Source of the DNA: a virus
Length of the DNA: 64,000 bases
Direction: 5' to 3' (one strand)
Virus record (IMG/VR): IMGVR_UViG_3300020183_000012
Span: 1-64,000 of that record
A model generated the notes under the pieces. That model was not told where the DNA came from, ran no database searches, and saw only the letters and a program-made list of their open reading frames with translations. A program made the position numbers and the translations under genes. Positions 1 through 64,000 of this stretch are shown here, piece after piece; the first letter of the stretch is position 1; every line of letters begins with the position of its first letter.

Positions 1-103
1 CACAAATAGATGATATTATTTCAAAATAAAGATTTGCATTTTCTAGTTCGTTATACATAAATTATCTTTCTATTTTTTCTATCGTATATTTTTACGATTT
101 AAC

Positions 104-676
104 ATGAAAAAGACCTTTTCTATAGACCTTGGTTTTTCCAAAAGAACCTGGGATGATATTAGGTGCATTGTTTCTGAAATATCTCATCCCAAAAAGCATA
201 TATCTGTTGTTTTAGAAAAAAATCAAGTAGTATCAATAGGTGCAAATACTCATCACACTAAGCCCATAGCCACTAAGTATGGATATCAATTCGGAGAGTA
301 TCATTCTGAGCTTGATGCTATAATTAAAATGAGCAAAAGAAGTTCGTACAGAGAGCTAACTTTAATAAATTTTAGATTTAACAGAATGGGTGAAATAAGG
401 ATGGCGAGGCCATGCATCAAGTGCATGAGGTGGTGCAAGTCTTATTTTGATAGGATAGTTTATTCTCATGAAAATTGCTCTATGATGTATGAGCTTGATC
501 TTGATTCATACAACATTGATGATCATGCTAGAAATTTTATACCCGAATTTGAGCTTATGTCGGTTGACAATGGTTTCCGAAATGAGATAATGTCTATGTT
601 CAAGTCTAGGGACATTCTTAAAAATGAAAGACCTATTAAAATTAAGAAGATCAAAGCTGATCTCTTGCCTGCATGA
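104..676 (+). CDS. Zinc-dependent cytidine/adenosine deaminase-superfamily protein
   Basis: HSE (HxE) plus RPCIKC (PCxxC) zinc/catalytic motifs; GAN motif upstream. Confidence 0.8.
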   Translation: MKKTFSIDLGFSKRTWDDIRCIVSEISHPKKHISVVLEKNQVVSIGANTHHTKPIATKYGYQFGEYHSELDAIIKMSKRSSYRELTLINFRFNRMGEIRMARPCIKCMRWCKSYFDRIVYSHENCSMMYELDLDSYNIDDHARNFIPEFELMSVDNGFRNEIMSMFKSRDILKNERPIKIKKIKADLLPA

Positions 677-1319
677 ATCGGTTGTCAAAAAAGGCTTTAA
701 GAGTCCTCTTGTAGCATTTTCTGGTGGACCAGATTCATGCCTTTTGCTTTCCGGTCTTAGTGTTCTTTCAAAAAGAAAATCAACTCCAGCAGATTTTTCT
801 TTTTTTGCTTTTCATGTCAATCACAATTTAAGAGAATCGGCAAAACACGACGAAGATTTTTGTGTTGATTTCTGCAAAAAAATTAACGTTCCTATTGGTA
901 CCGCTAAACTTAATTTTTCTTCTTTAGAGAATATATATCACAGGGCACGTCAGGCAAGATACGACGCCTTGTTTGACTTTGCAAATTTAAACAGATGTGA
1001 CTGTATTTTGACCGCTCATCATGGTGATGATTTTGTTGAAACTGTTATTTTACAGTCTTTAAGGGGTGTAGATAAATCAAAAATTGGTATTAAGGAAATT
1101 TCCAACTGGAAGGGTCTTCCTTTAATTAGACCCATGTTTGATTTTACAAAAATTGAAATTGAAAGTATTTTAAAAAATCATAACATCCCTTTTGTTGTTG
1201 ATCCTTCTAATTATTCAGATAGAGCTAGATCAAAAATTAGAAGAGAAATTCTTCCTGTTTTAAAATCAATTAATCCTAGTGTTCATGCAACTATGAGAAG
1301 GATTTTTTCTGTAGATTAA
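624..1319 (+). CDS. tilS: tRNA(Ile)-lysidine synthetase, short form (catalytic domain only)
   Basis: PP-loop SGGPDS, HVNHNLR, ARQARY, TAHHGDD..ET, LIRP, DPSN motifs; 231 aa, lacking C-terminal domains. Confidence 0.9.
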   Translation: MKDLLKLRRSKLISCLHESVVKKGFKSPLVAFSGGPDSCLLLSGLSVLSKRKSTPADFSFFAFHVNHNLRESAKHDEDFCVDFCKKINVPIGTAKLNFSSLENIYHRARQARYDALFDFANLNRCDCILTAHHGDDFVETVILQSLRGVDKSKIGIKEISNWKGLPLIRPMFDFTKIEIESILKNHNIPFVVDPSNYSDRARSKIRREILPVLKSINPSVHATMRRIFSVD

Positions 1320-1431
1320 TTGATGTCTTATTGAAAATAACTTTAATGAAGATTCTTCCAGAAGAAGAAAAGTTAAAAGAATTGACAATAGAGTAATTTT
1401 TGATTTTGTTTTTGGTCGATCATGATTAGCC

Positions 1432-2481
1432 ATGATAGTCGATACAAATCCAAAATTAGATTTCTGTGACGTTTTGATAGTTCCAACGGAATCGGACCTC
1501 GAGAGCAGGAAACAGGTTTCACTCTCGAGGTCTTTTTCTTTTCGTTGGTCTCCTTATAAAATTACTACTACTCCTATTGTTGCTGCAAACATGCACAAGG
1601 TGGGTACTCTTAAATTAGCTCATAAAATGTATGAATTAAACATGATGACCTGTTTGTCTAAGCACATAGACACCGATAGGATTAACAGGTTTTTAGATTC
1701 CATAGAAGACTTTAATGACTCTAGTAGATTATGTAAATTCATGAGTTCAATAGGATTTTCTTTAGGCACACGCGGAGAGGACATTGATAGAGTTTTTTCT
1801 TTAATGAAAAATTTTCCACAAGTTAACACAATATGTATTGATGTTGCGAACGGCTATTGTAGATCTTTTAAGAAGTTTATAAACGATTTCAGAAAAGATT
1901 TTAAGGATAAAGTGATAATCGCGGGGAATGTGGTAACCGCTGACGAAGCATGCAAAATAATAGATGCCGGTGCTGATATTGTAAAAATAGGCATAGGATC
2001 TGGATCAGTTTGCACAACCAGAAAAATAACAGGAATAGGCTATCCTCAATTTTCTGCAATTATGGAAATTCAAAATAAGGTTCACTCAATAGGTGGATTT
2101 TTAATGAGTGATGGTGGCTGTCAGGTTCCTGGTGATATATGTAAGGCTTTTTCTGCTGGTGCGGATTTTGTTATGCTTGGGGGTATGCTTGCAGGTCATG
2201 AGGAATGTGTCCATTCCGAAGAAGATTGTCATATGACTTTTTATGGAATGAGTAGTGAACATGCCATGAGGAATCACTATGGTCAAATAGCAGAATATAG
2301 GGCCTCTGAAGGCAAGGTTGTAAAGGTTCAGTCTAGGGGTAGTGTTGTAGAGACAGTAAAAGAGATAATGGGTGGAATACGTAGTTGCTGTACTTATTTA
2401 AACTGCGAAGAAATTGAAAAAATGCCTCAAAATGCTAAATTTGTTGTTGTTAATAGACAGCTAAACGGAATGTTTTCATAA
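1432..2481 (+). CDS. guaC: GMP reductase
   Basis: PIVAANM, IDVANGY, KIGIGSGSVCTTR, SDGGC, FYGMSS, YRASEGK motifs; 349 aa without CBS domains. Confidence 0.93.
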   Translation: MIVDTNPKLDFCDVLIVPTESDLESRKQVSLSRSFSFRWSPYKITTTPIVAANMHKVGTLKLAHKMYELNMMTCLSKHIDTDRINRFLDSIEDFNDSSRLCKFMSSIGFSLGTRGEDIDRVFSLMKNFPQVNTICIDVANGYCRSFKKFINDFRKDFKDKVIIAGNVVTADEACKIIDAGADIVKIGIGSGSVCTTRKITGIGYPQFSAIMEIQNKVHSIGGFLMSDGGCQVPGDICKAFSAGADFVMLGGMLAGHEECVHSEEDCHMTFYGMSSEHAMRNHYGQIAEYRASEGKVVKVQSRGSVVETVKEIMGGIRSCCTYLNCEEIEKMPQNAKFVVVNRQLNGMFS

Positions 2482-2790
2482 ATGTATAAAGTTAAAATGA
2501 GTTTTGTGATTAGTATTCCAGATGATGGTTTGGAAAATCCGTCTAGGAATGATTTAATTAATAAAACTAAGCAGATATTTGATACCCTAAAAGATATATC
2601 TCTTGATATTAAAATAAAAAAAAGTATTTTTAAAAATTACTGTGATTCTGTTGAAGAAGATGAGATATCTAACGATTTAATAAAGAAAAAATCACAAGAG
2701 TTCTTAAATTTACAATTAAAAGAAAAAATGATTGATGGTTTTATTAAGTCTTTGGAGGACAGGACTGGCAAAATTGAGATTGGTCGATGA
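2482..2790 (+). CDS. hypothetical protein
   Basis: ORF abuts guaC stop. Confidence 0.6.
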   Translation: MYKVKMSFVISIPDDGLENPSRNDLINKTKQIFDTLKDISLDIKIKKSIFKNYCDSVEEDEISNDLIKKKSQEFLNLQLKEKMIDGFIKSLEDRTGKIEIGR

Positions 2791-2833
2791 ATATGTGATT
2801 GGGGGCTCGTAAAATTTGTAAAAGGAGAATTTT

Positions 2834-3214
2834 ATGGATAAAAGAGAAGAAGAGTTTTTTGGAGAAGACATTATTCCAGATAATATTTTTAATTCAGATG
2901 TTGATTTTTTAAATTTCATTTACGAAGAAGATCAAAAAAGGGAAAAGGCCAAAAGCTTTACTCCTTCATCATATCTTTTTAAAACTTACGTTGAATCAAG
3001 AAATGATTATAACGAGATGATGGAAAAAAATGGTGGAGACATGTCGGGCATAGAAACGGTCTATGGCTACGACGTTTATGTCGTAGTTGACTCCATATAC
3101 ATGTCTGTTGGCATCTATCCTACAATTAAAGAGGCAAGAAGGGCAGAAACAGCTGTGAGGCTTCGTCTTGAAAAGGATGTCAAGGACTATATCAGGGCAA
3201 AACTTTCTGTTTAA
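2834..3214 (+). CDS. hypothetical protein
   Basis: SD AAGGAG upstream; acidic N-terminus. Confidence 0.7.
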   Translation: MDKREEEFFGEDIIPDNIFNSDVDFLNFIYEEDQKREKAKSFTPSSYLFKTYVESRNDYNEMMEKNGGDMSGIETVYGYDVYVVVDSIYMSVGIYPTIKEARRAETAVRLRLEKDVKDYIRAKLSV

Positions 3215-3588
3215 TGTCCGTCATGATCAAGACAATAGATAACAGCGCCGAAAAAATAGGCGAATTGTGCGGTCTTGAAGAATATGATGTTGAAAAAATC
3301 AGAAGAACTTGTTCTTCAAATTTCAAAGACAATGGGTTTTATCAGAATTTTTCTCTCAAAAAAATTGGCACTAAATGTGAAATAAAAATTTCATCTTCTG
3401 GCAACAATGTCTGGTATTTTATGCTTGACTTTATAGATCCAGTTACTCATGCCAGTTTTTTTATTGATAATAGCATGATGAGTGCCCCCAAAACTATAAA
3501 CAGAAAAAAGCTAAAAGATCTTGTCAGTTTTTTCATTTACAAAGATGTAAGTGAAAGCAATGTAAGGTGTTTTGTTTCATCATTTTAA
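3214..3588 (+). CDS. hypothetical protein
   Basis: TAATG coupling to previous gene. Confidence 0.65.
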   Translation: MSVMIKTIDNSAEKIGELCGLEEYDVEKIRRTCSSNFKDNGFYQNFSLKKIGTKCEIKISSSGNNVWYFMLDFIDPVTHASFFIDNSMMSAPKTINRKKLKDLVSFFIYKDVSESNVRCFVSSF

Positions 3589-3602
3589 AGGAGATTGAAA
3601 AA

Positions 3603-3764
3603 ATGAATAAGGCAGGCAGATTAGTTAAGATAAAGCACAGAAAAAGAAAAAAAAGAATAAAGGCCAAGAAAAATGCGGCTATCACAGAAGCCTTAGCTGC
3701 AAAAGAAGCTAGGAGAAGAAGGAGAATGGGTATTAAACAGAATTCTCCGACTTCAATTCAGTAA
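3603..3764 (+). CDS. small very basic protein (53 aa)
   Basis: SD AAGGAG at ~3588 favours ATG 3603 (MNKAGRLVKIKHRKRKKRIK...). Confidence 0.65.
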   Translation: MNKAGRLVKIKHRKRKKRIKAKKNAAITEALAAKEARRRRRMGIKQNSPTSIQ

Positions 3765-4242
3765 CTGGTCTTAAATATTTTTGTGGTATGAACCAGGCAG
3801 GCTCTCTACCTGCCTGGTTTTCTTTATTGTACTTAAGCGCTTCTTCTCCTTTTGTGTATCCAACAATGTCGCAATAATTAAATCCCACCTCTACAAGAAT
3901 GTATATCTTTTCTTTATCATCTTTTTCTCTTATTATCAATCTGTAGCCGGGTTTCGTGACAGACCTAACTTCATATTCTCCTACATCTGGTATATTTTTA
4001 AAAGTATTAATTGTTATTTCTTGTTTTATGCCTAGATATTTTATAACTGCAAATTCTCCCTTGCATCCTATAATGTCCATGGTCAGTCCATCTTTTTCTT
4101 CCAAACCGTATTTGTGTTTAAGTCCCATTTCTCTTGATTGACTGTTTCTTTTTTTTGCCATTTGTATGCATTTTTCTATTTCTTTATTTTCTAAAAAAAT
4201 TCTTATCTTTTTGGTATTTTCTGTGTTTTTTTTATTTTCCAT
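3733..4242 (-). CDS. hypothetical phage protein, possibly PD-(D/E)xK-like nuclease fold
   Basis: G.KGEFAV...PD...EVRS pattern; start moved to ATG 4242, downstream of a GTCGAAG element. Confidence 0.55.
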   Translation of the reverse strand: MENKKNTENTKKIRIFLENKEIEKCIQMAKKRNSQSREMGLKHKYGLEEKDGLTMDIIGCKGEFAVIKYLGIKQEITINTFKNIPDVGEYEVRSVTKPGYRLIIREKDDKEKIYILVEVGFNYCDIVGYTKGEEALKYNKENQAGREPAWFIPQKYLRPVTELKSENSV

Positions 4243-4260
4243 GTATATACTTCGACACAT

Positions 4261-4491
4261 ATGGAAAATTCAAATACTCTAAAGCAAATGCTAAGATCCA
4301 GTGGTCAGGTTTGGGTTAGGCACAAAAGGAAGGACTCTAGCTTTACTCATTGGGCTCGTTGTAGGCTAATTGATGTAGTATCGGAACACGAGGCTCTTAT
4401 CAAACCAATCAAGCATGGCGGGAGGCTTGAAAAAGTTCCAATTAGTTCTCTCAAATTGTGGAATTCCATGAATAAAAAAAATACACATTGA
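4261..4491 (+). CDS. hypothetical protein
   Basis: ORF fills the gap divergent from the previous gene. Confidence 0.55.
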   Translation: MENSNTLKQMLRSSGQVWVRHKRKDSSFTHWARCRLIDVVSEHEALIKPIKHGGRLEKVPISSLKLWNSMNKKNTH

Positions 4492-4505
4492 CGATATAAA
4501 TTATT

Positions 4506-5549
4506 ATGATTAAACCAAACTTATACATGTTTCAATGGATATCGGATTTAGGTGGTGCGGATACAAGACTAAAAGAATTAATTGTTCTCTTGAAGAATGA
4601 TTTTAGTATAACTTGTGTTCCAAACGATGATTTTAGGTTAAAGGAAAAAGAAAACACTGATTTTCTTGACTCTCATGGCGTTAAGTATTCCTTGATGTCT
4701 GATTTACCTGCAAAGCTAGAGGGCTTTGCTTACGCAAATTGTAATTTTAGATTATTTTCAGAAAAGCATAGGATAGATTTTATAAATAAATCTGGTTTGA
4801 AATTTTTATGGTCTAATGACATGATGTGGACTGACAGGGAGGAGTTGGCTGCTATATCAGCAGGTAAGGTTGATTGCGTGCTATTTACTTCCCCTTTCCA
4901 TCAGAGTGTTTTAGAGAACTCTATTCTGCGTGCTAATGTCTCTCAAAAAATGGCAATTCTTGAGAACTTCTTTGACTCTTCTACTTGGCCCTACGTAAAA
5001 AGACAAAAGCGAGATTTTGTTGCATGTGGAAAAGTAAGCAGACCAGATATAATGAAATTCTCCGAGGATTTCCCAGTTTTCTATGAAAGTGTCACACAGG
5101 GTATGCCTGTACATTTCCATGTAATGGGATGGAGTGACGAATTAAAAGAGAAATATAATTGGTTTAATTTCTCTCCAGATAAATGGAAGCTATTGAATTC
5201 CAATAGTATACCAACTCAAAATTGGTTTAGTTTTCTTGATATATTCCTTTATAATTGCAACTTTAGGTTTATAGAGAATCAGAGCAGGGCAATTATAGAG
5301 GCTCAGTTGACAGGTTGTCCTGTGGTCGCTCCTGATAAATGGAATTTTCCAAATATGATTTGGGATCAAAGAACCGGTTTCTTATGGAGAAATTCATCAG
5401 AACTTAGAGATATAATGAAAGACCTCATGGATTACGATTTTAGGAATAAATATGGTAAGCTTGCTAGCGAGTGCACTAGGGATCTCTGGTGTGATGTAGG
5501 CGCAGCCAAGAGAAAATGGTATAAAGTTTTGGACTACGTGTTGAATTAA
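4506..5549 (+). CDS. GT-B fold (GT4-like) glycosyltransferase
   Basis: N-terminal LGGAD; C-terminal E-x7-E type ENQSRAIIEAQLTGCPVV, TGFL. Confidence 0.8.
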   Translation: MIKPNLYMFQWISDLGGADTRLKELIVLLKNDFSITCVPNDDFRLKEKENTDFLDSHGVKYSLMSDLPAKLEGFAYANCNFRLFSEKHRIDFINKSGLKFLWSNDMMWTDREELAAISAGKVDCVLFTSPFHQSVLENSILRANVSQKMAILENFFDSSTWPYVKRQKRDFVACGKVSRPDIMKFSEDFPVFYESVTQGMPVHFHVMGWSDELKEKYNWFNFSPDKWKLLNSNSIPTQNWFSFLDIFLYNCNFRFIENQSRAIIEAQLTGCPVVAPDKWNFPNMIWDQRTGFLWRNSSELRDIMKDLMDYDFRNKYGKLASECTRDLWCDVGAAKRKWYKVLDYVLN

Positions 5550-5561
5550 AGGAGAAAATAA

Positions 5562-6686
5562 ATGAAAACATTGATTTGGTCGGTAGCTTGGGGTGAATAT
5601 AGGTATATGCTGCAGAGTCTTATGTCATCTATAAGATCTGTTGGTATTGAGCATGATATATTGACTTTTTCTGATCAGCCGCTTTCTCAGGTAATATCTT
5701 GCGAAATGGACAAGAGCATTCATCTTGACGGCACTCAGTATTGGAAGTTTGAATATCTTAATAAGGTAGCTCAATTGGATTACGATGTTCTTGTTTTCAT
5801 AGACAGCGATCATTATTTTGTGCGTAAGCCAAGACTGGATTTCCACGAAATGCTGGCAGGAGATCCTTGGCATTCTTTCCTTGAGTCTCCCCTTAACAGT
5901 CCAATTACTTCAAGGGCTGATTGGTGGCAGGTTAAAAACGAAGACATGGTTAAAATGTGGAGAGATTTCGGAGTTCATCAAAAGACAGTTTATAACACAA
6001 ATGGAGGTTTCTGGGTTTGCAAAAGAGAATTTGCAAGACAGGCTAAGGACACTGTTTATCTTTTCAGAGATATGCAGTCAAAAAAGGGTTTAAATTTACC
6101 AGAAGAAGTTCCTATCGGTGTTCTTTCTCATATGTTTAGTATGGATTATAACAAGAGACTTCATCAAAATTTATATGACATATGGGCAAGCGAATGGACT
6201 GGTGCATTAAAAGATAGATTGCCCGATGGAAATCAATGGGAATTTAATGAATACATGACTGGTAAGAAATTTATGGTCAACCCATCTATTGTCCATGCAA
6301 TGAGAAGCAAAAACGCTTTGGTTCAAAATGGAAGGCAAATTTTTGAAAAAACCAAAGATGAAAGAAAGTTTATGACATGGGAGGAAATAAAATCTATGGT
6401 AAATTCTAATGTTGCTATGAGGTCTAATGTTCCTGCTGGTTCTGTAGTAATAGAAGATCAAACAAAGAAGCCATCTAGTAGTTCCTCTAAGGACTGCGGT
6501 TGTGGCAGGAAGAAGAAGTCTTCAAATAAGTTTAAGAACCAAGAGGTTTCTGCAGCTAATACTGATGTTGTTGTGAGTGATTCACTGCAAAGTATGCATG
6601 AGTCTATCCCAGTAGAAGGGGTCGTAGTTGATCCTATAGTGTCTCCAGCTATGACAGAAAAAAAAATGGCCAACAGCGTAGTTTAA
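5562..6686 (+). CDS. GT-A (GT8-like) glycosyltransferase with low-complexity C-terminal tail
   Basis: WKF..L, VFIDSD (DxD), NGGFW motifs; SD AAGGAG. Confidence 0.65.
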   Translation: MKTLIWSVAWGEYRYMLQSLMSSIRSVGIEHDILTFSDQPLSQVISCEMDKSIHLDGTQYWKFEYLNKVAQLDYDVLVFIDSDHYFVRKPRLDFHEMLAGDPWHSFLESPLNSPITSRADWWQVKNEDMVKMWRDFGVHQKTVYNTNGGFWVCKREFARQAKDTVYLFRDMQSKKGLNLPEEVPIGVLSHMFSMDYNKRLHQNLYDIWASEWTGALKDRLPDGNQWEFNEYMTGKKFMVNPSIVHAMRSKNALVQNGRQIFEKTKDERKFMTWEEIKSMVNSNVAMRSNVPAGSVVIEDQTKKPSSSSSKDCGCGRKKKSSNKFKNQEVSAANTDVVVSDSLQSMHESIPVEGVVVDPIVSPAMTEKKMANSVV

Positions 6687-6725
6687 CGCTTAGTCAAGAA
6701 AATATCTCATATAGAAAGAACAAAT

Positions 6726-6765
6726 GCGCCCTTTGTCGCTTAAACGACAGGGGCGTTTGTTCTTT
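6726..6765. terminator. hairpin terminator between convergent genes
   Basis: GCGCCCTTTGTCG-cttaaa-CGACAGGGGCGT followed by T-rich tract. Confidence 0.65.
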
Positions 6766-6832
6766 AAACAAACAAGTATTGATTAAATTTGTTCATCAGT
6801 ATGATAGCAAATGCCCAATGAACATTTGGTAA

Positions 6833-7969
6833 TTATGTTCTTATAAGTCTGTGCATCATGTTGTCAGATAAAAGAAACTTTCCTTCAAACTTATTGTCAT
6901 TTACCTTTTTGAGTATACTTGTTGGTTTCTTTTCTTTATTATATATGTAGATGGAATTTTCTTTGTATTCCCAAAATCTTTCATTATCATTTGAGTATAT
7001 CCCTATTGTCCCGTCTGCATTCAATCTCATCATGCCGTATGTCTTTCCATTTCCAGAGAACTTCCATGTGTTGCCGGATAGACTTTCTGCGCTTTCTTCC
7101 CTGTTTGTGTTTATATTACCAGAAAGATATTTTTTTGTTTCCTCTTCATTGCTAAAAACAATATTTTCTTTCATAGCTTTTTTGAATGGCTCAAAATTTT
7201 TCCACTTGTCAGTTACATAGTGTATATGGGAATATCTACCGTTTTTATTTATACAGCTGTATGATTGAGCCCATTCAAAAGGACATAAAAAATAAGCCTC
7301 TACAATTGGTACTTTTGCTAGTCTTGCTGCCACATATGGTGTCTGATCAGTAAAAATTGGTTTAGTGTTTTTGCAAAGTTTGTAATACTCTTCTATTCTT
7401 TTCCAATTTTTTATTCTTTTTATCCCAGATTTTGATATTATTGTTGGCTCCCATGCATGTGTAAAGTATGGTATTCCTTCAAAATTTGTTATATCATTTG
7501 ACTCAAAAAAGAAATTATCTATTTTCATAGATTTCAAAATTCTTTGTTGTCCACTTTCTAAATCTGTATTTCTTCCACCCATAAGCATCATTGGATCATT
7601 AAAGTCGTAATATTGATTTAGTATCTCAACTGTTTTGTCTATATCCGTACTTGAGTCGTCATCAACCTGCATTACCCAGCTTGAGTTATTGTCAAAATCT
7701 TTTAGATATTTTAAAAACCTCATACTCATGGGTATGCCAGGACAATTATACCATATGTCTTTTTGTGGTATAAAATCCGGTCTTGGCTCGTCTTCTACAA
7801 GATAAACGAATCTTGTCTTTATTAATTTGTCCTTTTGCTTATATCCATAGGAAGATACGTATTCCCTAAGCCTTGCTGCATATTTTTCTTTTTTTGTACA
7901 AGCAACAATACATAGTGTAAAATCAAATATATTCTCATTCATATTAAATAACTTTCCGATAAAATTCAT
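6833..7969 (-). CDS. putative GT-A (Fringe/GT31-like) glycosyltransferase
   Basis: WVMQVDDDS motif; context among glycan genes. Confidence 0.55.
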   Translation of the reverse strand: MNFIGKLFNMNENIFDFTLCIVACTKKEKYAARLREYVSSYGYKQKDKLIKTRFVYLVEDEPRPDFIPQKDIWYNCPGIPMSMRFLKYLKDFDNNSSWVMQVDDDSSTDIDKTVEILNQYYDFNDPMMLMGGRNTDLESGQQRILKSMKIDNFFFESNDITNFEGIPYFTHAWEPTIISKSGIKRIKNWKRIEEYYKLCKNTKPIFTDQTPYVAARLAKVPIVEAYFLCPFEWAQSYSCINKNGRYSHIHYVTDKWKNFEPFKKAMKENIVFSNEEETKKYLSGNINTNREESAESLSGNTWKFSGNGKTYGMMRLNADGTIGIYSNDNERFWEYKENSIYIYNKEKKPTSILKKVNDNKFEGKFLLSDNMMHRLIRT

Positions 7970-7996
7970 ATAAATTTATCGTCATAGATTTTTAAA

Positions 7997-8929
7997 ATGA
8001 AATTCAATAAAAGAATAAAAATAAATAAATCAAAAATTGATAGCAAGAAGAAAAAAGATGCTTCTGCTTATTTTGATAATTTAAGAAAAAATATAAAAAA
8101 AAATAAGCCAGTTAAAAATAAAAGCATAAACAAAAAAAATAATTTATTTACAAAAAGTGAAAAATCAAGGGCAAATGCTGTTTGTTTGATAGGCTTTCCG
8201 GAATATGCCTGTTCCTCTTTTGACTCTATATATGAAAATATAATAAAACCCAATAAGGCTGTCGTTTTCGCACATATTTGGACTAACGGATATGAAGCTA
8301 AATTACCTAAGGTTGAAAGTTTGTTAAAATCTGTAAAAGCGATTTATCACATGCAGCCTCAAAATAGAGAAATATATGATACTTCTTTTGTAAAGGGATG
8401 CTGGTATAACAAAAGAAAAACAGGTCCTCTTTCTTTTCCTCCAAACGTGTTTGGGCAATTTGACAGCGCAAACAGGGTAATGAATCTAATAAAAAAATAT
8501 GAAAAATCCAATAATAAATTCGATTGGATATTTAAGAGTAGATTTGATATGCATTTTCTTCATTCTATTATAATGAAAAATTATGAAAAAAATAATAATA
8601 AAATTGAAGAAATTCATGCAAGGCCAAATCCATATCCGTGGATGTTTCAAGATTTTGCTTTTTTTGGAACATCAAAAGCCATGCATTTGTGGGGAAAGTC
8701 TATTGTAAATATTAAAAAAATATACACAAAACACGATGCTGCTTTTAATCAAGAATCTCTTTGGAGTAAAAACTGGGAGTTAAATGGAATAAAAATAGTT
8801 CCACATTCAGAATGGAATTTTCACGCTACTAAAAGATCAGATACATGCCATTTATGTAGAGGTATAGAACACGAGCCCAAGCCGTATAATGCAAAAAATC
8901 CAAGTAACCATACATGGGAGCTTAAATAG
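7997..8929 (+). CDS. putative glycosyltransferase with Lys-rich N-terminus
   Basis: AVCLIG, VFAHIW, FDWIFKSRFD, D.AFFG pattern; similar to 23883..24629. Confidence 0.55.
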   Translation: MKFNKRIKINKSKIDSKKKKDASAYFDNLRKNIKKNKPVKNKSINKKNNLFTKSEKSRANAVCLIGFPEYACSSFDSIYENIIKPNKAVVFAHIWTNGYEAKLPKVESLLKSVKAIYHMQPQNREIYDTSFVKGCWYNKRKTGPLSFPPNVFGQFDSANRVMNLIKKYEKSNNKFDWIFKSRFDMHFLHSIIMKNYEKNNNKIEEIHARPNPYPWMFQDFAFFGTSKAMHLWGKSIVNIKKIYTKHDAAFNQESLWSKNWELNGIKIVPHSEWNFHATKRSDTCHLCRGIEHEPKPYNAKNPSNHTWELK

Positions 8930-8930
8930 T

Positions 8931-8965
8931 GAAGGTTTTATGGTTTATTTATGGTATAAATTTAT
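8931..8965 (+). promoter_or_regulatory. class A putative late promoter (AGGW-N17-19-TAAW), leaderless
   Basis: AAGGTTT...GTATAAAT with GG 32 nt before ATG; the same geometry recurs at ~13 sites. Confidence 0.6.
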
Positions 8966-10525
8966 ATGTTTCGCAAGTTTAATTTATTCAAATTTTCTGC
9001 AATAAAGCCAAGTCTTATATTTTTACCTGCGAATCTTTCGCCAATAAAAGTTGACACATACGCAGTAATTGGTCAAACATTTTCTATAAAAGAAAAAATA
9101 AAATCTTTGGGTTTCTCTTGGTCTGGGAACCTTCAAGTTTCTGTTGATGGAGAAGATGTTTCTGGTGGATGGATTCAGGGCGCAAGCAGAATATCTTCTA
9201 TAGATTTAATAAAAAAATCTCTTTCAGATATTTCAGTTGATGTAAACTTGGTCAACACTCATAAAATTGAGTCTATAGCTTTATCAAATGATGGCATAAC
9301 CGGATTCTTTGATTCATCCTCAAATTCTACTGTTATTTCAGGAGAAACTAAGCCAATAAAAGATACACTTTCTGCCATGGGTTTTGGATTTAAAAAAACA
9401 ATTTATCCTGGTCCTGACAACAAAAAGTATTCACCTGTTTGGGCTAAAAGATTTAAATTAAATAAAGAAGAGTTTGAAAAATTAGTTGGTCTTGGTGTAA
9501 ATTTTATAAATGAAGTTATTGAGGAAGTTAATGAGGACACTGATGTCAAGCAGGCATCTCAAATAAGAGGTGAAATACTTTCAAATAATACTACTTTTGG
9601 CATTTCTTCTATGATAGAAAATTTTGTCAATGAAATATCAGAAAAGATTTTCTCAAAAGATACTGATGCAAAAGTAGAGGCATTGAAAAAATTCCTAAAT
9701 TTTCAAGCTGTTTTTAATCACTTTAGTTTCAATAATCAAATACTTATGTATCTTCAGGATCCTGAAGCTAGTGAGGTTGCAACGGCATCTCAATGGGATT
9801 CTGATTTTGGAAGAAAGCTAAAGCCAGGTGCTATTCCTGTTGTGCTTATTAGGCCTGTTGGTACTGTAATTAAGCTAACAGATAAAGAAAAGGCTTCTTT
9901 ACGAGCTCAGGGTGTTCCTGAGCCTGTAATAAAAAGAAAAGACAATAGAGTTATAAATGTATCTAAATTTACAGATTATGTTGTATATGACGTTCGTTTC
10001 ACTGAGCCAATACCTGGAAGGGACCACTACGATCCTTCTAAAAATCAAGAAATTTACGGAACTAATGATACTTCTGAGTATGTAGATAAAATGACAGAGG
10101 CAGTGATTGATGTGGCAGAGGAAGATTACAAAATAAAAGTTAATTTTGCTGGTCAGGGTAAGTCTATGGGTACTTCTCATTCTGATGGCAACATAAATAT
10201 AAATTCAAACTCTTCTGGAGTAAGGGCTCTTTCAACAATAATACATGAAATGACACATGAAATAGTGCATACTCAAGAATACAGAAAAAAAAGAGACATA
10301 AAATCATATGCAGCTGGTGAGATACAGGCAGAGGGTATATCTTATATGGTTTTGAAATATTTTAAAATTCCTTTTGATTTTGAGCAGTCTTGCATTCTTT
10401 ATATGAGGATGTGGTCAAAAATGGAAAAAGAAGAGGTTGTTAACTCTCTTAAAAGTGTAAGAAATGAAGCAAACGAAATAATAGAAAAAATAAAAATCAG
10501 GATGTCAAAACAGGGTATTATGTAA
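8966..10525 (+). CDS. ArdC-like protein: N-terminal GxT..IK..L..LGF repeats, ArdC ssDNA-binding domain and zincin metallopeptidase
   Basis: FNHFSFNNQILMYLQ...QW...GRKLKPGA (ArdC-N); IIHEMTHEIVH...EIQAEGISYMV (HExxH plus E). Confidence 0.8.
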   Translation: MFRKFNLFKFSAIKPSLIFLPANLSPIKVDTYAVIGQTFSIKEKIKSLGFSWSGNLQVSVDGEDVSGGWIQGASRISSIDLIKKSLSDISVDVNLVNTHKIESIALSNDGITGFFDSSSNSTVISGETKPIKDTLSAMGFGFKKTIYPGPDNKKYSPVWAKRFKLNKEEFEKLVGLGVNFINEVIEEVNEDTDVKQASQIRGEILSNNTTFGISSMIENFVNEISEKIFSKDTDAKVEALKKFLNFQAVFNHFSFNNQILMYLQDPEASEVATASQWDSDFGRKLKPGAIPVVLIRPVGTVIKLTDKEKASLRAQGVPEPVIKRKDNRVINVSKFTDYVVYDVRFTEPIPGRDHYDPSKNQEIYGTNDTSEYVDKMTEAVIDVAEEDYKIKVNFAGQGKSMGTSHSDGNININSNSSGVRALSTIIHEMTHEIVHTQEYRKKRDIKSYAAGEIQAEGISYMVLKYFKIPFDFEQSCILYMRMWSKMEKEEVVNSLKSVRNEANEIIEKIKIRMSKQGIM

Positions 10526-10569
10526 AAGTTTTTATATATAATATAAATAATAAATTTTGGAGATTAAAA

Positions 10570-12399
10570 ATGGCCACAAAAATTTGGAAACCTTGCAATG
10601 CAGTTACTTCAAGTTCTAGCTACAGCGGAAACACATCTGGATGTACTAATTTTCAATGGCAAGAAGCATCCAACTGGAGTGATGGTTCTGTACCTCAGCA
10701 GGGTGATGATATAGTTTTTTCTCCTAATTACAATTATCCTTGCGTGGGAGGACCAGGCGATGATCGTCCTTTTAAAACCATAACAATTCAAAAAGGTTTT
10801 AATAGGCCAATAGGTCAGCTAAAAAGTCCTAACGAACCATTGAGTTTAACTGCTTTGCAGGTTAACTTCGGTGATCTTATAATATATAGGCCAAATGCAA
10901 GCGAAGCTAAGCAGATATCTGCTCCAATAGTTATTGATAGGCTGTGTTCTAGTGTTCCTTCTGATTACCCTGGAGGTAGCAATAACCCACCAAATTTGTA
11001 TGGCCCAATAACTGGAGGAAGAATCTATGTTTACGATGAGAATGAAGATAATGTAAGTTCTTATTATTTTTCTGGGCATTCTAGATTGATTCTCTTTGTT
11101 TGTAAAGATAATAAAAATTTGTCAAATAAAACTTTTGTATATGATGACCCAAACGGTAGGGTTAGTCAAATTTCTACTGCTTATAGCATAAGCTCTACTG
11201 GTCCGGAACCAGTAGTTAACAATACTCGCCATAGAAACAAAATTTCTGTTACCGCAGATTACATAGGAAACCTTAGTTTTAATACTCTTTCCTATGCTAA
11301 TGTAAGAGCTTCTTATATAGAGCAAATTTGGCTTTTGGGGTCGTCGCATGCTTCATGGGGGGTTAAAGACAGAAAGCCATTTACTAGTTATTTGCAGCTT
11401 GATGGCATACCAGAACAGGTTGATTCTGCTTTAACTCCTGGAGATATAACCGTAGCATATAGTAAGGAACTTTTTGTAGGTAATATAAATATTGGCAAAC
11501 CTACTGGGGGTGCTTCTTTAATAGGAAATCCAGCGACTCAGGGTTGGGATTGGACAAAGCCAGAAAATTGGGAGTGGACACACGGTATTGAGTTACGCAG
11601 TGGCATTAAGGCGATCAAAATGATCATGTCCTATCATCCTGTTGGAAGGATTAGTGCTGAAAGCTACTCCAAACCTGTTGGTTTCAGAATTGGCAGGTTG
11701 CAGTTTATCAGGAGCAATTTAAATTTTGGATCATCTAGTCAGTTTAATATGACTAATTCCAGGCAGACTATGAATTTTGTAGGTGTAAATGGAGTGGGCG
11801 CAATAATTGATCAGATTTATTTTCAGGTTACTACTCCTGATATACAATATAATGGCAGGTATTTAGACATAAACGTTCCGGCAACATCTCAATTTAAATT
11901 GTGGCACCATACTCCAGTGCAGGGTGATACCCTGCAAGATTTGGCTCCACACGGATCTATATACAACGAAACTACTGGAACATATTCAGACGGAGTATCA
12001 GATTATAGTTCAAGTTCTTCTATATCGCCGTGTCTCTGGTCAAGTAGTTCTAGTTCTTCAAGTAGCCGTAGTTCTTCTAGCAGTAGTAGTAGTTCTGGAT
12101 CAAGCAGCAGTAGCTTATCAAGCAGTAGTAGTAGCTCAAGCAGTAGAGCTAGCAGCAGCAGCAGCAGCAGCCGTTCCAGTAGTAGTAGTAGTGTCACATT
12201 TATTCCTGGAGAAACCGTAGATATCGCTCCGCCATTCAGGAGAAGTAGTAGCTCGTCTTCCAGTAGCAGTAGTAGTCAGTCCAGCAGTAGTAGTAGCAGT
12301 AGTAGCAATTCCAGCAGTAGTAGTCAGTCCAGCAGTAGTAGTAGCAGTAGTAGTCATTCCAGCAGTAGCAGCATGTCAAGTAGTTCAAGTAATGGATAA
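10570..12399 (+). CDS. putative virion surface/fibre protein with C-terminal poly-serine
   Basis: W..ASNWSDGSVP..GDDIVF N-terminal motif; beta-rich body; ~95 Ser in the last ~130 aa; SD GGAG. Confidence 0.6.
   Translation: MATKIWKPCNAVTSSSSYSGNTSGCTNFQWQEASNWSDGSVPQQGDDIVFSPNYNYPCVGGPGDDRPFKTITIQKGFNRPIGQLKSPNEPLSLTALQVNFGDLIIYRPNASEAKQISAPIVIDRLCSSVPSDYPGGSNNPPNLYGPITGGRIYVYDENEDNVSSYYFSGHSRLILFVCKDNKNLSNKTFVYDDPNGRVSQISTAYSISSTGPEPVVNNTRHRNKISVTADYIGNLSFNTLSYANVRASYIEQIWLLGSSHASWGVKDRKPFTSYLQLDGIPEQVDSALTPGDITVAYSKELFVGNINIGKPTGGASLIGNPATQGWDWTKPENWEWTHGIELRSGIKAIKMIMSYHPVGRISAESYSKPVGFRIGRLQFIRSNLNFGSSSQFNMTNSRQTMNFVGVNGVGAIIDQIYFQVTTPDIQYNGRYLDINVPATSQFKLWHHTPVQGDTLQDLAPHGSIYNETTGTYSDGVSDYSSSSSISPCLWSSSSSSSSSRSSSSSSSSSGSSSSSLSSSSSSSSSRASSSSSSSRSSSSSSVTFIPGETVDIAPPFRRSSSSSSSSSSSQSSSSSSSSSNSSSSSQSSSSSSSSSHSSSSSMSSSSSNG
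12007..12390 (+). repeat. AGT/AGC-rich poly-Ser coding microsatellite
   Basis: Runs of AGT/AGC codons in blocks of mostly 5 and 9 Ser, separated by single residues. Confidence 0.9.
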
Positions 12400-12419
12400 T
12401 GTTTAATTAAGGAGAAAAA

Positions 12420-14090
12420 ATGTCAAATATAACAAGAAATTGGACAGGTTTAGGATACAACGGAAATATAAACGATCCAGATAATTGGACTTCTTCTAGC
12501 GACAGTAGCGGCAACGTGTGTTATTACGGAGACACATGGGGAGATACTTTAATAATAGGAGAGTATGAAGGCTTTCATGCGCCAAATTATTTAGATTTAA
12601 ATATTTATGGCCAATTGTCAGTTCCCATAAGAAAACTTGAAATTAAAAGAACTTTTAGAGGAGATTTAGGTTACGTGGGACAGCCTCTTATTGTCAATCT
12701 TACCGGTACAACCATGCCACCTGGTTCAGAATATGCAACTAGTTGCAGTAACTCAATATTTGAAATACCTGATTTTAAAACATTTGTTCAAACAAACCAG
12801 GAAAGTTATGATTATGCTAACACTAATGATTTTGACTCAATTATTTATTATGAATTTTGGAAGAATGCTCTTGTAGATGATCAGATATCAAGTTTGTATA
12901 AATACTATTTAGCAAGTGTTGATATAGATATTGGAAATCCTCACTTTGATTACCCGGGCGTTACTTCTGGTCAGGGTAGTCCGACATTAGCAACATTACC
13001 TTCTTCTTCTTCTTCTTCTTCTTCTTCTTTTCCGATCAATAGGGAAAGAAAAATCTATATAAAGGTATTGGATAGTGTTGGTAATGGCTACTGGAATTGT
13101 AAGAATAGGAGTATAAAGTCTTTAAATTATGTTACTATCAGAGGATTGGGACTGGGAGAACATGCACCTTCCGGTTTGTTATGGAATACACTTGTCAATT
13201 TTGAGGGAGATATATTTTATCTAAATACATCAAAATATGCTGGTTTTATAAATATTAATAATTGTGAGGTATTTAATATTCTTCACGATCCGGATCCTTC
13301 TGCTATTTGGCACCCAACTCAATCTAACTATGAAACTCAATTGATTTTAAGTTTGAGAAATATGTCTGTTAATTCAACTCAGCCAGTCAGTGACTCGGAT
13401 CCATATGATGCATATGGTACAGGTTGTGTTTTAAATGAGATTTTAGAAAGCAATAATGAGCTAACTGATAATGGTAATTCAGTGGGCTATATGCTTGGAA
13501 CTAATAAAACACAATTTGTGTCACATAATTTTCAGAGTACCCATCTTCCAGAATGCTATTTATGTGGTCACTTTTACAATATTTTTGCTGTGGGACTCAA
13601 TCACAGATATCAAATTGGTAATAGTCAAATAAATGGTTTGTTGGGATTTTCTAATCAAATTAAAGTGGACAAAATTTATTGGGAATCTCATCACCATTTA
13701 TATGACACCAGCGCATATCCTTGGGAACGTGATGGTGGATTTGAATTTACCACAAGAGCAACAGTAGATTCTATTCATTTGTTAGGCGGGGCTCTTAAGG
13801 ATTATCCTATGGTTGGATATCCAACTCTTAATATTTCTAGAGAGTACGAAACAACAATAAAGTCACTTTTATTGGATGGAGGTGGTTTAAACCTGCAATC
13901 CGATTCCATAAGCCCCAAAGGCATAAATGTGGATAAAATTTTGTTTTCTCCAGCATTAACTCAGGCAAATGGTGTAAAATTATTGAGTTTTACTTCTATA
14001 AATAACTCATCGGGCACTAACACTTGGTATTGGCTTATAGGAGACGACAGGCCAGCAGTTGATTCTTGGAGCAATTATCATAATGGATAA
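12420..14090 (+). CDS. putative virion surface/fibre protein, paralog-like to 10570..12399
   Basis: WTG...I.DPDNW...GDTLII N-terminus; FRGDLG..G.PL matches FNRPIG...EPL of its neighbour; internal S9 tract encoded by TCT x9; SD AAGGAG. Confidence 0.6.
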   Translation: MSNITRNWTGLGYNGNINDPDNWTSSSDSSGNVCYYGDTWGDTLIIGEYEGFHAPNYLDLNIYGQLSVPIRKLEIKRTFRGDLGYVGQPLIVNLTGTTMPPGSEYATSCSNSIFEIPDFKTFVQTNQESYDYANTNDFDSIIYYEFWKNALVDDQISSLYKYYLASVDIDIGNPHFDYPGVTSGQGSPTLATLPSSSSSSSSSFPINRERKIYIKVLDSVGNGYWNCKNRSIKSLNYVTIRGLGLGEHAPSGLLWNTLVNFEGDIFYLNTSKYAGFININNCEVFNILHDPDPSAIWHPTQSNYETQLILSLRNMSVNSTQPVSDSDPYDAYGTGCVLNEILESNNELTDNGNSVGYMLGTNKTQFVSHNFQSTHLPECYLCGHFYNIFAVGLNHRYQIGNSQINGLLGFSNQIKVDKIYWESHHHLYDTSAYPWERDGGFEFTTRATVDSIHLLGGALKDYPMVGYPTLNISREYETTIKSLLLDGGGLNLQSDSISPKGINVDKILFSPALTQANGVKLLSFTSINNSSGTNTWYWLIGDDRPAVDSWSNYHNG

Positions 14091-14096
14091 TAAATA

Positions 14097-14630
14097 CTAC
14101 TTGTTAAGCTTGCTCACATAGTCGTACATAACTATAGCAGATGCGCATCCGACATTTAGGCTTCTAACTGATCCGTACTGCTTTATGTAAAGAACTTTTG
14201 AGCTTATTTTTCTGAGCTCTTCGTCAACTCCAAGATTCTCTTCTCCAAAAACGAATGCATAGTGCATTTCTTTTTGGAAAGAGAATTCTTCTATTGGGCT
14301 TGCATCAGGAGTGTTATCTATGGATATTACACAGCATCCATCAAGTTCTTTTTTAAGTTCATCAATTGATTTTGTGTATTTCATTCTTTCATAATGGTGC
14401 GTCCCTACGGCCCCTCTTCTGTCCCACCTTCTACTACCATGAATAATGACATTTTTTGCTAGAAATGCATTTGCGTTTCTTATAACAGAGCCGATATTGA
14501 AATCATGCTGTAGGTTTTGGCAGACTACAGAAAAGTTATGCCTTCTTTCATCAAGATATGCCTTTATGGCATCTTCTTCCCAGTATTTGAAAGGATTAAT
14601 TACATTTCTTCTAAGAAGAACTTCGCTCAT
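14097..14630 (-). CDS. SpoU/TrmH-family RNA 2'-O-methyltransferase
   Basis: NIGSVIRNANAF, VFGEENLGV, I.QYG.VRSLNVG.ASAI SPOUT motifs. Confidence 0.9.
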   Translation of the reverse strand: MSEVLLRRNVINPFKYWEEDAIKAYLDERRHNFSVVCQNLQHDFNIGSVIRNANAFLAKNVIIHGSRRWDRRGAVGTHHYERMKYTKSIDELKKELDGCCVISIDNTPDASPIEEFSFQKEMHYAFVFGEENLGVDEELRKISSKVLYIKQYGSVRSLNVGCASAIVMYDYVSKLNK

Positions 14631-14667
14631 AACATATGTTACTTTTTTAAAAAATTGAGGATATTTT

Positions 14668-15426
14668 TTAATCTGTTTTTTTAACAGAAATTTGAACTAG
14701 TTTTTCAAATTTATTTGCATCGTCTATGTAACCTTCTAGTCTTTCATCCTTGGAATCATTTGTGTATTGATATGACCAAAAAAGCCTATCATCTATTTTA
14801 AAACCAAAATATTTCATATTTTTCTTTTGAAGTTCTATTGTTTCTTTCCCATTAAAGTTGTGCCCACAACTTATTACTCCAGCGTATTTTTCAGAAACTA
14901 TATTTTCTTCTTTTAAACTTGTATGTCTATTTTCTATCCAACTTAATCTCTCAAGTAATTTTTGGTATACACTATTGGTTTGCCCCCATCTTATGGATGT
15001 AAAAAATACTATTGCATCACTATCCATCATGGGCTTATGTATTTTCCAAAGTTCATCATCTTTATGGTTGAATGAGCACCAGCATCTTAAATTTCCATCT
15101 GGATTTTTGTCTTTATCTTTTAAGGATGCTTCTTTTACCCCGCAATTATTTCCCTCTGCTTTAGATATATTGCCCTCGCATATATATATTTTTAGCTTAG
15201 ATACATCTATTATTGATGCTTCGCATCTTTTTAGTTTATGTGATATTACATGCGCAAGTTGAGATGATTTGGGCATTTCCGTATCAACATCATTATGAAC
15301 AACCCTATTACTTGTAGTAATAAAAAGGCATTTTTTAAATCTGTCTAAAAAAGCGCATGTTTCTTCTATTCCTGGTATTACCATGGATTCTGAAGCATAT
15401 TTGTTGAATAATATTCTATTGTACAT
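14668..15426 (-). CDS. flavodoxin-fold NAD(P)H-dependent FMN reductase / iron-sulfur flavoprotein-like
   Basis: TSNR, I..CEG..S....C, CWC..DDE, SDAIVFFT.IRWG, LLERL. Confidence 0.75.
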   Translation of the reverse strand: MYNRILFNKYASESMVIPGIEETCAFLDRFKKCLFITTSNRVVHNDVDTEMPKSSQLAHVISHKLKRCEASIIDVSKLKIYICEGNISKAEGNNCGVKEASLKDKDKNPDGNLRCWCSFNHKDDELWKIHKPMMDSDAIVFFTSIRWGQTNSVYQKLLERLSWIENRHTSLKEENIVSEKYAGVISCGHNFNGKETIELQKKNMKYFGFKIDDRLFWSYQYTNDSKDERLEGYIDDANKFEKLVQISVKKTD

Positions 15427-15427
15427 T

Positions 15428-16333
15428 TTAATTATCTTTAAGGTCTGTTATTACAAGTTTTGCTATATTGTATTTATTTTCTACTAAATCTAAAAGAGCT
15501 TTATTTTCAACTGTACCAGTTATATTAACAAGTGGTTTTTTGTTTATGAAGTATATCATAGCTTGCTCTGTTGATATGCACAGATCATAAAAACTTTTTA
15601 TTATATTTATGGTTCTATTTTTTTGTTTTTCGTCTGTTATTGGAGAAATCAAAGAACCATACTCTTTTTTCATTTCTTCTAAGTAAATAATGTTTTTATT
15701 TATTTTATTAAAATTATCCATTACATTTTTGTCTATCATCTGGCTGTACTTGTCTGTTAATATCTTTATTAATGATGATATGTATGCCAATTCTGATTCA
15801 AACATAAACACAAGATAGTCTCTTACGCTTGTGTCATTTGTATAGTGTTTAATAAATTTTGAATTTACAGATGAAGATATTTTAAATTTTAATTCTTCTA
15901 TAATTTTATTATATACTACATATATTTTATTATAAAATTTTTCATATCCGTTTACAATCATACTTTTTTCAAATAAATTATAATATTCATCAAAATACAT
16001 GTTTATATACTGATTAAGTTTTTTCCATGAGTCAACGAAATGTTCACCTGAGTGATACGCATCTTTTATATTTATTTTTGTATATTCGTGTTTAATTATT
16101 TCATCCATTACATTAATTATTTTTTGTGTTGATATTATGCATTCATTTGCTATGATAATAGATGATTTTATGTCGTGGTCTTCATATTTTTTAGAAACTG
16201 TGTCAAAAGTATTGAGCAAAAGAGTAGACATACGCATGGTGTAATTTTTTAATTTTAAAGCCATGTCTGATATTTCATTGTCCTTTATGGGGACTTTTTT
16301 ATCATTATTTATGGCTATAGATATTTTTTCCAT
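15428..16333 (-). CDS. hypothetical helical protein
   Basis: 301-aa ORF preceded by a class A element. Confidence 0.65.
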   Translation of the reverse strand: MEKISIAINNDKKVPIKDNEISDMALKLKNYTMRMSTLLLNTFDTVSKKYEDHDIKSSIIIANECIISTQKIINVMDEIIKHEYTKINIKDAYHSGEHFVDSWKKLNQYINMYFDEYYNLFEKSMIVNGYEKFYNKIYVVYNKIIEELKFKISSSVNSKFIKHYTNDTSVRDYLVFMFESELAYISSLIKILTDKYSQMIDKNVMDNFNKINKNIIYLEEMKKEYGSLISPITDEKQKNRTINIIKSFYDLCISTEQAMIYFINKKPLVNITGTVENKALLDLVENKYNIAKLVITDLKDN

Positions 16334-16370
16334 AATAAAAAATTACTAAATAAACAGCAAATCAACCTTT
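16334..16370 (-). promoter_or_regulatory. class A putative late promoter
   Basis: AAAGGTT...GTAATT with GG 34 nt before ATG 16333. Confidence 0.55.
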
Positions 16371-16391
16371 ATTTTACAAGGGCTATATATA

Positions 16392-17840
16392 TCAATTATT
16401 TTCTTGTTTTTTGACAGCAGATTCGCTTTTTGCCCAATCCCAGTTTTTTCTTACTTTCTTGTTCTGCTGCCAAACGGATTTCATTACAATTGGTTCTATT
16501 TCATTATTTTCCATAGTTTTAATAAATGCATTTATGTCTTTGGGGAAACATGTTCCTCCAAATCCTTTGTCTCCATCATGCCCTGGTACATTTGCATGAG
16601 ACTGAGATATTCTTCCGTCGCTAAGTATTCCTTGCATTATTATTTCCCATTCCAGATTCATTTTATCCGCTAATAACTTTATTTCATTAAAGTACATTAC
16701 CTTTGTTGCAAAAAAACAGTTGCAAGCGTATTTTACAAATTCAGACTCATCTGAGTCCATAATTATTATTTGTGATCCTGGGAACCTATTTTCGTATAAA
16801 GAGTATAGATTTTTATAAATTGTATCATTTTGTTCTTTTTTATTTGGTATTCCTATAATATGTCTAGATGCACTTATAAAATCAACTCTTGCACTTCTTG
16901 CTGTTAAAAATTCTGGAGAATGAACAATATTTAAATTGCTATACTTATTTTTTAACTTTTTTGTCGTACCAATCGGTACTGTTGATTTTATTACGAATAT
17001 ATTGTCGCTTCTTGTATTTTTTTGGGTTATAGACTCTAGGGTTTCTTCAATTATTGATAGATTGCATTCTCCGCCTTCTGCATCTACCATGGGAGTTGGA
17101 ACACAAACAAATACTATATCTTGATTTATGGTCTCTTTTTCTTCGTTAAGAGATCTCATTTTATTTTTGTCGTATACTTTTACTTCCCAGTCATTGCAGA
17201 ATGCACTTAGTACAGCGCCTCCAACAAAACCGTGACCCAATACACCTATGCTATTTTTGTTTTTCATTTTTTCCTTTTTTAGTATAAAAATTTTTGAACC
17301 AGATTTCCCATTTATCCCAAGTATCCCATCTATGCTTATACCATTATCAGTAAAAATTTTTTCTAGCTCTTTTTCTGTAACTCTTAAAGGATCTGATTCT
17401 ATGCATATATTTATGTTTTCATCTGGACACCACTCAATGTACATAGTTCCTTTTTCTGAAAGTTGATCTCTCCATGCTGATATGCTTTTATTTGGATCGT
17501 ATGAGTGATCAAATGAATTAGAATAGACTATATCAAATTTTCCTATCCAGTCCTTGTTTACTTCGTGAAAATCCCATTGAACTGTCATGGGAAAATCTTT
17601 TGCTGTTTCGGATATTTCTGTACCAATTACATTGCATTCTTCACAGTTTTCCTTAAAGAATTTTTGTTCAGTGGCATTTCTTGTGCCGTGGCAAATAATG
17701 TTACTGGGTGTCCCACAGTAGTTTTTAATAATTTCTTTAATTACATTCTCTCTTACCCATACATGTCCTATTTTTCTTTTGTTTGCTTTAGTCTGAGCCT
17801 CTACATACTCTTCATAAGATTTATATTTATAAATTTCCAT
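16392..17840 (-). CDS. fusion of a class I SAM methyltransferase-like domain and a UDP-glucose/GDP-mannose dehydrogenase-family domain
   Basis: N-half ICHGTRN, FDIVYSNSFDH; C-half GHGFVG, VCVPTP, KSTVPIG, PEFL, KY..N.F.ATK, GFGGTCFPKD. Confidence 0.85.
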   Translation of the reverse strand: MEIYKYKSYEEYVEAQTKANKRKIGHVWVRENVIKEIIKNYCGTPSNIICHGTRNATEQKFFKENCEECNVIGTEISETAKDFPMTVQWDFHEVNKDWIGKFDIVYSNSFDHSYDPNKSISAWRDQLSEKGTMYIEWCPDENINICIESDPLRVTEKELEKIFTDNGISIDGILGINGKSGSKIFILKKEKMKNKNSIGVLGHGFVGGAVLSAFCNDWEVKVYDKNKMRSLNEEKETINQDIVFVCVPTPMVDAEGGECNLSIIEETLESITQKNTRSDNIFVIKSTVPIGTTKKLKNKYSNLNIVHSPEFLTARSARVDFISASRHIIGIPNKKEQNDTIYKNLYSLYENRFPGSQIIIMDSDESEFVKYACNCFFATKVMYFNEIKLLADKMNLEWEIIMQGILSDGRISQSHANVPGHDGDKGFGGTCFPKDINAFIKTMENNEIEPIVMKSVWQQNKKVRKNWDWAKSESAVKKQENN

Positions 17841-18651
17841 TATTTTTAATCTTTTTTATTATTTTTAAAGCTTGAGCTTTAGGTGAAAATACATCAGACC
17901 AGCATTTTTTCATTTTTTTATTTATTTCTTGCCACCTTTTTTTATCGTCAAGTATTTTTTTAATTTGATAAATTGATGTGTCCCATTTTTTATTATTTAT
18001 ATATATTGCTGGTGCTTGTTCATAGCATATTGTATTTGGTTGTTCGCAAGATACAATCGCTGACCCGCTGGCAACTCCCTCTGAAAAACGTATACATTCT
18101 GACCTATGGTGTCCATGTGGAGAAAGTACTATTTTTGTTCTTGACATTTTTTCAGAATATTCTTCTATTGAAAGTCCAGTATTCCATTTTTTTGTTAAAG
18201 ATATTTCTATATTGTAACTTTTAAGTTCTTTTTCTATTTTTCTTGCCGATTCTACAAAATTTTTTCTTGTTGCTATGGGCTTATTATTTGCATCAAGACA
18301 GTGCCCAGAAAAAAACACATCTATGTCTCTCTGCTCCCATGTATTGTCTTGCTTTGGCTTGTAGCCCTTCATGACAGGCAATGGTATATGAGTGGCATTT
18401 TCTACCTCCTCGTAATCTAAATGGTGTTTAAATACATATCTGACGTTTTTGCTGTAGGATGGCAGCTTACCTCTTTCGTCTCCTGCTGTGAGTACCGCCA
18501 CTACTTTATTTCCATATTCCGGTAGATTTTTATAATTATTAGTAAAATAAAAATTATAATTATCGCAATCCTTGTCGCTTTTAATAATTTTTATCATTTC
18601 ATCAAAAAAATCATGTTCAAAATAATTTTCTGGTAGTATTTTGTAAATCAT
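17827..18651 (-). CDS. exostosin-like (GT47/GT-B) glycosyltransferase
   Basis: RDIDVFFSG, Y...M...KIVLSP.G...E..RF.E. Confidence 0.65.
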   Translation of the reverse strand: MIYKILPENYFEHDFFDEMIKIIKSDKDCDNYNFYFTNNYKNLPEYGNKVVAVLTAGDERGKLPSYSKNVRYVFKHHLDYEEVENATHIPLPVMKGYKPKQDNTWEQRDIDVFFSGHCLDANNKPIATRKNFVESARKIEKELKSYNIEISLTKKWNTGLSIEEYSEKMSRTKIVLSPHGHHRSECIRFSEGVASGSAIVSCEQPNTICYEQAPAIYINNKKWDTSIYQIKKILDDKKRWQEINKKMKKCWSDVFSPKAQALKIIKKIKNNGNL

Positions 18652-19331
18652 TTGTGCTGTATGTATGCCCCTTGATTATTAAAACTTCTAAATTTATTGT
18701 GCAAAGGAAAGCCACTAAGTATTTTCCACTTTTTTGAATTGAGCATATAATTGAAAACTGCCATATTTGAATTTATTTCTTCTGGACAGTTTGACATCAT
18801 TCTTGTCATTTCTTCAAAAAAATTCACAAGTTTAATTCTATATCCACCAATTATGCCAGCATTGTATGGTTTTTTTATTTTTATTTTTAAATTGCATTTT
18901 GTCATCTTCTCCTCAATCCATTTCTTGCCTTTTTCGTTGTCTTCACCAGCGCATATGTCAAATTTTTTATCTATTAAATGAAATGGATTTTTGTGTATTT
19001 GCACATCAAAACAATCCGTGCATATTACTTTATCTATTTCTTTTTCATGTATTTTTAAATATTGCAAATAACAAAAAAATCTCTCGTCATTGTAACTTTT
19101 TCTATTACTTATAATTTGGTGTTGAAACTTTATTTTTTCATTTGAGTATTTATTTACAAATTGATCAGACAATTCATTATGAAATATTATGCAATTTAAA
19201 TTGTTTTTTTTTATTGAATTATAGAATTTTTCTATTAAACTAAAATCGTCTTTTTTGCATTTTTCCGTATGGTCGTGCTGAGCAAAGCCGTTGTCTCCAG
19301 AAAACCATGATGTAAAAATAAAGTCTTTCAT
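18648..19331 (-). CDS. putative GT-A glycosyltransferase
   Basis: RF..Y..YL, CTDCFDV, YNAGIIGG. Confidence 0.6.
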   Translation of the reverse strand: MKDFIFTSWFSGDNGFAQHDHTEKCKKDDFSLIEKFYNSIKKNNLNCIIFHNELSDQFVNKYSNEKIKFQHQIISNRKSYNDERFFCYLQYLKIHEKEIDKVICTDCFDVQIHKNPFHLIDKKFDICAGEDNEKGKKWIEEKMTKCNLKIKIKKPYNAGIIGGYRIKLVNFFEEMTRMMSNCPEEINSNMAVFNYMLNSKKWKILSGFPLHNKFRSFNNQGAYIQHK

Positions 19332-20026
19332 TTTATAAGTAAAAAAGTTATTTTTTCAGAGTGTTCAGAAATTTTTTCATTTTTTATTATTTTATATTTT
19401 ACGGTGTTTAGTCCGTCTTTTCTGAAATCATGTTCTCCGTTTCTCATCATGTGCATTAGTTTTCTGTTTTTATCAAGTAGGGATTTGTCAAAAGGCTTAC
19501 TGGTATGCCATTTGTGCTTTTCGTGTTTTAATGAGTCATATCTCCCGTTTCTTCTGTATATTTTGTATTTGCATTTTTGCAATCTGACACCGAAATCTAT
19601 ATCTTCTTTGCCCCAGCCAGTGTACAGATTAGAGAATCCATTTGCTTTTTCAAACATTTGGTTTGTGCACATTATTACTCCTCCCCAGTAGTTTTTGGAG
19701 TGTAGTTTGTATCCGAACTGCTGAACTCGTGAGGCAAGATGTATTGGGCTTTTACTATAAGAATAATTGCAATCTTTTTTTGACGAAGGAATCATGTCAA
19801 CGTCGTGGATACACACGTAGTCTGATTTCTCTTTTATTTCAGTAAACCCGCAATTTATTATGGATCCTTTGTTGAACCACTCTCCGTCATCTGACTGTTC
19901 AGATATAAGTATAGAAAAATTTATATTTTGTTCTTTAATCCATTTCTCCATATGCGGTATGAATAAAGAAAGGTTTTCTTTTCTATTTCTATATGGAACA
20001 ATAATTAATAATTTTTCTTTTTGCAT
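19328..20026 (-). CDS. GT7 beta-1,4-galactosyltransferase-like
   Basis: IIVPYRNR, FNKG..IN.G, HDVD, WGGV, NGFSN.Y.GWG.ED. Confidence 0.9.
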   Translation of the reverse strand: MQKEKLLIIVPYRNRKENLSLFIPHMEKWIKEQNINFSILISEQSDDGEWFNKGSIINCGFTEIKEKSDYVCIHDVDMIPSSKKDCNYSYSKSPIHLASRVQQFGYKLHSKNYWGGVIMCTNQMFEKANGFSNLYTGWGKEDIDFGVRLQKCKYKIYRRNGRYDSLKHEKHKWHTSKPFDKSLLDKNRKLMHMMRNGEHDFRKDGLNTVKYKIIKNEKISEHSEKITFLLIK

Positions 20027-20066
20027 ATATTATATATTTCGTATTTTGACGAAAAATTAAATTCCC

Positions 20067-20957
20067 ATGGAAAGAAAATCTATTAAAAACAAAAGTGAAA
20101 ACAAAGTTGCCTTATTGGTGTTTTATGGTAGAAAAAAGTACTCTAAAATGCTATTTAGATACATTTTTAGAGATCTGAGGTGCAATGGGGGAATTGTAGA
20201 TAAAATATTTATTTTTAGGAACACTTATGACCAATCTGATTTGGACTTTTTATCTTCTTTGCAAAAGGGTAAATTTGGTAAATACATAGAAATTATATCA
20301 GGAGTAAGAATGGGTGTATCTGGTTATTCAGAAAGTTTTGACTGGGTCAATAACAAATGTGGAAAAGATTGGTTTATAGTAAAAATAGATGACGATATTG
20401 TTTATATAAAAAACGGATCTTTAGAAAATTTAGTAAATTTTACCGCAAAACATAAAACATTTTGCTCTGGAAACGTAGTAAACAGCTCTCATTGTAATTT
20501 TATACATGAAAGAATAGGTGCTTTGCCGGTTAGAGATTTGCAATTTCATCCAGAAAAAGATTACGCTGCCGGTCCTCTCCCGCGTTCAAATTATAATTCC
20601 TATGTGCATAATAATTTTTTAAGACTATATGATAAAAAGTTATTATCATCTTATTGTTTTGATAAATTTGTTTTGCCTGATACCAGGTGGAGTATAAATG
20701 TAATTTGTTGGAATTCGTCATACTTAAATAACTTCAAGTTCTGTTTAAATGCACCTGGTGGTGATGAAGTCGGCGTTAGCTACCATTGGCCTAAATATTC
20801 TAGAAAACTTTGTTTAACTTGTGGCGGTGGATTGTTTGTTCATTGGGCTTTTGGATTTCAAAGACCAGATCTTGATAGAACCTCTGAAGGTCAGAAAATT
20901 TATGATAATTATATAAAAATATGCAAGAAAGAAACTGATGAGTACTACAAAATATGA
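20067..20957 (+). CDS. putative GT-A glycosyltransferase
   Basis: GRK.Y, KIDDDIVYI, N.VN, RWSIN, GDE, H.AF..QR. Confidence 0.6.
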   Translation: MERKSIKNKSENKVALLVFYGRKKYSKMLFRYIFRDLRCNGGIVDKIFIFRNTYDQSDLDFLSSLQKGKFGKYIEIISGVRMGVSGYSESFDWVNNKCGKDWFIVKIDDDIVYIKNGSLENLVNFTAKHKTFCSGNVVNSSHCNFIHERIGALPVRDLQFHPEKDYAAGPLPRSNYNSYVHNNFLRLYDKKLLSSYCFDKFVLPDTRWSINVICWNSSYLNNFKFCLNAPGGDEVGVSYHWPKYSRKLCLTCGGGLFVHWAFGFQRPDLDRTSEGQKIYDNYIKICKKETDEYYKI

Positions 20958-22047
20958 TTATTTAATAGTTGGATCTGGTTTATTCGGCGCTGTTTTTGCA
21001 AATCAATTAACCAAAAATGGCAAATCCTGTCTTATAATAGATAAAAGAAAAAAACTTGGCGGTAATGCTAGAACAGATGAAGTAGAGGGTATACATGTTC
21101 ATTCTTATGGTCCTCATATTTTTCATTGTAATGATGACAAAATATGGAATTTTGTTAATTCATACTCAAAGTTTAATTCTTTTGTAAACAGGCCAAAAGT
21201 TTGTTACAAGGGCAAGATATATTCTTTTCCAATAAATCTTATGACTTTATATCAAATGTGGGGCGTCAAAAATCCTGAAGAGGCGCAAAAGAAAATAGAT
21301 AGTGTAAAGATTAATATAGCTAATCCTTCCAATTTGGAAGAGTGGGTTCTGTCCCAGGTTGGAGAAGAAATTTACCAAACATTTGTTTACGGATACACTA
21401 AGAAGCAATGGGGAAGAGATCCTAAAAATTTGCCATCTTTTATAATAAAAAGACTGCCAATAAGACTTAATTTTGATGACAATTATTATACAGACAAATA
21501 TCAGGGTATACCAATTGGTGGATATACAAAGATGATTGAAAATATAATAGGTAATGTTCCAGTGGAGTTAGAAGTAGATTTTTTATCTGATCGTGATTAT
21601 TTGTCAAAAAAAGCAAATAAGGTTGTTTATACGGGCATGATAGATAGATACTTTGAAGACTGTTATGGCAGTCTTGAGTACAGGGGTTTAAAATTTGAAA
21701 CTGATATTTTAAATTGTAGGGACTATCAGGGTAATGCTCTTATTAATTTTACAGAAGAAAATATTCCCTACACTAGAATATGTGAACATAAACATTTTGA
21801 TTTCGGCAAGCAAGACAAAACAGTTGTCACTAAAGAATATCCTTCAAATTGGAAGCCTGGTGATGAGGCATATTACCCTGTTAATGATGAAAAAAATAAT
21901 AATATCTATTCCATGTATAAGGATTTATGCTTAAAGGAAAATAATGTAATATTTGGAGGCAGACTTGCTGATTATAAATATTATGACATGCATCAGGTAA
22001 TAGGCTCTGCTATGGTAAGAGCTAAAGGAGAAATAATTGAAAAATAA
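20938..22047 (+). CDS. glf: UDP-galactopyranose mutase
   Basis: IVGSGLFG, HSYGPHIFH, YTKKQWG, KYQGIPIGGYT, TRICEHKHF, GRLADYKYYDMHQ. Confidence 0.95.
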   Translation: MSTTKYDYLIVGSGLFGAVFANQLTKNGKSCLIIDKRKKLGGNARTDEVEGIHVHSYGPHIFHCNDDKIWNFVNSYSKFNSFVNRPKVCYKGKIYSFPINLMTLYQMWGVKNPEEAQKKIDSVKINIANPSNLEEWVLSQVGEEIYQTFVYGYTKKQWGRDPKNLPSFIIKRLPIRLNFDDNYYTDKYQGIPIGGYTKMIENIIGNVPVELEVDFLSDRDYLSKKANKVVYTGMIDRYFEDCYGSLEYRGLKFETDILNCRDYQGNALINFTEENIPYTRICEHKHFDFGKQDKTVVTKEYPSNWKPGDEAYYPVNDEKNNNIYSMYKDLCLKENNVIFGGRLADYKYYDMHQVIGSAMVRAKGEIIEK

Positions 22048-22702
22048 AAGATACCTAATGAATTATAATGAGTTCATAAAAGATTTAGTCAATATTCCAG
22101 ATATAAAGATGAACCCCTTAAATTATGTACTAGAAAATAAAGATATTTTAGAGGTGAATAAGGATTCCATTGTCATGGAACTGGGAGTTTTTAGCGGGAT
22201 GACAATCAATATGATTGCAAATGGATTCAAAAATCATAAAATTTATGGATTTGATAGTTGGCAAGGGTTGCCTGAGAAATGGGATAGAAATGATATGCTT
22301 TTTGACAAGGGTTCTTTTTCCACAAATGGCAAATACCCAAATGTATCAGAAAACGTGATTTTGATAGACGGGTGGTTTTCTGAAACTTTGCCTAATTTTA
22401 TATCTAATCATAACAAACCAATAAAATTTATGCACGTTGATTGTGATATATATAGCTCTACAAAAGATGTATTTGACAACTTAAAATTTAATATAAAAAA
22501 TGGTTGTGTAGTTGTATTCGATGAATTAGTCAACTATGAGGGTTATCAGAGAAATGGAGAATTAAAGGCTTTTTACGAATTTATTAAAAATAATAAAGTA
22601 GAATTTGAATATATAGGAATGAACGGCAAGATGGGAGATGTGGGGTGTGGTCATGAAAGGGTTGCTGTAAAGATAATAAATAATCCAACATATAAAAAAT
22701 GA
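22037..22702 (+). CDS. class I SAM-dependent O-methyltransferase (TylF/MycF-like)
   Basis: ELGVFSG, GFDSWQGLPE, GWFSETL, HVDCDIYSST, VFDE. Confidence 0.85.
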   Translation: MKNKRYLMNYNEFIKDLVNIPDIKMNPLNYVLENKDILEVNKDSIVMELGVFSGMTINMIANGFKNHKIYGFDSWQGLPEKWDRNDMLFDKGSFSTNGKYPNVSENVILIDGWFSETLPNFISNHNKPIKFMHVDCDIYSSTKDVFDNLKFNIKNGCVVVFDELVNYEGYQRNGELKAFYEFIKNNKVEFEYIGMNGKMGDVGCGHERVAVKIINNPTYKK

Positions 22703-23847
22703 AAGAAATAAAAGTAAAATACATAACAGGTAAGAAAATAGTTTTTTGGTTTGATGGAACAAGTCCTAGAGCGTGTCGTTTTAATTATGAAAATTATACA
22801 GATGTATGTGGATTCAGCGGCACTTGTGCTGTTACTTTAGAGTTAGCTAGGAAATTAGCTGAAAGTAAAAATACAGTATATATTTCTCATCCTGATTATG
22901 GTTTAAAAAACACATTTATACCAGGAAATTCTGAGTTTAACGGATATCTTAATTATACTTATGTGACGCCTGACGAGGATTTATTAAAAGATTGCGATGT
23001 ATTTGTTTTTTCTTTTGGTTTTTTTTGTAAAGATTCCTATGATATATTATCTAAACTAAAAGAGGGTACAATAGTTTGTGCCTTTTCTCATATGTACTGG
23101 TCTCATAGTGCTATTTTTGATATACATAATTATTGCAAATCAAAAAAATTAAATTTTTATTATATAGTAAATTCTAAAACTTCAAAAAAACATTTTATAT
23201 CTAACCCCTCTGAGGTAAAGTATATTCATGTAAATAATAGTATATCAAAACCATTATTTTATGAAGAAATAAACAAGCATGAAAATTTAGAAAGAAAAAA
23301 TCAAATTATTTTTACATCTTCTTTTCAAAGAGGCGGTGAAATGGCAAGCTTAATAGCTAGTCATTTAGGCAAAAATTATGTAAATTTTTCTTATTTACCT
23401 GGTCCTCATGGCAGTGGATCTGTAGGGAAAAAAGAATTAATTAAAAATTTATGTGAATCAGATTATTTTGTGTATACAGCATCTGATATGGAGGGAAATT
23501 TTCCAACAGACACTTATTGTAATGCAGTTCACGAGGCCTTAGCTTGTGGAGTAATTGTTTTAACCTGGGACATTTCTTGTTTTAAAGATGTGTATGGAGA
23601 TAATATTGTTATACTAGATTTTCCTATACTAGATTTTCCTTTTGATCCAAAGTCTTTGGGCGTAGGCCTTCATACTATAAAAAAACTGATAGATCCATTT
23701 GAGTATCTAAAATTTGCAGAAAAAATTAAAGAAATAGATATCAATACATCTCTTAAAAACACCTTAAGAGATAAGGGAAAAAAATGGGCTTTATCAAATA
23801 CTTATGATATAGAATATAAAAACTTTTTAAGGATTTTTGAAAATTAA
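22699..23847 (+). CDS. GT4-like glycosyltransferase
   Basis: FTSSFQRG, DTYC.AVHEALACGV; internal 15-bp tandem duplication (ILDFP x2) at 23611..23640. Confidence 0.7.
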   Translation: MKEIKVKYITGKKIVFWFDGTSPRACRFNYENYTDVCGFSGTCAVTLELARKLAESKNTVYISHPDYGLKNTFIPGNSEFNGYLNYTYVTPDEDLLKDCDVFVFSFGFFCKDSYDILSKLKEGTIVCAFSHMYWSHSAIFDIHNYCKSKKLNFYYIVNSKTSKKHFISNPSEVKYIHVNNSISKPLFYEEINKHENLERKNQIIFTSSFQRGGEMASLIASHLGKNYVNFSYLPGPHGSGSVGKKELIKNLCESDYFVYTASDMEGNFPTDTYCNAVHEALACGVIVLTWDISCFKDVYGDNIVILDFPILDFPFDPKSLGVGLHTIKKLIDPFEYLKFAEKIKEIDINTSLKNTLRDKGKKWALSNTYDIEYKNFLRIFEN

Positions 23848-23882
23848 AATATAGATTGTTTATATTGAAATAATTCATATAT

Positions 23883-24629
23883 ATGAATAAAAAATGTGCA
23901 ATATTATTAAGGGGTCACACAAAAAGAATAAGAGGATCTAATGTGATTTTTGAGGATCCTATAAATTTTGATTTTTCTAGAGGCGCTCTAAAATCTTTTA
24001 TAGATTCTGTCTATATGCCTTTCAGTAATATGTATGATGTGGATTGTTATTTTTCTGTTTCTGATGATTATAATATAGATTTAATCAAAAGTAATTTCCC
24101 TAATTGCAAATACTCTTTATGTGTTCACTATGATTGGTCTGCACAAAGATTGAATATGTTAAATGGTTTGCATAATATCTATCAAAGTGAAATTATTTAT
24201 GATAAAATTTTTATATCTAGATTTGATTTAATATATAAAAAAAATATAAATTGTTTTATAAATGACATGAATAGCAATATTGTTTATCAGTGGGCTGAAT
24301 ATCCAGTTACTCCCAACAGAGTTCCTGACGCAATACACTGGATAAACAATGATAAAAGTAATGATGTATTTAGTAAATTTATAAAATCTATTGAATATCA
24401 TGAACCTAATGGAAGTTTTCATGATCTAAAAAATATAACAGATCAATTGGGCATGAGTAGCTCTTTTATGATTGACGGATATTATGATGCTAACACCTCC
24501 AGACATCCTGATAATCATGGAAAAGGATTAAATTTATCCAAAAATCCTATATATGTGATGAGTGGTAGGAGATATTTTTTTGATGATTTTACGCATGATA
24601 GTTTATATGAAGGTGATTGGTCATGTTAA
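23883..24629 (+). CDS. putative glycosyltransferase
   Basis: AILLRG, YDKIFISRFD; similar to 7997..8929. Confidence 0.55.
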   Translation: MNKKCAILLRGHTKRIRGSNVIFEDPINFDFSRGALKSFIDSVYMPFSNMYDVDCYFSVSDDYNIDLIKSNFPNCKYSLCVHYDWSAQRLNMLNGLHNIYQSEIIYDKIFISRFDLIYKKNINCFINDMNSNIVYQWAEYPVTPNRVPDAIHWINNDKSNDVFSKFIKSIEYHEPNGSFHDLKNITDQLGMSSSFMIDGYYDANTSRHPDNHGKGLNLSKNPIYVMSGRRYFFDDFTHDSLYEGDWSC

Positions 24630-24693
24630 TTTTATAGAAAGTTATAACAATGTCAATTGAAATATATTTAGTAAGATTTAATGAGGATAAATT

Positions 24694-25383
24694 ATGAAAA
24701 AAATAGCTGTAATTTGTCCTTCTAGGTCAAGACCTAATAACATAAAAGAAGTCATTATTAGTTTTAATGATTGTAAAAGTTCTTTGTCGGATATTTATTT
24801 TGTTATTGATAGTGATGATACTAGTAATTATGAAAAATACACAAGCAATATTGGTATAATAAAATATGAAAAAAATAATGATTCTAGAGGAGTAGTTGCG
24901 CCCATGAATTATGCTGCATGTAAATTGTCAAAACAGTATGAATATTTATATTTCATGGGAGACGATCATAGATTTAGGACTAAGGATTGGGATAATATTT
25001 TTGTTGAAAACATGAATGCAATGGACAATATTGGAGTGATATATCCCAATGACCTAATGCATGGGTCTATGTTAGCAAGTTCACATTTAATTTCTTCCAA
25101 TATAGTAAAAATTTTAGGTCATTTTTATAATCCTATTTTTACGCATTTGTGTAGTGACAATTCAATAATGAGCATAGGACACGGACTTAATAGAATCAAA
25201 TATTTGGAAAATGTTGTTATAGAGCATTTGCATCCTTTTTCTGGTAAGAGTCAGTGGGATGATCTGTACAGAACTGTTAATTCAGAAAATATGAATAAAA
25301 AGGATAGAGAGGCTTGGCACAATTGGTCTCAAAATATTTATCCTCATGAAATAGAGAAATTAAAAAAAGAGTTAAAAATATGA
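24694..25383 (+). CDS. GT2-like glycosyltransferase
   Basis: ICPSRSRP, IDSDD, FMGDDHRFRT..WD, H...D. Confidence 0.75.
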   Translation: MKKIAVICPSRSRPNNIKEVIISFNDCKSSLSDIYFVIDSDDTSNYEKYTSNIGIIKYEKNNDSRGVVAPMNYAACKLSKQYEYLYFMGDDHRFRTKDWDNIFVENMNAMDNIGVIYPNDLMHGSMLASSHLISSNIVKILGHFYNPIFTHLCSDNSIMSIGHGLNRIKYLENVVIEHLHPFSGKSQWDDLYRTVNSENMNKKDREAWHNWSQNIYPHEIEKLKKELKI

Positions 25384-26030
25384 AAAAAATAATATCTTTT
25401 AGCTTGTGGGGCTATGATCCCAAGTATTGTGTAGGCGCTATTAAAAATTTAGAATTAGCTAAGTCTATATATAGTGATTGGATATGTAGATTCTATTATG
25501 GTAAAAAAACAGATCAAGATTGTATAGGTGTTTTGAGAAATAAAGAAAATGTAGAATTAATACCAGTTAATGAGGATGGAGATTGGTCTGGAATGTTTTG
25601 GAGGTTTTTTGCAGGAGATAGTAATGATATAGTTATATTTAGGGATACAGATTCCAGGTTAAATACTAGAGAGAAAGAAGCTGTTGACGACTGGTTAAAT
25701 TCTGAATATGATTTTCATGTTATGAGAGATCATCCTTGGCACCAGACTGAGATTTTAGGAGGCATGTGGGGATGCAGAAATGGGGTATTAAAAGGAATTT
25801 CTAATACGATTGAAAAATATCAAAAAGGTAATTTTTATCAAGTTGATCAAAACTTTTTGCGCTCTCATGTTCACCATTTAACATTAAATAATTGTAAAAT
25901 ACATGATGAATTTTTTAATATTAATCATTTTCCTTCAAAAAGAAAAGGAAGAGAGTTTGTGGGACAACCCTTTAATGCTGATGATACAGAATGTGACAGA
26001 ATACATGGAGATTTAGTAGTAGGAAGGTAG
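25380..26030 (+). CDS. conserved putative glycosyltransferase (ISFSLWG/RDxDSR family)
   Basis: IISFSLWG, MFWRF, FRDTDSRL..RE, FHVMRDHP.H..ILGGMWG. Confidence 0.65.
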   Translation: MKKIISFSLWGYDPKYCVGAIKNLELAKSIYSDWICRFYYGKKTDQDCIGVLRNKENVELIPVNEDGDWSGMFWRFFAGDSNDIVIFRDTDSRLNTREKEAVDDWLNSEYDFHVMRDHPWHQTEILGGMWGCRNGVLKGISNTIEKYQKGNFYQVDQNFLRSHVHHLTLNNCKIHDEFFNINHFPSKRKGREFVGQPFNADDTECDRIHGDLVVGR

Positions 26031-26037
26031 TTTTTAT

Positions 26038-26934
26038 ATGGCATTTGCAATTGAACAACATCACAACAAATTAGAAGTGTACTTTGACGGGAACAGCATT
26101 TATTGTCATGAGTATTGGTGTTACGAGAGTAGGGGTAGAATGAGTTCTTATTTGATAAATGAGGCTTTTAGCAATTTAAATAATGATGAAAAAAACAGAA
26201 TGAATGTAGGATCTGTATTTTTGTTTATGGGCGATTATTTAGATTATCCATTATCTTTTTCTGGTCCTTCATATAATGATTTTATGATACCTGATTATAT
26301 CTTTGCGGGTTGGCCAGAGACAGGAATTCATGATTATGATGATATGTGCAAAAGAATTCGTTTAAAATCTATTGAAAATTATATTGATGATCGTTTATTT
26401 TGGATAGGAAATATAAATACACATCATACTAGAAGAAAATTTTATGAAAATTTTAATAAAAATTTAAAAGTCAAATGCATAGATATAATTCAGTGGGTAA
26501 AACAGTCTGGAACAATTGAACTGAAAACAGAAAATGGCAATTTTATTTCTCTTCCTGATCATACTAATTATAAATTTTTGATAGATATACAGGGTGCTGG
26601 TTATTCAGGTAGAACTAAACTACTTTTGCATTCTAATAGGCCATTGTTTTATCAATTGAGAAAATGCAATGAATATTGGTTTTATGATTTGAGGCCTTTT
26701 GAACATTATATCCCTGTAAATGAAGATTTCTCTGATTTTGAAGATAAATTAAACTGGGCACATAAAAATGAAAATAAATGTAAAGAAATATCCAAAAATG
26801 CATTTGATTATGCTGATAAAAACTTAAGAAAATCGAATGCAGTTGATAGGTATAAAAAAGTTTTAATTAAAGCATTTTCTATTAAAGATAATTTAATTAG
26901 TCCTAGTGAATATATGTTAAAAAGATTAAAATGA
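26038..26934 (+). CDS. GT90 (CAP10/POGLUT-like) glycosyltransferase
   Basis: YKFLIDIQG.GYSGR, E.W...L.P..HYIPV, W...N...C..I..NA. Confidence 0.85.
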   Translation: MAFAIEQHHNKLEVYFDGNSIYCHEYWCYESRGRMSSYLINEAFSNLNNDEKNRMNVGSVFLFMGDYLDYPLSFSGPSYNDFMIPDYIFAGWPETGIHDYDDMCKRIRLKSIENYIDDRLFWIGNINTHHTRRKFYENFNKNLKVKCIDIIQWVKQSGTIELKTENGNFISLPDHTNYKFLIDIQGAGYSGRTKLLLHSNRPLFYQLRKCNEYWFYDLRPFEHYIPVNEDFSDFEDKLNWAHKNENKCKEISKNAFDYADKNLRKSNAVDRYKKVLIKAFSIKDNLISPSEYMLKRLK

Positions 26935-27572
26935 AAATATTATTCTTAATCATTTCATGTGAAAATCACATTAATACCAGACAAAATTGGTTAAAAAACA
27001 CGTGGCTTAATAATTTGGACTATATTTTTTTATCTGACATTGATAGTACTGACAATGTTTGTGTAACTAGGACAAAGGGTCATATTAGCGGTGAGGAAAA
27101 ACAAATTATGGGTATTGATTACGCAAATAAGTCAAATAATTATGATTGGTATTTTTTTTGTGATGATGATACATATGTTAATACTAAAAATCTTATTAGT
27201 CATATCGGATGTTTAGATAATAGTTGCAATAGTTGTGGTCTTGTTTTTTCTGAAGAAACTCATCCTGATAATCCTATATGGCCTTACGTTGAAAAGGGGC
27301 ATAGGTACTATTCTGGTGGTTCTGGATTTGCATTAAGAAAAGACTTGATAAATCGAATTAATAGTAAAATAAATATTCCCAAGACTAATTACGGAGATGT
27401 TACATTAGGATATTATCTTAAGGGAGAAAAGCTGTATAGCTCTAATAGATTTAATCAAAATAATTATTTACACTTGAAACATGATTTACATCAAATTAAA
27501 CATAATATAAGTTATCATTATATGAATGAAAAAATGATGAAAGAAATTAATAGCATATGCAAAGAAAAATAA
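26931..27572 (+). CDS. Fringe/GT31-like glycosyltransferase
   Basis: TW, YDWYFFCDDDTYVN..NL, YYSGGSGF, GDVTLG, ISYHY. Confidence 0.85.
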   Translation: MKILFLIISCENHINTRQNWLKNTWLNNLDYIFLSDIDSTDNVCVTRTKGHISGEEKQIMGIDYANKSNNYDWYFFCDDDTYVNTKNLISHIGCLDNSCNSCGLVFSEETHPDNPIWPYVEKGHRYYSGGSGFALRKDLINRINSKINIPKTNYGDVTLGYYLKGEKLYSSNRFNQNNYLHLKHDLHQIKHNISYHYMNEKMMKEINSICKEK

Positions 27573-27606
27573 AGATTTTATTTTTAGTCAAATATATGGA
27601 GATAAT

Positions 27607-27763
27607 ATGAAATATTATAGTCAATACGGAGAAGAATTATTTTTTACAATCATATTTTAATAATAAAAAAGATGGTTTTTGTGTTGAAAGAGCGTTTATA
27701 AAATGCGATAATGAGATTGTGGTATGGGGCTTAGGTCAAGCTTTTAATTATGAAGATAGCTAA
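27607..27763 (+). pseudogene. chimeric remnant: FkbM-like N-terminus fused to fragments of the 28365 glycosyltransferase
   Basis: MKYYSQYGEE...F..KKDGFCVE with a frameshift in a T6 run; 27684..27738 matches 28441..28495 at 53/55 nt. Confidence 0.75.
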
Positions 27764-27792
27764 TTTGAACCAAAACATGGAGATATGCTAAT

Positions 27793-28368
27793 ATGAAAAT
27801 AGTACAGATAGGTACTAATACGGGTAATGATGATTTGAGTAAGTTGATTCAAGATAATCAGCCAGACTTGTTACTTCTTGTAGAACCAATGAAAATTCAT
27901 AATGAAAAAATTGAAGACCAATATAAATGGGTCAAGAACAAAGTTATAGAAAACATAGCCATAACTACAGAAAGCAGTAGTGAACAAGAAACTTCATTCT
28001 TTTATCACAAAAACGATGGCCCATTATATGAGGTTGCATCTATAGACCGATACCATATCTTGAAACATGGTTATCATCCAGAAGGAATAGTGGAAATTAG
28101 GGTTGAATGTAAAACTATTAATGCTCTTTTTGAAAAATATAATCTTCAACAAATAAATATTTTATTTATAGATGCAGAGGGACTTGACGATCAGATCATC
28201 AAGTCTATAGATTTTTCAAAGTTTAAAATTAATGAGATTTACTTTGAAAACTTGCATTTAAAAAATCAAGATATTTATGAATATTTGAACAAACTTGGCT
28301 ATTTCATTATTGAAAAAGTAGGTATGAATGGGTGGAGTTCTTTAGCAAAGAAAAATAATACGAGATGA
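27793..28368 (+). CDS. FkbM-family methyltransferase
   Basis: VQIGTN.G.D, LVEP, ENIAI, LFIDAEGLD, IYFE. Confidence 0.85.
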   Translation: MKIVQIGTNTGNDDLSKLIQDNQPDLLLLVEPMKIHNEKIEDQYKWVKNKVIENIAITTESSSEQETSFFYHKNDGPLYEVASIDRYHILKHGYHPEGIVEIRVECKTINALFEKYNLQQINILFIDAEGLDDQIIKSIDFSKFKINEIYFENLHLKNQDIYEYLNKLGYFIIEKVGMNGWSSLAKKNNTR

Positions 28369-29216
28369 CAATCAAAATACTTCTAATACAAGAAAATGGT
28401 AGACACGAAGCAAATAGGTCATTTAGAGAATGTTTTTCTCTTGAAAGAGCGTTTATAAAATGCGATAATGAGGTTGTGGTATGGGGATTAGGTCATGCTA
28501 ATTATAATTCAAATATCAACTTTAATGAATATGATATGATATTTAACTTAGAAAATTATGGGGATGGGTGGATGCCCAATCTAAGTAATGTAGATGGTCC
28601 ATTGAAGATTTTGTGGAGTATAGACGCTCACTGTAGAGGAGTATCTCCTTATGAAAATATATTTTCTAATGGTAAATATGATTTAATGCTTCATTCTACT
28701 AAAGATTACGTAAAACATTCCTATCATATGTGGTTTCCTAATTCATTTGATAATAGCCTAATTAAACCAAATGAAACAGCTAAAAAACATAAATTTGGAT
28801 TTTGTGGCAACATAGTTAATAGGGGTCATATATTAGAAATTCTAAAAAATTCATATGGTTTGCACACAGATATATTTGTAATAGGTGAAGATATGGTTAA
28901 TGCAATAAATTCATATGTATGTCATTTTAATATGAATATAGCTAATGATATAAACTACAGATCCTTTGAAACTATAGGATGTAAAACATTATTAATAACA
29001 AACAAAAATTACCAATATGATGAGTTGGGTTTTGTGCATAATGAAAATTGCTTAATCTATGATTCTTTTGATCACTTGTATGAAATAATAAAAAATATTG
29101 ATAAATATAACATAGATCAAATTTCACAAAATGGTTATGAATTATCAAAAAACCATACTTACGATGTAAGAGTAAAAAATTTAGTCACTCAATTAAAAAA
29201 TAAAGGTTATATTTAG
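28365..29216 (+). CDS. CgeB/DUF3880-like GT-B glycosyltransferase
   Basis: GFCGN...R, N.....D.NYRSFE..G, G.......HTY..R. Confidence 0.75.
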   Translation: MTIKILLIQENGRHEANRSFRECFSLERAFIKCDNEVVVWGLGHANYNSNINFNEYDMIFNLENYGDGWMPNLSNVDGPLKILWSIDAHCRGVSPYENIFSNGKYDLMLHSTKDYVKHSYHMWFPNSFDNSLIKPNETAKKHKFGFCGNIVNRGHILEILKNSYGLHTDIFVIGEDMVNAINSYVCHFNMNIANDINYRSFETIGCKTLLITNKNYQYDELGFVHNENCLIYDSFDHLYEIIKNIDKYNIDQISQNGYELSKNHTYDVRVKNLVTQLKNKGYI

Positions 29217-29548
29217 CATTTGTAGGCATGGATGCTAAGAATTTTTCCATTTTTTACTTTGATTATATCGCATACTTCTATTGTATTATTTTCCTCTAGT
29301 GATATATTTATTTGGCATGCATAGTAGTCATGTTCATCTTTTATTATATTTTCTATGTGTATGCGTAATTGGGGGAACTGTTTAAATATATTCATATTTG
29401 CTTCTATTACATTTTCTTTACCTTCAACATATATATTCCAGTCCTTTAGAACTACATCTTCAGAATACAAGTTTCTAAGATCTTCTATGTTTTGACTTGA
29501 AAAACTCTCAAAATACTCTTTTATTATCCATAAATATTCAGATTTCAT
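29213..29548 (-). CDS. SnoaL/NTF2-like protein
   Basis: YF..F...I..L..LYSEDV.L.DW....G; final I..I.AY strand; SD AAGGAG. Confidence 0.75.
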   Translation of the reverse strand: MKSEYLWIIKEYFESFSSQNIEDLRNLYSEDVVLKDWNIYVEGKENVIEANMNIFKQFPQLRIHIENIIKDEHDYYACQINISLEENNTIEVCDIIKVKNGKILSIHAYKC

Positions 29549-29580
29549 ATATCTCCTTTTGTTATTTTAGATCGACAAAT

Positions 29581-29616
29581 AAAGGTAACTTATGTATTTT
29601 TTATTAAAATATAATT
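29581..29616 (+). promoter_or_regulatory. class A putative late promoter
   Basis: AAAGGTA...TAAAAT with GG 33 nt before ATG 29617. Confidence 0.6.
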
Positions 29617-29880
29617 ATGAAAAATTTATTTAAATTATCACAGGTTGATTTAAAAGGCATGCCTGGTTCTATGGGGGACGCTGTTTCTATAAATATAGAT
29701 GTTCCTAAATTTATTCAGCAAATGGGTCTTCAAAATCTTAATAATCTAGAAAATATTGGTAATGGTTTTGATCAATTGGCTGGTCAGCTTGAACAAATAA
29801 AAGATCCAAGGTCAACACAAGCAAGAGCAATAATTACTCAGGTTAGAAACCTTCAAAATAGCATAAAATCATTTAAATAA
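29617..29880 (+). CDS. small hypothetical protein with leader MKNLFKLSQ
   Basis: ORF downstream of a class A element. Confidence 0.7.
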   Translation: MKNLFKLSQVDLKGMPGSMGDAVSINIDVPKFIQQMGLQNLNNLENIGNGFDQLAGQLEQIKDPRSTQARAIITQVRNLQNSIKSFK

Positions 29881-29881
29881 T

Positions 29882-32800
29882 ATGAAGTGCAGCCCAGCTA
29901 ATGTTTATAAGCTTTTGAACGCTTCCAATACGGGGAATGCTAATAATATAAATTTAGGTGAATATCAGCATGTTATTGAAGATATCATAAGAAGGATAGG
30001 TGAAAAAAAATATAAACTTTCATTTATTCTATCTGCATTTGGTGGCATGCGTAATGCTCTTGAGGACGAAAATTGGGATTTTGAAGTTGATTATGATAAA
30101 ATTTATGAATGGCTAGATAATGATGACTACTGGATGGAATCATATGATGATTACTGGGATGAAAGTGATAATTTCTTTCATTATATAGGCTCTGTAGCCA
30201 ATGAGGATGAAATTAAACAAACTATAATATCAAATTTCTATGATGGCAACTTTAGTGCAAGTATGTCTTCTCTTTTGGAAAGTTGTTCTGGATCCTACGC
30301 TGAAAATTACAATCCTGATATTATACCAGTACAAACAATAATACAAGGCATCCTGGAAGACAATTTTCTGAATGCTTTAATTTCTGACATAGAATACGTT
30401 AAAATAATCCCTGATCACCGTCATCCATCTAATAGGGCAAAAAAGCATAACATAAATCCATCTAGTTTTTTTTCTCAAAAATTCTATGAAAAAATAGGCA
30501 TGCCATTCAATAGCAGGCCATCTCTTTCTCAGGAAGAGCTGGAAACATTTTTTGAACATTTAATTGATTATCTTGCCGGTATATATGCTGATGAAGTAGA
30601 ACATATGAATTCAGATAGTGAAATTATAGATGTTTTAAAATCAAATTATGAAGATAGCGCAAAAAAGAGGTGGATAGATGACAATAAAAGAGATTGGCTT
30701 AGGAGCGAAGCTGAAAACCACGCAGACAGTAGTGCTCAAGAGTTCCATAGTTACAATGCAAGATTGTCAAGGTTGTATCTTGGTAGTGATGCTAATTTGA
30801 CTGGATTTGCTCATCATCATTTTCAACCTATTACTAAAAGAATTGTCAAAGACAGGTGGATTTATTTTACAGGAGAAGATTCAGGCACAATATCCGTAGA
30901 TGAATCTCAGCCTGTTTCCAAGATTGGTATTGACGAATGGACTGATATAGCAGAAGAATTGAGGGAGCATGCAGATAGCTTTTATATAGATGAAAAGCAT
31001 AGTGAATTTATTGAAACTATAAAAAAATATTCAGATGCCATCAAGTTTGTAATATCTTCAGATCCAGTTTTAAAAGAAGTTTTCTCTGAAGAATCATCTG
31101 CTTACACTTCTTCTCTTGATGAAAGCGCAATAGTTCAGCAAGATGAAATATTTGCAGAAGCTTCTCATTACATGAGTCCTGAAGATTCACAAAAATTTAT
31201 GAGAGATGTTGCTGGCAACTCTCCAGAAAGAATTAGGTTAATAGAGGAGGCCAGAGAGAGAAGGAGAGCACAGGACGAACAAGACAGAATCCTTAGACAA
31301 AGGGCCGAGGAACAAAGACAGAGAGAATTTGAAGAAGAATCTAAAGCAATAGTTGAAAAAGAATCTTTAAGAAAAAAAATAACAGAAGAAAAGCAAAAAT
31401 ATCTTTCTAATCCAGAATTGATTTATAAAGATTTTGGAGATGATGGTGTCCGTATAGCCAAGGAAATGGGTCTTTTTGATAAAGGTTTTAATTTTAAGTC
31501 TTTTATTAATCTTGGTAGATCCTTCCCTGGTCAGCACGCTACAAACGTTGTTGTTTCAGATGCTGCAAATCACTCATCTAAAATAAGGCATTATTCGGAA
31601 ATTTTAGAGCCATTTAATATAGTCATACATCCTAAACATAGTGAAAAAGATCCCAAGGGAATGAATGTTGTTTTTGATAATGGGGATAGTGACGGCGGCA
31701 TAAATTATCATCATAGAGGTCTCACTAGAGACCAGACGCCAGAAGGATATTATAATTTTCTTGGTTGGGTTGGCGGAGGAATAGACTGGTTAAATAAAAC
31801 TATGTATGTCACGGAAATACAGAGTGATGTTGTTCAAAAGACTTATAGAATGAGAGATTTTCAAGCTAGTATGTCTGGGCTTGAACAGGAAAAAAATAAA
31901 TTGATTGATGAAATATCTTCTTTAAGCTCAAAGATTGAATCTTTTGATAATAAAAGTTATTTTGAAAATAAAATAAAAGAATTAGAAAATAAAATAAACT
32001 CTTCCTCAGACGAGCAAATGAAGCAAAGATTAAGGGTCGCAATAGATGCAATACGTAATCAAATGGTTAGCGGGATAGACCCGAATCAGCAAGATAAACA
32101 AAAATTAGAAAAGCTTAAGGCAAATCTTGCTGAAATAGAAAAGCAGATTTCTTCAATATCGGATAGAAAATCAGAAGACAAATCTCCTCAATTAAATAGG
32201 CCTCATTTGTCTCAGTTTAAGTCAAGAATAGAAAATAGATTCGAAGACTGGCTAGAAATATTTTACAATGAGATATTTAGATATTGCAATAACCTTGAGA
32301 TCAAAGCTCTTTATCTGGTAGGTGCTTCAACTTTGCATAAGTTGTGGACAGGGTGGTCAACTCAAGAAACTTTTGAGATGTTTAAGAAGGTTTATGACGA
32401 TCAGGCTTTGAAACATCAAATGGAGAAAGTAAAATTTAACAATAGTGTATGGTGGAAATTAGATTTAGGAAATAGAATGCCAAAATACGCAAAATCATGG
32501 TATAAAACAATAAAACTTGCTCAAAATGACTTTTCTAATGTCAATATATCTGATTTACTTGATCAGTTCAGAAGAGGAGCAATAAGTCAAAGTGATCTTG
32601 AACAAAAGATAAGAGAGAGGTATGCTGAATTTATAAAAAGCGGGCCTGTTAACAAAAATATATATGTTGAAAAGCTGAAGGCTTTTTTTAAGACACACTC
32701 CCAAATTATGGGAGGATCTGAAGAATTTGACTCTGCAGATGATGACTCTGCAGATGGTGAATACTCTAAGTTGGAGAGAATTAGATCTGCAATATCTGCT

Positions 32801-32935
32801 TTTATGAGCACGACGGGAAAAGAATATATGGATGAAAACGGAGAGGAACTAAAGGAGCCATTCAAGTCAATACTCCATAGATTCCTTATCCAAAATTATA
32901 ATTATGATTTAGAGCTAGATGAGCTTATAGATTAA
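29882..32935 (+). CDS. large acidic coiled-coil protein with TEIQSD motif (putative virion-injected protein)
   Basis: 1017 aa; GW......TMYVTEIQSD..Q; two coiled coils; internal SWYK..KLAQ motif. Confidence 0.6.
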   Translation: MKCSPANVYKLLNASNTGNANNINLGEYQHVIEDIIRRIGEKKYKLSFILSAFGGMRNALEDENWDFEVDYDKIYEWLDNDDYWMESYDDYWDESDNFFHYIGSVANEDEIKQTIISNFYDGNFSASMSSLLESCSGSYAENYNPDIIPVQTIIQGILEDNFLNALISDIEYVKIIPDHRHPSNRAKKHNINPSSFFSQKFYEKIGMPFNSRPSLSQEELETFFEHLIDYLAGIYADEVEHMNSDSEIIDVLKSNYEDSAKKRWIDDNKRDWLRSEAENHADSSAQEFHSYNARLSRLYLGSDANLTGFAHHHFQPITKRIVKDRWIYFTGEDSGTISVDESQPVSKIGIDEWTDIAEELREHADSFYIDEKHSEFIETIKKYSDAIKFVISSDPVLKEVFSEESSAYTSSLDESAIVQQDEIFAEASHYMSPEDSQKFMRDVAGNSPERIRLIEEARERRRAQDEQDRILRQRAEEQRQREFEEESKAIVEKESLRKKITEEKQKYLSNPELIYKDFGDDGVRIAKEMGLFDKGFNFKSFINLGRSFPGQHATNVVVSDAANHSSKIRHYSEILEPFNIVIHPKHSEKDPKGMNVVFDNGDSDGGINYHHRGLTRDQTPEGYYNFLGWVGGGIDWLNKTMYVTEIQSDVVQKTYRMRDFQASMSGLEQEKNKLIDEISSLSSKIESFDNKSYFENKIKELENKINSSSDEQMKQRLRVAIDAIRNQMVSGIDPNQQDKQKLEKLKANLAEIEKQISSISDRKSEDKSPQLNRPHLSQFKSRIENRFEDWLEIFYNEIFRYCNNLEIKALYLVGASTLHKLWTGWSTQETFEMFKKVYDDQALKHQMEKVKFNNSVWWKLDLGNRMPKYAKSWYKTIKLAQNDFSNVNISDLLDQFRRGAISQSDLEQKIRERYAEFIKSGPVNKNIYVEKLKAFFKTHSQIMGGSEEFDSADDDSADGEYSKLERIRSAISAFMSTTGKEYMDENGEELKEPFKSILHRFLIQNYNYDLELDELID

Positions 32936-33267
32936 AATTTGTCTATAAGATCTCTTTGTATTCTTGTTCGGTAGAACCATGGAGTTGACATAACTTCACG
33001 TACAGAAGAAAAATTCTTTTCTATTTCTTTAATTTGCATCCTTAAAGAATCATTACTGTTCTCAAGATCTTTTATCTTTTCTCCATATTCTTTTTCCAAT
33101 GCTTGTCTCGCACTATCTTTTGTTTCTTGTAGCTCTTTTTCTAGTTTGTTTATTTTGTCTAGGGATTCAGTCAGCAGTTTGCGACAATTGTCATTTATGC
33201 CGCTCCATGAATTTTCTATAAGTTTTTCTAATTCGCTTTTTACGGAATCTTTTTTTGTCTTCTTCAT
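32932..33267 (-). CDS. hypothetical coiled-coil protein
   Basis: ATGA-coupled operon. Confidence 0.65.
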   Translation of the reverse strand: MKKTKKDSVKSELEKLIENSWSGINDNCRKLLTESLDKINKLEKELQETKDSARQALEKEYGEKIKDLENSNDSLRMQIKEIEKNFSSVREVMSTPWFYRTRIQRDLIDKF

Positions 33268-33497
33268 TCTGAAATTTCCATTTCTTTTTTGATAAAAATC
33301 ATGGCATGTTTTATCTCGTCTAGTTCTTGGAGAGCTTTTCCATATACGGTGTCTCCTGGAGTCATTTTGTGTTCATCTTCATCATTAAATTTATTTGATT
33401 CTATAATGGAATATTTTTTTAATAGGTTTCTTACCTCATTGCTAAATAAGTTGCTTATACCTTCTGGTAGTGACTGATCTCTCATTGATTTCTCCAT
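33264..33497 (-). CDS. hypothetical protein
   Basis: Overlap-coupled operon. Confidence 0.6.
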   Translation of the reverse strand: MEKSMRDQSLPEGISNLFSNEVRNLLKKYSIIESNKFNDEDEHKMTPGDTVYGKALQELDEIKHAMIFIKKEMEISE

Positions 33498-33733
33498 TTA
33501 TTAATAAGTAATAGTGTTGTTATTGAAAGAAGGGACAAAAGAAATATGCATAAGAATTTATATATATATAATTTTTTGTTTATTTTTTTTATTGCCGCTT
33601 CTTTTCTTATGATTATATCCGCTGCCTCACTGTATATTGTCGGATATTCTCTTTCGATTTCTGAATTTTCTTTAATTATATTTGATATCATTTTATGTTT
33701 TTTGTTTAATTTGTTTATTATTTCAGTGTTCAT
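33482..33733 (-). CDS. hypothetical protein with C-terminal TM helix
   Basis: FLCIFLLSLLSITTLLLI; GACGATATA element 12 nt upstream. Confidence 0.6.
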   Translation of the reverse strand: MNTEIINKLNKKHKMISNIIKENSEIEREYPTIYSEAADIIIRKEAAIKKINKKLYIYKFLCIFLLSLLSITTLLLINKWRNQ

Positions 33734-33835
33734 AAATATATATCGTCTTTGATCTTATGATATTTGACGATAAAAATCCGCAGGATTAATTATCAATATT
33801 CAATAATATACATTGTAATTTAGGAGATATCCATA

Positions 33836-35491
33836 ATGGGCAAATTTAATTTTAAAAAATATTCTAGTTTCGTTTCTCAACAGGAAAATTCACTTATTAA
33901 AGTCGCTGCTGTTGAAGATTATTTTATAAAAAATTTAGAGGTTCCCGGTACTGGCAAGACATTTAAAGAACTTTTTCAGGAAAAAGTACCTAATGAAACA
34001 GAGGAACAAAGAAACCTCAGGATGGATGGGCTTAAAAATAATGTCTCAGTTATAAAGAATAACAAAATATTTATAAGAGCTTTGACTGTAGCGGAACAAG
34101 AGTTAAAAGGTCAGTCTGGAAATATCTATAGACACATACAGGACATAAATAATAAATTATTTTCCATGGCTATGGAAAAATATTTTGTTGATTTTGAAAA
34201 TGGCGCTATGAAAATGAAGTTTGACAATAATTGGTCTTCTCAGCAACAAAATTCAGCTATTTTAGAATGGAAGAATGGTCTTACTGAGGGTATGCGAGGT
34301 GGTGGCTTTGCAGGAAGAGGAGACTTTGTTTATTTGCTTGTTAGGTCAATGATTGGAGCCGTAAAAGGAAAAGAACAGTGGTATATTAAGGATGTTAGAA
34401 AATTTGATATGGGCAGAGTTGAGCTTTTTTTCCATGAGTGTGAAAATGACACATCTAAACTTAATAAATTCTCTAATTATGAGCAGTCCGGTGCTCAAGC
34501 GGTAGAAGGAGTTGTGCATTCTGATGAGATTCAAAATGAATCCGGTGGTATTTGTGGTTTTGTGAAAACTTCGTCCCCTGGCTGGTTTTATTTGTATGGC
34601 AAAGCAAGTAATCGTTGGTGCAACGAAAAATTTACAAAAGAAAATGGGCCTTTTCAGGGAGCTGAAAACCAGTCTTCTAAAAATCATGCACTTCTGTTTG
34701 CTGCCAGTCAAAGTACTGGATGGTGCACGGGTAACACATCAGCAGAACACTATTTATCTTTATCAATAAAATTTTATTTGTATTTTCCTCAGGGCCAAGC
34801 TTTAGATCAGTCTGGTCGTGTGAATCAGGCAGTTGTTGCTATAGTTCAGAAACCAAACGGTTCTTATCAAGAATGTGTGGGTCATCAAAATTCTCCTCCA
34901 TGGGGTTATTTATCTCAAATTATTGATATTATGAGCAAAGATAACATAAAAGTTGAACCAGGATCAAAGTTTGGATACAGCGGCGGTGTAAATGGAGATG
35001 CGCCTTTCCAATGGTATAGAGACAACAAAGATAAAAGCCCTGGAGAAATATTTCCCAAAGTAGATTTTGTTTTAGATGCAGTTAAAAAGAAGATTGACTC
35101 ATTTGACAATATAGTAGATCTTGCTTCTTCAGTAACATCTGGAGGATTTAAAGAAGATATTGTTAGAAGTAAAAGTGGAATGGAGTCAGCTGCAACTATT
35201 GGTATAATTCCAGAAATTCTAAAAAAACCTGGTGCAAAAGAAGATTATGCAGCTAGAGTTGAGTCTTATATCGAGGACATTGACCCAAAACTTCATGGTA
35301 TTTTTAAAGATATATTAAGTAATATTTTTCCAGGTCTTGGTTCAATGTCGTCTGCAAAAGACAAGATTACTCAAAATTTTAGATCTTTGATTACTCAAAA
35401 GATACTTCCAGCAGAAGAGGAAGAATTGCTTTTTAGAGATGATAAAGAATCTACTCTTCGAGAGATAGTGGATCATTTTATATATAAGTGA
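33836..35491 (+). CDS. hypothetical protein with TGWCT motif (PcfJ-like, tentative)
   Basis: TGWCTG...AEHYL....FYLY; SD TAGGAG; class A element at 33781; leader MGKFNFKKYS. Confidence 0.6.
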   Translation: MGKFNFKKYSSFVSQQENSLIKVAAVEDYFIKNLEVPGTGKTFKELFQEKVPNETEEQRNLRMDGLKNNVSVIKNNKIFIRALTVAEQELKGQSGNIYRHIQDINNKLFSMAMEKYFVDFENGAMKMKFDNNWSSQQQNSAILEWKNGLTEGMRGGGFAGRGDFVYLLVRSMIGAVKGKEQWYIKDVRKFDMGRVELFFHECENDTSKLNKFSNYEQSGAQAVEGVVHSDEIQNESGGICGFVKTSSPGWFYLYGKASNRWCNEKFTKENGPFQGAENQSSKNHALLFAASQSTGWCTGNTSAEHYLSLSIKFYLYFPQGQALDQSGRVNQAVVAIVQKPNGSYQECVGHQNSPPWGYLSQIIDIMSKDNIKVEPGSKFGYSGGVNGDAPFQWYRDNKDKSPGEIFPKVDFVLDAVKKKIDSFDNIVDLASSVTSGGFKEDIVRSKSGMESAATIGIIPEILKKPGAKEDYAARVESYIEDIDPKLHGIFKDILSNIFPGLGSMSSAKDKITQNFRSLITQKILPAEEEELLFRDDKESTLREIVDHFIYK

Positions 35492-35566
35492 TTATTCATC
35501 TACCTAGAATATTTATACGATAGTTTGGCAAATAATGTTATCGTGCCACTAAGAATAACTGAAAAG

Positions 35567-36706
35567 CTAGTAGTCGATTCCAATTGCCCATCCATCGCTA
35601 AACCTTCCAGCTGTGATTGGATTTCCACCTATGTATATTTTTGCGGTTTCCAATGGAGATCCAGATTTTTCTAAAACTAATATTCTATTTGAGTTGTCTA
35701 GATCTATAAAAAGATTTCCAAAAAGAATCTTTTTTTCAGTGTCTGGAGAAGCTGAATTGAATGTTGTTGGTTCTTTTGCTGTATTTAAATAATAGTCAGT
35801 GTTGTTTGTTGTGCTTGTTTGTATGGGTATGCCTTTATATGTAGTTCTTATCCCTTGTCTTGATATATCATTGCTTTGTGAATTTTTATACACATGTATA
35901 GCCCTAAAATTATTGTACATTGAAGTAAGTATTGGCACTCCCGAGATAAAAGTTGGCGCATCCTCTGTTGGGCTTCCACTTACAGTCCTTATTATAGGCA
36001 TATGGTTGTCTTCTTGATTTTTGGCAAACTTTATTTGTCCTAGTCCTCCAAAATTCGATATCTCTTCTGTTGCTCCATCTAGTGTATTGTTTATTTCATA
36101 GCTATAGGATATGTATGGACTCAAGGTTGACGATGCGGATTCCAATGAGTGTATGCTTCTTAGATTTGTCGATTGCACTTCTGATCTTTTTACTAAAAAA
36201 AACTGTATGTAGTTGCCGTAAACTTCTCTGTTTTGACAGTATTCATTGAATTTTGAAAGTACAGATGAAGATGTTGTAGTGTTTGTCACAGCAGATAATA
36301 TTAAATCTCCTATGTCTGTTCCATTTAGAAGTTGATCGGCGTTGCCAATACCTCCAGACCATCCTACTCCAGCACATTCTCCTATTATTTCAGGGTCCGC
36401 CAGCGTACACACAGATGTCATTGATGTGTAGCTTAATTCTGCCTGATTGTACTCCCATATGTACAAATCAGTTGTCATTTGTGTGCCTGTTCCAGAAGTT
36501 GTTACATTTAATGAAGCCGATGTTACAGTTGCATATTTTGGCACAGAACTTATATCAAATTTGAAAAATGGTCTTCTGTAAGTGGTAGAACCCTTATTAA
36601 AACCATATCCTACGAGTAAAGTAATGGAAGTATTTCCTACCGGTGCAATAGCAAGTCCATCTAAAAAGGCATCATCATAGGCATAAAGATTAGGAGCAGT
36701 TGGCAT
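35567..36706 (-). CDS. DNRLRE/CBM96-like domain protein, likely virion-associated
   Basis: D.F..., L.VG, RRPFFKFDISSVP..ATVTSASL.V, S.E....P.I pattern. Confidence 0.65.
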   Translation of the reverse strand: MPTAPNLYAYDDAFLDGLAIAPVGNTSITLLVGYGFNKGSTTYRRPFFKFDISSVPKYATVTSASLNVTTSGTGTQMTTDLYIWEYNQAELSYTSMTSVCTLADPEIIGECAGVGWSGGIGNADQLLNGTDIGDLILSAVTNTTTSSSVLSKFNEYCQNREVYGNYIQFFLVKRSEVQSTNLRSIHSLESASSTLSPYISYSYEINNTLDGATEEISNFGGLGQIKFAKNQEDNHMPIIRTVSGSPTEDAPTFISGVPILTSMYNNFRAIHVYKNSQSNDISRQGIRTTYKGIPIQTSTTNNTDYYLNTAKEPTTFNSASPDTEKKILFGNLFIDLDNSNRILVLEKSGSPLETAKIYIGGNPITAGRFSDGWAIGIDY

Positions 36707-37242
36707 TACTTTTTCTTTTTCTTACTTGATGTTGTTCTCCATCCTCCGCCATGCTGCTTGTACCATCTTGCAGCCCAGCCATTTGCGTAGGCACTAGGAT
36801 ATACATCAAACTTTTTTCTGGCAAGAGACTTTGCTCTTGACCACAAAGATGGATTTGTTGGTTTTGCTTTTTGCTTACCCCTTGGTTTTTTTGATCCCTT
36901 TTTTGCTGCTTCTTTTTCCATAAAGGACTCGTAATTAAGAGCGTATTTCTCTACATCGTGCATAGGAGTTTTTGTATACATGTCATGGTATGGACAGTAG
37001 TACTCTCCTTGTTTAGGATCATAGTAATAAGCCATTCCGCTTTTTCCCACGAATGGGCCCTCAAGTCCTGACCTTGGTCTGAATTCTTGGCCTTTGGAAT
37101 CAATTACAAGTTTCGGATTTCCTTGTGAGTCAAATTGTCCCATTTCTTTTTTGGGGTCTTCAGTTTGGGCGGTCTTTTTCATTCCGCCCATTTTTTCCAT
37201 AAAAGATTTCCAATTTATTAGGTTTGGTGTGTTATTTTGCAT
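36706..37242 (-). CDS. basic phage protein (GLEGPF..YYDP plus PSAYANGW motifs)
   Basis: PTNPSLW..AK..A..KF.VYPSAYANGW...WYK..GG.W; Lys-rich. Confidence 0.7.
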   Translation of the reverse strand: MQNNTPNLINWKSFMEKMGGMKKTAQTEDPKKEMGQFDSQGNPKLVIDSKGQEFRPRSGLEGPFVGKSGMAYYYDPKQGEYYCPYHDMYTKTPMHDVEKYALNYESFMEKEAAKKGSKKPRGKQKAKPTNPSLWSRAKSLARKKFDVYPSAYANGWAARWYKQHGGGWRTTSSKKKKK

Positions 37243-37251
37243 TTTTTCCTT

Positions 37252-37548
37252 TTATTTTTTCTTTTTCTTTGTAAACGTTCTGACAAAATTAGGAGATCTT
37301 GCCTTACCGGAATTATCTGATTTATTTTCGACTTTTCTTTTTCTGGAGCATGCAGATTGCCTTTGGCTTTCCGACATGGACTTTGCACTGGATCTCGGTC
37401 TGCATTTTGGGTAAGCTCCTGAGTCAGCGTTAGATCTTCCACACGGAGGGAATGAGCCGTCTTTGTTTTTGCGGCATATGTTCACCCAGTCTCCTTTTTT
37501 TCCCTTGCCAAACCATTCATTTAAAGATGCTGTTTTGTACCAGTTCAT
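37252..37548 (-). CDS. basic phage protein (L..WF..W..CGR..YPKC.P motif) with MNWYKTAS leader
   Basis: LNEWFG....DWV...PCGR.....YPKCRP; class A element upstream. Confidence 0.75.
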   Translation of the reverse strand: MNWYKTASLNEWFGKGKKGDWVNICRKNKDGSFPPCGRSNADSGAYPKCRPRSSAKSMSESQRQSACSRKRKVENKSDNSGKARSPNFVRTFTKKKKK

Positions 37549-37583
37549 AATATTTAATTATTAATCCTAGGGAAATATCCTGT
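37549..37583 (-). promoter_or_regulatory. class A putative late promoter
   Basis: CAGGATA...ATAATT with GG 32 nt before ATG 37548. Confidence 0.6.
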
Positions 37584-37731
37584 ATTGCTATTTTTATTTT
37601 TTAAAGAGAGGATATGCTGGCTAAAATAAAATAATCAAAACATTAGAGTAGTTTGGAATATAGACGATATAGACTCGGATCTTGTTCGTATGATGAATGT
37701 GAATGATTTTCAAATTGACAAGTTAATACAA

Positions 37732-38097
37732 GGGCTCGAAAAGGTATCGATTGGAGGTTGAAACTTAAGATTGCACGCCGTGGTTGGTCGAATGGCCACG
37801 AAAAAAATCGATCAAAAAGTAACTGACAACTATCAGTTCAATTCATACAGAATTGGGTTTACCCAGTTCCGTCTCGCAGCCTAATTCGCTGCAAAGCATC
37901 TCCTGACTCCTGCTGGTGGCAGATGCACATAATAGCAGGATATTCAAACGAGTGTGTTACGAGCGAGTTTGAAGAAATATTCGTAAGAGCTGCCCGTATC
38001 TTGCTTGTGAGTATCGGGTTGCATTAATCACAGGATAAGCGTGTAGACATCTGAGCGTATGCCTAACAACACGGGGGTTCGACTCCCCCCGAGTCCA
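37732..38097 (+). ncRNA. ssrA: tmRNA
   Basis: Acceptor stem GGGCTCG/CGAGTCC with G3:U70 and A73; T-arm GGGGGTTCGACTCCCCC; tag ORF 37825..37884 (A)DNYQFNSYRIGFTQFRLAA*; GCAGC/GCTGC hairpin over the stop. Confidence 0.92.
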
Positions 38098-38100
38098 CAT

Positions 38101-38172
38101 GAGGATGTAACTCAATGGCAGAGTTCTACCCTTCCAAGGTAGATGTTGCGGGTTCGACTCCCGTCATCCTCT
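38101..38172 (+). tRNA. tRNA-Gly(TCC)
   Basis: GAGGATG/CATCCTC stem; CTACC-ctTCCaa-GGTAG; GGTTCGAC; no encoded CCA. Confidence 0.93.
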
Positions 38173-38175
38173 TTT

Positions 38176-38272
38176 GCGTAGTTAAGTATCACGTCTACTT
38201 CCGTGAAGACTTATATGGATTAGGCTTTCTAGAGGCTGGAATTGAGAATGGGTGCAAGTCCCTCGCTACGCT
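38176..38272 (+). ncRNA. atypical tRNA-like element (possible CTA anticodon loop)
   Basis: GCGTAGT/GCTACGC acceptor-like stem; GGG-TGCAAGT-CCC T-arm variant; enlarged D region; weak stem around TTCTAGA; occupies a tRNA slot in the array. Confidence 0.5.
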
Positions 38273-38276
38273 TTTC

Positions 38277-38349
38277 GCTCCCTTAACTCAGCGGCTAGAG
38301 TGTCGCCTTTACACGGCGGAAGTCACTGGTTCGAATCCAGTAGGGTGCA
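38277..38349 (+). tRNA. tRNA-Val(TAC)
   Basis: TCGCC-ttTACac-GGCGG; U3:U70 mismatch in acceptor stem. Confidence 0.9.
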
Positions 38350-38351
38350 TT

Positions 38352-38423
38352 GCCACTTTAGCTCAACGGCAGAGCAGTGCTTTTGTAAAGCACAGGTTGC
38401 GGGTTCGAATCCAGTAAGTGGCT
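38352..38423 (+). tRNA. tRNA-Thr(TGT)
   Basis: GCCACTT/AAGTGGC; GTGCT-ttTGTaa-AGCAC. Confidence 0.92.
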
Positions 38424-38426
38424 TTT

Positions 38427-38499
38427 GGTCGGGTACTCAAATGGCTAAGAGAATGGATTGCAAATCCATTATGTGCTGGTTCGAATCCAGTCCCGATCT
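38427..38499 (+). tRNA. tRNA-Cys(GCA)
   Basis: ATGGA-ttGCAaa-TCCAT; U73 discriminator. Confidence 0.92.
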
Positions 38500-38503
38500 T
38501 TAG

Positions 38504-38586
<83 letters not shown>

Positions 38587-38605
38587 TTGCCGATATATGA
38601 TAGAT

Positions 38606-38678
38606 TCCTCTGTAGCTCAGCTGGTAGAGCAGGGAGCTGTTAACTCCCGGGTCACTGGTTCAAATCCAGTCGGAGGAG
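38606..38678 (+). tRNA. tRNA-Asn(GTT)
   Basis: TCCTCTG/CGGAGGA; GGGAG-ctGTTaa-CTCCC; G73. Confidence 0.93.
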
Positions 38679-38682
38679 TTTT

Positions 38683-38755
38683 GGCACTGTAGCCCAATGG
38701 CAGAGGCGTTTGATTCAAAATCAAAATAGTGTCGGTTCGAGTCCGACCAGTGCTA
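38683..38755 (+). tRNA. tRNA-Leu(CAA), short variable loop
   Basis: GGCACTG/CAGTGCT; TTTGA-ttCAAaa-TCAAA; 5-nt variable region; A73. Confidence 0.85.
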
Positions 38756-38799
38756 CTAAAATGCCGATATAGATTGGTGTATAACGTGTTGAGGACAAT

Positions 38800-39165
38800 A
38801 TGAGTGATAGAATTAAACTTTACAATTGGGATCTTTTAACGGCCATAAGGCCAAGGAGAATAAAAATGTTTAGATCTTTAAATTATATTGAGCTGTCTGT
38901 TGGTCTTGCGGTTATTTCGCTTGTTGCTTGGTTTTCAACTGGTAATGCTGAGGTATTTTTAACTATTTTTGGACTTGCCTATTTTCTTTCTATGGCTCAC
39001 GCTTGGAAGGTTTCAATGGATAGTGTCAAGGATTCCAATCACAGAGATCATTCCGAAGTAATTAATAGGTTATGGGATCTTGAAGATAAGTACGAAAAGT
39101 GCTCAGGCAGTAAATGCATGGAGACTAGAGAGAAAGTTACTATCACAAGCAAGGCAGATTTCTGA
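38800..39165 (+). CDS. membrane protein (2 TM)
   Basis: Two hydrophobic segments; alternative start 38866 with SD AAGGAG. Confidence 0.65.
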   Translation: MSDRIKLYNWDLLTAIRPRRIKMFRSLNYIELSVGLAVISLVAWFSTGNAEVFLTIFGLAYFLSMAHAWKVSMDSVKDSNHRDHSEVINRLWDLEDKYEKCSGSKCMETREKVTITSKADF

Positions 39166-39168
39166 AAA

Positions 39169-39621
39169 ATGGAAGAAATCATTTCTGAAGGTCTTACGAT
39201 AAGATCTGAGGATGCATGTGAAGGAGCATCCGTCAACGATGTAGAGGAGATAATCGGTGACGGATGCTTTCTTCATATGCATTTTGTTTCAGATCAACAG
39301 ATAGATATGGTTCTTGCTGATTCTGCAAATACAAATCAGTATTCTTTTTCAATAAAACCAAAATTTGACGAAGATAAATGTAGAATATTTTTGTCATGTG
39401 ACGGTTCTGTCGATAAGTCTTGTGATCATTTGATAAGAGAAATAGGAAAAGATGTAATAGAAGAGAATAAGTCATTGAAAAAAAGAATTGAGTATCTTGA
39501 AAAAAGCATGAAAAGCATAGATATTGAATTGAGGCTTGAGCGTGCAACAAAAACACTTAAAATTAATGAGCTTCTTGACAAGATAAATTCGCTTGAGAAA
39601 CATAAGATTGTAAACAGTTAA
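39169..39621 (+). CDS. hypothetical protein
   Basis: ORF with C-terminal coiled coil. Confidence 0.65.
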   Translation: MEEIISEGLTIRSEDACEGASVNDVEEIIGDGCFLHMHFVSDQQIDMVLADSANTNQYSFSIKPKFDEDKCRIFLSCDGSVDKSCDHLIREIGKDVIEENKSLKKRIEYLEKSMKSIDIELRLERATKTLKINELLDKINSLEKHKIVNS

Positions 39622-39624
39622 AAA

Positions 39625-39714
39625 GGATAGATGGCCGAGTGGTTTAAGGCTGCGGTTTACTAAACCGCCGTAGGCTCCAGAAGCTTACCGGGGGTTCGAA
39701 TCCCTCTCTATCCG
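39625..39714 (+). tRNA. tRNA-Ser(ACT)
   Basis: GGATAGA/TCTATCC, G73; GCGGT-ttACTaa-ACCGC; long variable arm GTAGGCT/AGCTTAC. Confidence 0.9.
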
Positions 39715-39719
39715 TTAAT

Positions 39720-39806
39720 GGACAGGTGTCCGAGTGGTTGAAGGAGCAGCATTGGAAATGCTGTTTACGGGAAACCGTAACGTGGGTTCGAATCCCACCT
39801 TGTCCG
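39720..39806 (+). tRNA. tRNA-Ser(GGA)
   Basis: CAGCA-ttGGAaa-TGCTG; long variable arm; G73. Confidence 0.93.
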
Positions 39807-39823
39807 TTTATTGGAGGTTTGAT

Positions 39824-40474
39824 ATGTCAGTTTATGAATCAGAAGAATGGAAATTACATCTTCAAAAATTTGTCAATCTAATTAAAAATGAAAGATTTGA
39901 CGTTGATTCATATATTATGGACATAGTAACATGGCTAAGCAATCCCAAATTAAAAAGATTTGAGCCTTATTGTGCTCTTTATAGAAATGCATTGGATGCT
40001 GACAAGGATGGCAAATTTGCTAAACCATCATTATGGGAAGATAGATTTATAAAGATAGAAAAGATACATGATGCTTGCATGTATTATGGTAGTCCGTGGG
40101 CTCGTGTAATTAGCTCTGAGACTATCGCTCACAGATGGTTTGATTTTGATTTTCATCTTGGTATGAGTGAATATAGAAATAAGTGGATTCTTGGATATGA
40201 TACTTCTTATGATATTTCATTGAAGCTTTTCCCATATGATAAGAGGTATTTAAAATTTTTAGACTCATCACTTTATTGGAAAGCAAATGCTTTTTATAAA
40301 ATTGGAGATCAAGAAAAAGCTAAGAAAATATTTTGTAAAATTGCAAATCGTGAGGGAAAGAGATATGGTCTGAGCGCTGCATTTTTGCGCAAAATAAAAG
40401 TTTCAGACGAAATATGTAGGGGTGTGAGAGATATATTTCATATAAATAAGGACGGTAATGATCATGAACTATGA
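39824..40474 (+). CDS. hypothetical protein, TPR-like C-terminus
   Basis: Start moved to 39824 (SD GGAGG) because the longer ORF overlaps tRNA-Ser; SLYWKANAFYKIGDQEKAKKIF resembles a TPR. Confidence 0.65.
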   Translation: MSVYESEEWKLHLQKFVNLIKNERFDVDSYIMDIVTWLSNPKLKRFEPYCALYRNALDADKDGKFAKPSLWEDRFIKIEKIHDACMYYGSPWARVISSETIAHRWFDFDFHLGMSEYRNKWILGYDTSYDISLKLFPYDKRYLKFLDSSLYWKANAFYKIGDQEKAKKIFCKIANREGKRYGLSAAFLRKIKVSDEICRGVRDIFHINKDGNDHEL

Positions 40475-40634
40475 AGATTTTGATGACGATGATTTTTATA
40501 ATTTTTATTATGAAGAAAAGCGCAGCTTTGATGGTAGTAAAATTTTAAAATATTTTATACTATTTATGTATTTTGTTGGGATATTGTTTTTATTATATAT
40601 TGGTATTTTGGCTGCAGGATACCAGTTATCTTAA
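40458..40634 (+). CDS. small membrane protein (58 aa, below the ORF-track cutoff)
   Basis: SD AAGGA; acidic N-terminus then ILKYFILFMYFVGILFLLYIGILAA. Confidence 0.55.
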   Translation: MIMNYEDFDDDDFYNFYYEEKRSFDGSKILKYFILFMYFVGILFLLYIGILAAGYQLS

Positions 40635-40652
40635 TTCGTAATTATTTATACA

Positions 40653-41009
40653 ATGTATATTACACAATTGTTACAAATACACAATCAAATAAAGATACTT
40701 CACTGGCAGACATCTTCTTATGCAGAGCATAAAGCTCTTGGAAATCTTTACGGGGACATGGATGACCTTATTGATAATTTTGTAGAGGTCAGAAGTGGGC
40801 AATATGGAATAAGTAAAGCTAAAAATAATTTTAGTATTTCTATGGAAAACATAGAAAAATGCAATCCTAAAAAATGCATAGAAGAAGGCATATCAGTTCT
40901 TAAACAGATATATAATTCTGTATCAGAAGAAGATACAGAATTGAAGAACATACTGGATGAAATGATTGCTGCTATGAGAAAAACTAGATATCTTCTTGAG
41001 CTTAAATAG
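40653..41009 (+). CDS. Dps/ferritin-like phage protein
   Basis: LHWQT..YAEHKAL..LY.....LID.FVE, L.NILDEM...Y.L; class A element upstream. Confidence 0.8.
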   Translation: MYITQLLQIHNQIKILHWQTSSYAEHKALGNLYGDMDDLIDNFVEVRSGQYGISKAKNNFSISMENIEKCNPKKCIEEGISVLKQIYNSVSEEDTELKNILDEMIAAMRKTRYLLELK

Positions 41010-41220
41010 AGTCGTAACTATTGGGTTTTATTCCCCATTTTTTCAAATCTTTTTCATATTTTTGATTTGCGGAAAAAACTGTTGGAAAGTGCTTAACAAT
41101 GCGCCTAGCTTCTAGGCGTATTTTCTTTGGAACTCTAGGAGATTTCTTTGGGTCCATAAGATCATAAAGAAATCTTCTTGCCGAGTTTATGCTGTTATAC
41201 TCTTCATGTGGCATGGTCAT
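41002..41220 (-). CDS. small conserved phage protein (BPSL0761-like)
   Basis: MTMP.E.......R.FL..L.DPK..PRVPK.IR.EAR...KHFP. Confidence 0.7.
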   Translation of the reverse strand: MTMPHEEYNSINSARRFLYDLMDPKKSPRVPKKIRLEARRIVKHFPTVFSANQKYEKDLKKWGIKPNSYDSI

Positions 41221-41289
41221 GTTGGTAGTCTCCAGATTTTTGACATCAGCAACTTTATATTGTATATCTTCCTAGTCAAATAAAATTTT

Positions 41290-41769
41290 TTAATTTTTAG
41301 CCATTTTTTTATGCTGTTGTTCACCATAGTATTGATTCATGTATTTTCTGCTTGAAGCTTTTATTGTTCTTAGGTCAACTTCGACATTATGTTTTTTAAG
41401 TAATCTTACTGCTGTATATTCAGCTGCTTTTTCGTGCTGATATTCCGATGCATGTAACCAAAATTTTCTTCTTTTTAACCATTGAAGGAAATGAGCGTAT
41501 TCGTGTGCTAGTGTGTGCACCCATACAGTTTCTCCTGATCCTTTTGCTACTTTTATTTCTCCATCTCTAAAACTGTAGCCGCTTCCCTTTGTTTTTTTTC
41601 TCCATGGTTCCCAAAAATATCCAAAGCATCTCTCTCCATCATTAGCATTTAATTTTTTTCCTGAAGTAAATGTCACCGTTACTCCATATTCGGAGCAGTG
41701 ATCTCTTATATGATTTACGAATTTTTTTATTGATTCTTTACTGGTTAATCTGTAGTTTACTTTTGCCAT
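41290..41769 (-). CDS. zincin-like metallopeptidase
   Basis: TLAHEYAHFLQW...E..AE; SD GGAGG. Confidence 0.7.
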   Translation of the reverse strand: MAKVNYRLTSKESIKKFVNHIRDHCSEYGVTVTFTSGKKLNANDGERCFGYFWEPWRKKTKGSGYSFRDGEIKVAKGSGETVWVHTLAHEYAHFLQWLKRRKFWLHASEYQHEKAAEYTAVRLLKKHNVEVDLRTIKASSRKYMNQYYGEQQHKKMAKN

Positions 41770-41887
41770 TCATCACCCTCCAACTACATATTTCTCGGCA
41801 TGATGACTTTCCCCTTTTAAAATTGTGAATAATATAAATCTTTATTTATTAAGGATATATAAAATAATATTGGTAGATAAATATAGT

Positions 41888-42670
41888 ATGAATTGGTTTA
41901 AAATATCTCAATCACAACAATCTGAAATAACATATGTTGTTCAAAAGGGAGATACTCTATCTGGTATTTCTAAAAAATTATTAAATAATGTTAACAGGTG
42001 GCCAGAGATACAGGCTTTAAACAACATTAAAGATCCCAGCATAATTAAACCTGGTCAAATACTAAAAATACCTTCCGTCAATTTGGAAGAGATATCAAAG
42101 CCCGTTCAGAAAACCCCAATTGTTTCTCAATCTGGGGTCCTTGAGGCTCTTAAAAAAGAAATATCAAGAACAGAGGGTAACTATGGTGCTTATAACAGGG
42201 GCAAAGCTGGAGACACAACTGTCCCCCAAATAGACATAACTAAACTTACAATTGGTCAAATTATGCAAATGCAGGCAAATCGAAAAATGTTCGCTGTGGG
42301 AAAATATCAGATGATACCTGCTACCTTAAAAGAAGCCATAAATAATAAAAAAATAGGACTAAAAGAAAGCGATGTATTTAGTCCTCAAAACCAAGAAAAG
42401 CTATTCATGTATTTGCTGTACAAGAGACCCTCTCTGATGTCTTATATTGAAGGCAAAAGCGACGATATTGATGCCGCAGTGAACGATTTGGCTAAAGAAT
42501 TCGCTTCTCTACCCACAACTTCAGGAAAAGGTTACTATGATGGAGACAGTGCTGGCAATAAGGCATCTGGTGGTAAAGAAAGAGTAGATAAAATAAAAGA
42601 AATATTAAAAAATTTAAGGTCATCTTTATCTAGTTCTGGAGGTGTACAGAATGCAGGCAAGACCAAATAA
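41888..42670 (+). CDS. LysM plus lysozyme-superfamily muramidase
   Basis: YVVQKGDTLSGIS...N.I.DP..IKPGQ.L.IP (LysM); TEG.Y, AVGKYQMIP.TL, FSPQNQE, EFASLP; start at MNWFKISQ after a class A element. Confidence 0.85.
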   Translation: MNWFKISQSQQSEITYVVQKGDTLSGISKKLLNNVNRWPEIQALNNIKDPSIIKPGQILKIPSVNLEEISKPVQKTPIVSQSGVLEALKKEISRTEGNYGAYNRGKAGDTTVPQIDITKLTIGQIMQMQANRKMFAVGKYQMIPATLKEAINNKKIGLKESDVFSPQNQEKLFMYLLYKRPSLMSYIEGKSDDIDAAVNDLAKEFASLPTTSGKGYYDGDSAGNKASGGKERVDKIKEILKNLRSSLSSSGGVQNAGKTK

Positions 42671-42893
42671 AAATAGAAGAGGCAGGCAGTCTGAAAAATA
42701 CATATATGTGCCTTATTTGAACGATTCTAACTGCGTTACCAAGTTGCTCCTTACCGAAAAAGAATTTTTGAACGCAAAATCAAGAGCAGAAAAAAATCCC
42801 GAAGACACTTACGGAGATGTTATTGCTTTTCAGGTAATAGAAAATATAGTATCTGAAAAAATAACAGAAGTTAAAAAAGAAAATTTTGAATAA
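42651..42893 (+). CDS. hypothetical protein
   Basis: SD GGAGG before ATG 42651. Confidence 0.65.
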   Translation: MQARPNKNRRGRQSEKYIYVPYLNDSNCVTKLLLTEKEFLNAKSRAEKNPEDTYGDVIAFQVIENIVSEKITEVKKENFE

Positions 42894-43028
42894 CTTATAA
42901 AAATATAGCAATAGATCCTCCATTTAAGTAAATATATTTTGCCATGCAAGTGTGTGCTATGTCATTTAAAAAAAATCTAGATCAAGAAAATAAAACCGAT
43001 AAATATTTGGTTTTTAAAGGAGAAAAAT

Positions 43029-43142
43029 ATGGCAAGCACAAGCAAGGGTTTTAATTCTAAAACAAAGAGACACAAAAAATACGAAGCTATGATAAAAAAA
43101 TCAAGAAGAGTAATGGATATGAAGAGGAAGCAAAAAAAATAA
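43029..43142 (+). CDS. small basic peptide (37 aa)
   Basis: CCGATAAAT element, SD AAGGAG, MASTSKGFNSKTKRHKKYEAMIKKSRRVMDMKRKQKK, then a terminator. Confidence 0.65.
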   Translation: MASTSKGFNSKTKRHKKYEAMIKKSRRVMDMKRKQKK

Positions 43143-43143
43143 T

Positions 43144-43173
43144 AAAAAAGACCGGTTTATCCGGTCTTTTTTA
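43144..43173. terminator. bidirectional intrinsic terminator
   Basis: AAAAAAGACCGG-tttat-CCGGTCTTTTTT between convergent genes. Confidence 0.85.
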
Positions 43174-43177
43174 TTTG

Positions 43178-43498
43178 TCAATTATTTGGTGTTTCTTTTT
43201 TTGGTTTTTGAGGCTCTAGCGTTCCGTCGTCATCGTAACCATCATCATCTTTGTCCTCTTCGCATTCAGCTGGTTTTTTCACCAGATGCCTCCAGGCTGC
43301 CATCATTGCTATGATGGCAATTGGAATATACCATATTACCCATCCGTATGATGGCTGCATTGGTCCAGGTTGAGATATGTGGTCCTTTAATTGTAGCATT
43401 ACAACATTGTCGCTAGTATTGTCCGGAACTATTATTGGCTCGGTAGTATTGCATCCAGCAATAAGTAGAAGGGACATTATAAATAATTTTGCTTTCAT
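43178..43498 (-). CDS. lipoprotein with C-proximal TM helix (u-spanin-like)
   Basis: Lipobox LIAG-C16; TM WVIWYIPIAIIAMMAAW; SD GAGGAG. Confidence 0.55.
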   Translation of the reverse strand: MKAKLFIMSLLLIAGCNTTEPIIVPDNTSDNVVMLQLKDHISQPGPMQPSYGWVIWYIPIAIIAMMAAWRHLVKKPAECEEDKDDDGYDDDGTLEPQKPKKETPNN

Positions 43499-43511
43499 TT
43501 TTCGCTCCTCA

Positions 43512-43949
43512 TTATGACTTGTTGCTGGCTGCTGCTGTTCCGAAGTAGAAGCCTACTATACTGAGTAGTATTTGTCTGTTTTCAGATGCCCAGAAAAATC
43601 CGTTAATTTCAACGAAAGCTTTCTTGCTAGTCTCTGGTATTAATCCAAAAATTCCCTCTGGATTTTTCACATCTACTTCTATAAAAGTTGGTACTCCAAA
43701 GAATGGAAGTATAAATGGTGCAGCAAAAGCACCAAACAAAACAGTTAAAACAATTACCTGTCTAACTGTTCTTCCTGAATCTATAGAAACTCTTTGTACA
43801 GCTTTGTCTTGATTGTCAGTGGTCTGTTTGTTTGCCTGTATGAGTTGCTGAAACATTTCTTTTTGGTCTTGGCTTTTTTGAGCCATGTACTTAAAAAGAA
43901 ACCCAGTCACTCCTCCACCGATCATGCTAATTAGTTCTGTTGGTATCAT
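43512..43949 (-). CDS. holin-like membrane protein
   Basis: Start MIPTELISMIGGG (SD GAGG); hydrophobic segments; C-terminal IVGFYFG; class A element at ~44008. Confidence 0.6.
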   Translation of the reverse strand: MIPTELISMIGGGVTGFLFKYMAQKSQDQKEMFQQLIQANKQTTDNQDKAVQRVSIDSGRTVRQVIVLTVLFGAFAAPFILPFFGVPTFIEVDVKNPEGIFGLIPETSKKAFVEINGFFWASENRQILLSIVGFYFGTAAASNKS

Positions 43950-44090
43950 TGTAACCTCGCTTTGTCTTTTGGACCTTAATTTAATTAATCTTAAAGACAT
44001 GAAATACCTTTTTATAAAAATAATCATGTTTTTAATATTTTTTTAACAATACTGGCTTGTTTTTGGCGTTTTTGAGCATACAATACGGAT

Positions 44091-44396
44091 ATGCCAAATC
44101 CAAAAGGATCAACTTATGAAGTGGGCAAGAAGCTTCCCTTTAATATTTTTGCCTTCCGTGTATCGGTTTCACTTGAAAGATCAAGTGAACTTGAATCTAT
44201 TGTTAAAAAAATACATCATAGTAGAAGAAACTGCATGAAATCTTTTGTTTCCGACGATAATTATTCGCATCTTCATTTTAGATGTTGTGGTTCTGAAAAA
44301 AGAAAGCGCATTATTGAAGAGATTTCCATTGCAGGACTTAAGAATTTTTTTATTACAAATTCTTTTGATGGTATTATTTTTGATGATATTCAATAA
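44091..44396 (+). CDS. hypothetical protein
   Basis: ORF with TACAAT 6 nt before ATG. Confidence 0.55.
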   Translation: MPNPKGSTYEVGKKLPFNIFAFRVSVSLERSSELESIVKKIHHSRRNCMKSFVSDDNYSHLHFRCCGSEKRKRIIEEISIAGLKNFFITNSFDGIIFDDIQ

Positions 44397-44429
44397 AGGT
44401 TTGACTTTTTTTTCATAATATAAATTAAT

Positions 44430-45131
44430 ATGTTTTTCAATTGGTATAAGACTGCACAGATAAAGTCTACAATGATTCATTCTTTGGATCCGGCAGATTT
44501 TCCTGTTAGAATATTTTTTTCACATAAAGCCAACAAAGATTTGGAATCTATGGATAAAACAAGAAAACAAGCTATTATGGATTCTATTAAAAACTGGCCT
44601 CACAATGTAGGTTCATTTACTCTGACAAAAAATCTTCACAAGTTAGAAGTTTCATATCTCAATAAGCCAAGAGTGATGTATTTTCAGTGCAAAGAAAATG
44701 AAGACATCGTAATGTATATTTACAGATGCTTCCCAACTCATGCAGAGTACAACAAGGCTCTTCCTTCTCTGGCCAATATTCCAAATTTTTGCGTTGATAA
44801 AAACGGAGAAAAAAATCCTCAACTTTTGTCTTTGTTTGACAGGACACCTTGGTATGAAAACAAAAAAGATAAAAAACAAAAGATAAACATACAGATATAT
44901 CCTGTGTTTGATTTTGCCTTAATTTGTTATCATAAATTCAAACTTGGTGGACAAAAAGGTCTAGAAGAAGTTTTGGAAGAATTAAAAAATTTAGACGAAA
45001 ACAAAATTTATGATTTGATAAATGAGATTGAAAAAATTAATTCTAGCGATAAGTCTTTTGAAAATTTTATAAAAAATATACTGAAAAATAAAATATTCAA
45101 AATATGGGACAGTAAAATGTCTAATTTGTGA
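44430..45131 (+). CDS. RelE/HigB-like RNase domain protein with NWYKTAQ leader
   Basis: IFFS.KA.KDL..MD......I, PRVMY, THAEYNK (HigB-type tail); class A element with GG 32 nt before ATG. Confidence 0.6.
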   Translation: MFFNWYKTAQIKSTMIHSLDPADFPVRIFFSHKANKDLESMDKTRKQAIMDSIKNWPHNVGSFTLTKNLHKLEVSYLNKPRVMYFQCKENEDIVMYIYRCFPTHAEYNKALPSLANIPNFCVDKNGEKNPQLLSLFDRTPWYENKKDKKQKINIQIYPVFDFALICYHKFKLGGQKGLEEVLEELKNLDENKIYDLINEIEKINSSDKSFENFIKNILKNKIFKIWDSKMSNL

Positions 45132-45184
45132 ACCAGCAATGGTATTCTGTTTTGTTCTTGACGATATAGTCTGGGATAAAACAC

Positions 45185-45673
45185 ATGAGAAAAGAACTTC
45201 AAGATCGTCTTTACGTAAATTATCCTGAAATATTTCAGGATAGGGATGGGGACATGAAAGATACTCTTATGTGTTGGGGCATCTGCTGTGGAGACGGTTG
45301 GTATTTTTTGATTAACAATCTTTGCAAGTCAATAAAAAAATATGTTGACTGGAAAAAAAGAATTGCGAAACCAGGAGAAGATCAAAGCAATCTCTCTGTC
45401 GTCGCAGAACAAGTTAAGGAAAAATATGGTTCTTTACGATTTTACATTCGTGGAGGTGATGATTATGTTAATGGTCTTATTGCTATGGCTGAATCTATTA
45501 GTAAAAACACATGTGAATATACTGGAAACTTTGGTGTAATTAGAGGAAGTACATGGCTGTCTTGTACTTCTTTTGATAACATGAAAAGAAAAGCCACTCA
45601 GGAAGAGATTGATTTTGTTTACAACCAGGTTTTGGAAATGGAAAAGACATCTAAAGAAGAAATTTTGCCATAA
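45185..45673 (+). CDS. conserved phage hypothetical protein
   Basis: CGDGW..LI..LC, QVKEKYG.LRFY, AES.S..TCE..G. Confidence 0.75.
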   Translation: MRKELQDRLYVNYPEIFQDRDGDMKDTLMCWGICCGDGWYFLINNLCKSIKKYVDWKKRIAKPGEDQSNLSVVAEQVKEKYGSLRFYIRGGDDYVNGLIAMAESISKNTCEYTGNFGVIRGSTWLSCTSFDNMKRKATQEEIDFVYNQVLEMEKTSKEEILP

Positions 45674-45682
45674 GGAGCAAAA

Positions 45683-45868
45683 ATGCTTGAATCTTTTTGG
45701 AAAAAAATTAATCTTGGACCAAGAGTTAAGAAGACACCAAGAATTCTCACAAGAGATCAGCTATTTGCTATATCTAGAGAATTTCAAATTAGAGAAATAA
45801 TTAGAAAAAATGAAACAATAAACGAAAACGATAATTTTAATAGCAAAATATGGAAAAACAAGATATAA
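45683..45868 (+). CDS. hypothetical protein
   Basis: SD AAGGAG. Confidence 0.55.
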   Translation: MLESFWKKINLGPRVKKTPRILTRDQLFAISREFQIREIIRKNETINENDNFNSKIWKNKI

Positions 45869-46032
45869 AAAAAATAGAAGAGCTTTTCTATATTTTTGGA
45901 GATGTCTCTAAAAATATTGGAAGAATAGAGACTGACGGCAAAGAAGGCAACATGAAAAAGTATGAAAGACTATGCAAAGATAGAGAGTCTGTAATTTCAG
46001 AATTTTCTCAAATAATAAAAAAAAGCATTTAA
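45850..46032 (+). CDS. hypothetical protein
   Basis: Operonic tiling. Confidence 0.55.
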   Translation: MEKQDIKKIEELFYIFGDVSKNIGRIETDGKEGNMKKYERLCKDRESVISEFSQIIKKSI

Positions 46033-46392
46033 ATGAAAACAATAATAGCTGGATCAAGAACAATCAAGGATGGAGATCTTATAGATCAGGCTGTTAGCGA
46101 ATCCGGTTTTACTATTTCAAAGGTCCTGTGCGGTGGAGCAAAGGGTGCTGACATTCTTGGTAGAAACTATGCAAAATCAAAAGGCATACCAGTGCTCGAG
46201 TTTCCCGCCGACTGGGGAAAGTTTGGTAATGCTGCTGGTATTATAAGAAATGTTGCTATGGCGAACAATGCAGATGCTCTTGTGGCCATATGGGATGGAA
46301 AGTCAAGAGGAACTCGTCACATGATAGACGAGGCAAAAAAAAGAAATCTAAAAGTGTATGTGAAAATTATAGAAAAGGAGGTTGTTAATTGA
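46033..46392 (+). CDS. SLOG-family (DUF2493/YspA-like) protein
   Basis: IIAGSR, GGAKGAD.LG, F.ADW...G.AAG..RN..MA, WDGKSRGT.HMI. Confidence 0.85.
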   Translation: MKTIIAGSRTIKDGDLIDQAVSESGFTISKVLCGGAKGADILGRNYAKSKGIPVLEFPADWGKFGNAAGIIRNVAMANNADALVAIWDGKSRGTRHMIDEAKKRNLKVYVKIIEKEVVN

Positions 46393-46574
46393 AAAAGATA
46401 TCCAAAAAAGAAGATAAGGTCAACGGTTTTGTTCTTGCTTTTTTAATTGCTTCATTGGTTTTCCTTTCATTTACTGTCGGAAGGTTTTACGAATACGAAT
46501 ATCACACCAAGACCTGGATGGTAAAATATAGAATGGCAAAAATTACGCCTAATTTTGATCAGGATTCCAAATGA
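46389..46574 (+). CDS. small membrane protein
   Basis: SD AAGGAGG, TTG start; one TM. Confidence 0.6.
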   Translation: MKKISKKEDKVNGFVLAFLIASLVFLSFTVGRFYEYEYHTKTWMVKYRMAKITPNFDQDSK

Positions 46575-47062
46575 ATTCTGATGATATAAAAAAAAGCAAA
46601 GAGTTTACTTCTCTTATTAAAGAGAATCAGAGGATGAGGGAGTCTATTGCCAACGCAGTAGTCCTAATGTTTGATTATGACGGTCATTACAACGAAAAAA
46701 CAGGTAAGGGCAGCATACAGGGCCTTGCTTCTCTAATGAATGAAATTGCATCAAATTTAAAATGCCTTCTTGAGTCTCCATCCGAATTTAAAAAGAGCGG
46801 ATGGAATTATAGAATTATGAAAAGAAAAGTAGGTGATGAAGAAGTGTATTCAATACACGAGGTATACTACGATGAAGTCGGTGATGACAGTACAATAACT
46901 AATTTTACTGAGTCTCCAGTAAATATTGAATCTGATTCATTTTTAGGAATAAGAAACACAATATCTGCACTTTCTATGGCCACAGACGAAAAGTATGTTC
47001 TTGATTACGATAAGCTTGTAAAAAGATTGAGAGCTAAGAAAAATGTCAGAAGAAGAAAATAA
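46571..47062 (+). CDS. hypothetical phage protein
   Basis: WNYRIM......YSIHEVYY motif; ATGA coupling. Confidence 0.7.
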   Translation: MNSDDIKKSKEFTSLIKENQRMRESIANAVVLMFDYDGHYNEKTGKGSIQGLASLMNEIASNLKCLLESPSEFKKSGWNYRIMKRKVGDEEVYSIHEVYYDEVGDDSTITNFTESPVNIESDSFLGIRNTISALSMATDEKYVLDYDKLVKRLRAKKNVRRRK

Positions 47063-47447
47063 TAAAAAAGACAATTTATTAAAAATTCTTACGGAAATAG
47101 GTGAAATTCAGCAGGGTGTAATGGAGCAATATGCCAATGACGCTGATAATTATTGGAATTCTCTTACGTATGAACAAAAGTTAATGTGCTTTTTTGCTGT
47201 TACAAAGAAGATACACCAGGGTGATTGCTTGGAGAATCGTTCTTACAGGGGTGTCATATATGATATTTTTGGATTCGATATGGACGCATATGGACTAGGT
47301 ATGTATTCAGGTTATTTTGAAATTCACAATAGAATTCTTTCAAAGGAAGATATGTTAAAGTTTGAAAAAATAGAATCCATGATGGATTCGGATTGTTTTA
47401 AAAATTTTATGGATTTCATTTCGGATGTAGGGAAAAAAGACAATTAA
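47043..47447 (+). CDS. hypothetical phage protein
   Basis: SYRGVIYDIFGF. Confidence 0.65.
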   Translation: MSEEENNKKDNLLKILTEIGEIQQGVMEQYANDADNYWNSLTYEQKLMCFFAVTKKIHQGDCLENRSYRGVIYDIFGFDMDAYGLGMYSGYFEIHNRILSKEDMLKFEKIESMMDSDCFKNFMDFISDVGKKDN

Positions 47448-47554
47448 AATTAAAATAATTATTTTATAATTTATTGTTTGAAATTGGGCGACGAATAGTT
47501 AGCCCAATTATTTTTTATAAAGGTAAGTTTTATTTATTTACAGTATTTATTATT

Positions 47555-49150
47555 ATGAATTTAATGGTTCACAACTGGCTAAAAAGAGCTATGGCTGGAC
47601 AATTGAGTATGGAGGCATACGCAAAAACAGTCAAAGACAAAGATCATCAAATGATGATTATTCATGGCGACAAGCACATAGGCAAAGAAGTTGGTCTTGT
47701 GTTGGCGGCACAGAATCCATACCTTCATGAAGAAGTTCAGGAGTATGTGTACGAAATAACTAAGCCTTACATCAAAAGCGACACTTACTCAGGTTACACT
47801 GTTTCTTGTAAGGAAGAAAGCAGTATTGGCATTTTAACTGCCATGTCAGATAATCCCATTATGTCTAAAGAAATTATTTCTAAATTGGTTGATGATTTGG
47901 AGTTGATATTTGATGAGGTAAATAAAACTCCCCTAAGATCATATAACTATGACAGGCATGATTTAATATTGAAAATTTATTCAAAATATGGTGAATTTTT
48001 AAAAAATGCTTCCTCCAAGCATAATGTTACAAAAAAATCACAAAATAAAATAATAAATATTGCATCTTCCTTTAGTCAAATTTCAGGCTCACAACATTAT
48101 TACGGATATGATTATCAGAGAAAGGAAATTGCTACTATTGGTGATGATTTGATGTCTTCTTTAGTAAGTAATCGTTTTATAAATGTTGATGAAAGACTTG
48201 AAATTACAAACCAGCACTTGAATCCTCAGGTTGTATCAAGTTTTGTCAAAAGTGAGGGTGTTGGAGCCAGTCATGTTGCTGGTATTATTTCAGGAAGTAT
48301 TTCAAAAACCGATGGTATCAATGATGCTCAAATTGATAATCGCTTAAAAGCAATGATAGGAATGGTTGAATCGGTAAATTTTGAGGACGAAAAGATAGAA
48401 AAGCTTTTTTTCTCTCAACAATTTATTGATTTTTTTAATAAAATAAATTCTCTTCGTCAATACCATAGTTCTCCTGGACACAGGGATTATGAAGAATTTC
48501 AAGGGTATAAATATTATGTTTTAAACGCAATGGCAAAAAGAGCCAAAACCGAGGAAGCAAGAGTTAATTTTTTCAAAATTATTTTAAATGATGCAGGTGA
48601 TAATATTTATAAATACCGTTTAATTCACGATCTTTTAAAATTAGTCATGGATACAGGGAGAATATCAGAAGAGTTTGTGGATTTGCTTTTTAAAAGTATG
48701 GGTAAATTAAGTGCGTTTCAGCATTTGCATACAGCATGCAGCAACAATTTTCATTTATTTAAATACGTATTTGATAAATATGTTATTAAAGAAGAAATAT
48801 TTGAAACATCAACACTTTCTATGAACATTAATAGGTGGATTAAATGTTGCATAGATAGAGGAATAAACTGTGAATCCCAGTCTTCTCTTTTAGATTCCTG
48901 GATATTGAAGCACAGAGAATTACTTAATAATGAGTCCCGTAGTTGGAATATTCAGAATATTTTGTTTTTTCCTTCAGACAACAATTATCCGCTTTTGTTT
49001 CTTGATTCAAAAAATAAAAAATGTCCTGAAGTAGTTAGAAAAATAATTTCAATTGGTGGAGGCTCTTTTAGAAATAGATTCATTATTAAAAGACTGAGTG
49101 AAGTGAGATCAATGATTTCTCGTGGCACATGGCAAAAGGATTCTTTATGA
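47555..49150 (+). CDS. helical NP-repeat (LRV-like) protein with NWLKRA leader
   Basis: Start at 47555, 33 nt after AAAGGT; AQNPY, SDNPI; C-terminal KRLSEVRS. Confidence 0.7.
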   Translation: MNLMVHNWLKRAMAGQLSMEAYAKTVKDKDHQMMIIHGDKHIGKEVGLVLAAQNPYLHEEVQEYVYEITKPYIKSDTYSGYTVSCKEESSIGILTAMSDNPIMSKEIISKLVDDLELIFDEVNKTPLRSYNYDRHDLILKIYSKYGEFLKNASSKHNVTKKSQNKIINIASSFSQISGSQHYYGYDYQRKEIATIGDDLMSSLVSNRFINVDERLEITNQHLNPQVVSSFVKSEGVGASHVAGIISGSISKTDGINDAQIDNRLKAMIGMVESVNFEDEKIEKLFFSQQFIDFFNKINSLRQYHSSPGHRDYEEFQGYKYYVLNAMAKRAKTEEARVNFFKIILNDAGDNIYKYRLIHDLLKLVMDTGRISEEFVDLLFKSMGKLSAFQHLHTACSNNFHLFKYVFDKYVIKEEIFETSTLSMNINRWIKCCIDRGINCESQSSLLDSWILKHRELLNNESRSWNIQNILFFPSDNNYPLLFLDSKNKKCPEVVRKIISIGGGSFRNRFIIKRLSEVRSMISRGTWQKDSL

Positions 49151-50115
49151 GAAAGCCCAAACCCACTAACTGGATCAAAAGGGCAAATCGTTTTGTGCCT
49201 TTTGAGTTTTTTAGTGCAAATCCTGATGACTACAAGAAGTACATAAAAAATCCAGACTGTCCTCCTCCTATGCTTACCGCCGCGTGGGAAGATGTTAAGT
49301 CAGGAATGGAAGATATTAAAATCAATATGGCCAGTATAGCTGCTGATGGCGAACTTGGCAGTCGTTGCAAGAGCATAGAAGATACTATTATTAGTATTAC
49401 TATTAATCCCAACACTCCCGAAGATATCATCTTTGAAATGACAGAAATTAACTGGCAAGCTTTCAAGTTTAGATGTCAAAACATGGAATGGAAGAAAATT
49501 ACTCGCGAACTTATTAATACAAATTCATACGAAAATTTAGTAAAAATTTTTGAAAATGCTAATAAAAAATTGAGTAGTTATGATGAAAAATCAAATTTTA
49601 CTGCTTATATTCATGATTCTATTTACGCATTAAATGTAATTAGAATGATCATGCATAGAACGACATATTATTCTCGCACAGACGCAGTAGACAGAATGTA
49701 TGATTGGGAACCGGTTAACACTTTTATCGAATATGTTAAAGACAAACAATTAAATATAATTAAAAATTTTGTTGATTTTTTTGAAAGAACTTTTATTTCA
49801 CACGATAAGGAAATTCAAAAAGAATTATATAATATTGCTATTTTGGGTGCGGGAGAGGATTATTCTTCAAAAGCTTTTGTTTCCCAAATATGGGAAATTA
49901 TGTTTATGATGCATGCTAGGGCTGAGAGTGGTACTGCTTATGGTTATGGAATTAATTATAAAACTACTAAAAAGTGCGCTGAGTTAACCAGAAAAATGGC
50001 GTCCGCTGGTATTATTGATAATTCCTCTACTTTTTCGATGTATAGGCATCGATTATATGATGTGAAGAATATTCTTGGCATGCCACTTGTGCACAAGTAC
50101 AATGATCCTTATTAG
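49147..50115 (+). CDS. helical NP-repeat (LRV-like) protein with NWIKRA leader
   Basis: ATGA overlap; KNPDCP, INPNTPED; C-terminal HRLYDVKN. Confidence 0.7.
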   Translation: MRKPKPTNWIKRANRFVPFEFFSANPDDYKKYIKNPDCPPPMLTAAWEDVKSGMEDIKINMASIAADGELGSRCKSIEDTIISITINPNTPEDIIFEMTEINWQAFKFRCQNMEWKKITRELINTNSYENLVKIFENANKKLSSYDEKSNFTAYIHDSIYALNVIRMIMHRTTYYSRTDAVDRMYDWEPVNTFIEYVKDKQLNIIKNFVDFFERTFISHDKEIQKELYNIAILGAGEDYSSKAFVSQIWEIMFMMHARAESGTAYGYGINYKTTKKCAELTRKMASAGIIDNSSTFSMYRHRLYDVKNILGMPLVHKYNDPY

Positions 50116-50138
50116 CACTCTCCATTCATGGATAAACC

Positions 50139-50196
50139 ATAATAATAATTACCATATTACCATATTATATTATTATATTATTATATTATTATATTG
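50139..50196. repeat. AT-rich low-complexity tract (TTACCATA x2, TATTATAT-type repeats)
   Basis: ataataataattaccatattaccatattatattattatattattatattattatattg. Confidence 0.75.
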
Positions 50197-50305
50197 TCAT
50201 GCCGTATGTCGTATGGGGCCGTTTTTGGTCCTCTCCCCCTGCCTCTCCCCCCCCTAGGTGTGTCTCCCCTCATTTTGACGGATCTTTTGTTTTGAGGGCG
50301 TGTAG

Positions 50306-50330
50306 AAGTTGCATCCCGGGAATAGACTAG
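50306..50330 (+). promoter_or_regulatory. class C element AAGTTGCATC-N4-GAATANACTAG, copy 1
   Basis: 21/25 identical to 58895..58919; both are intergenic and lead + strand gene runs. Confidence 0.5.
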
Positions 50331-50419
50331 TACGGGTGTCTGCGCTTTTTTGTCGATAGAGTGTTGTTGTGGTTGTATGGTGTTTTCGGGGTGTACCTGT
50401 ACCTGAGGAGTGTCGATCC

Positions 50420-50683
50420 ATGAGTGGAGAGTGCGATGTATGCGGTGGCAGGGGTTGCGTGGATAGGAGTCACTGCGCGTGGGCTGACCGTATGCGTTCT
50501 TTGGAGTCTCGTGTTGACGTGCTGAGCGAGGGGATGTGGAGGGCGTTACGTGAGCGTGACGAGGCTAGGCGTGAGTACTGTGCGTTGTACTCGGACTTTT
50601 ACCGTGGTGAGGGTGAGCCGCCCCATCCCCGTGAGGTTGCGGACGGCAAGGGTTGGGACTGTTTTAGGGATGCCAATTCATGA
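50420..50683 (+). CDS. small phage protein (CxxC, ERDEARR, GWDCF)
   Basis: SD GAGGAG before ATG 50420. Confidence 0.65.
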   Translation: MSGECDVCGGRGCVDRSHCAWADRMRSLESRVDVLSEGMWRALRERDEARREYCALYSDFYRGEGEPPHPREVADGKGWDCFRDANS

Positions 50684-50731
50684 GCCACGATCCGATTCCT
50701 TTTGTGGGCGACAATATGAAGGAAACTACGA

Positions 50732-51025
50732 ATGATTGAACCAACAGAAGGTGAAATTGTTGATGTACTGAACAACTACCTCAACAGCGGTAACCGAGAT
50801 ACATTTCATCAGATTTTGATTGGTCGTGCCATCAAGGAGATCGAACGGCTTCGCAAGGAGCGTGACGAAGCATTGTTGGAGAAGGGTCGCATTATGAATG
50901 AAATTGATTGTCGTATCGAACATGGTGCAGATAGTAACCGTCATCTTGAAGCAATTCGTAATCTGTTTTCAAAGAAAGCAAAGATGGCCAGACTGGATGA
51001 ATTGAGAGAGATGGGACTACTATGA
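50732..51025 (+). CDS. small phage protein (EIERLRKERDEA)
   Basis: SD AAGGA; shares ERDEA with its neighbour. Confidence 0.65.
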   Translation: MIEPTEGEIVDVLNNYLNSGNRDTFHQILIGRAIKEIERLRKERDEALLEKGRIMNEIDCRIEHGADSNRHLEAIRNLFSKKAKMARLDELREMGLL

Positions 51026-51714
51026 ATATTTACAATGGAATTTTAACTCTATGTGTTTCTTCGTGCTTTGCAAACGCAAGCGTCACTCTTGTTGATTTTG
51101 AAATTGATCCTAATGCAGACGCTCCATATTATGATGATGTAGGATTTCTTGAGGATTATCAAGGTCTTCGATTTCAATGTTTGGAAAATGGTGTACCTGA
51201 TGTTCATTCCCCCTCACAATGGAATAGTTCTGGGTGGGGTTACTATGAACGGGGGGCATGGGGGTCTATTCCCGGTGGTCCTATCCCCGGAGCGGGTGTT
51301 GGTGTGATTGGAGATAGAGCAGCATTTACTCCCTTTTACTCTAACTGGTGGCACAATCCAGTGAATACCAGATGGTCAATCAGTAGAGTTAATGGTGGAG
51401 ATTGGCATTTCTTTGGTGCTTGGTTCACAGCCATGTGGAATCCGGGAAACATTCGTGTTCAAGGAATCAAGGACGGTCAAACTGTATTTGATTATTCACA
51501 AAGCATTTCAAGCGAGTATCGTTCTTGGCTAAGTTATGGAGCAGGGTATGAAATTGATACTCTGTTGATTTGGAATAATATTTCAGGTCAATTTGATGAT
51601 CGCAAGCATTTCATAATGGACAATTTCTACTACATGGAAGCTGTTCCTGCTCCCGGAGCATTTGCGCTTGGGATGGTTAGTTTTGTGTTTGGAACAAGTC
51701 GTAGGAGAAAGTAA
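51022..51714 (+). CDS. PEP-CTERM (VPAPG variant) surface protein
   Basis: Signal peptide ending ANA; C-terminal VPAPGA, TM, SRRRK. Confidence 0.85.
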   Translation: MNIYNGILTLCVSSCFANASVTLVDFEIDPNADAPYYDDVGFLEDYQGLRFQCLENGVPDVHSPSQWNSSGWGYYERGAWGSIPGGPIPGAGVGVIGDRAAFTPFYSNWWHNPVNTRWSISRVNGGDWHFFGAWFTAMWNPGNIRVQGIKDGQTVFDYSQSISSEYRSWLSYGAGYEIDTLLIWNNISGQFDDRKHFIMDNFYYMEAVPAPGAFALGMVSFVFGTSRRRK

Positions 51715-51830
51715 TGACCGAATATTTACTATTTGTTTCTGTGTTTGAACTTCTAGTTATTGTTTGGTTGTTAATTGACAATTACAAAATGTTTTGCGAA
51801 TTGAGGAAGAATGGACAGAAAGATGCTTGA
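51714..51830 (+). CDS. small membrane peptide (38 aa)
   Basis: TAATG coupling; MTEYLLFVSVFELLVIVWLLID... Confidence 0.5.
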   Translation: MTEYLLFVSVFELLVIVWLLIDNYKMFCELRKNGQKDA

Positions 51831-51855
51831 CAAACTTGAGGAGTTGTTCTATAAT
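51827..51855 (+). promoter_or_regulatory. consensus sigma70 promoter
   Basis: TTGACA-17 nt-TATAAT exact consensus. Confidence 0.8.
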
Positions 51856-51944
51856 TTCGGTGAAACATCTAAACACATTGGTCGTGTGTAGACTGATGGT
51901 GTCGCACAGAGCAAGGGGTGGGACTGCTTCAAGGAGACACTCTC

Positions 51945-52196
51945 ATGATGACTGAGATTACACCTGGTTCTGAAGACGATACGAAAGGCGAGTTTTACCA
52001 TATTCTTCTTGATGCACGCAGTTTGCGTACCGCTGCGGACGCGGTTGACGTTACGATGCCCAAGTGGATGGGGGAGGCCATGCGTCGGACAGCAACTGAA
52101 GTTGAGAGGATGGTTGGCATGATTCAACTTATGCGCATTGAGCATGAATTTAGACCGGAGGGGCCTTCGGCCCCTCCGGAAAACAGTGCGAAGTAG
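51945..52196 (+). CDS. hypothetical protein
   Basis: SD AAGGAG before ATG 51945; strong GC hairpin 52155..52179 in the 3' end. Confidence 0.6.
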   Translation: MMTEITPGSEDDTKGEFYHILLDARSLRTAADAVDVTMPKWMGEAMRRTATEVERMVGMIQLMRIEHEFRPEGPSAPPENSAK

Positions 52197-52232
52197 GCCT
52201 GTCTCTTGCCCCCGAAAAAATTAATTCTTTTT

Positions 52233-52255
52233 GCCCCTCTCCGGAGGGGTTTTTT
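52233..52255 (+). terminator. intrinsic terminator
   Basis: GCCCCTC-tccg-GAGGGGT then TTTTT. Confidence 0.8.
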
Positions 52256-52322
52256 ATTACAATTTGAGTAGACGATAAAGATATTTTACAGGATAGTTCC
52301 TTTAAATTATTTAATTATTTCT

Positions 52323-53804
52323 ATGAAATCCAATTGGTACAAGAAGTCTGGGAGTGGTTTTTGGGGCAAATTGTTCCGGGGGGATAAGCGGGTTATGTCC
52401 TCGGAGGAGCGCATTGCATTTCTCCGTAGCATTAGTGGTAAATTTGACGAGTTCCGTGGTGGGCATGATCCTGTTGCTTATGAAAAAGCCAAGGCTTTGG
52501 TAGAGGACCCGCAGACAGGCGTTGATGTCCTTGAGCTTATTTTAGAAGATGGTAGACTTCCTGAAACCATAAAGTTATTTATTTTTGGTAACCCGAACAT
52601 GGACGAAGATCTTCTCGAGAAATTGATTGATAGTCCTCATCAAGTATTTTATACTCGTGCAGCCTTTTCACCAAAGGCTACCGACAAAATTTTCAATAAA
52701 ATAATGCATCGTTGGATGAGAAGTCCTACCTCCGAGGACTTTGACTCAAATTACTGGAGAATTAAGTATGCAGTAATGAATCCTGTTGCTCCAACTTGGT
52801 TTTTGGCATTTGTGGCAAGATCAGTAAAATTGGTCCACCTTCTGGTTGAAGCTGTTAAAGATAATCATCTTAGATTAGAAAACATGTCTTATGATGTATT
52901 GTTTGGTGTGGTAACGAATAGAGATCGAAAATTTGTAGAGGAATCAAAAGAATTTAAAGACCGTTGCCTTTCTTTGATTAAAGATCGGGCCATTGAAGGG
53001 ATAAGTAAAGGTACGGTTTCTTATGACAATGCTGACTTTAACCGTATCAACAAGATGATGAATGAAACGGCTGAGCATGGGGGTAATGTTAGGCATTCTC
53101 TTATGGGAGTCCGGGCAGAAAATACCAAAGAAAGAGAAGAGTATTTGTCTGAATTGACTTCAGTTGCCGTAAATCCAAACACTCCTGAAAAAGTGCTTCT
53201 TATGATGATAGAAAACTCTTTACATCGTAATATAATTACTTCACATACATATTTTCCTAAATTGATTGGGATGAATAACGGTGCTTCTCCTGCAGTTTTA
53301 AAATCATTAATTACTTTTGATGAACGGGGCCCCGTGATAAATGGATTAGATGCCATAGAAGAAAATGCAGATTTGAAAAGATTGGTTTTTAGCCATCCTA
53401 ATTTTACACGTGAATTATACGATGTGGCGCTTAAATCAATTTTTGAAAATCCTAGAACACAAATTCCGCATGTTGTGGCACGCTTATTGGCTGACTCTAA
53501 GTTTACAACTAAAAAAGAAATAGAATATATTTTGTATAAGTTAGAAGAAATGATATCCGGAGATTATATTTACTCCAACGACGTAATGGTACAAGGGGTG
53601 GCAACGCCTTTTGTAAACAAATTTATTCATGATTCTAAGCTTATGGGTATTTTTAATGATTTATTTAAAAAAGGTATGGATAGGCATGTAAGGTGGGGGG
53701 CATACAGTGAATCCCTTATTGTAAAAAGATTACGATGGGTTAAGAGTAAGTTTTCAGGAACTCCCAAGGCAGCAATGGTTGTAGAGTGGGATATGAAATT
53801 ATGA
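52323..53804 (+). CDS. helical NP-repeat (LRV-like) protein with NWYKKS leader
   Basis: GNPNM, MNPVAP, VNPNTPEK, SHPNF, ENPRT; C-terminal KRLRWVKS; class A element with GG 32 nt before ATG. Confidence 0.75.
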   Translation: MKSNWYKKSGSGFWGKLFRGDKRVMSSEERIAFLRSISGKFDEFRGGHDPVAYEKAKALVEDPQTGVDVLELILEDGRLPETIKLFIFGNPNMDEDLLEKLIDSPHQVFYTRAAFSPKATDKIFNKIMHRWMRSPTSEDFDSNYWRIKYAVMNPVAPTWFLAFVARSVKLVHLLVEAVKDNHLRLENMSYDVLFGVVTNRDRKFVEESKEFKDRCLSLIKDRAIEGISKGTVSYDNADFNRINKMMNETAEHGGNVRHSLMGVRAENTKEREEYLSELTSVAVNPNTPEKVLLMMIENSLHRNIITSHTYFPKLIGMNNGASPAVLKSLITFDERGPVINGLDAIEENADLKRLVFSHPNFTRELYDVALKSIFENPRTQIPHVVARLLADSKFTTKKEIEYILYKLEEMISGDYIYSNDVMVQGVATPFVNKFIHDSKLMGIFNDLFKKGMDRHVRWGAYSESLIVKRLRWVKSKFSGTPKAAMVVEWDMKL

Positions 53805-55309
53805 AGATTAACTGGTACAAGACATCACAGAGTCAAGGGAATTGCAAAATGACACTTGACCATTTTAAGCAATTGGGCGAACAGTTGGGCAGACAAAATA
53901 GTTTTCTTTTTAATACTAAGGGATACCAGGAATCTCTACTTGAATGGTCGCGCTGCATGCGCTCTGCCCTTGATCCAAGCACAACAGGCGAATATAGAGT
54001 GCCAAATCCAGGAGACATGGAAGGGTTGATGATAAGTATTGCTAAGGGTGAAAAAGTCGTGGATATACCTGAGACTCTCCAGAACATATCCAGATGGTAT
54101 GGCTCTGCTTGTATGGCTTACCTTTCTGGGGTGTTAAAATTATTTAAGGGGCGGTTTCCAATGGAAAATTTAAAATCACTGAGGAGCGGAATGTGGGCTG
54201 AAAGGTTACCATTCTGGCTTGCTGACAAGGAATCTTTGGAGCGGGTCCTTGAATTTACAAAAACTTCTGAATATAATTCTGCCATAGTTGCTGGGTCTTG
54301 GGTCTACGGTGTCATGAACAATCCCAACTCTCCGCATGAGTTGCAGAAAAAAATATTTGATGACATGGTAAAAAATAAAAATTTGATTATGGCGACAAGC
54401 ACACAAGACTCTCATTCGGCTGAAGTTGCGGTTGGATTAATGTGCAACCCAAATGGGAACCAAGATGTGATGAAATCCATGTTATCCGGTGGCATAATTC
54501 ACTTAAACTCCACTTTGGTAAAAATGATAAATGCCAACAATGGAATTTTTAACAAGATGTGGAGTTGGAGATCTGCGCATACTGGGAAAGTGACTCCGAA
54601 TGAATCTGTTCTTCAAGTTGTTTCTGAGTACATAAACAAGATTGTCAGCCAGTGGCATTCGTCAATGTTCGACTCCATGAGGGCAATGGACTCAGCACCT
54701 CTGTATCCGATGATGGAATTGGTAATGTGGATGAATGTTTACAGTAAGAATCCAGAGACTATAAGGAGGAATTACGACACCTACCTGAAGGCAACGTTGA
54801 TAAAGGCAAGACCTAATGAAGAACAATCGCCAGTGTCAAAAATTGGCAAGGGAGGATTAATTCTTCCTGCATCTTATCTGACCCACAACTTGATTATGAG
54901 TTTTGTCATGAGGCAGTCAGCACTGAAAGACGAAGACGTGCAGCAGTTAATGGAGATTCTGATAAAGCATCACTTTGAGCAGCATGCGTTCGGAATGGAT
55001 CCTAGTGGTTCCTCTGCTGGAATTCCTATAGCTCCAATTATACTTAGCCTGACTAGTTTTGATACACGCGCTGGGATAGAAGGTTCACATCAAGCGGAGA
55101 TAAGCGGAAATTTCACGAACAAAAAACTAAAGGAGTCTTTTGATGGAGCTTTAAGAAGATTTGATTTTAAAACATTTATGAAAAAGATTAAGGATAATCC
55201 GAATGAATTCATAGATGTTCGTGGCAGTACAATAGGTAGCTTTAATTTGTATTCAATTAGACTTACTATTGTCAAAAGCCTGGAAATGCACAAGGGGGCA
55301 AGTTTATGA
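53801..55309 (+). CDS. helical NP-repeat protein with NWYKTSQ leader
   Basis: ATGA overlap; NNPNSPHELQ, CNPNGNQDVM; C-terminal IRLTIVKS. Confidence 0.75.
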   Translation: MKINWYKTSQSQGNCKMTLDHFKQLGEQLGRQNSFLFNTKGYQESLLEWSRCMRSALDPSTTGEYRVPNPGDMEGLMISIAKGEKVVDIPETLQNISRWYGSACMAYLSGVLKLFKGRFPMENLKSLRSGMWAERLPFWLADKESLERVLEFTKTSEYNSAIVAGSWVYGVMNNPNSPHELQKKIFDDMVKNKNLIMATSTQDSHSAEVAVGLMCNPNGNQDVMKSMLSGGIIHLNSTLVKMINANNGIFNKMWSWRSAHTGKVTPNESVLQVVSEYINKIVSQWHSSMFDSMRAMDSAPLYPMMELVMWMNVYSKNPETIRRNYDTYLKATLIKARPNEEQSPVSKIGKGGLILPASYLTHNLIMSFVMRQSALKDEDVQQLMEILIKHHFEQHAFGMDPSGSSAGIPIAPIILSLTSFDTRAGIEGSHQAEISGNFTNKKLKESFDGALRRFDFKTFMKKIKDNPNEFIDVRGSTIGSFNLYSIRLTIVKSLEMHKGASL

Positions 55310-56805
55310 CGTGGTACAAATCTGCGCAGACTGGATCGCCCGAATGTGAAATGTCAAATGATGAGCTACTCGCATACTCAAAATTTGTCATTAACCTAAG
55401 AAAAAAATCAGGTTACCAAGATTTTTTTCCTGAAGATATATTGAAAAACTATCCGTCAGTGGTTGAACTTATTCGATCTGGATACGCTCCTCTTGCATTC
55501 TCTAGGTGTATGAGAAAGGAAGCTAAGCCATGGGGAATACAAGGAAGCTGGGGACCATACTGGGCACTTGAGAAACTTTTGCTCGATGACCTTGGCATAG
55601 ACTCGATGTACTCTCGTCATTCAATAATCGATGAGACAAGAGCAAATCTTGCTCATTGGTTCATGGAGACCTACATGCCATTAGCGGTAGATAGCCCAAA
55701 TAGATCAAGGGATTCTCAGGTCGTGTTAATTTCAAGCAAATACATAAGCACTGAGATGATAGATGCATTTTGGGAATTGGACAGAAATGAAAGGGAGAAA
55801 GCGAGTGGTTCACGAAACGAAATGTCATGGATGATCAGAGAGGAAACCTACGCAACATTATTTAAAAACCAAAACACCTCAAGCAAAATTCAGCTAGAAA
55901 TAGCTAAGCTTACGGGGTACAGGAACGATTCTTTCCACTGGCTTATCAAAAATCCGAATGGCAGTGGCGATGCCATGAATTGGATGCTTAGCAATGATAA
56001 AAAGAATACTTTTACCTCTTACGGCAGAAACGGCGTGAATGCCCTGTTCTTCGACATGTCACCGGGAGCAACAATAAATGACTCAATTGCAGAAGTATTG
56101 AGTCATCATATGCTTAAAATTTTTGATAGTAAAAAATATGATATTCACGGGAAAGGCCTACCCGATCCCGGTAGAACTGGCGAGTTCAGCTACGAAGAAA
56201 AATCTACGCTGATGGAATATCTTATTAAAATTTGCACGAAAACCAAGAGCAAAACAGCAATGCAAAACCTTTTTTCACTTGCCCTTGCGATGGGAGGAAT
56301 ACAGAAAAAAGAACACAGTTTGGAGCCACTGAAAAGCAGGCATATTTTTAATGCCTATAGCCCCCAAAGTGCCACACTTATGATTTTGCGTTTGCTTTCT
56401 CCATTCGTGGTAAATCATGAAAAAATGGACAAAGAATCAGTGCAAAAGATACTTATATACATCTCTAGTATAGACAATCTCTACATGGAAGAAGTGATGG
56501 AAAGTAAAGGAATGACATTGATTGGTTTCGACACGCTTGGCATCATATGGTCTTCCTACAGAAGTATTGCTGGAACGAAATCCTTCGTGACCGAGCAATC
56601 GTATGAAAGACATGGACAGGAATTTACAGAATTTATGACTGACAGCAAAAAAAAGATACTAGATGCGGTCAAAAGCTTAGACATAAAAAAATTCTTTGCT
56701 CATGCATATAGCATAGGAATGCCCAAGTTGAATATGTACAAGGTTGCCATAAGTCAAGCTAAAATAAAAATGGGTAAAATGGATTCATGGGCCAGTCGCT
56801 TATGA
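55306..56805 (+). CDS. helical NP-repeat protein with TWYKSAQ leader, paralog of 53801..55309
   Basis: ATGA overlap; KNQNTSSKIQ, KNPNGSGDAM; shared Q...C.M and C.R N-terminal pattern. Confidence 0.75.
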   Translation: MTWYKSAQTGSPECEMSNDELLAYSKFVINLRKKSGYQDFFPEDILKNYPSVVELIRSGYAPLAFSRCMRKEAKPWGIQGSWGPYWALEKLLLDDLGIDSMYSRHSIIDETRANLAHWFMETYMPLAVDSPNRSRDSQVVLISSKYISTEMIDAFWELDRNEREKASGSRNEMSWMIREETYATLFKNQNTSSKIQLEIAKLTGYRNDSFHWLIKNPNGSGDAMNWMLSNDKKNTFTSYGRNGVNALFFDMSPGATINDSIAEVLSHHMLKIFDSKKYDIHGKGLPDPGRTGEFSYEEKSTLMEYLIKICTKTKSKTAMQNLFSLALAMGGIQKKEHSLEPLKSRHIFNAYSPQSATLMILRLLSPFVVNHEKMDKESVQKILIYISSIDNLYMEEVMESKGMTLIGFDTLGIIWSSYRSIAGTKSFVTEQSYERHGQEFTEFMTDSKKKILDAVKSLDIKKFFAHAYSIGMPKLNMYKVAISQAKIKMGKMDSWASRL

Positions 56806-56965
56806 ATTATTAAATTATTTACTTTTTGAGAAGCGAACAAAGATTGACGATATAGTCCTGTTGATATTCAGTTGTTAAACTGCAGTCAATTATAAAACAA
56901 GAGGGCTTAAATAATGTGTTACCTCAAAAGAGAAACTTCTCGCACTGAAAAGCAGTCTTAAGAAA

Positions 56966-57325
56966 ATGATAGAAAAAATCTGTCCCAAAATACCTCACAC
57001 ATTCAAAGCCAGGTACGGCCTAGTCAGGCACCTCCACAAGATATGCGAAGGAACATACATAATTGAGGGTTCTTCCCGCTTCTCAAGGGGAGCAGAGGGC
57101 ATGGTTGATTTTGAAGGCGGTCCATTTATTGCGGTGGGCATGCCGATGGCGGCTTGCTGTGATGTCAGCGCAGACAAGGAGTGCGGCGTAACCATTCCTG
57201 AAAACGAGACCGTTGACGGCGTCAAATTTATAAGGCATGAAGAGGCTTGCGCACTGAAGGGGATATCGCCTGATGATGCTGCACCGGAATACTATTGTTA
57301 CGTTAAAATAACAACAAAAAAATGA
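56966..57325 (+). CDS. hypothetical phage protein
   Basis: RYG..R, VDFEGGPFIAVG motif. Confidence 0.7.
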   Translation: MIEKICPKIPHTFKARYGLVRHLHKICEGTYIIEGSSRFSRGAEGMVDFEGGPFIAVGMPMAACCDVSADKECGVTIPENETVDGVKFIRHEEACALKGISPDDAAPEYYCYVKITTKK

Positions 57326-57333
57326 CCTAAGCC

Positions 57334-57486
57334 ATGGCACTGAAGAAGATAACGAAAAAGCCGAAAAATAAGCAAAAAATAAAGCCTTTTGACACAGTTG
57401 ATGCGGCCAAGCTTATTGAAAAAATTCGCAAAGAACTTCGCATGGTGGGGATGATCCCAGGCGTAAGCACCGAACCAAAAAAATGA
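57334..57486 (+). CDS. small basic protein (50 aa)
   Basis: MALKKITKKPKNKQKIKPFDTVDAAKLIEKIRKELRM...; fills an operon gap. Confidence 0.5.
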   Translation: MALKKITKKPKNKQKIKPFDTVDAAKLIEKIRKELRMVGMIPGVSTEPKK

Positions 57487-57551
57487 AGGTTGGGTTTTTT
57501 ATTTTTCCCTTCTGCCGATAAATCAGTAGGCGGATTTTGCCGCATCAAAAA

Positions 57552-57893
57552 ATGATAACCATAAGTGTAAAAACACCAGCAAAACCAGCAACTCCTGAAT
57601 CTTATGAAGAGTGGACATCAGAGAAGATCAGGATTAAGTTTGGTAACGATCCTGAAGGTATCCTCATGAAGCTTCTTGATCTATGCGAAAGGCAAGCAAC
57701 CGAGATAGTGGCACTGAATAGCATGATTCGTGAGTGTGAAAAAGATTTCCTAAATTACTCTCGCAACAGCGAGAGAAGCACTGAAGAGATCTTAAAGCTT
57801 CAAAAGCAAATCGACGACTGCAACGAATACAATAAAAACACAAGAGATAAAATACTTGGAGCAATAGGAATACATGAAATCAAGAATCAATGA
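57552..57893 (+). CDS. hypothetical coiled-coil protein
   Basis: ATG 57552 downstream of GCCGATAAAT. Confidence 0.6.
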   Translation: MITISVKTPAKPATPESYEEWTSEKIRIKFGNDPEGILMKLLDLCERQATEIVALNSMIRECEKDFLNYSRNSERSTEEILKLQKQIDDCNEYNKNTRDKILGAIGIHEIKNQ

Positions 57894-58083
57894 CAGGAAA
57901 ATAAACAAGAAATCAATCCTAATTCGGCCAGCACCGAAAATAATCACGAAAGTGATAAGCAGGGCCAAGTCTGATCAGAGAATTGCATCGCTCAACACCC
58001 TTAAACTGATGGTAGTTGTAGGAGCACTGATACTAAGTTTTGCAATGTATTCAATCTCTATTTTTTACTGGCTATGGAAATAA
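57874..58083 (+). CDS. small membrane protein
   Basis: SD AGGA; C-terminal TM. Confidence 0.55.
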   Translation: MKSRINDRKINKKSILIRPAPKIITKVISRAKSDQRIASLNTLKLMVVVGALILSFAMYSISIFYWLWK

Positions 58084-58098
58084 AAAGAAAGGTAAACA

Positions 58099-58500
58099 AT
58101 GAAATCCATTTATAAGAAATCGTTTTTTTCGTCCCTAAATTATTCACTCATGATGTTACTTTCGAATCATGCCTGCAAGCTGAGTATATCTCTGCTGTGG
58201 GTTGCCTTATTCTTAGCACTCACATCGGAAAACAAATACGTTGTAGCAACAGCACTGACTCTGTCTTTGCCCCTTGCCACGTACTTTTTGATTAATTTCC
58301 ATAAGTATTGTGTCTCGCCGCAGCGCCCGTGGTTCTCGTTTCGAGATGTACGAGATGTACTTACCCATCCGGGTTACGACATGACGAGAATGCAAAGTAA
58401 TGATTTTTCATTTGGTAACGACCGCAAGAGTTCGTGCTACGGTGGCTGCGCCAAAGGTGAAGCCGAGATGAGAGCCGCCCTACTTCAGGGAGAGGGATAA
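58099..58500 (+). CDS. membrane protein
   Basis: SD AAAGGT; two TM segments. Confidence 0.55.
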   Translation: MKSIYKKSFFSSLNYSLMMLLSNHACKLSISLLWVALFLALTSENKYVVATALTLSLPLATYFLINFHKYCVSPQRPWFSFRDVRDVLTHPGYDMTRMQSNDFSFGNDRKSSCYGGCAKGEAEMRAALLQGEG

Positions 58501-58506
58501 TTGACC

Positions 58507-58668
58507 ATGAGCCCTGAAGATTACGAATATGTGTACAGGAACTCAAGCTTGTTTTCTCGTCGCCTAAGAGTTGCCAATTGGGTGTGGGATCACACAGCAT
58601 TGGTGTCAGCGTCTCTGGCAATACCTTCTTACCTAATCGCAATTTGGATATACATAAAAGTAACTTGA
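58507..58668 (+). CDS. small membrane protein (53 aa)
   Basis: SD GAGGG; C-terminal hydrophobic segment. Confidence 0.5.
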   Translation: MSPEDYEYVYRNSSLFSRRLRVANWVWDHTALVSASLAIPSYLIAIWIYIKVT

Positions 58669-58894
58669 TCCATTCACGCTTCCACACGCTCCATCCCGCT
58701 CTGTGGGAAACCTGAGCGCAACGACTCCTCTGTAAAGCGTTCACTCCTCAGCGTAGCCCTATCCTGTGAAATTAATTGGTTGAAAAATCAGATCCGTGCC
58801 GTTTAAAAAGCAAAATCTGCAATTATCCAAGCATATCTCTCTCTGCAGCTCTGAATCTTTCTATCGCCTCCCGTTATAGGGACAGGATATCCAA

Positions 58895-58919
58895 AAGTTG
58901 CATCGGGTGAATATACTAG
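58895..58919 (+). promoter_or_regulatory. class C element, copy 2
   Basis: AAGTTGCATCGGGTGAATATACTAG; see 50306. Confidence 0.5.
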
Positions 58920-58938
58920 AAGGGTGAGCCATCATCCC

Positions 58939-59274
58939 ATGTTTCTCGTCACCCGTCCCGGAGATCGACACGAAGACCATGTTCCAGAGTCTTTCGTGAC
59001 CTTCTCCCAATTGAAACAGTTCTTTCCTTTCTCTCCCTTCATGAAGTGCGCCAAGAGCGGAGAGGAAGTCCCTGCAACGGAAGAAAACATGGTCAATTCT
59101 GATTGGCGCGAGATCAGATGCCTGAATGTGGACGAGTACAATTTCACACCCGATGAAATCTTGCACTATACATCACATGGCAATCTGCCCGATGGCAAGG
59201 CTACCCAAGGCGAAGAAGAGATCCTGCGATTCATCATTCACGTTCGACCGACCAGAAGCATCACCATACTTTAA
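58939..59274 (+). CDS. hypothetical protein
   Basis: ATG 58939 after the class C element. Confidence 0.55.
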   Translation: MFLVTRPGDRHEDHVPESFVTFSQLKQFFPFSPFMKCAKSGEEVPATEENMVNSDWREIRCLNVDEYNFTPDEILHYTSHGNLPDGKATQGEEEILRFIIHVRPTRSITIL

Positions 59275-59290
59275 GAAAGAGGAACCCGCA

Positions 59291-59641
59291 ATGACCACCA
59301 AAACAAAATCAGTCTGCCTCAAGCAAAAAGCCAGAAATCTCAAGCGAGTTAAAGGCATCAAGTTTCCAAACGTTAAGTTTGACATGACTATTTCTTTTGA
59401 TCTTCAGGACAAGCATGGTATCCACGAACCCGAGGACTGGTTCCTAGAAAATGCTAAAGGGATCAAATCAGTCAAGAGGCCCGGAAGCATTATTTCTGGA
59501 ACAGGTTTCTCTTTGCTTGACGGTCTGCGCGATCTCCACTTTACTGGTTCGCGTGAACAGATGGAGGAGACTGCCAACATCTTTGCAAAGAGTCCGTTCC
59601 GAATCGAAAAAATCAGTGTCTACGTTAACAGCGATGACTAA
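59291..59641 (+). CDS. hypothetical phage protein
   Basis: SD GAGGA; SGTGF.....RDLHF motif. Confidence 0.65.
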   Translation: MTTKTKSVCLKQKARNLKRVKGIKFPNVKFDMTISFDLQDKHGIHEPEDWFLENAKGIKSVKRPGSIISGTGFSLLDGLRDLHFTGSREQMEETANIFAKSPFRIEKISVYVNSDD

Positions 59642-59658
59642 GAGAACTGAGAACACCA

Positions 59659-59802
59659 ATGGCTAAGATGACAATTGAAATCACCACAAGCGACGATTTT
59701 ACCGACGACGATCTCCGCAATTATGTCAAGCATTTGGCAGAAGAGTTTCTAAATGACTCAACTGGAACCGGACTCCCTGCGTGGGAAATCCATATCAAGT
59801 AG
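59659..59802 (+). CDS. small protein (47 aa) flanked by a 19-bp direct repeat
   Basis: AGAACACCAATGGCTAAGA at 59650..59668 and 59801..59819. Confidence 0.55.
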   Translation: MAKMTIEITTSDDFTDDDLRNYVKHLAEEFLNDSTGTGLPAWEIHIK

Positions 59803-60082
59803 AACACCAATGGCTAAGAAGAAGAAAGCAAAGACCGACTCTGAGTAAGATGGTAGCCCCATCCCCCCAACCGTAGCCTTATAAACCTTACAAAATCTGC
59901 CCGTACCCTACCATCCGCAAACCCCCGAACCAATTAATTTTCGGGCATCAAAAAACATCTCCCAAACTCCCCTAGAGCCAAACCCCCAAAGGGAATGGCT
60001 CTTTTTTTACAAATTCACATAGGTACAAATAGTAACACAATAGTAATAAAAGGACACCGAACCGAAAGGAAACTAATTAAAC

Positions 60083-60583
60083 ATGAAAACAAAAATTACA
60101 AAAGATCAATGGCTCACTATAGGAAACTCCGCAGGATGGCTCACCAAGCAGGCCGTATTTCTCGGTACCCATCTTCTTGAGGAACGCCGCGAAGACCCAC
60201 TAAACAACCCAACATTCCAAACCCGTAAACTACCAACATTACTTGAAATTGGAGAACCCATACTCCCCGCAGAGTACAGCAAACTTTTCAATGCCGTCAA
60301 CAGTCATGACTACGGGCAAGTAAGGGATTATTTGGGCAAAATGACACCCGATGAACGAAAGAAGCTTGTACAAAAACTCGCAAATACATGCAAGGCCTCC
60401 ATACTCATTATGCACGAATGCTCAACACTCGGTGACATACCGAGTAGTAAACAAAGTTCACCCGAAGGATTCCCTATGAAGACACCCAAGACCCCCAGGA
60501 AACCCAGGAAACCCAAAGGATCAGGCGAAAATATAATGGGAAGTCCAGGAATGACGGGAGACACCGAAGTCCCAGGTATCTAA
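60083..60583 (+). CDS. hypothetical protein with leader MKTKITKDQW..IG..AGWLTKQA
   Basis: Class A element AAAGGA...CTAATT with GG 31 nt before ATG. Confidence 0.65.
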   Translation: MKTKITKDQWLTIGNSAGWLTKQAVFLGTHLLEERREDPLNNPTFQTRKLPTLLEIGEPILPAEYSKLFNAVNSHDYGQVRDYLGKMTPDERKKLVQKLANTCKASILIMHECSTLGDIPSSKQSSPEGFPMKTPKTPRKPRKPKGSGENIMGSPGMTGDTEVPGI

Positions 60584-60599
60584 AACACCACCAGAACTC

Positions 60600-61109
60600 A
60601 TGAAGTTCAACCTGTCACGGTACAACCGGACCAAAGAGGCGTCACTCCGAAAGGAAATCTCTCTGCTCGATCTATACCCCGAAGGAGAGAGAGAAGCACT
60701 AGAGGAGTACGGTCCCGTAAACCCCGCTGAAGCAGCCGCAGAAACTAAGCTTTTTCCCGAAGGTGACGAAATCCCAGATAGCCTCTCCGAACTCGCACAA
60801 AAAATACACGAAGAGATCCGCAAAGAGCAGGAGACCGGAACACAAAGAATATCCGAAATCCTCCAAATACAGGGAACCGAAGCCGAAGATAAATTAAGAT
60901 CCGCAAAGGGTGACGGACCACGATTCGGCAGACTGCTTGTACTCACCGCATTCCACCCAAACCCGTATGTACGATGGACAGGAATACACGATTTCGGGAC
61001 GGAAATATCCGCTCTACACCTAAAATACCTACTCAAGGACCCACACGCAGGAATTCAGTCACAAGCACAATGGGAGTCCGAACGCAGAGCCACCAACTCA
61101 AGATCCTGA
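60600..61109 (+). CDS. hypothetical protein with HEAT-like C-terminus and MKFNLS..KEAS leader
   Basis: HPNPYVRW...LLKDPHAGIQSQA. Confidence 0.6.
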   Translation: MKFNLSRYNRTKEASLRKEISLLDLYPEGEREALEEYGPVNPAEAAAETKLFPEGDEIPDSLSELAQKIHEEIRKEQETGTQRISEILQIQGTEAEDKLRSAKGDGPRFGRLLVLTAFHPNPYVRWTGIHDFGTEISALHLKYLLKDPHAGIQSQAQWESERRATNSRS

Positions 61110-61496
61110 AGACTTGCGCAACTCCTCCAAATCAGACAGGTCTTTGACTTTGGTTCCGCTGTCATATGACCATGCATAGCCAAGCTTCACCATTATGTCA
61201 TTAATTGCCTCTCCGTCCGATTCCCTTATGACCCCAAGCAGTCTGCCATATTTGTCGTCCTTGAATGTATTGATGACCAAGTTGTTTTTGTTCTTTTGGA
61301 GCCAAGATTCCAGAAATTCTTTGGATTCTTTGCCCATGGACTTTTCTTTCAGATTTTTTGTGTGAGTTTCAGGAGCGTCAATCCCGTATAGCCTGATTCT
61401 CTGCTTACAAAATATGCCAAATCCCAGATCTAGGGTGCAGTCAACGGTGTCTCCATCCACAACTTTTTCTATAGACGCAATTTTATATTCGTACAT
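61098..61496 (-). CDS. thermonuclease (SNase-like)
   Basis: VVDGDTVD..LDLGF, RIRLYGIDAPE, DKYGRLLG, N..MV..GYA. Confidence 0.92.
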   Translation of the reverse strand: MYEYKIASIEKVVDGDTVDCTLDLGFGIFCKQRIRLYGIDAPETHTKNLKEKSMGKESKEFLESWLQKNKNNLVINTFKDDKYGRLLGVIRESDGEAINDIMVKLGYAWSYDSGTKVKDLSDLEELRKSSGS

Positions 61497-61593
61497 GCAT
61501 CCTATTACTAGCTTCTGCTTAGCAAATCCTCCTAATACAGAGAGCGTGTGAAGCCGAAGATAAATTAAGATCCGCTCTGAAAACCCTCTAATA

Positions 61594-61758
61594 CATCGCT
61601 AGGAAGCCTCTCCTCCATCGCTAGGGGAATGTATCGGTTCCCCTCTCCTCCATCGCTAGGAGCCTCTCCTCCATCGCTAGGGGACTATCCTCCATCGCTA
61701 GGGGAATGTATCGGTTCCCCTCTCCTCCATCGCTAGGAGCCTCTAGTCCATCGCTAGG
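61594..61758. repeat. iteron-like array, 7 x CATCGCTAGG
   Basis: Copies at 61594, 61616, 61651, 61672, 61693, 61728, 61749 (spacings 22,35,21,21,35,21); the 35-nt intervals contain a GGGGAA/TTCCCC hairpin. Confidence 0.9.
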
Positions 61759-61762
61759 GAGT

Positions 61763-61935
61763 TACGCACTGCGTCTCCATTAGTAAATTATTTTGTTTTC
61801 CTGATTCCTAAATAATCCCCACTTTGCCCCACATTGCGACACTTTTCTACGCACTGCGTCTCCATTAGTAAATTATTTTGTTTTCCTGATTCCTAAATAA
61901 TCCCCACTTTGCCCCACATTGCGACACTTTTCTAC
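61763..61935. repeat. exact tandem duplication of an 85-bp unit
   Basis: 61763..61847 equals 61848..61932; AT-rich core TTAGTAAATTATTTTGTTTT. Confidence 0.9.
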
Positions 61936-62028
61936 ACTCTTCGACACTGCTGTTTTTATAACATGCCGATGCTGGCACTGAGTTATTAATTTTGTAACAT
62001 GCTAATTGGGCGTGCTGTTCTGCATGCC

Positions 62029-62066
62029 AAAAAAGAACCCGCCCTTTTTTGAGGACGGGTTCTTTT
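62029..62066. terminator. bidirectional intrinsic terminator
   Basis: AAAAAAGAACCCGCCC...GGACGGGTTCTTTT downstream of the 62118 gene. Confidence 0.75.
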
Positions 62067-62117
62067 GGAAATCAAGCGTACCCTGGCGTGTACGCAAGCC
62101 CCTTTGTGGGGAGTTTT

Positions 62118-62900
62118 TTAGAACTTTAGTTGGGCACTGAATCCGACGATGAGTTCGAGTTCGGGTGCATTATTGTTACTGAATGGGATATCGCAATTGA
62201 ACCCGAGTGATGCGTTGCTGCATGGTGTCCACTGGAGTGCTGGTCCTATTGTGTTGACGTTGCTGCCGTTGTCGAGGTACCAGAAGTTATAGTTGGCTCC
62301 GACTTCGATAGTTTTCGAGAGGTTGTAGGCGAGTCCACCCTTTACGTTGGCGATATCTTCTGTGGTGAAGCCACCGAAGACTGGGATATAGTCTCCATTG
62401 GTATTGAACTCCCAGTTCATTCCTGCGTTCCAGTGTAGTGCTTCGACGGGTGTACTGCCGTCCATCCAGGCACCGAGGACGGGGTTAACGCCGTTTCCAC
62501 CGAATCCTGCGGAGTCTGTGGGTAGTTTGAGGTCAAGTGCGAGAGAGAGGGTATCTACGAAGGATACTGGCTTGTGTAGTGCGACCCAGGAGAGTCCGAG
62601 ATCAAGCATGCCTGTGCCTGTGGATCCGTCCGTATAGACGGGGAGTGTGAGGCTGGCACTGAGGTCTTGTATTGGTGTTTGCCAGTCTATTGTGGACAGG
62701 AACTGTGTGACGTTAGTGTTCTGCAGGTTGAAGAAGTTGATTTCTTCGGAGAACGAGAACTTTGCGAGGCTGAGGGCGTCGCATGCTGGTGTTGCTGGTG
62801 TTTCGTCCCCTGCGATGGCGGGTGGGCAGCAGCCGTCCCCTGCGATGGCGGCTGTTGAGAGTGCAGCTACGAGGGTTGCTGAAATTGTGTAACTATTCAT
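62118..62900 (-). CDS. outer-membrane beta-barrel protein
   Basis: SD AAGGAG; signal peptide MNSYTISATLVAALSTAAIA; amphipathic strands (SASLTLPV, GMLDLGL, LKLPTD); C-terminal VGFSAQLKF. Confidence 0.75.
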   Translation of the reverse strand: MNSYTISATLVAALSTAAIAGDGCCPPAIAGDETPATPACDALSLAKFSFSEEINFFNLQNTNVTQFLSTIDWQTPIQDLSASLTLPVYTDGSTGTGMLDLGLSWVALHKPVSFVDTLSLALDLKLPTDSAGFGGNGVNPVLGAWMDGSTPVEALHWNAGMNWEFNTNGDYIPVFGGFTTEDIANVKGGLAYNLSKTIEVGANYNFWYLDNGSNVNTIGPALQWTPCSNASLGFNCDIPFSNNNAPELELIVGFSAQLKF

Positions 62901-63367
62901 TATATGAATCTCCTTGCCCCTGTGGGGCCTGTAAAGTGTATGAGGGTTATTATCGACAGAGCTGGATATAATCCTTTTTGGTGTACGCTCTGGTATAAAG
63001 GGGCTTCTCCGCACTCTTAAGCAAACCTTACCTTAAAAAATGTGTATTATGAGTTATTAATAATTTGGAGTGGCTGGAGAAGCCCCCTAACCAGTGTCTC
63101 TGTACAGGGTTCTGGAGTTCTGGCTCTGGAGGGTGTGTATCCTGAGTTTTTGTTATCCAGATGTGTCAGAGATATACTGTTCTCGGCCATTTTCTTTTTC
63201 CCTATAGAGTTCAGGTGTAATATTTTCGGTTTTTTATTTTTGTTCCTTCTGGTATTATTTTTGTTTCTGTGATTAAAAAAAGTCCCTCTGCACGCAGAAG
63301 GGGTCTGCGGCAGAGGGTTTGGAAACCGGAGAGTTCTGGACTCTCTGGAATGTTCTATGGGGGTTTA

Positions 63368-63667
63368 TTATTTGGTTTTGGGATATTTTTCCTGCCCCGA
63401 AATATTATTTACGGCCTTTTTTCTTGTATTTTTGAGGTAGGTCCAGTCTTTGTTCCGGAGAGCTGACCAGGAGATGTGGAGGGCCCATGTTGCGTACAGG
63501 TAGTCGTCAATGGCGTCTGGGTGGAGCGGTGGGATTTCCCGAATGGCGTTGTCGAGTTCGGTTTCCAGGAGTTCAAGAAGTGATTCTGCTTCGGGCAGAT
63601 CTGTGTCTACGGCGAGGGCACTGTTTCCGATATCGATGAATTTTTGTGAAGACATGAAAGTTTTCAT
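63368..63667 (-). CDS. hypothetical protein
   Basis: Helical ORF in a minus-strand run. Confidence 0.55.
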   Translation of the reverse strand: MKTFMSSQKFIDIGNSALAVDTDLPEAESLLELLETELDNAIREIPPLHPDAIDDYLYATWALHISWSALRNKDWTYLKNTRKKAVNNISGQEKYPKTK

Positions 63668-63685
63668 AATGATTATTTTCTAGTG

Positions 63686-64000
63686 TTAGCGGTTGCGTCG
63701 GAGTTGTTGGCGGATTTCGGGTCCTTGAGAGAGGAGGGTCACGGCTCGTTTTGAAGCATCGGATGCTGCGGTCATGCACGCACTAAACTGGTCCTGTAGT
63801 CCCAGGCCCTGAGCTTCGTAGATCATGGCAATCGCTTCATTCGCACAGATTCCTGTCTGTTCGATCTTCAGGTGGATGGTTTCGGGTTCATCCCAGAGAT
63901 CCATTGACCGATCAATTGAATTGATAGTGGATTTGATGTAGAGAAGTTGATCCTCCGCAGCACTGCGCAGGGGGATGAAGGTGTCTACGTAGGCAAGGGT
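63686..64000 (-). CDS. hypothetical protein (5' truncated by window edge)
   Basis: Frame is open from 64000 through ATG 63904 to the stop at 63686. Confidence 0.55.
   Translation of the reverse strand, partial: TLAYVDTFIPLRSAAEDQLLYIKSTINSIDRSMDLWDEPETIHLKIEQTGICANEAIAMIYEAQGLGLQDQFSACMTAASDASKRAVTLLSQGPEIRQQLRRNR

Follow-up and report, generated by a model that had tools for sequence, protein, structure and literature searches.

Among the tRNA genes of bacteria, that for tRNA-Arg(ACG) is the only near-universal one to encode adenosine at the first anticodon position (A34). A tRNA-Ser gene with the anticodon ACT, found in a large uncultured lake phage, raises the question of what A34 does in a codon box split between serine and arginine. 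The anticodon ACU is complementary to the serine codon AGU, yet it lies outside the canonical serine anticodons (NGA and GCU). We analyzed a stretch of 64,000 nucleotides (hereafter, the window), which is the first 64 kb of a 146.7-kb phage contig (38.4% GC). As a contig of this length was rated only ~36% complete by CheckV, the virus is probably a jumbo phage. No Gp23 or terminase gene was found in the contig, which covers ~36% of the genome; the closest relative (G001), with a 92% identical tRNA and a deaminase match of 3.8e-44, carries a T4-type Gp23 capsid gene. Our preferred reading, to which we give a probability of about 0.62, is that the host seryl-tRNA synthetase (SerRS) would charge the phage tRNA, that A34 would stay unmodified and that AGU would be read by Watson–Crick pairing.

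Table 1. Features of the window referred to in the text, with positions counted from its first base
Feature	Position	Strand	Basis
P0001, virus-restricted CDA-fold zinc deaminase (predicted)	104..676	+	motifs, family profile, AF2 model, Foldseek
TilS catalytic domain (tRNA-Ile lysidine synthetase)	624..1319	+	PF01171 6.4e-46; TIGR02432 152 bits, cut-off 93.6
ORF, 609 aa, Ser-rich C-terminal tail (~residues 479-609), mostly AGT/AGC	10570..12399	+	codon analysis
tmRNA opening the tRNA island	37732..38098	+	ARAGORN; Rfam RF00023 122 bits
Gly-UCC, Val-UAC, Thr-UGU, Cys-GCA, Tyr-GUA, Asn-GUU and 74-nt CAA tRNA	38101..38756	+	upstream array, same island
tRNA-Ser(ACU) gene, class II, G73	39625..39714	+	ARAGORN, Rfam, covariation in 21 phage homologues
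Anticodon stem GCGGT/ACCGC	39652-39656 / 39664-39668	+	read from sequence
Anticodon loop TTACTAA	39657-39663	+	read from sequence
Anticodon ACT, A34 at 39659	39659..39661	+	sequence; identical in independent assembly L471
tRNA-Ser(GGA)	39719..39807	+	4 nt downstream of tRNA-Ser(ACT)

Structure and Identity of the tRNA Gene

ARAGORN called a 90-nt tRNA-Ser(act) gene (Table 1), and the Rfam tRNA model (RF00005) scored 54.3 bits on the same interval, against a gathering score of 29 (E 3.5e-10). The cloverleaf has a 7-bp acceptor stem (GGATAGA/TCTATCC) with the discriminator G73, a 3-bp D stem with C11:G24, 5-bp anticodon and T stems, and a 7-nt anticodon loop with U33 and a purine at position 37. 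The long variable arm is a paired stem-loop of ~21 nt, and four of its five predicted stem pairs covary among the phage homologues. CCA is not encoded, G73 being followed by TTAA. The SerRS identity elements of E. coli tRNA-Ser are G73, G1:C72, G2:C71, A3:U70 and C11:G24. All of them are present in the window's gene; among the 21 homologues, G1:C72 and G2:C71 are invariant and G73 is kept in 19. The initial annotation had described an intact serine tRNA body with the loop TT-ACT-AA, and the ARAGORN call and Rfam score bear out both this description and its coordinates.

By every sequence criterion tested the gene is thus a tRNA-Ser, and position 34 is its sole departure from a canonical AGY reader. 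It has its class II body, G73, C11:G24 and U33...A37-A38 in common with tRNA-Ser(GCU) of the E. coli serV type and with the GCT gene of cyanophage S-CBWM1, and many phage Ser(GCT) genes have the same 17-nt anticodon arm save for position 34. With A34 in place of G34, however, it would read AGU by Watson–Crick pairing and AGC probably not at all.

Conservation of A34 in Viruses

An independent 62-kb JGI assembly (L471) is 100% identical to the window over 271 nt, ACT included, and this agreement rejects the sequencing error that the initial annotation had considered. A34 is also present in relatives with a 92% identical tRNA (L047 and L102), and the neighboring 150-aa protein is found unchanged on at least 24 further contigs. 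We then scanned IMG/VR in two ways. With the window's anticodon arm as the query and position 34 left free, at least 117 loci were found, with at least 37 Ser(ACT) and at least 47 Ser(GCT) genes, the former having about 10 different acceptor stems. With the anticodon stem left unfixed, at least 93 further viral loci were found, all called class II Ser and with a locus GC of 27–51%; this second scan alone gave at least 32 different, internally complementary anticodon stems among the Ser(ACT) loci. The survey of phage tRNAs that the initial annotation had proposed thus yields, over both scans, at least 130 viral tRNA-Ser(ACT) loci, the scan counts being lower bounds and not frequencies.

When 21 distinct Ser(ACT) genes of phages were aligned, 16 of the 27 stem pairs had double compensatory changes, and the nearest G34 homologue of the window's tRNA was just 80% identical among the matches listed. 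Together with the recurrence across loci, these comparisons indicate that A34 in Ser(ACT) is ancient and under selection. An error in assembly or sequencing, or a tRNA-Ser(GCU) gene decaying into a pseudogene, would need only one G-to-A transition from the canonical anticodon in an arm otherwise the same as in many phage Ser(GCT) genes, but it is ruled out for practical purposes by the identical gene in the independent assembly, by the distance to the nearest listed G34 homologue and by the wide recurrence of A34, kept in at least 130 viral loci and more than 100 cellular contigs while the stems vary by compensatory change.

No match was obtained when the tRNA island was compared by megablast with 50,697 cultured-phage records, and in a distant BLAST of two ACT tRNAs against cultured phages the nearest matches were solely Ser(TGA) or Ser(GCT) genes.

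In phages, Ser(ACU) takes the place of GCU. The ACT gene was the sole AGY-type serine tRNA in all 16 ACT-bearing viral records, 8 of which are at least 90% complete by CheckV estimates, and Ser(GCT) was found in the same locus as Ser(ACT) in 0 of 37 cases in the first scan and 1 of 93 in the second. As the contig holds ~36% of the phage, a Ser(GCT) gene may lie elsewhere in this particular genome.

Bacterial Carriers of Ser(ACT)

The exact ACT arm was found on at least 120 cellular contigs, mostly of Patescibacteria, and half of the listed Patescibacteria contigs have a Ser(GCT) gene within 8 kb of Ser(ACT). The closest cellular matches listed were not CPR bacteria but freshwater Verrucomicrobiales (87%) and Phycisphaerales/Planctomycetaceae MAGs (86%; locus GC 51–60%). 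The gene is chromosomal in GC-rich freshwater Phycisphaerales/Planctomycetaceae and Verrucomicrobiota MAGs (L124, L125, L136, L182, L195, L215 and L240), as it is in many Patescibacteria, and lies amid housekeeping genes, the neighbors in the GC-rich MAGs being MoeA, XdhC and xanthine dehydrogenase in one case and Dxs, isocitrate dehydrogenase and PanE in another. Five Phycisphaerales/Verrucomicrobiota genomes each have exactly one ACT and one GCT gene, on separate contigs. This gene content and the housekeeping neighbors imply that Ser(ACU) belongs to the native gene set of several bacterial phyla, where it is an additional AGY tRNA: whereas in phages ACU stands in the place of GCU, bacteria with Ser(ACU) keep it as a second, distinct AGY reader beside GCU.

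Being the nearest cellular matches of the phage gene, Phycisphaerales and Verrucomicrobiota also hint at the phage host. A host search by tmRNA BLAST against Planctomycetota–Verrucomicrobiota (PVC) and CPR genomes gave T-arm matches only.

Predicted Charging and Decoding

We infer that tRNA-Ser(ACU) is expressed as a functional elongator, probably transcribed with its neighbors in the tRNA island. Its release would depend on RNase P and on processing of the RNase Z type, and its 3′ end would be finished by a CCA-adding enzyme. The phage encodes one: a gene of the CCA-adding enzyme/poly(A) polymerase family is found at contig positions 113180–113617, beyond the window (PF01743, 81.5 bits), consistent with phage tRNA genes without an encoded CCA. 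Serine would be attached by the host SerRS via the long variable arm, G73, and the acceptor and D stems. As SerRS does not read the anticodon, the change of G34 to A should leave charging intact. To our knowledge, no other amino acid with a two-codon NNY box has a synthetase of this kind; the unaffected charging, unique to serine among the split boxes, may be why ACU and not AUU, AUA or ACA became common. The rule suggested by this is simple: of the split boxes, the one open to the spread of A34 is that with a synthetase blind to the anticodon.

In the ribosome, A34 would remain adenosine, A37 would probably carry t6A as in other ANN-reading tRNAs, and ACU would pair with AGU by three Watson–Crick pairs and with essentially no other codon, AGC being left to the host tRNA-Ser(GCU). 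Work on E. coli agrees with such decoding. With the ACU anticodon on an archaeal tRNA body, reassignment was 9.4% at AGU and 0.36% at AGG, and at AGC and AGA it was too low to detect (PMC11066159, Table 1); inosine was detected for the ACG, AUG and AAG anticodons only (PMC11066159). An engineered Ser-tRNA(ACU) was functional and gave better growth with a low likelihood of mistranslation (Raval et al. 2026, bioRxiv 10.64898/2026.05.15.725136). These serine and orthogonal tRNAs share the anticodon of the window's gene and are functional, non-toxic or beneficial, AGU-specific and unmodified (bioRxiv 10.64898/2026.05.15.725136; PMC11066159), but they are laboratory constructs, whereas the window's Ser(ACU) is a natural conserved gene of phages and uncultured bacteria.

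The Phage tRNA Set and Codon Use

The tmRNA that opens the island has the tag DNYQFNSYRIGFTQFRLAA and lies 2 nt from tRNA-Gly. tRNA-Ser(GGA) is probably co-transcribed with tRNA-Ser(ACT); the pair begins 3 nt downstream of a + strand ORF (39169–39621, stop codon included), and a scan for sigma-70 promoters and terminators around the island gave no excess over shuffles. The 74-nt CAA tRNA of the upstream array (Leu codon UUG; 38683–38756, + strand) has a short variable loop, unlike most Leu(CAA) genes in other phage loci, which are 79–87 nt long with a long arm.

The contig carries 16 tRNAs, mostly for A/U-ending or AGR codons, those other than tRNA-Ser(ACT) reading GGA, GUA, ACA, UUA, AGA, AGG, AAA, GAA and CAA. 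tRNA-Ser(ACU) would be part of this set, the codons of which would be far commoner in the AT-rich phage than in a GC-richer host. Per 1,000 codons, AGT is used 15.0 times in the phage and 9.4 and 6.4 times in two sets of PVC loci, and AGA and AGG are used 22.4 and 8.7 times against 1.6 and 2.1 in Phycisphaerales loci. This is the pattern to be expected if the AT-rich phage had a GC-richer host. The phage also encodes a TilS reduced to the catalytic N-domain (231 aa), in an ORF that overlaps the deaminase-like ORF by 53 nt, which shows the context of a phage investing in wobble-base chemistry; AUA is the top Ile codon of the phage (ATA 37.8 per 1,000). A 'tRNA-Met(CAT)' at contig positions 71833–71907 may be the tRNA-Ile2 substrate of the phage TilS.

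Codon demand alone does not explain the choice of ACU over GCU. AGT makes up 56% and AGC 44% of the phage's AGY codons, and this AGT share is lower than the share of U-ending codons in the phage's other two-codon boxes (66%); AGT preference did not differ between ACT-bearing and GCT-bearing phage loci (p = 0.94; GC-matched, 0.37). One gene is a heavy user of an AGU tRNA: the last ~130 residues of the 609-aa ORF are nearly all serine, and the genome-wide enrichment of AGT in serine runs is owed solely to it. The initial annotation had suggested an unmodified A34 tuned to AGT-rich poly-Ser. A34 reading AGU is the best supported of its three ideas, given the E. coli decoding data (PMC11066159, Table 1), but the tuning to poly-Ser is weak, with AGT-rich runs in a single gene and no raised AGT preference in the two comparisons above.

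Possible Inosine at Position 34 and the Deaminase-Like Protein

The alternative that survives best, though we consider it unlikely, is that A34 is converted to inosine by the host TadA or by the phage CDA-fold deaminase, so that ICU reads AGU and AGC and some AGA is misread as serine. Like Ser(ACU), the TadA substrate tRNA-Arg(ACG) has a genomically encoded A34, and the two loops share U33-A34-C35 and A37-A38. However, C32 and G36 of the substrate (C32-U33-A34-C35-G36-A37-A38) are both U in the phage tRNA (U32-U33-A34-C35-U36-A37-A38), and changes at positions 32, 37 or 38 blocked the editing of AAG and AUG variants (PMC11066159). Engineered Phe(AAA) and His(AUG) tRNAs are converted to I34 in E. 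coli, whereas ACU is not a substrate of TadA there, being neither deaminated nor able to read AGC (PMC11066159), and no TadA-type gene and no PF14437 or PF00383 match was found in the window's contig. Inosine would let one tRNA cover both AGY codons in phages without GCU, but at a cost: in the split Ser/Arg box, I34 would misread AGA, which is the phage's commonest Arg codon and for which the phage supplies a tRNA-Arg(UCU). The initial annotation had rightly seen this danger to AGA.

The ORF that the initial annotation had taken for a deaminase encodes P0001, which has the motifs H67-S-E69 and P103-C-x-x-C107; H67, E69, P103, C104 and C107 are invariant in 81 family sequences. P0001 alone had no match in Pfam, NCBIfam, PHROGs or PDB. 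A profile search for the family found 734 relatives, mostly ~125 aa long and viral, and 46 of 81 sampled members matched PF00383. Against the PDB, the family profile matched the dCMP deaminase of cyanophage S-TIM5 (4p9c) at 5e-8 and TadA at E 0.13–0.8. The AF2 model has a CDA fold with pLDDT 82 (52 in an earlier 7-sequence model), and Foldseek gave generic CDA-fold matches with the T4 and S-TIM5 dCMP deaminases and CDD1 on top. As modeled, P0001 is a genuine CDA-fold protein with dCMP deaminases as its nearest relatives, and both the profile and the structural ranking make a TadA-like activity less likely. Calling it a deaminase is thus backed by the zinc motifs and the fold, while the link to PF00383 and dCMP deaminases comes through the family profile only. 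Family members (L241–L256) are ~125–170 aa long, have an extra insert of ~10 residues before PCxxC and share the further invariant residues H32, N48, N89 and R91.

Editing would also fit the co-occurrence of the two genes. Of 25 near-complete viral records with ACT, 19 gave a strong match to the deaminase family (A2), and none did among 25 near-complete controls that have Ser(GCT) or Arg tRNAs only and no ACT (Fisher p = 1.2e-8, a statistic that ignores phylogeny), and the association is present in both T4-like (Gp23-type) and non-T4-like lineages. Nevertheless, tRNA and deaminase each occur without the other. The family is absent from 35 of 36 cellular genomes with Ser(ACT), and among the 21 viral records with the closest deaminase subfamily, searched with a 13-sequence alignment (A3), none has Ser(ACT) and 4 have Ser(GCT). 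The gene neighbors of the homologues vary and include UvdE, deoxyribosyltransferase-like genes, RNA ligase and TilS: the overlap with TilS in the window and the abutting T4 Rnl1-like RNA ligase in one relative would fit an act on tRNA, but two homologues adjoin nucleoside deoxyribosyltransferase-like genes. That relative is the jumbo phage G007, in which the homologue is immediately followed by the ligase (L243:1896-2951), an enzyme of tRNA repair.

A common cause would fit the co-occurrence as well and is simpler than a functional link: in a GC-rich host, a phage of high AT content would have to secure dTTP as well as the reading of AGU. The reading of Ser(ACU) as an unmodified AGU reader would cover the co-occurrence only through such a common cause. 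We find it very improbable that the P0001 family is a phage wobble deaminase that turns A34 of the phage's own tRNA-Ser(ACU) into inosine, with ICU serving AGU and AGC, and the deliberate ambiguity with the deaminase that the initial annotation had put forward is mostly unsupported, as the family is nearest to dCMP deaminases and not to TadA. If true, wobble editing by P0001 would be without precedent, both as a viral system for A-to-I editing of tRNA and as a case of I34 in a split codon box, and I34 might act as a G34 look-alike missed by host factors aimed at GCU.

Possible Nuclease Evasion and Reading of AGC

The change of G34 to A could also, as the initial annotation had proposed in its idea of escape from an anticodon nuclease, let the phage tRNA evade a host defense nuclease that cuts tRNA-Ser(GCU), with AGY decoding surviving infection, but we hold this improbable. 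Phage tRNAs with altered anticodon loops resist VapC, PARIS, retron and Schlafen nucleases (PMC10264068, PMC11464382, PMC11555353 and PMC13056530), and like Ser(ACU) the resistant tRNAs of T5 (against PARIS and retron effectors) and of mycobacteriophages (against VapC) differ from the host type in the anticodon loop. These documented cases, however, involve changed loop bases around an unchanged anticodon, whereas in Ser(ACU) the loop is canonical and the anticodon base itself is the sole difference from phage Ser(GCT) arms. We found no Ser(GCU)-specific nuclease described in the literature on phage tRNAs and defense nucleases, Ser(GCU) is described as not targeted in mycobacteria (PMC10264068), and no defense gene is linked to tRNA-Ser(ACU). 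Evasion would account for the replacement of GCT by ACT in phages, which AGT usage fails to do, but ACU would not restore the reading of AGC, at 44% of AGY codons, and for CPR and free-living bacteria, which have a native Ser(ACU) in addition to GCU, evasion would serve no purpose.

Similarly improbable is a superwobble, in which the unmodified A34 would read AGU and, by an A:C mispair, AGC well enough for a general AGY reader. That ACT is the sole AGY tRNA in these phages while AGC is still freely used would be explained by it, and some A34 tRNAs do read C-ending codons without inosine, such as those with Pro, Ala and Val anticodons (PMC11066159) and the Mycoplasma tRNA-Thr(AGU). For ACU itself, though, reading of AGC was below detection (PMC11066159, Table 1), and the bacteria that own ACU retain GCU too.

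Relation to Known A34 tRNAs

Retention of A34 on an evolutionary timescale in AT-rich genomes, replacing G34 or beside it, is known from the Mycoplasma tRNA-Thr(AGU) and from Leu(AAG) and Thr(AGU) of Lactobacillales. Those tRNAs serve four-codon boxes, where misreading is harmless, whereas Ser(ACU) serves a two-codon box. ANN tRNAs of two-codon boxes have been reported as sporadic in GtRNAdb and always beside a GNN partner (Raval et al. 2026, bioRxiv 10.64898/2026.05.15.725136), and the initial annotation's statement that A34 is largely limited to Arg(ACG) in bacteria agrees with the view of the same source. In the literature we found, non-ACG ANN anticodons are described as sporadic or absent among bacteria with no word on phages or on CPR and PVC bacteria, and we found no description of a natural Ser(ACU) in phages or CPR.

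Against this background, a two-codon-box ANN tRNA is common and conserved in nature, as the sole AGY serine tRNA in many large phages and as the second AGY tRNA in Patescibacteria, GC-rich Planctomycetota and Verrucomicrobiota. Our analysis adds the Planctomycetota and Verrucomicrobiota carriers, the contrast between replacing and accompanying GCU, the stem-agnostic census and the deaminase tests. Why cells almost never use tRNAs with an unmodified A34 is an open question on which Ser(ACU) bears, and the phage and bacterial genes are natural systems for studying the state of A34, the strictness of AGU reading and the cost at AGA and AGG. Annotators of phage genomes and metagenome-assembled genomes should keep their Ser(ACT) calls and not treat them as errors.

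A class II tRNA-Ser(ACT) with a different anticodon stem was also found in a record named as a giant-virus MAG (L381, IMGVR_UViG_GVMAG-S-3300010158-104_000001). Among the Ser(GCT)-bearing viral contigs, ARAGORN called further A34 tRNAs, namely Thr-AGT (L062, L079, L104 and L113), Leu-AAG (L020 and L085) and His-ATG (L096); by these calls, A34 in phage tRNA sets is not confined to serine.
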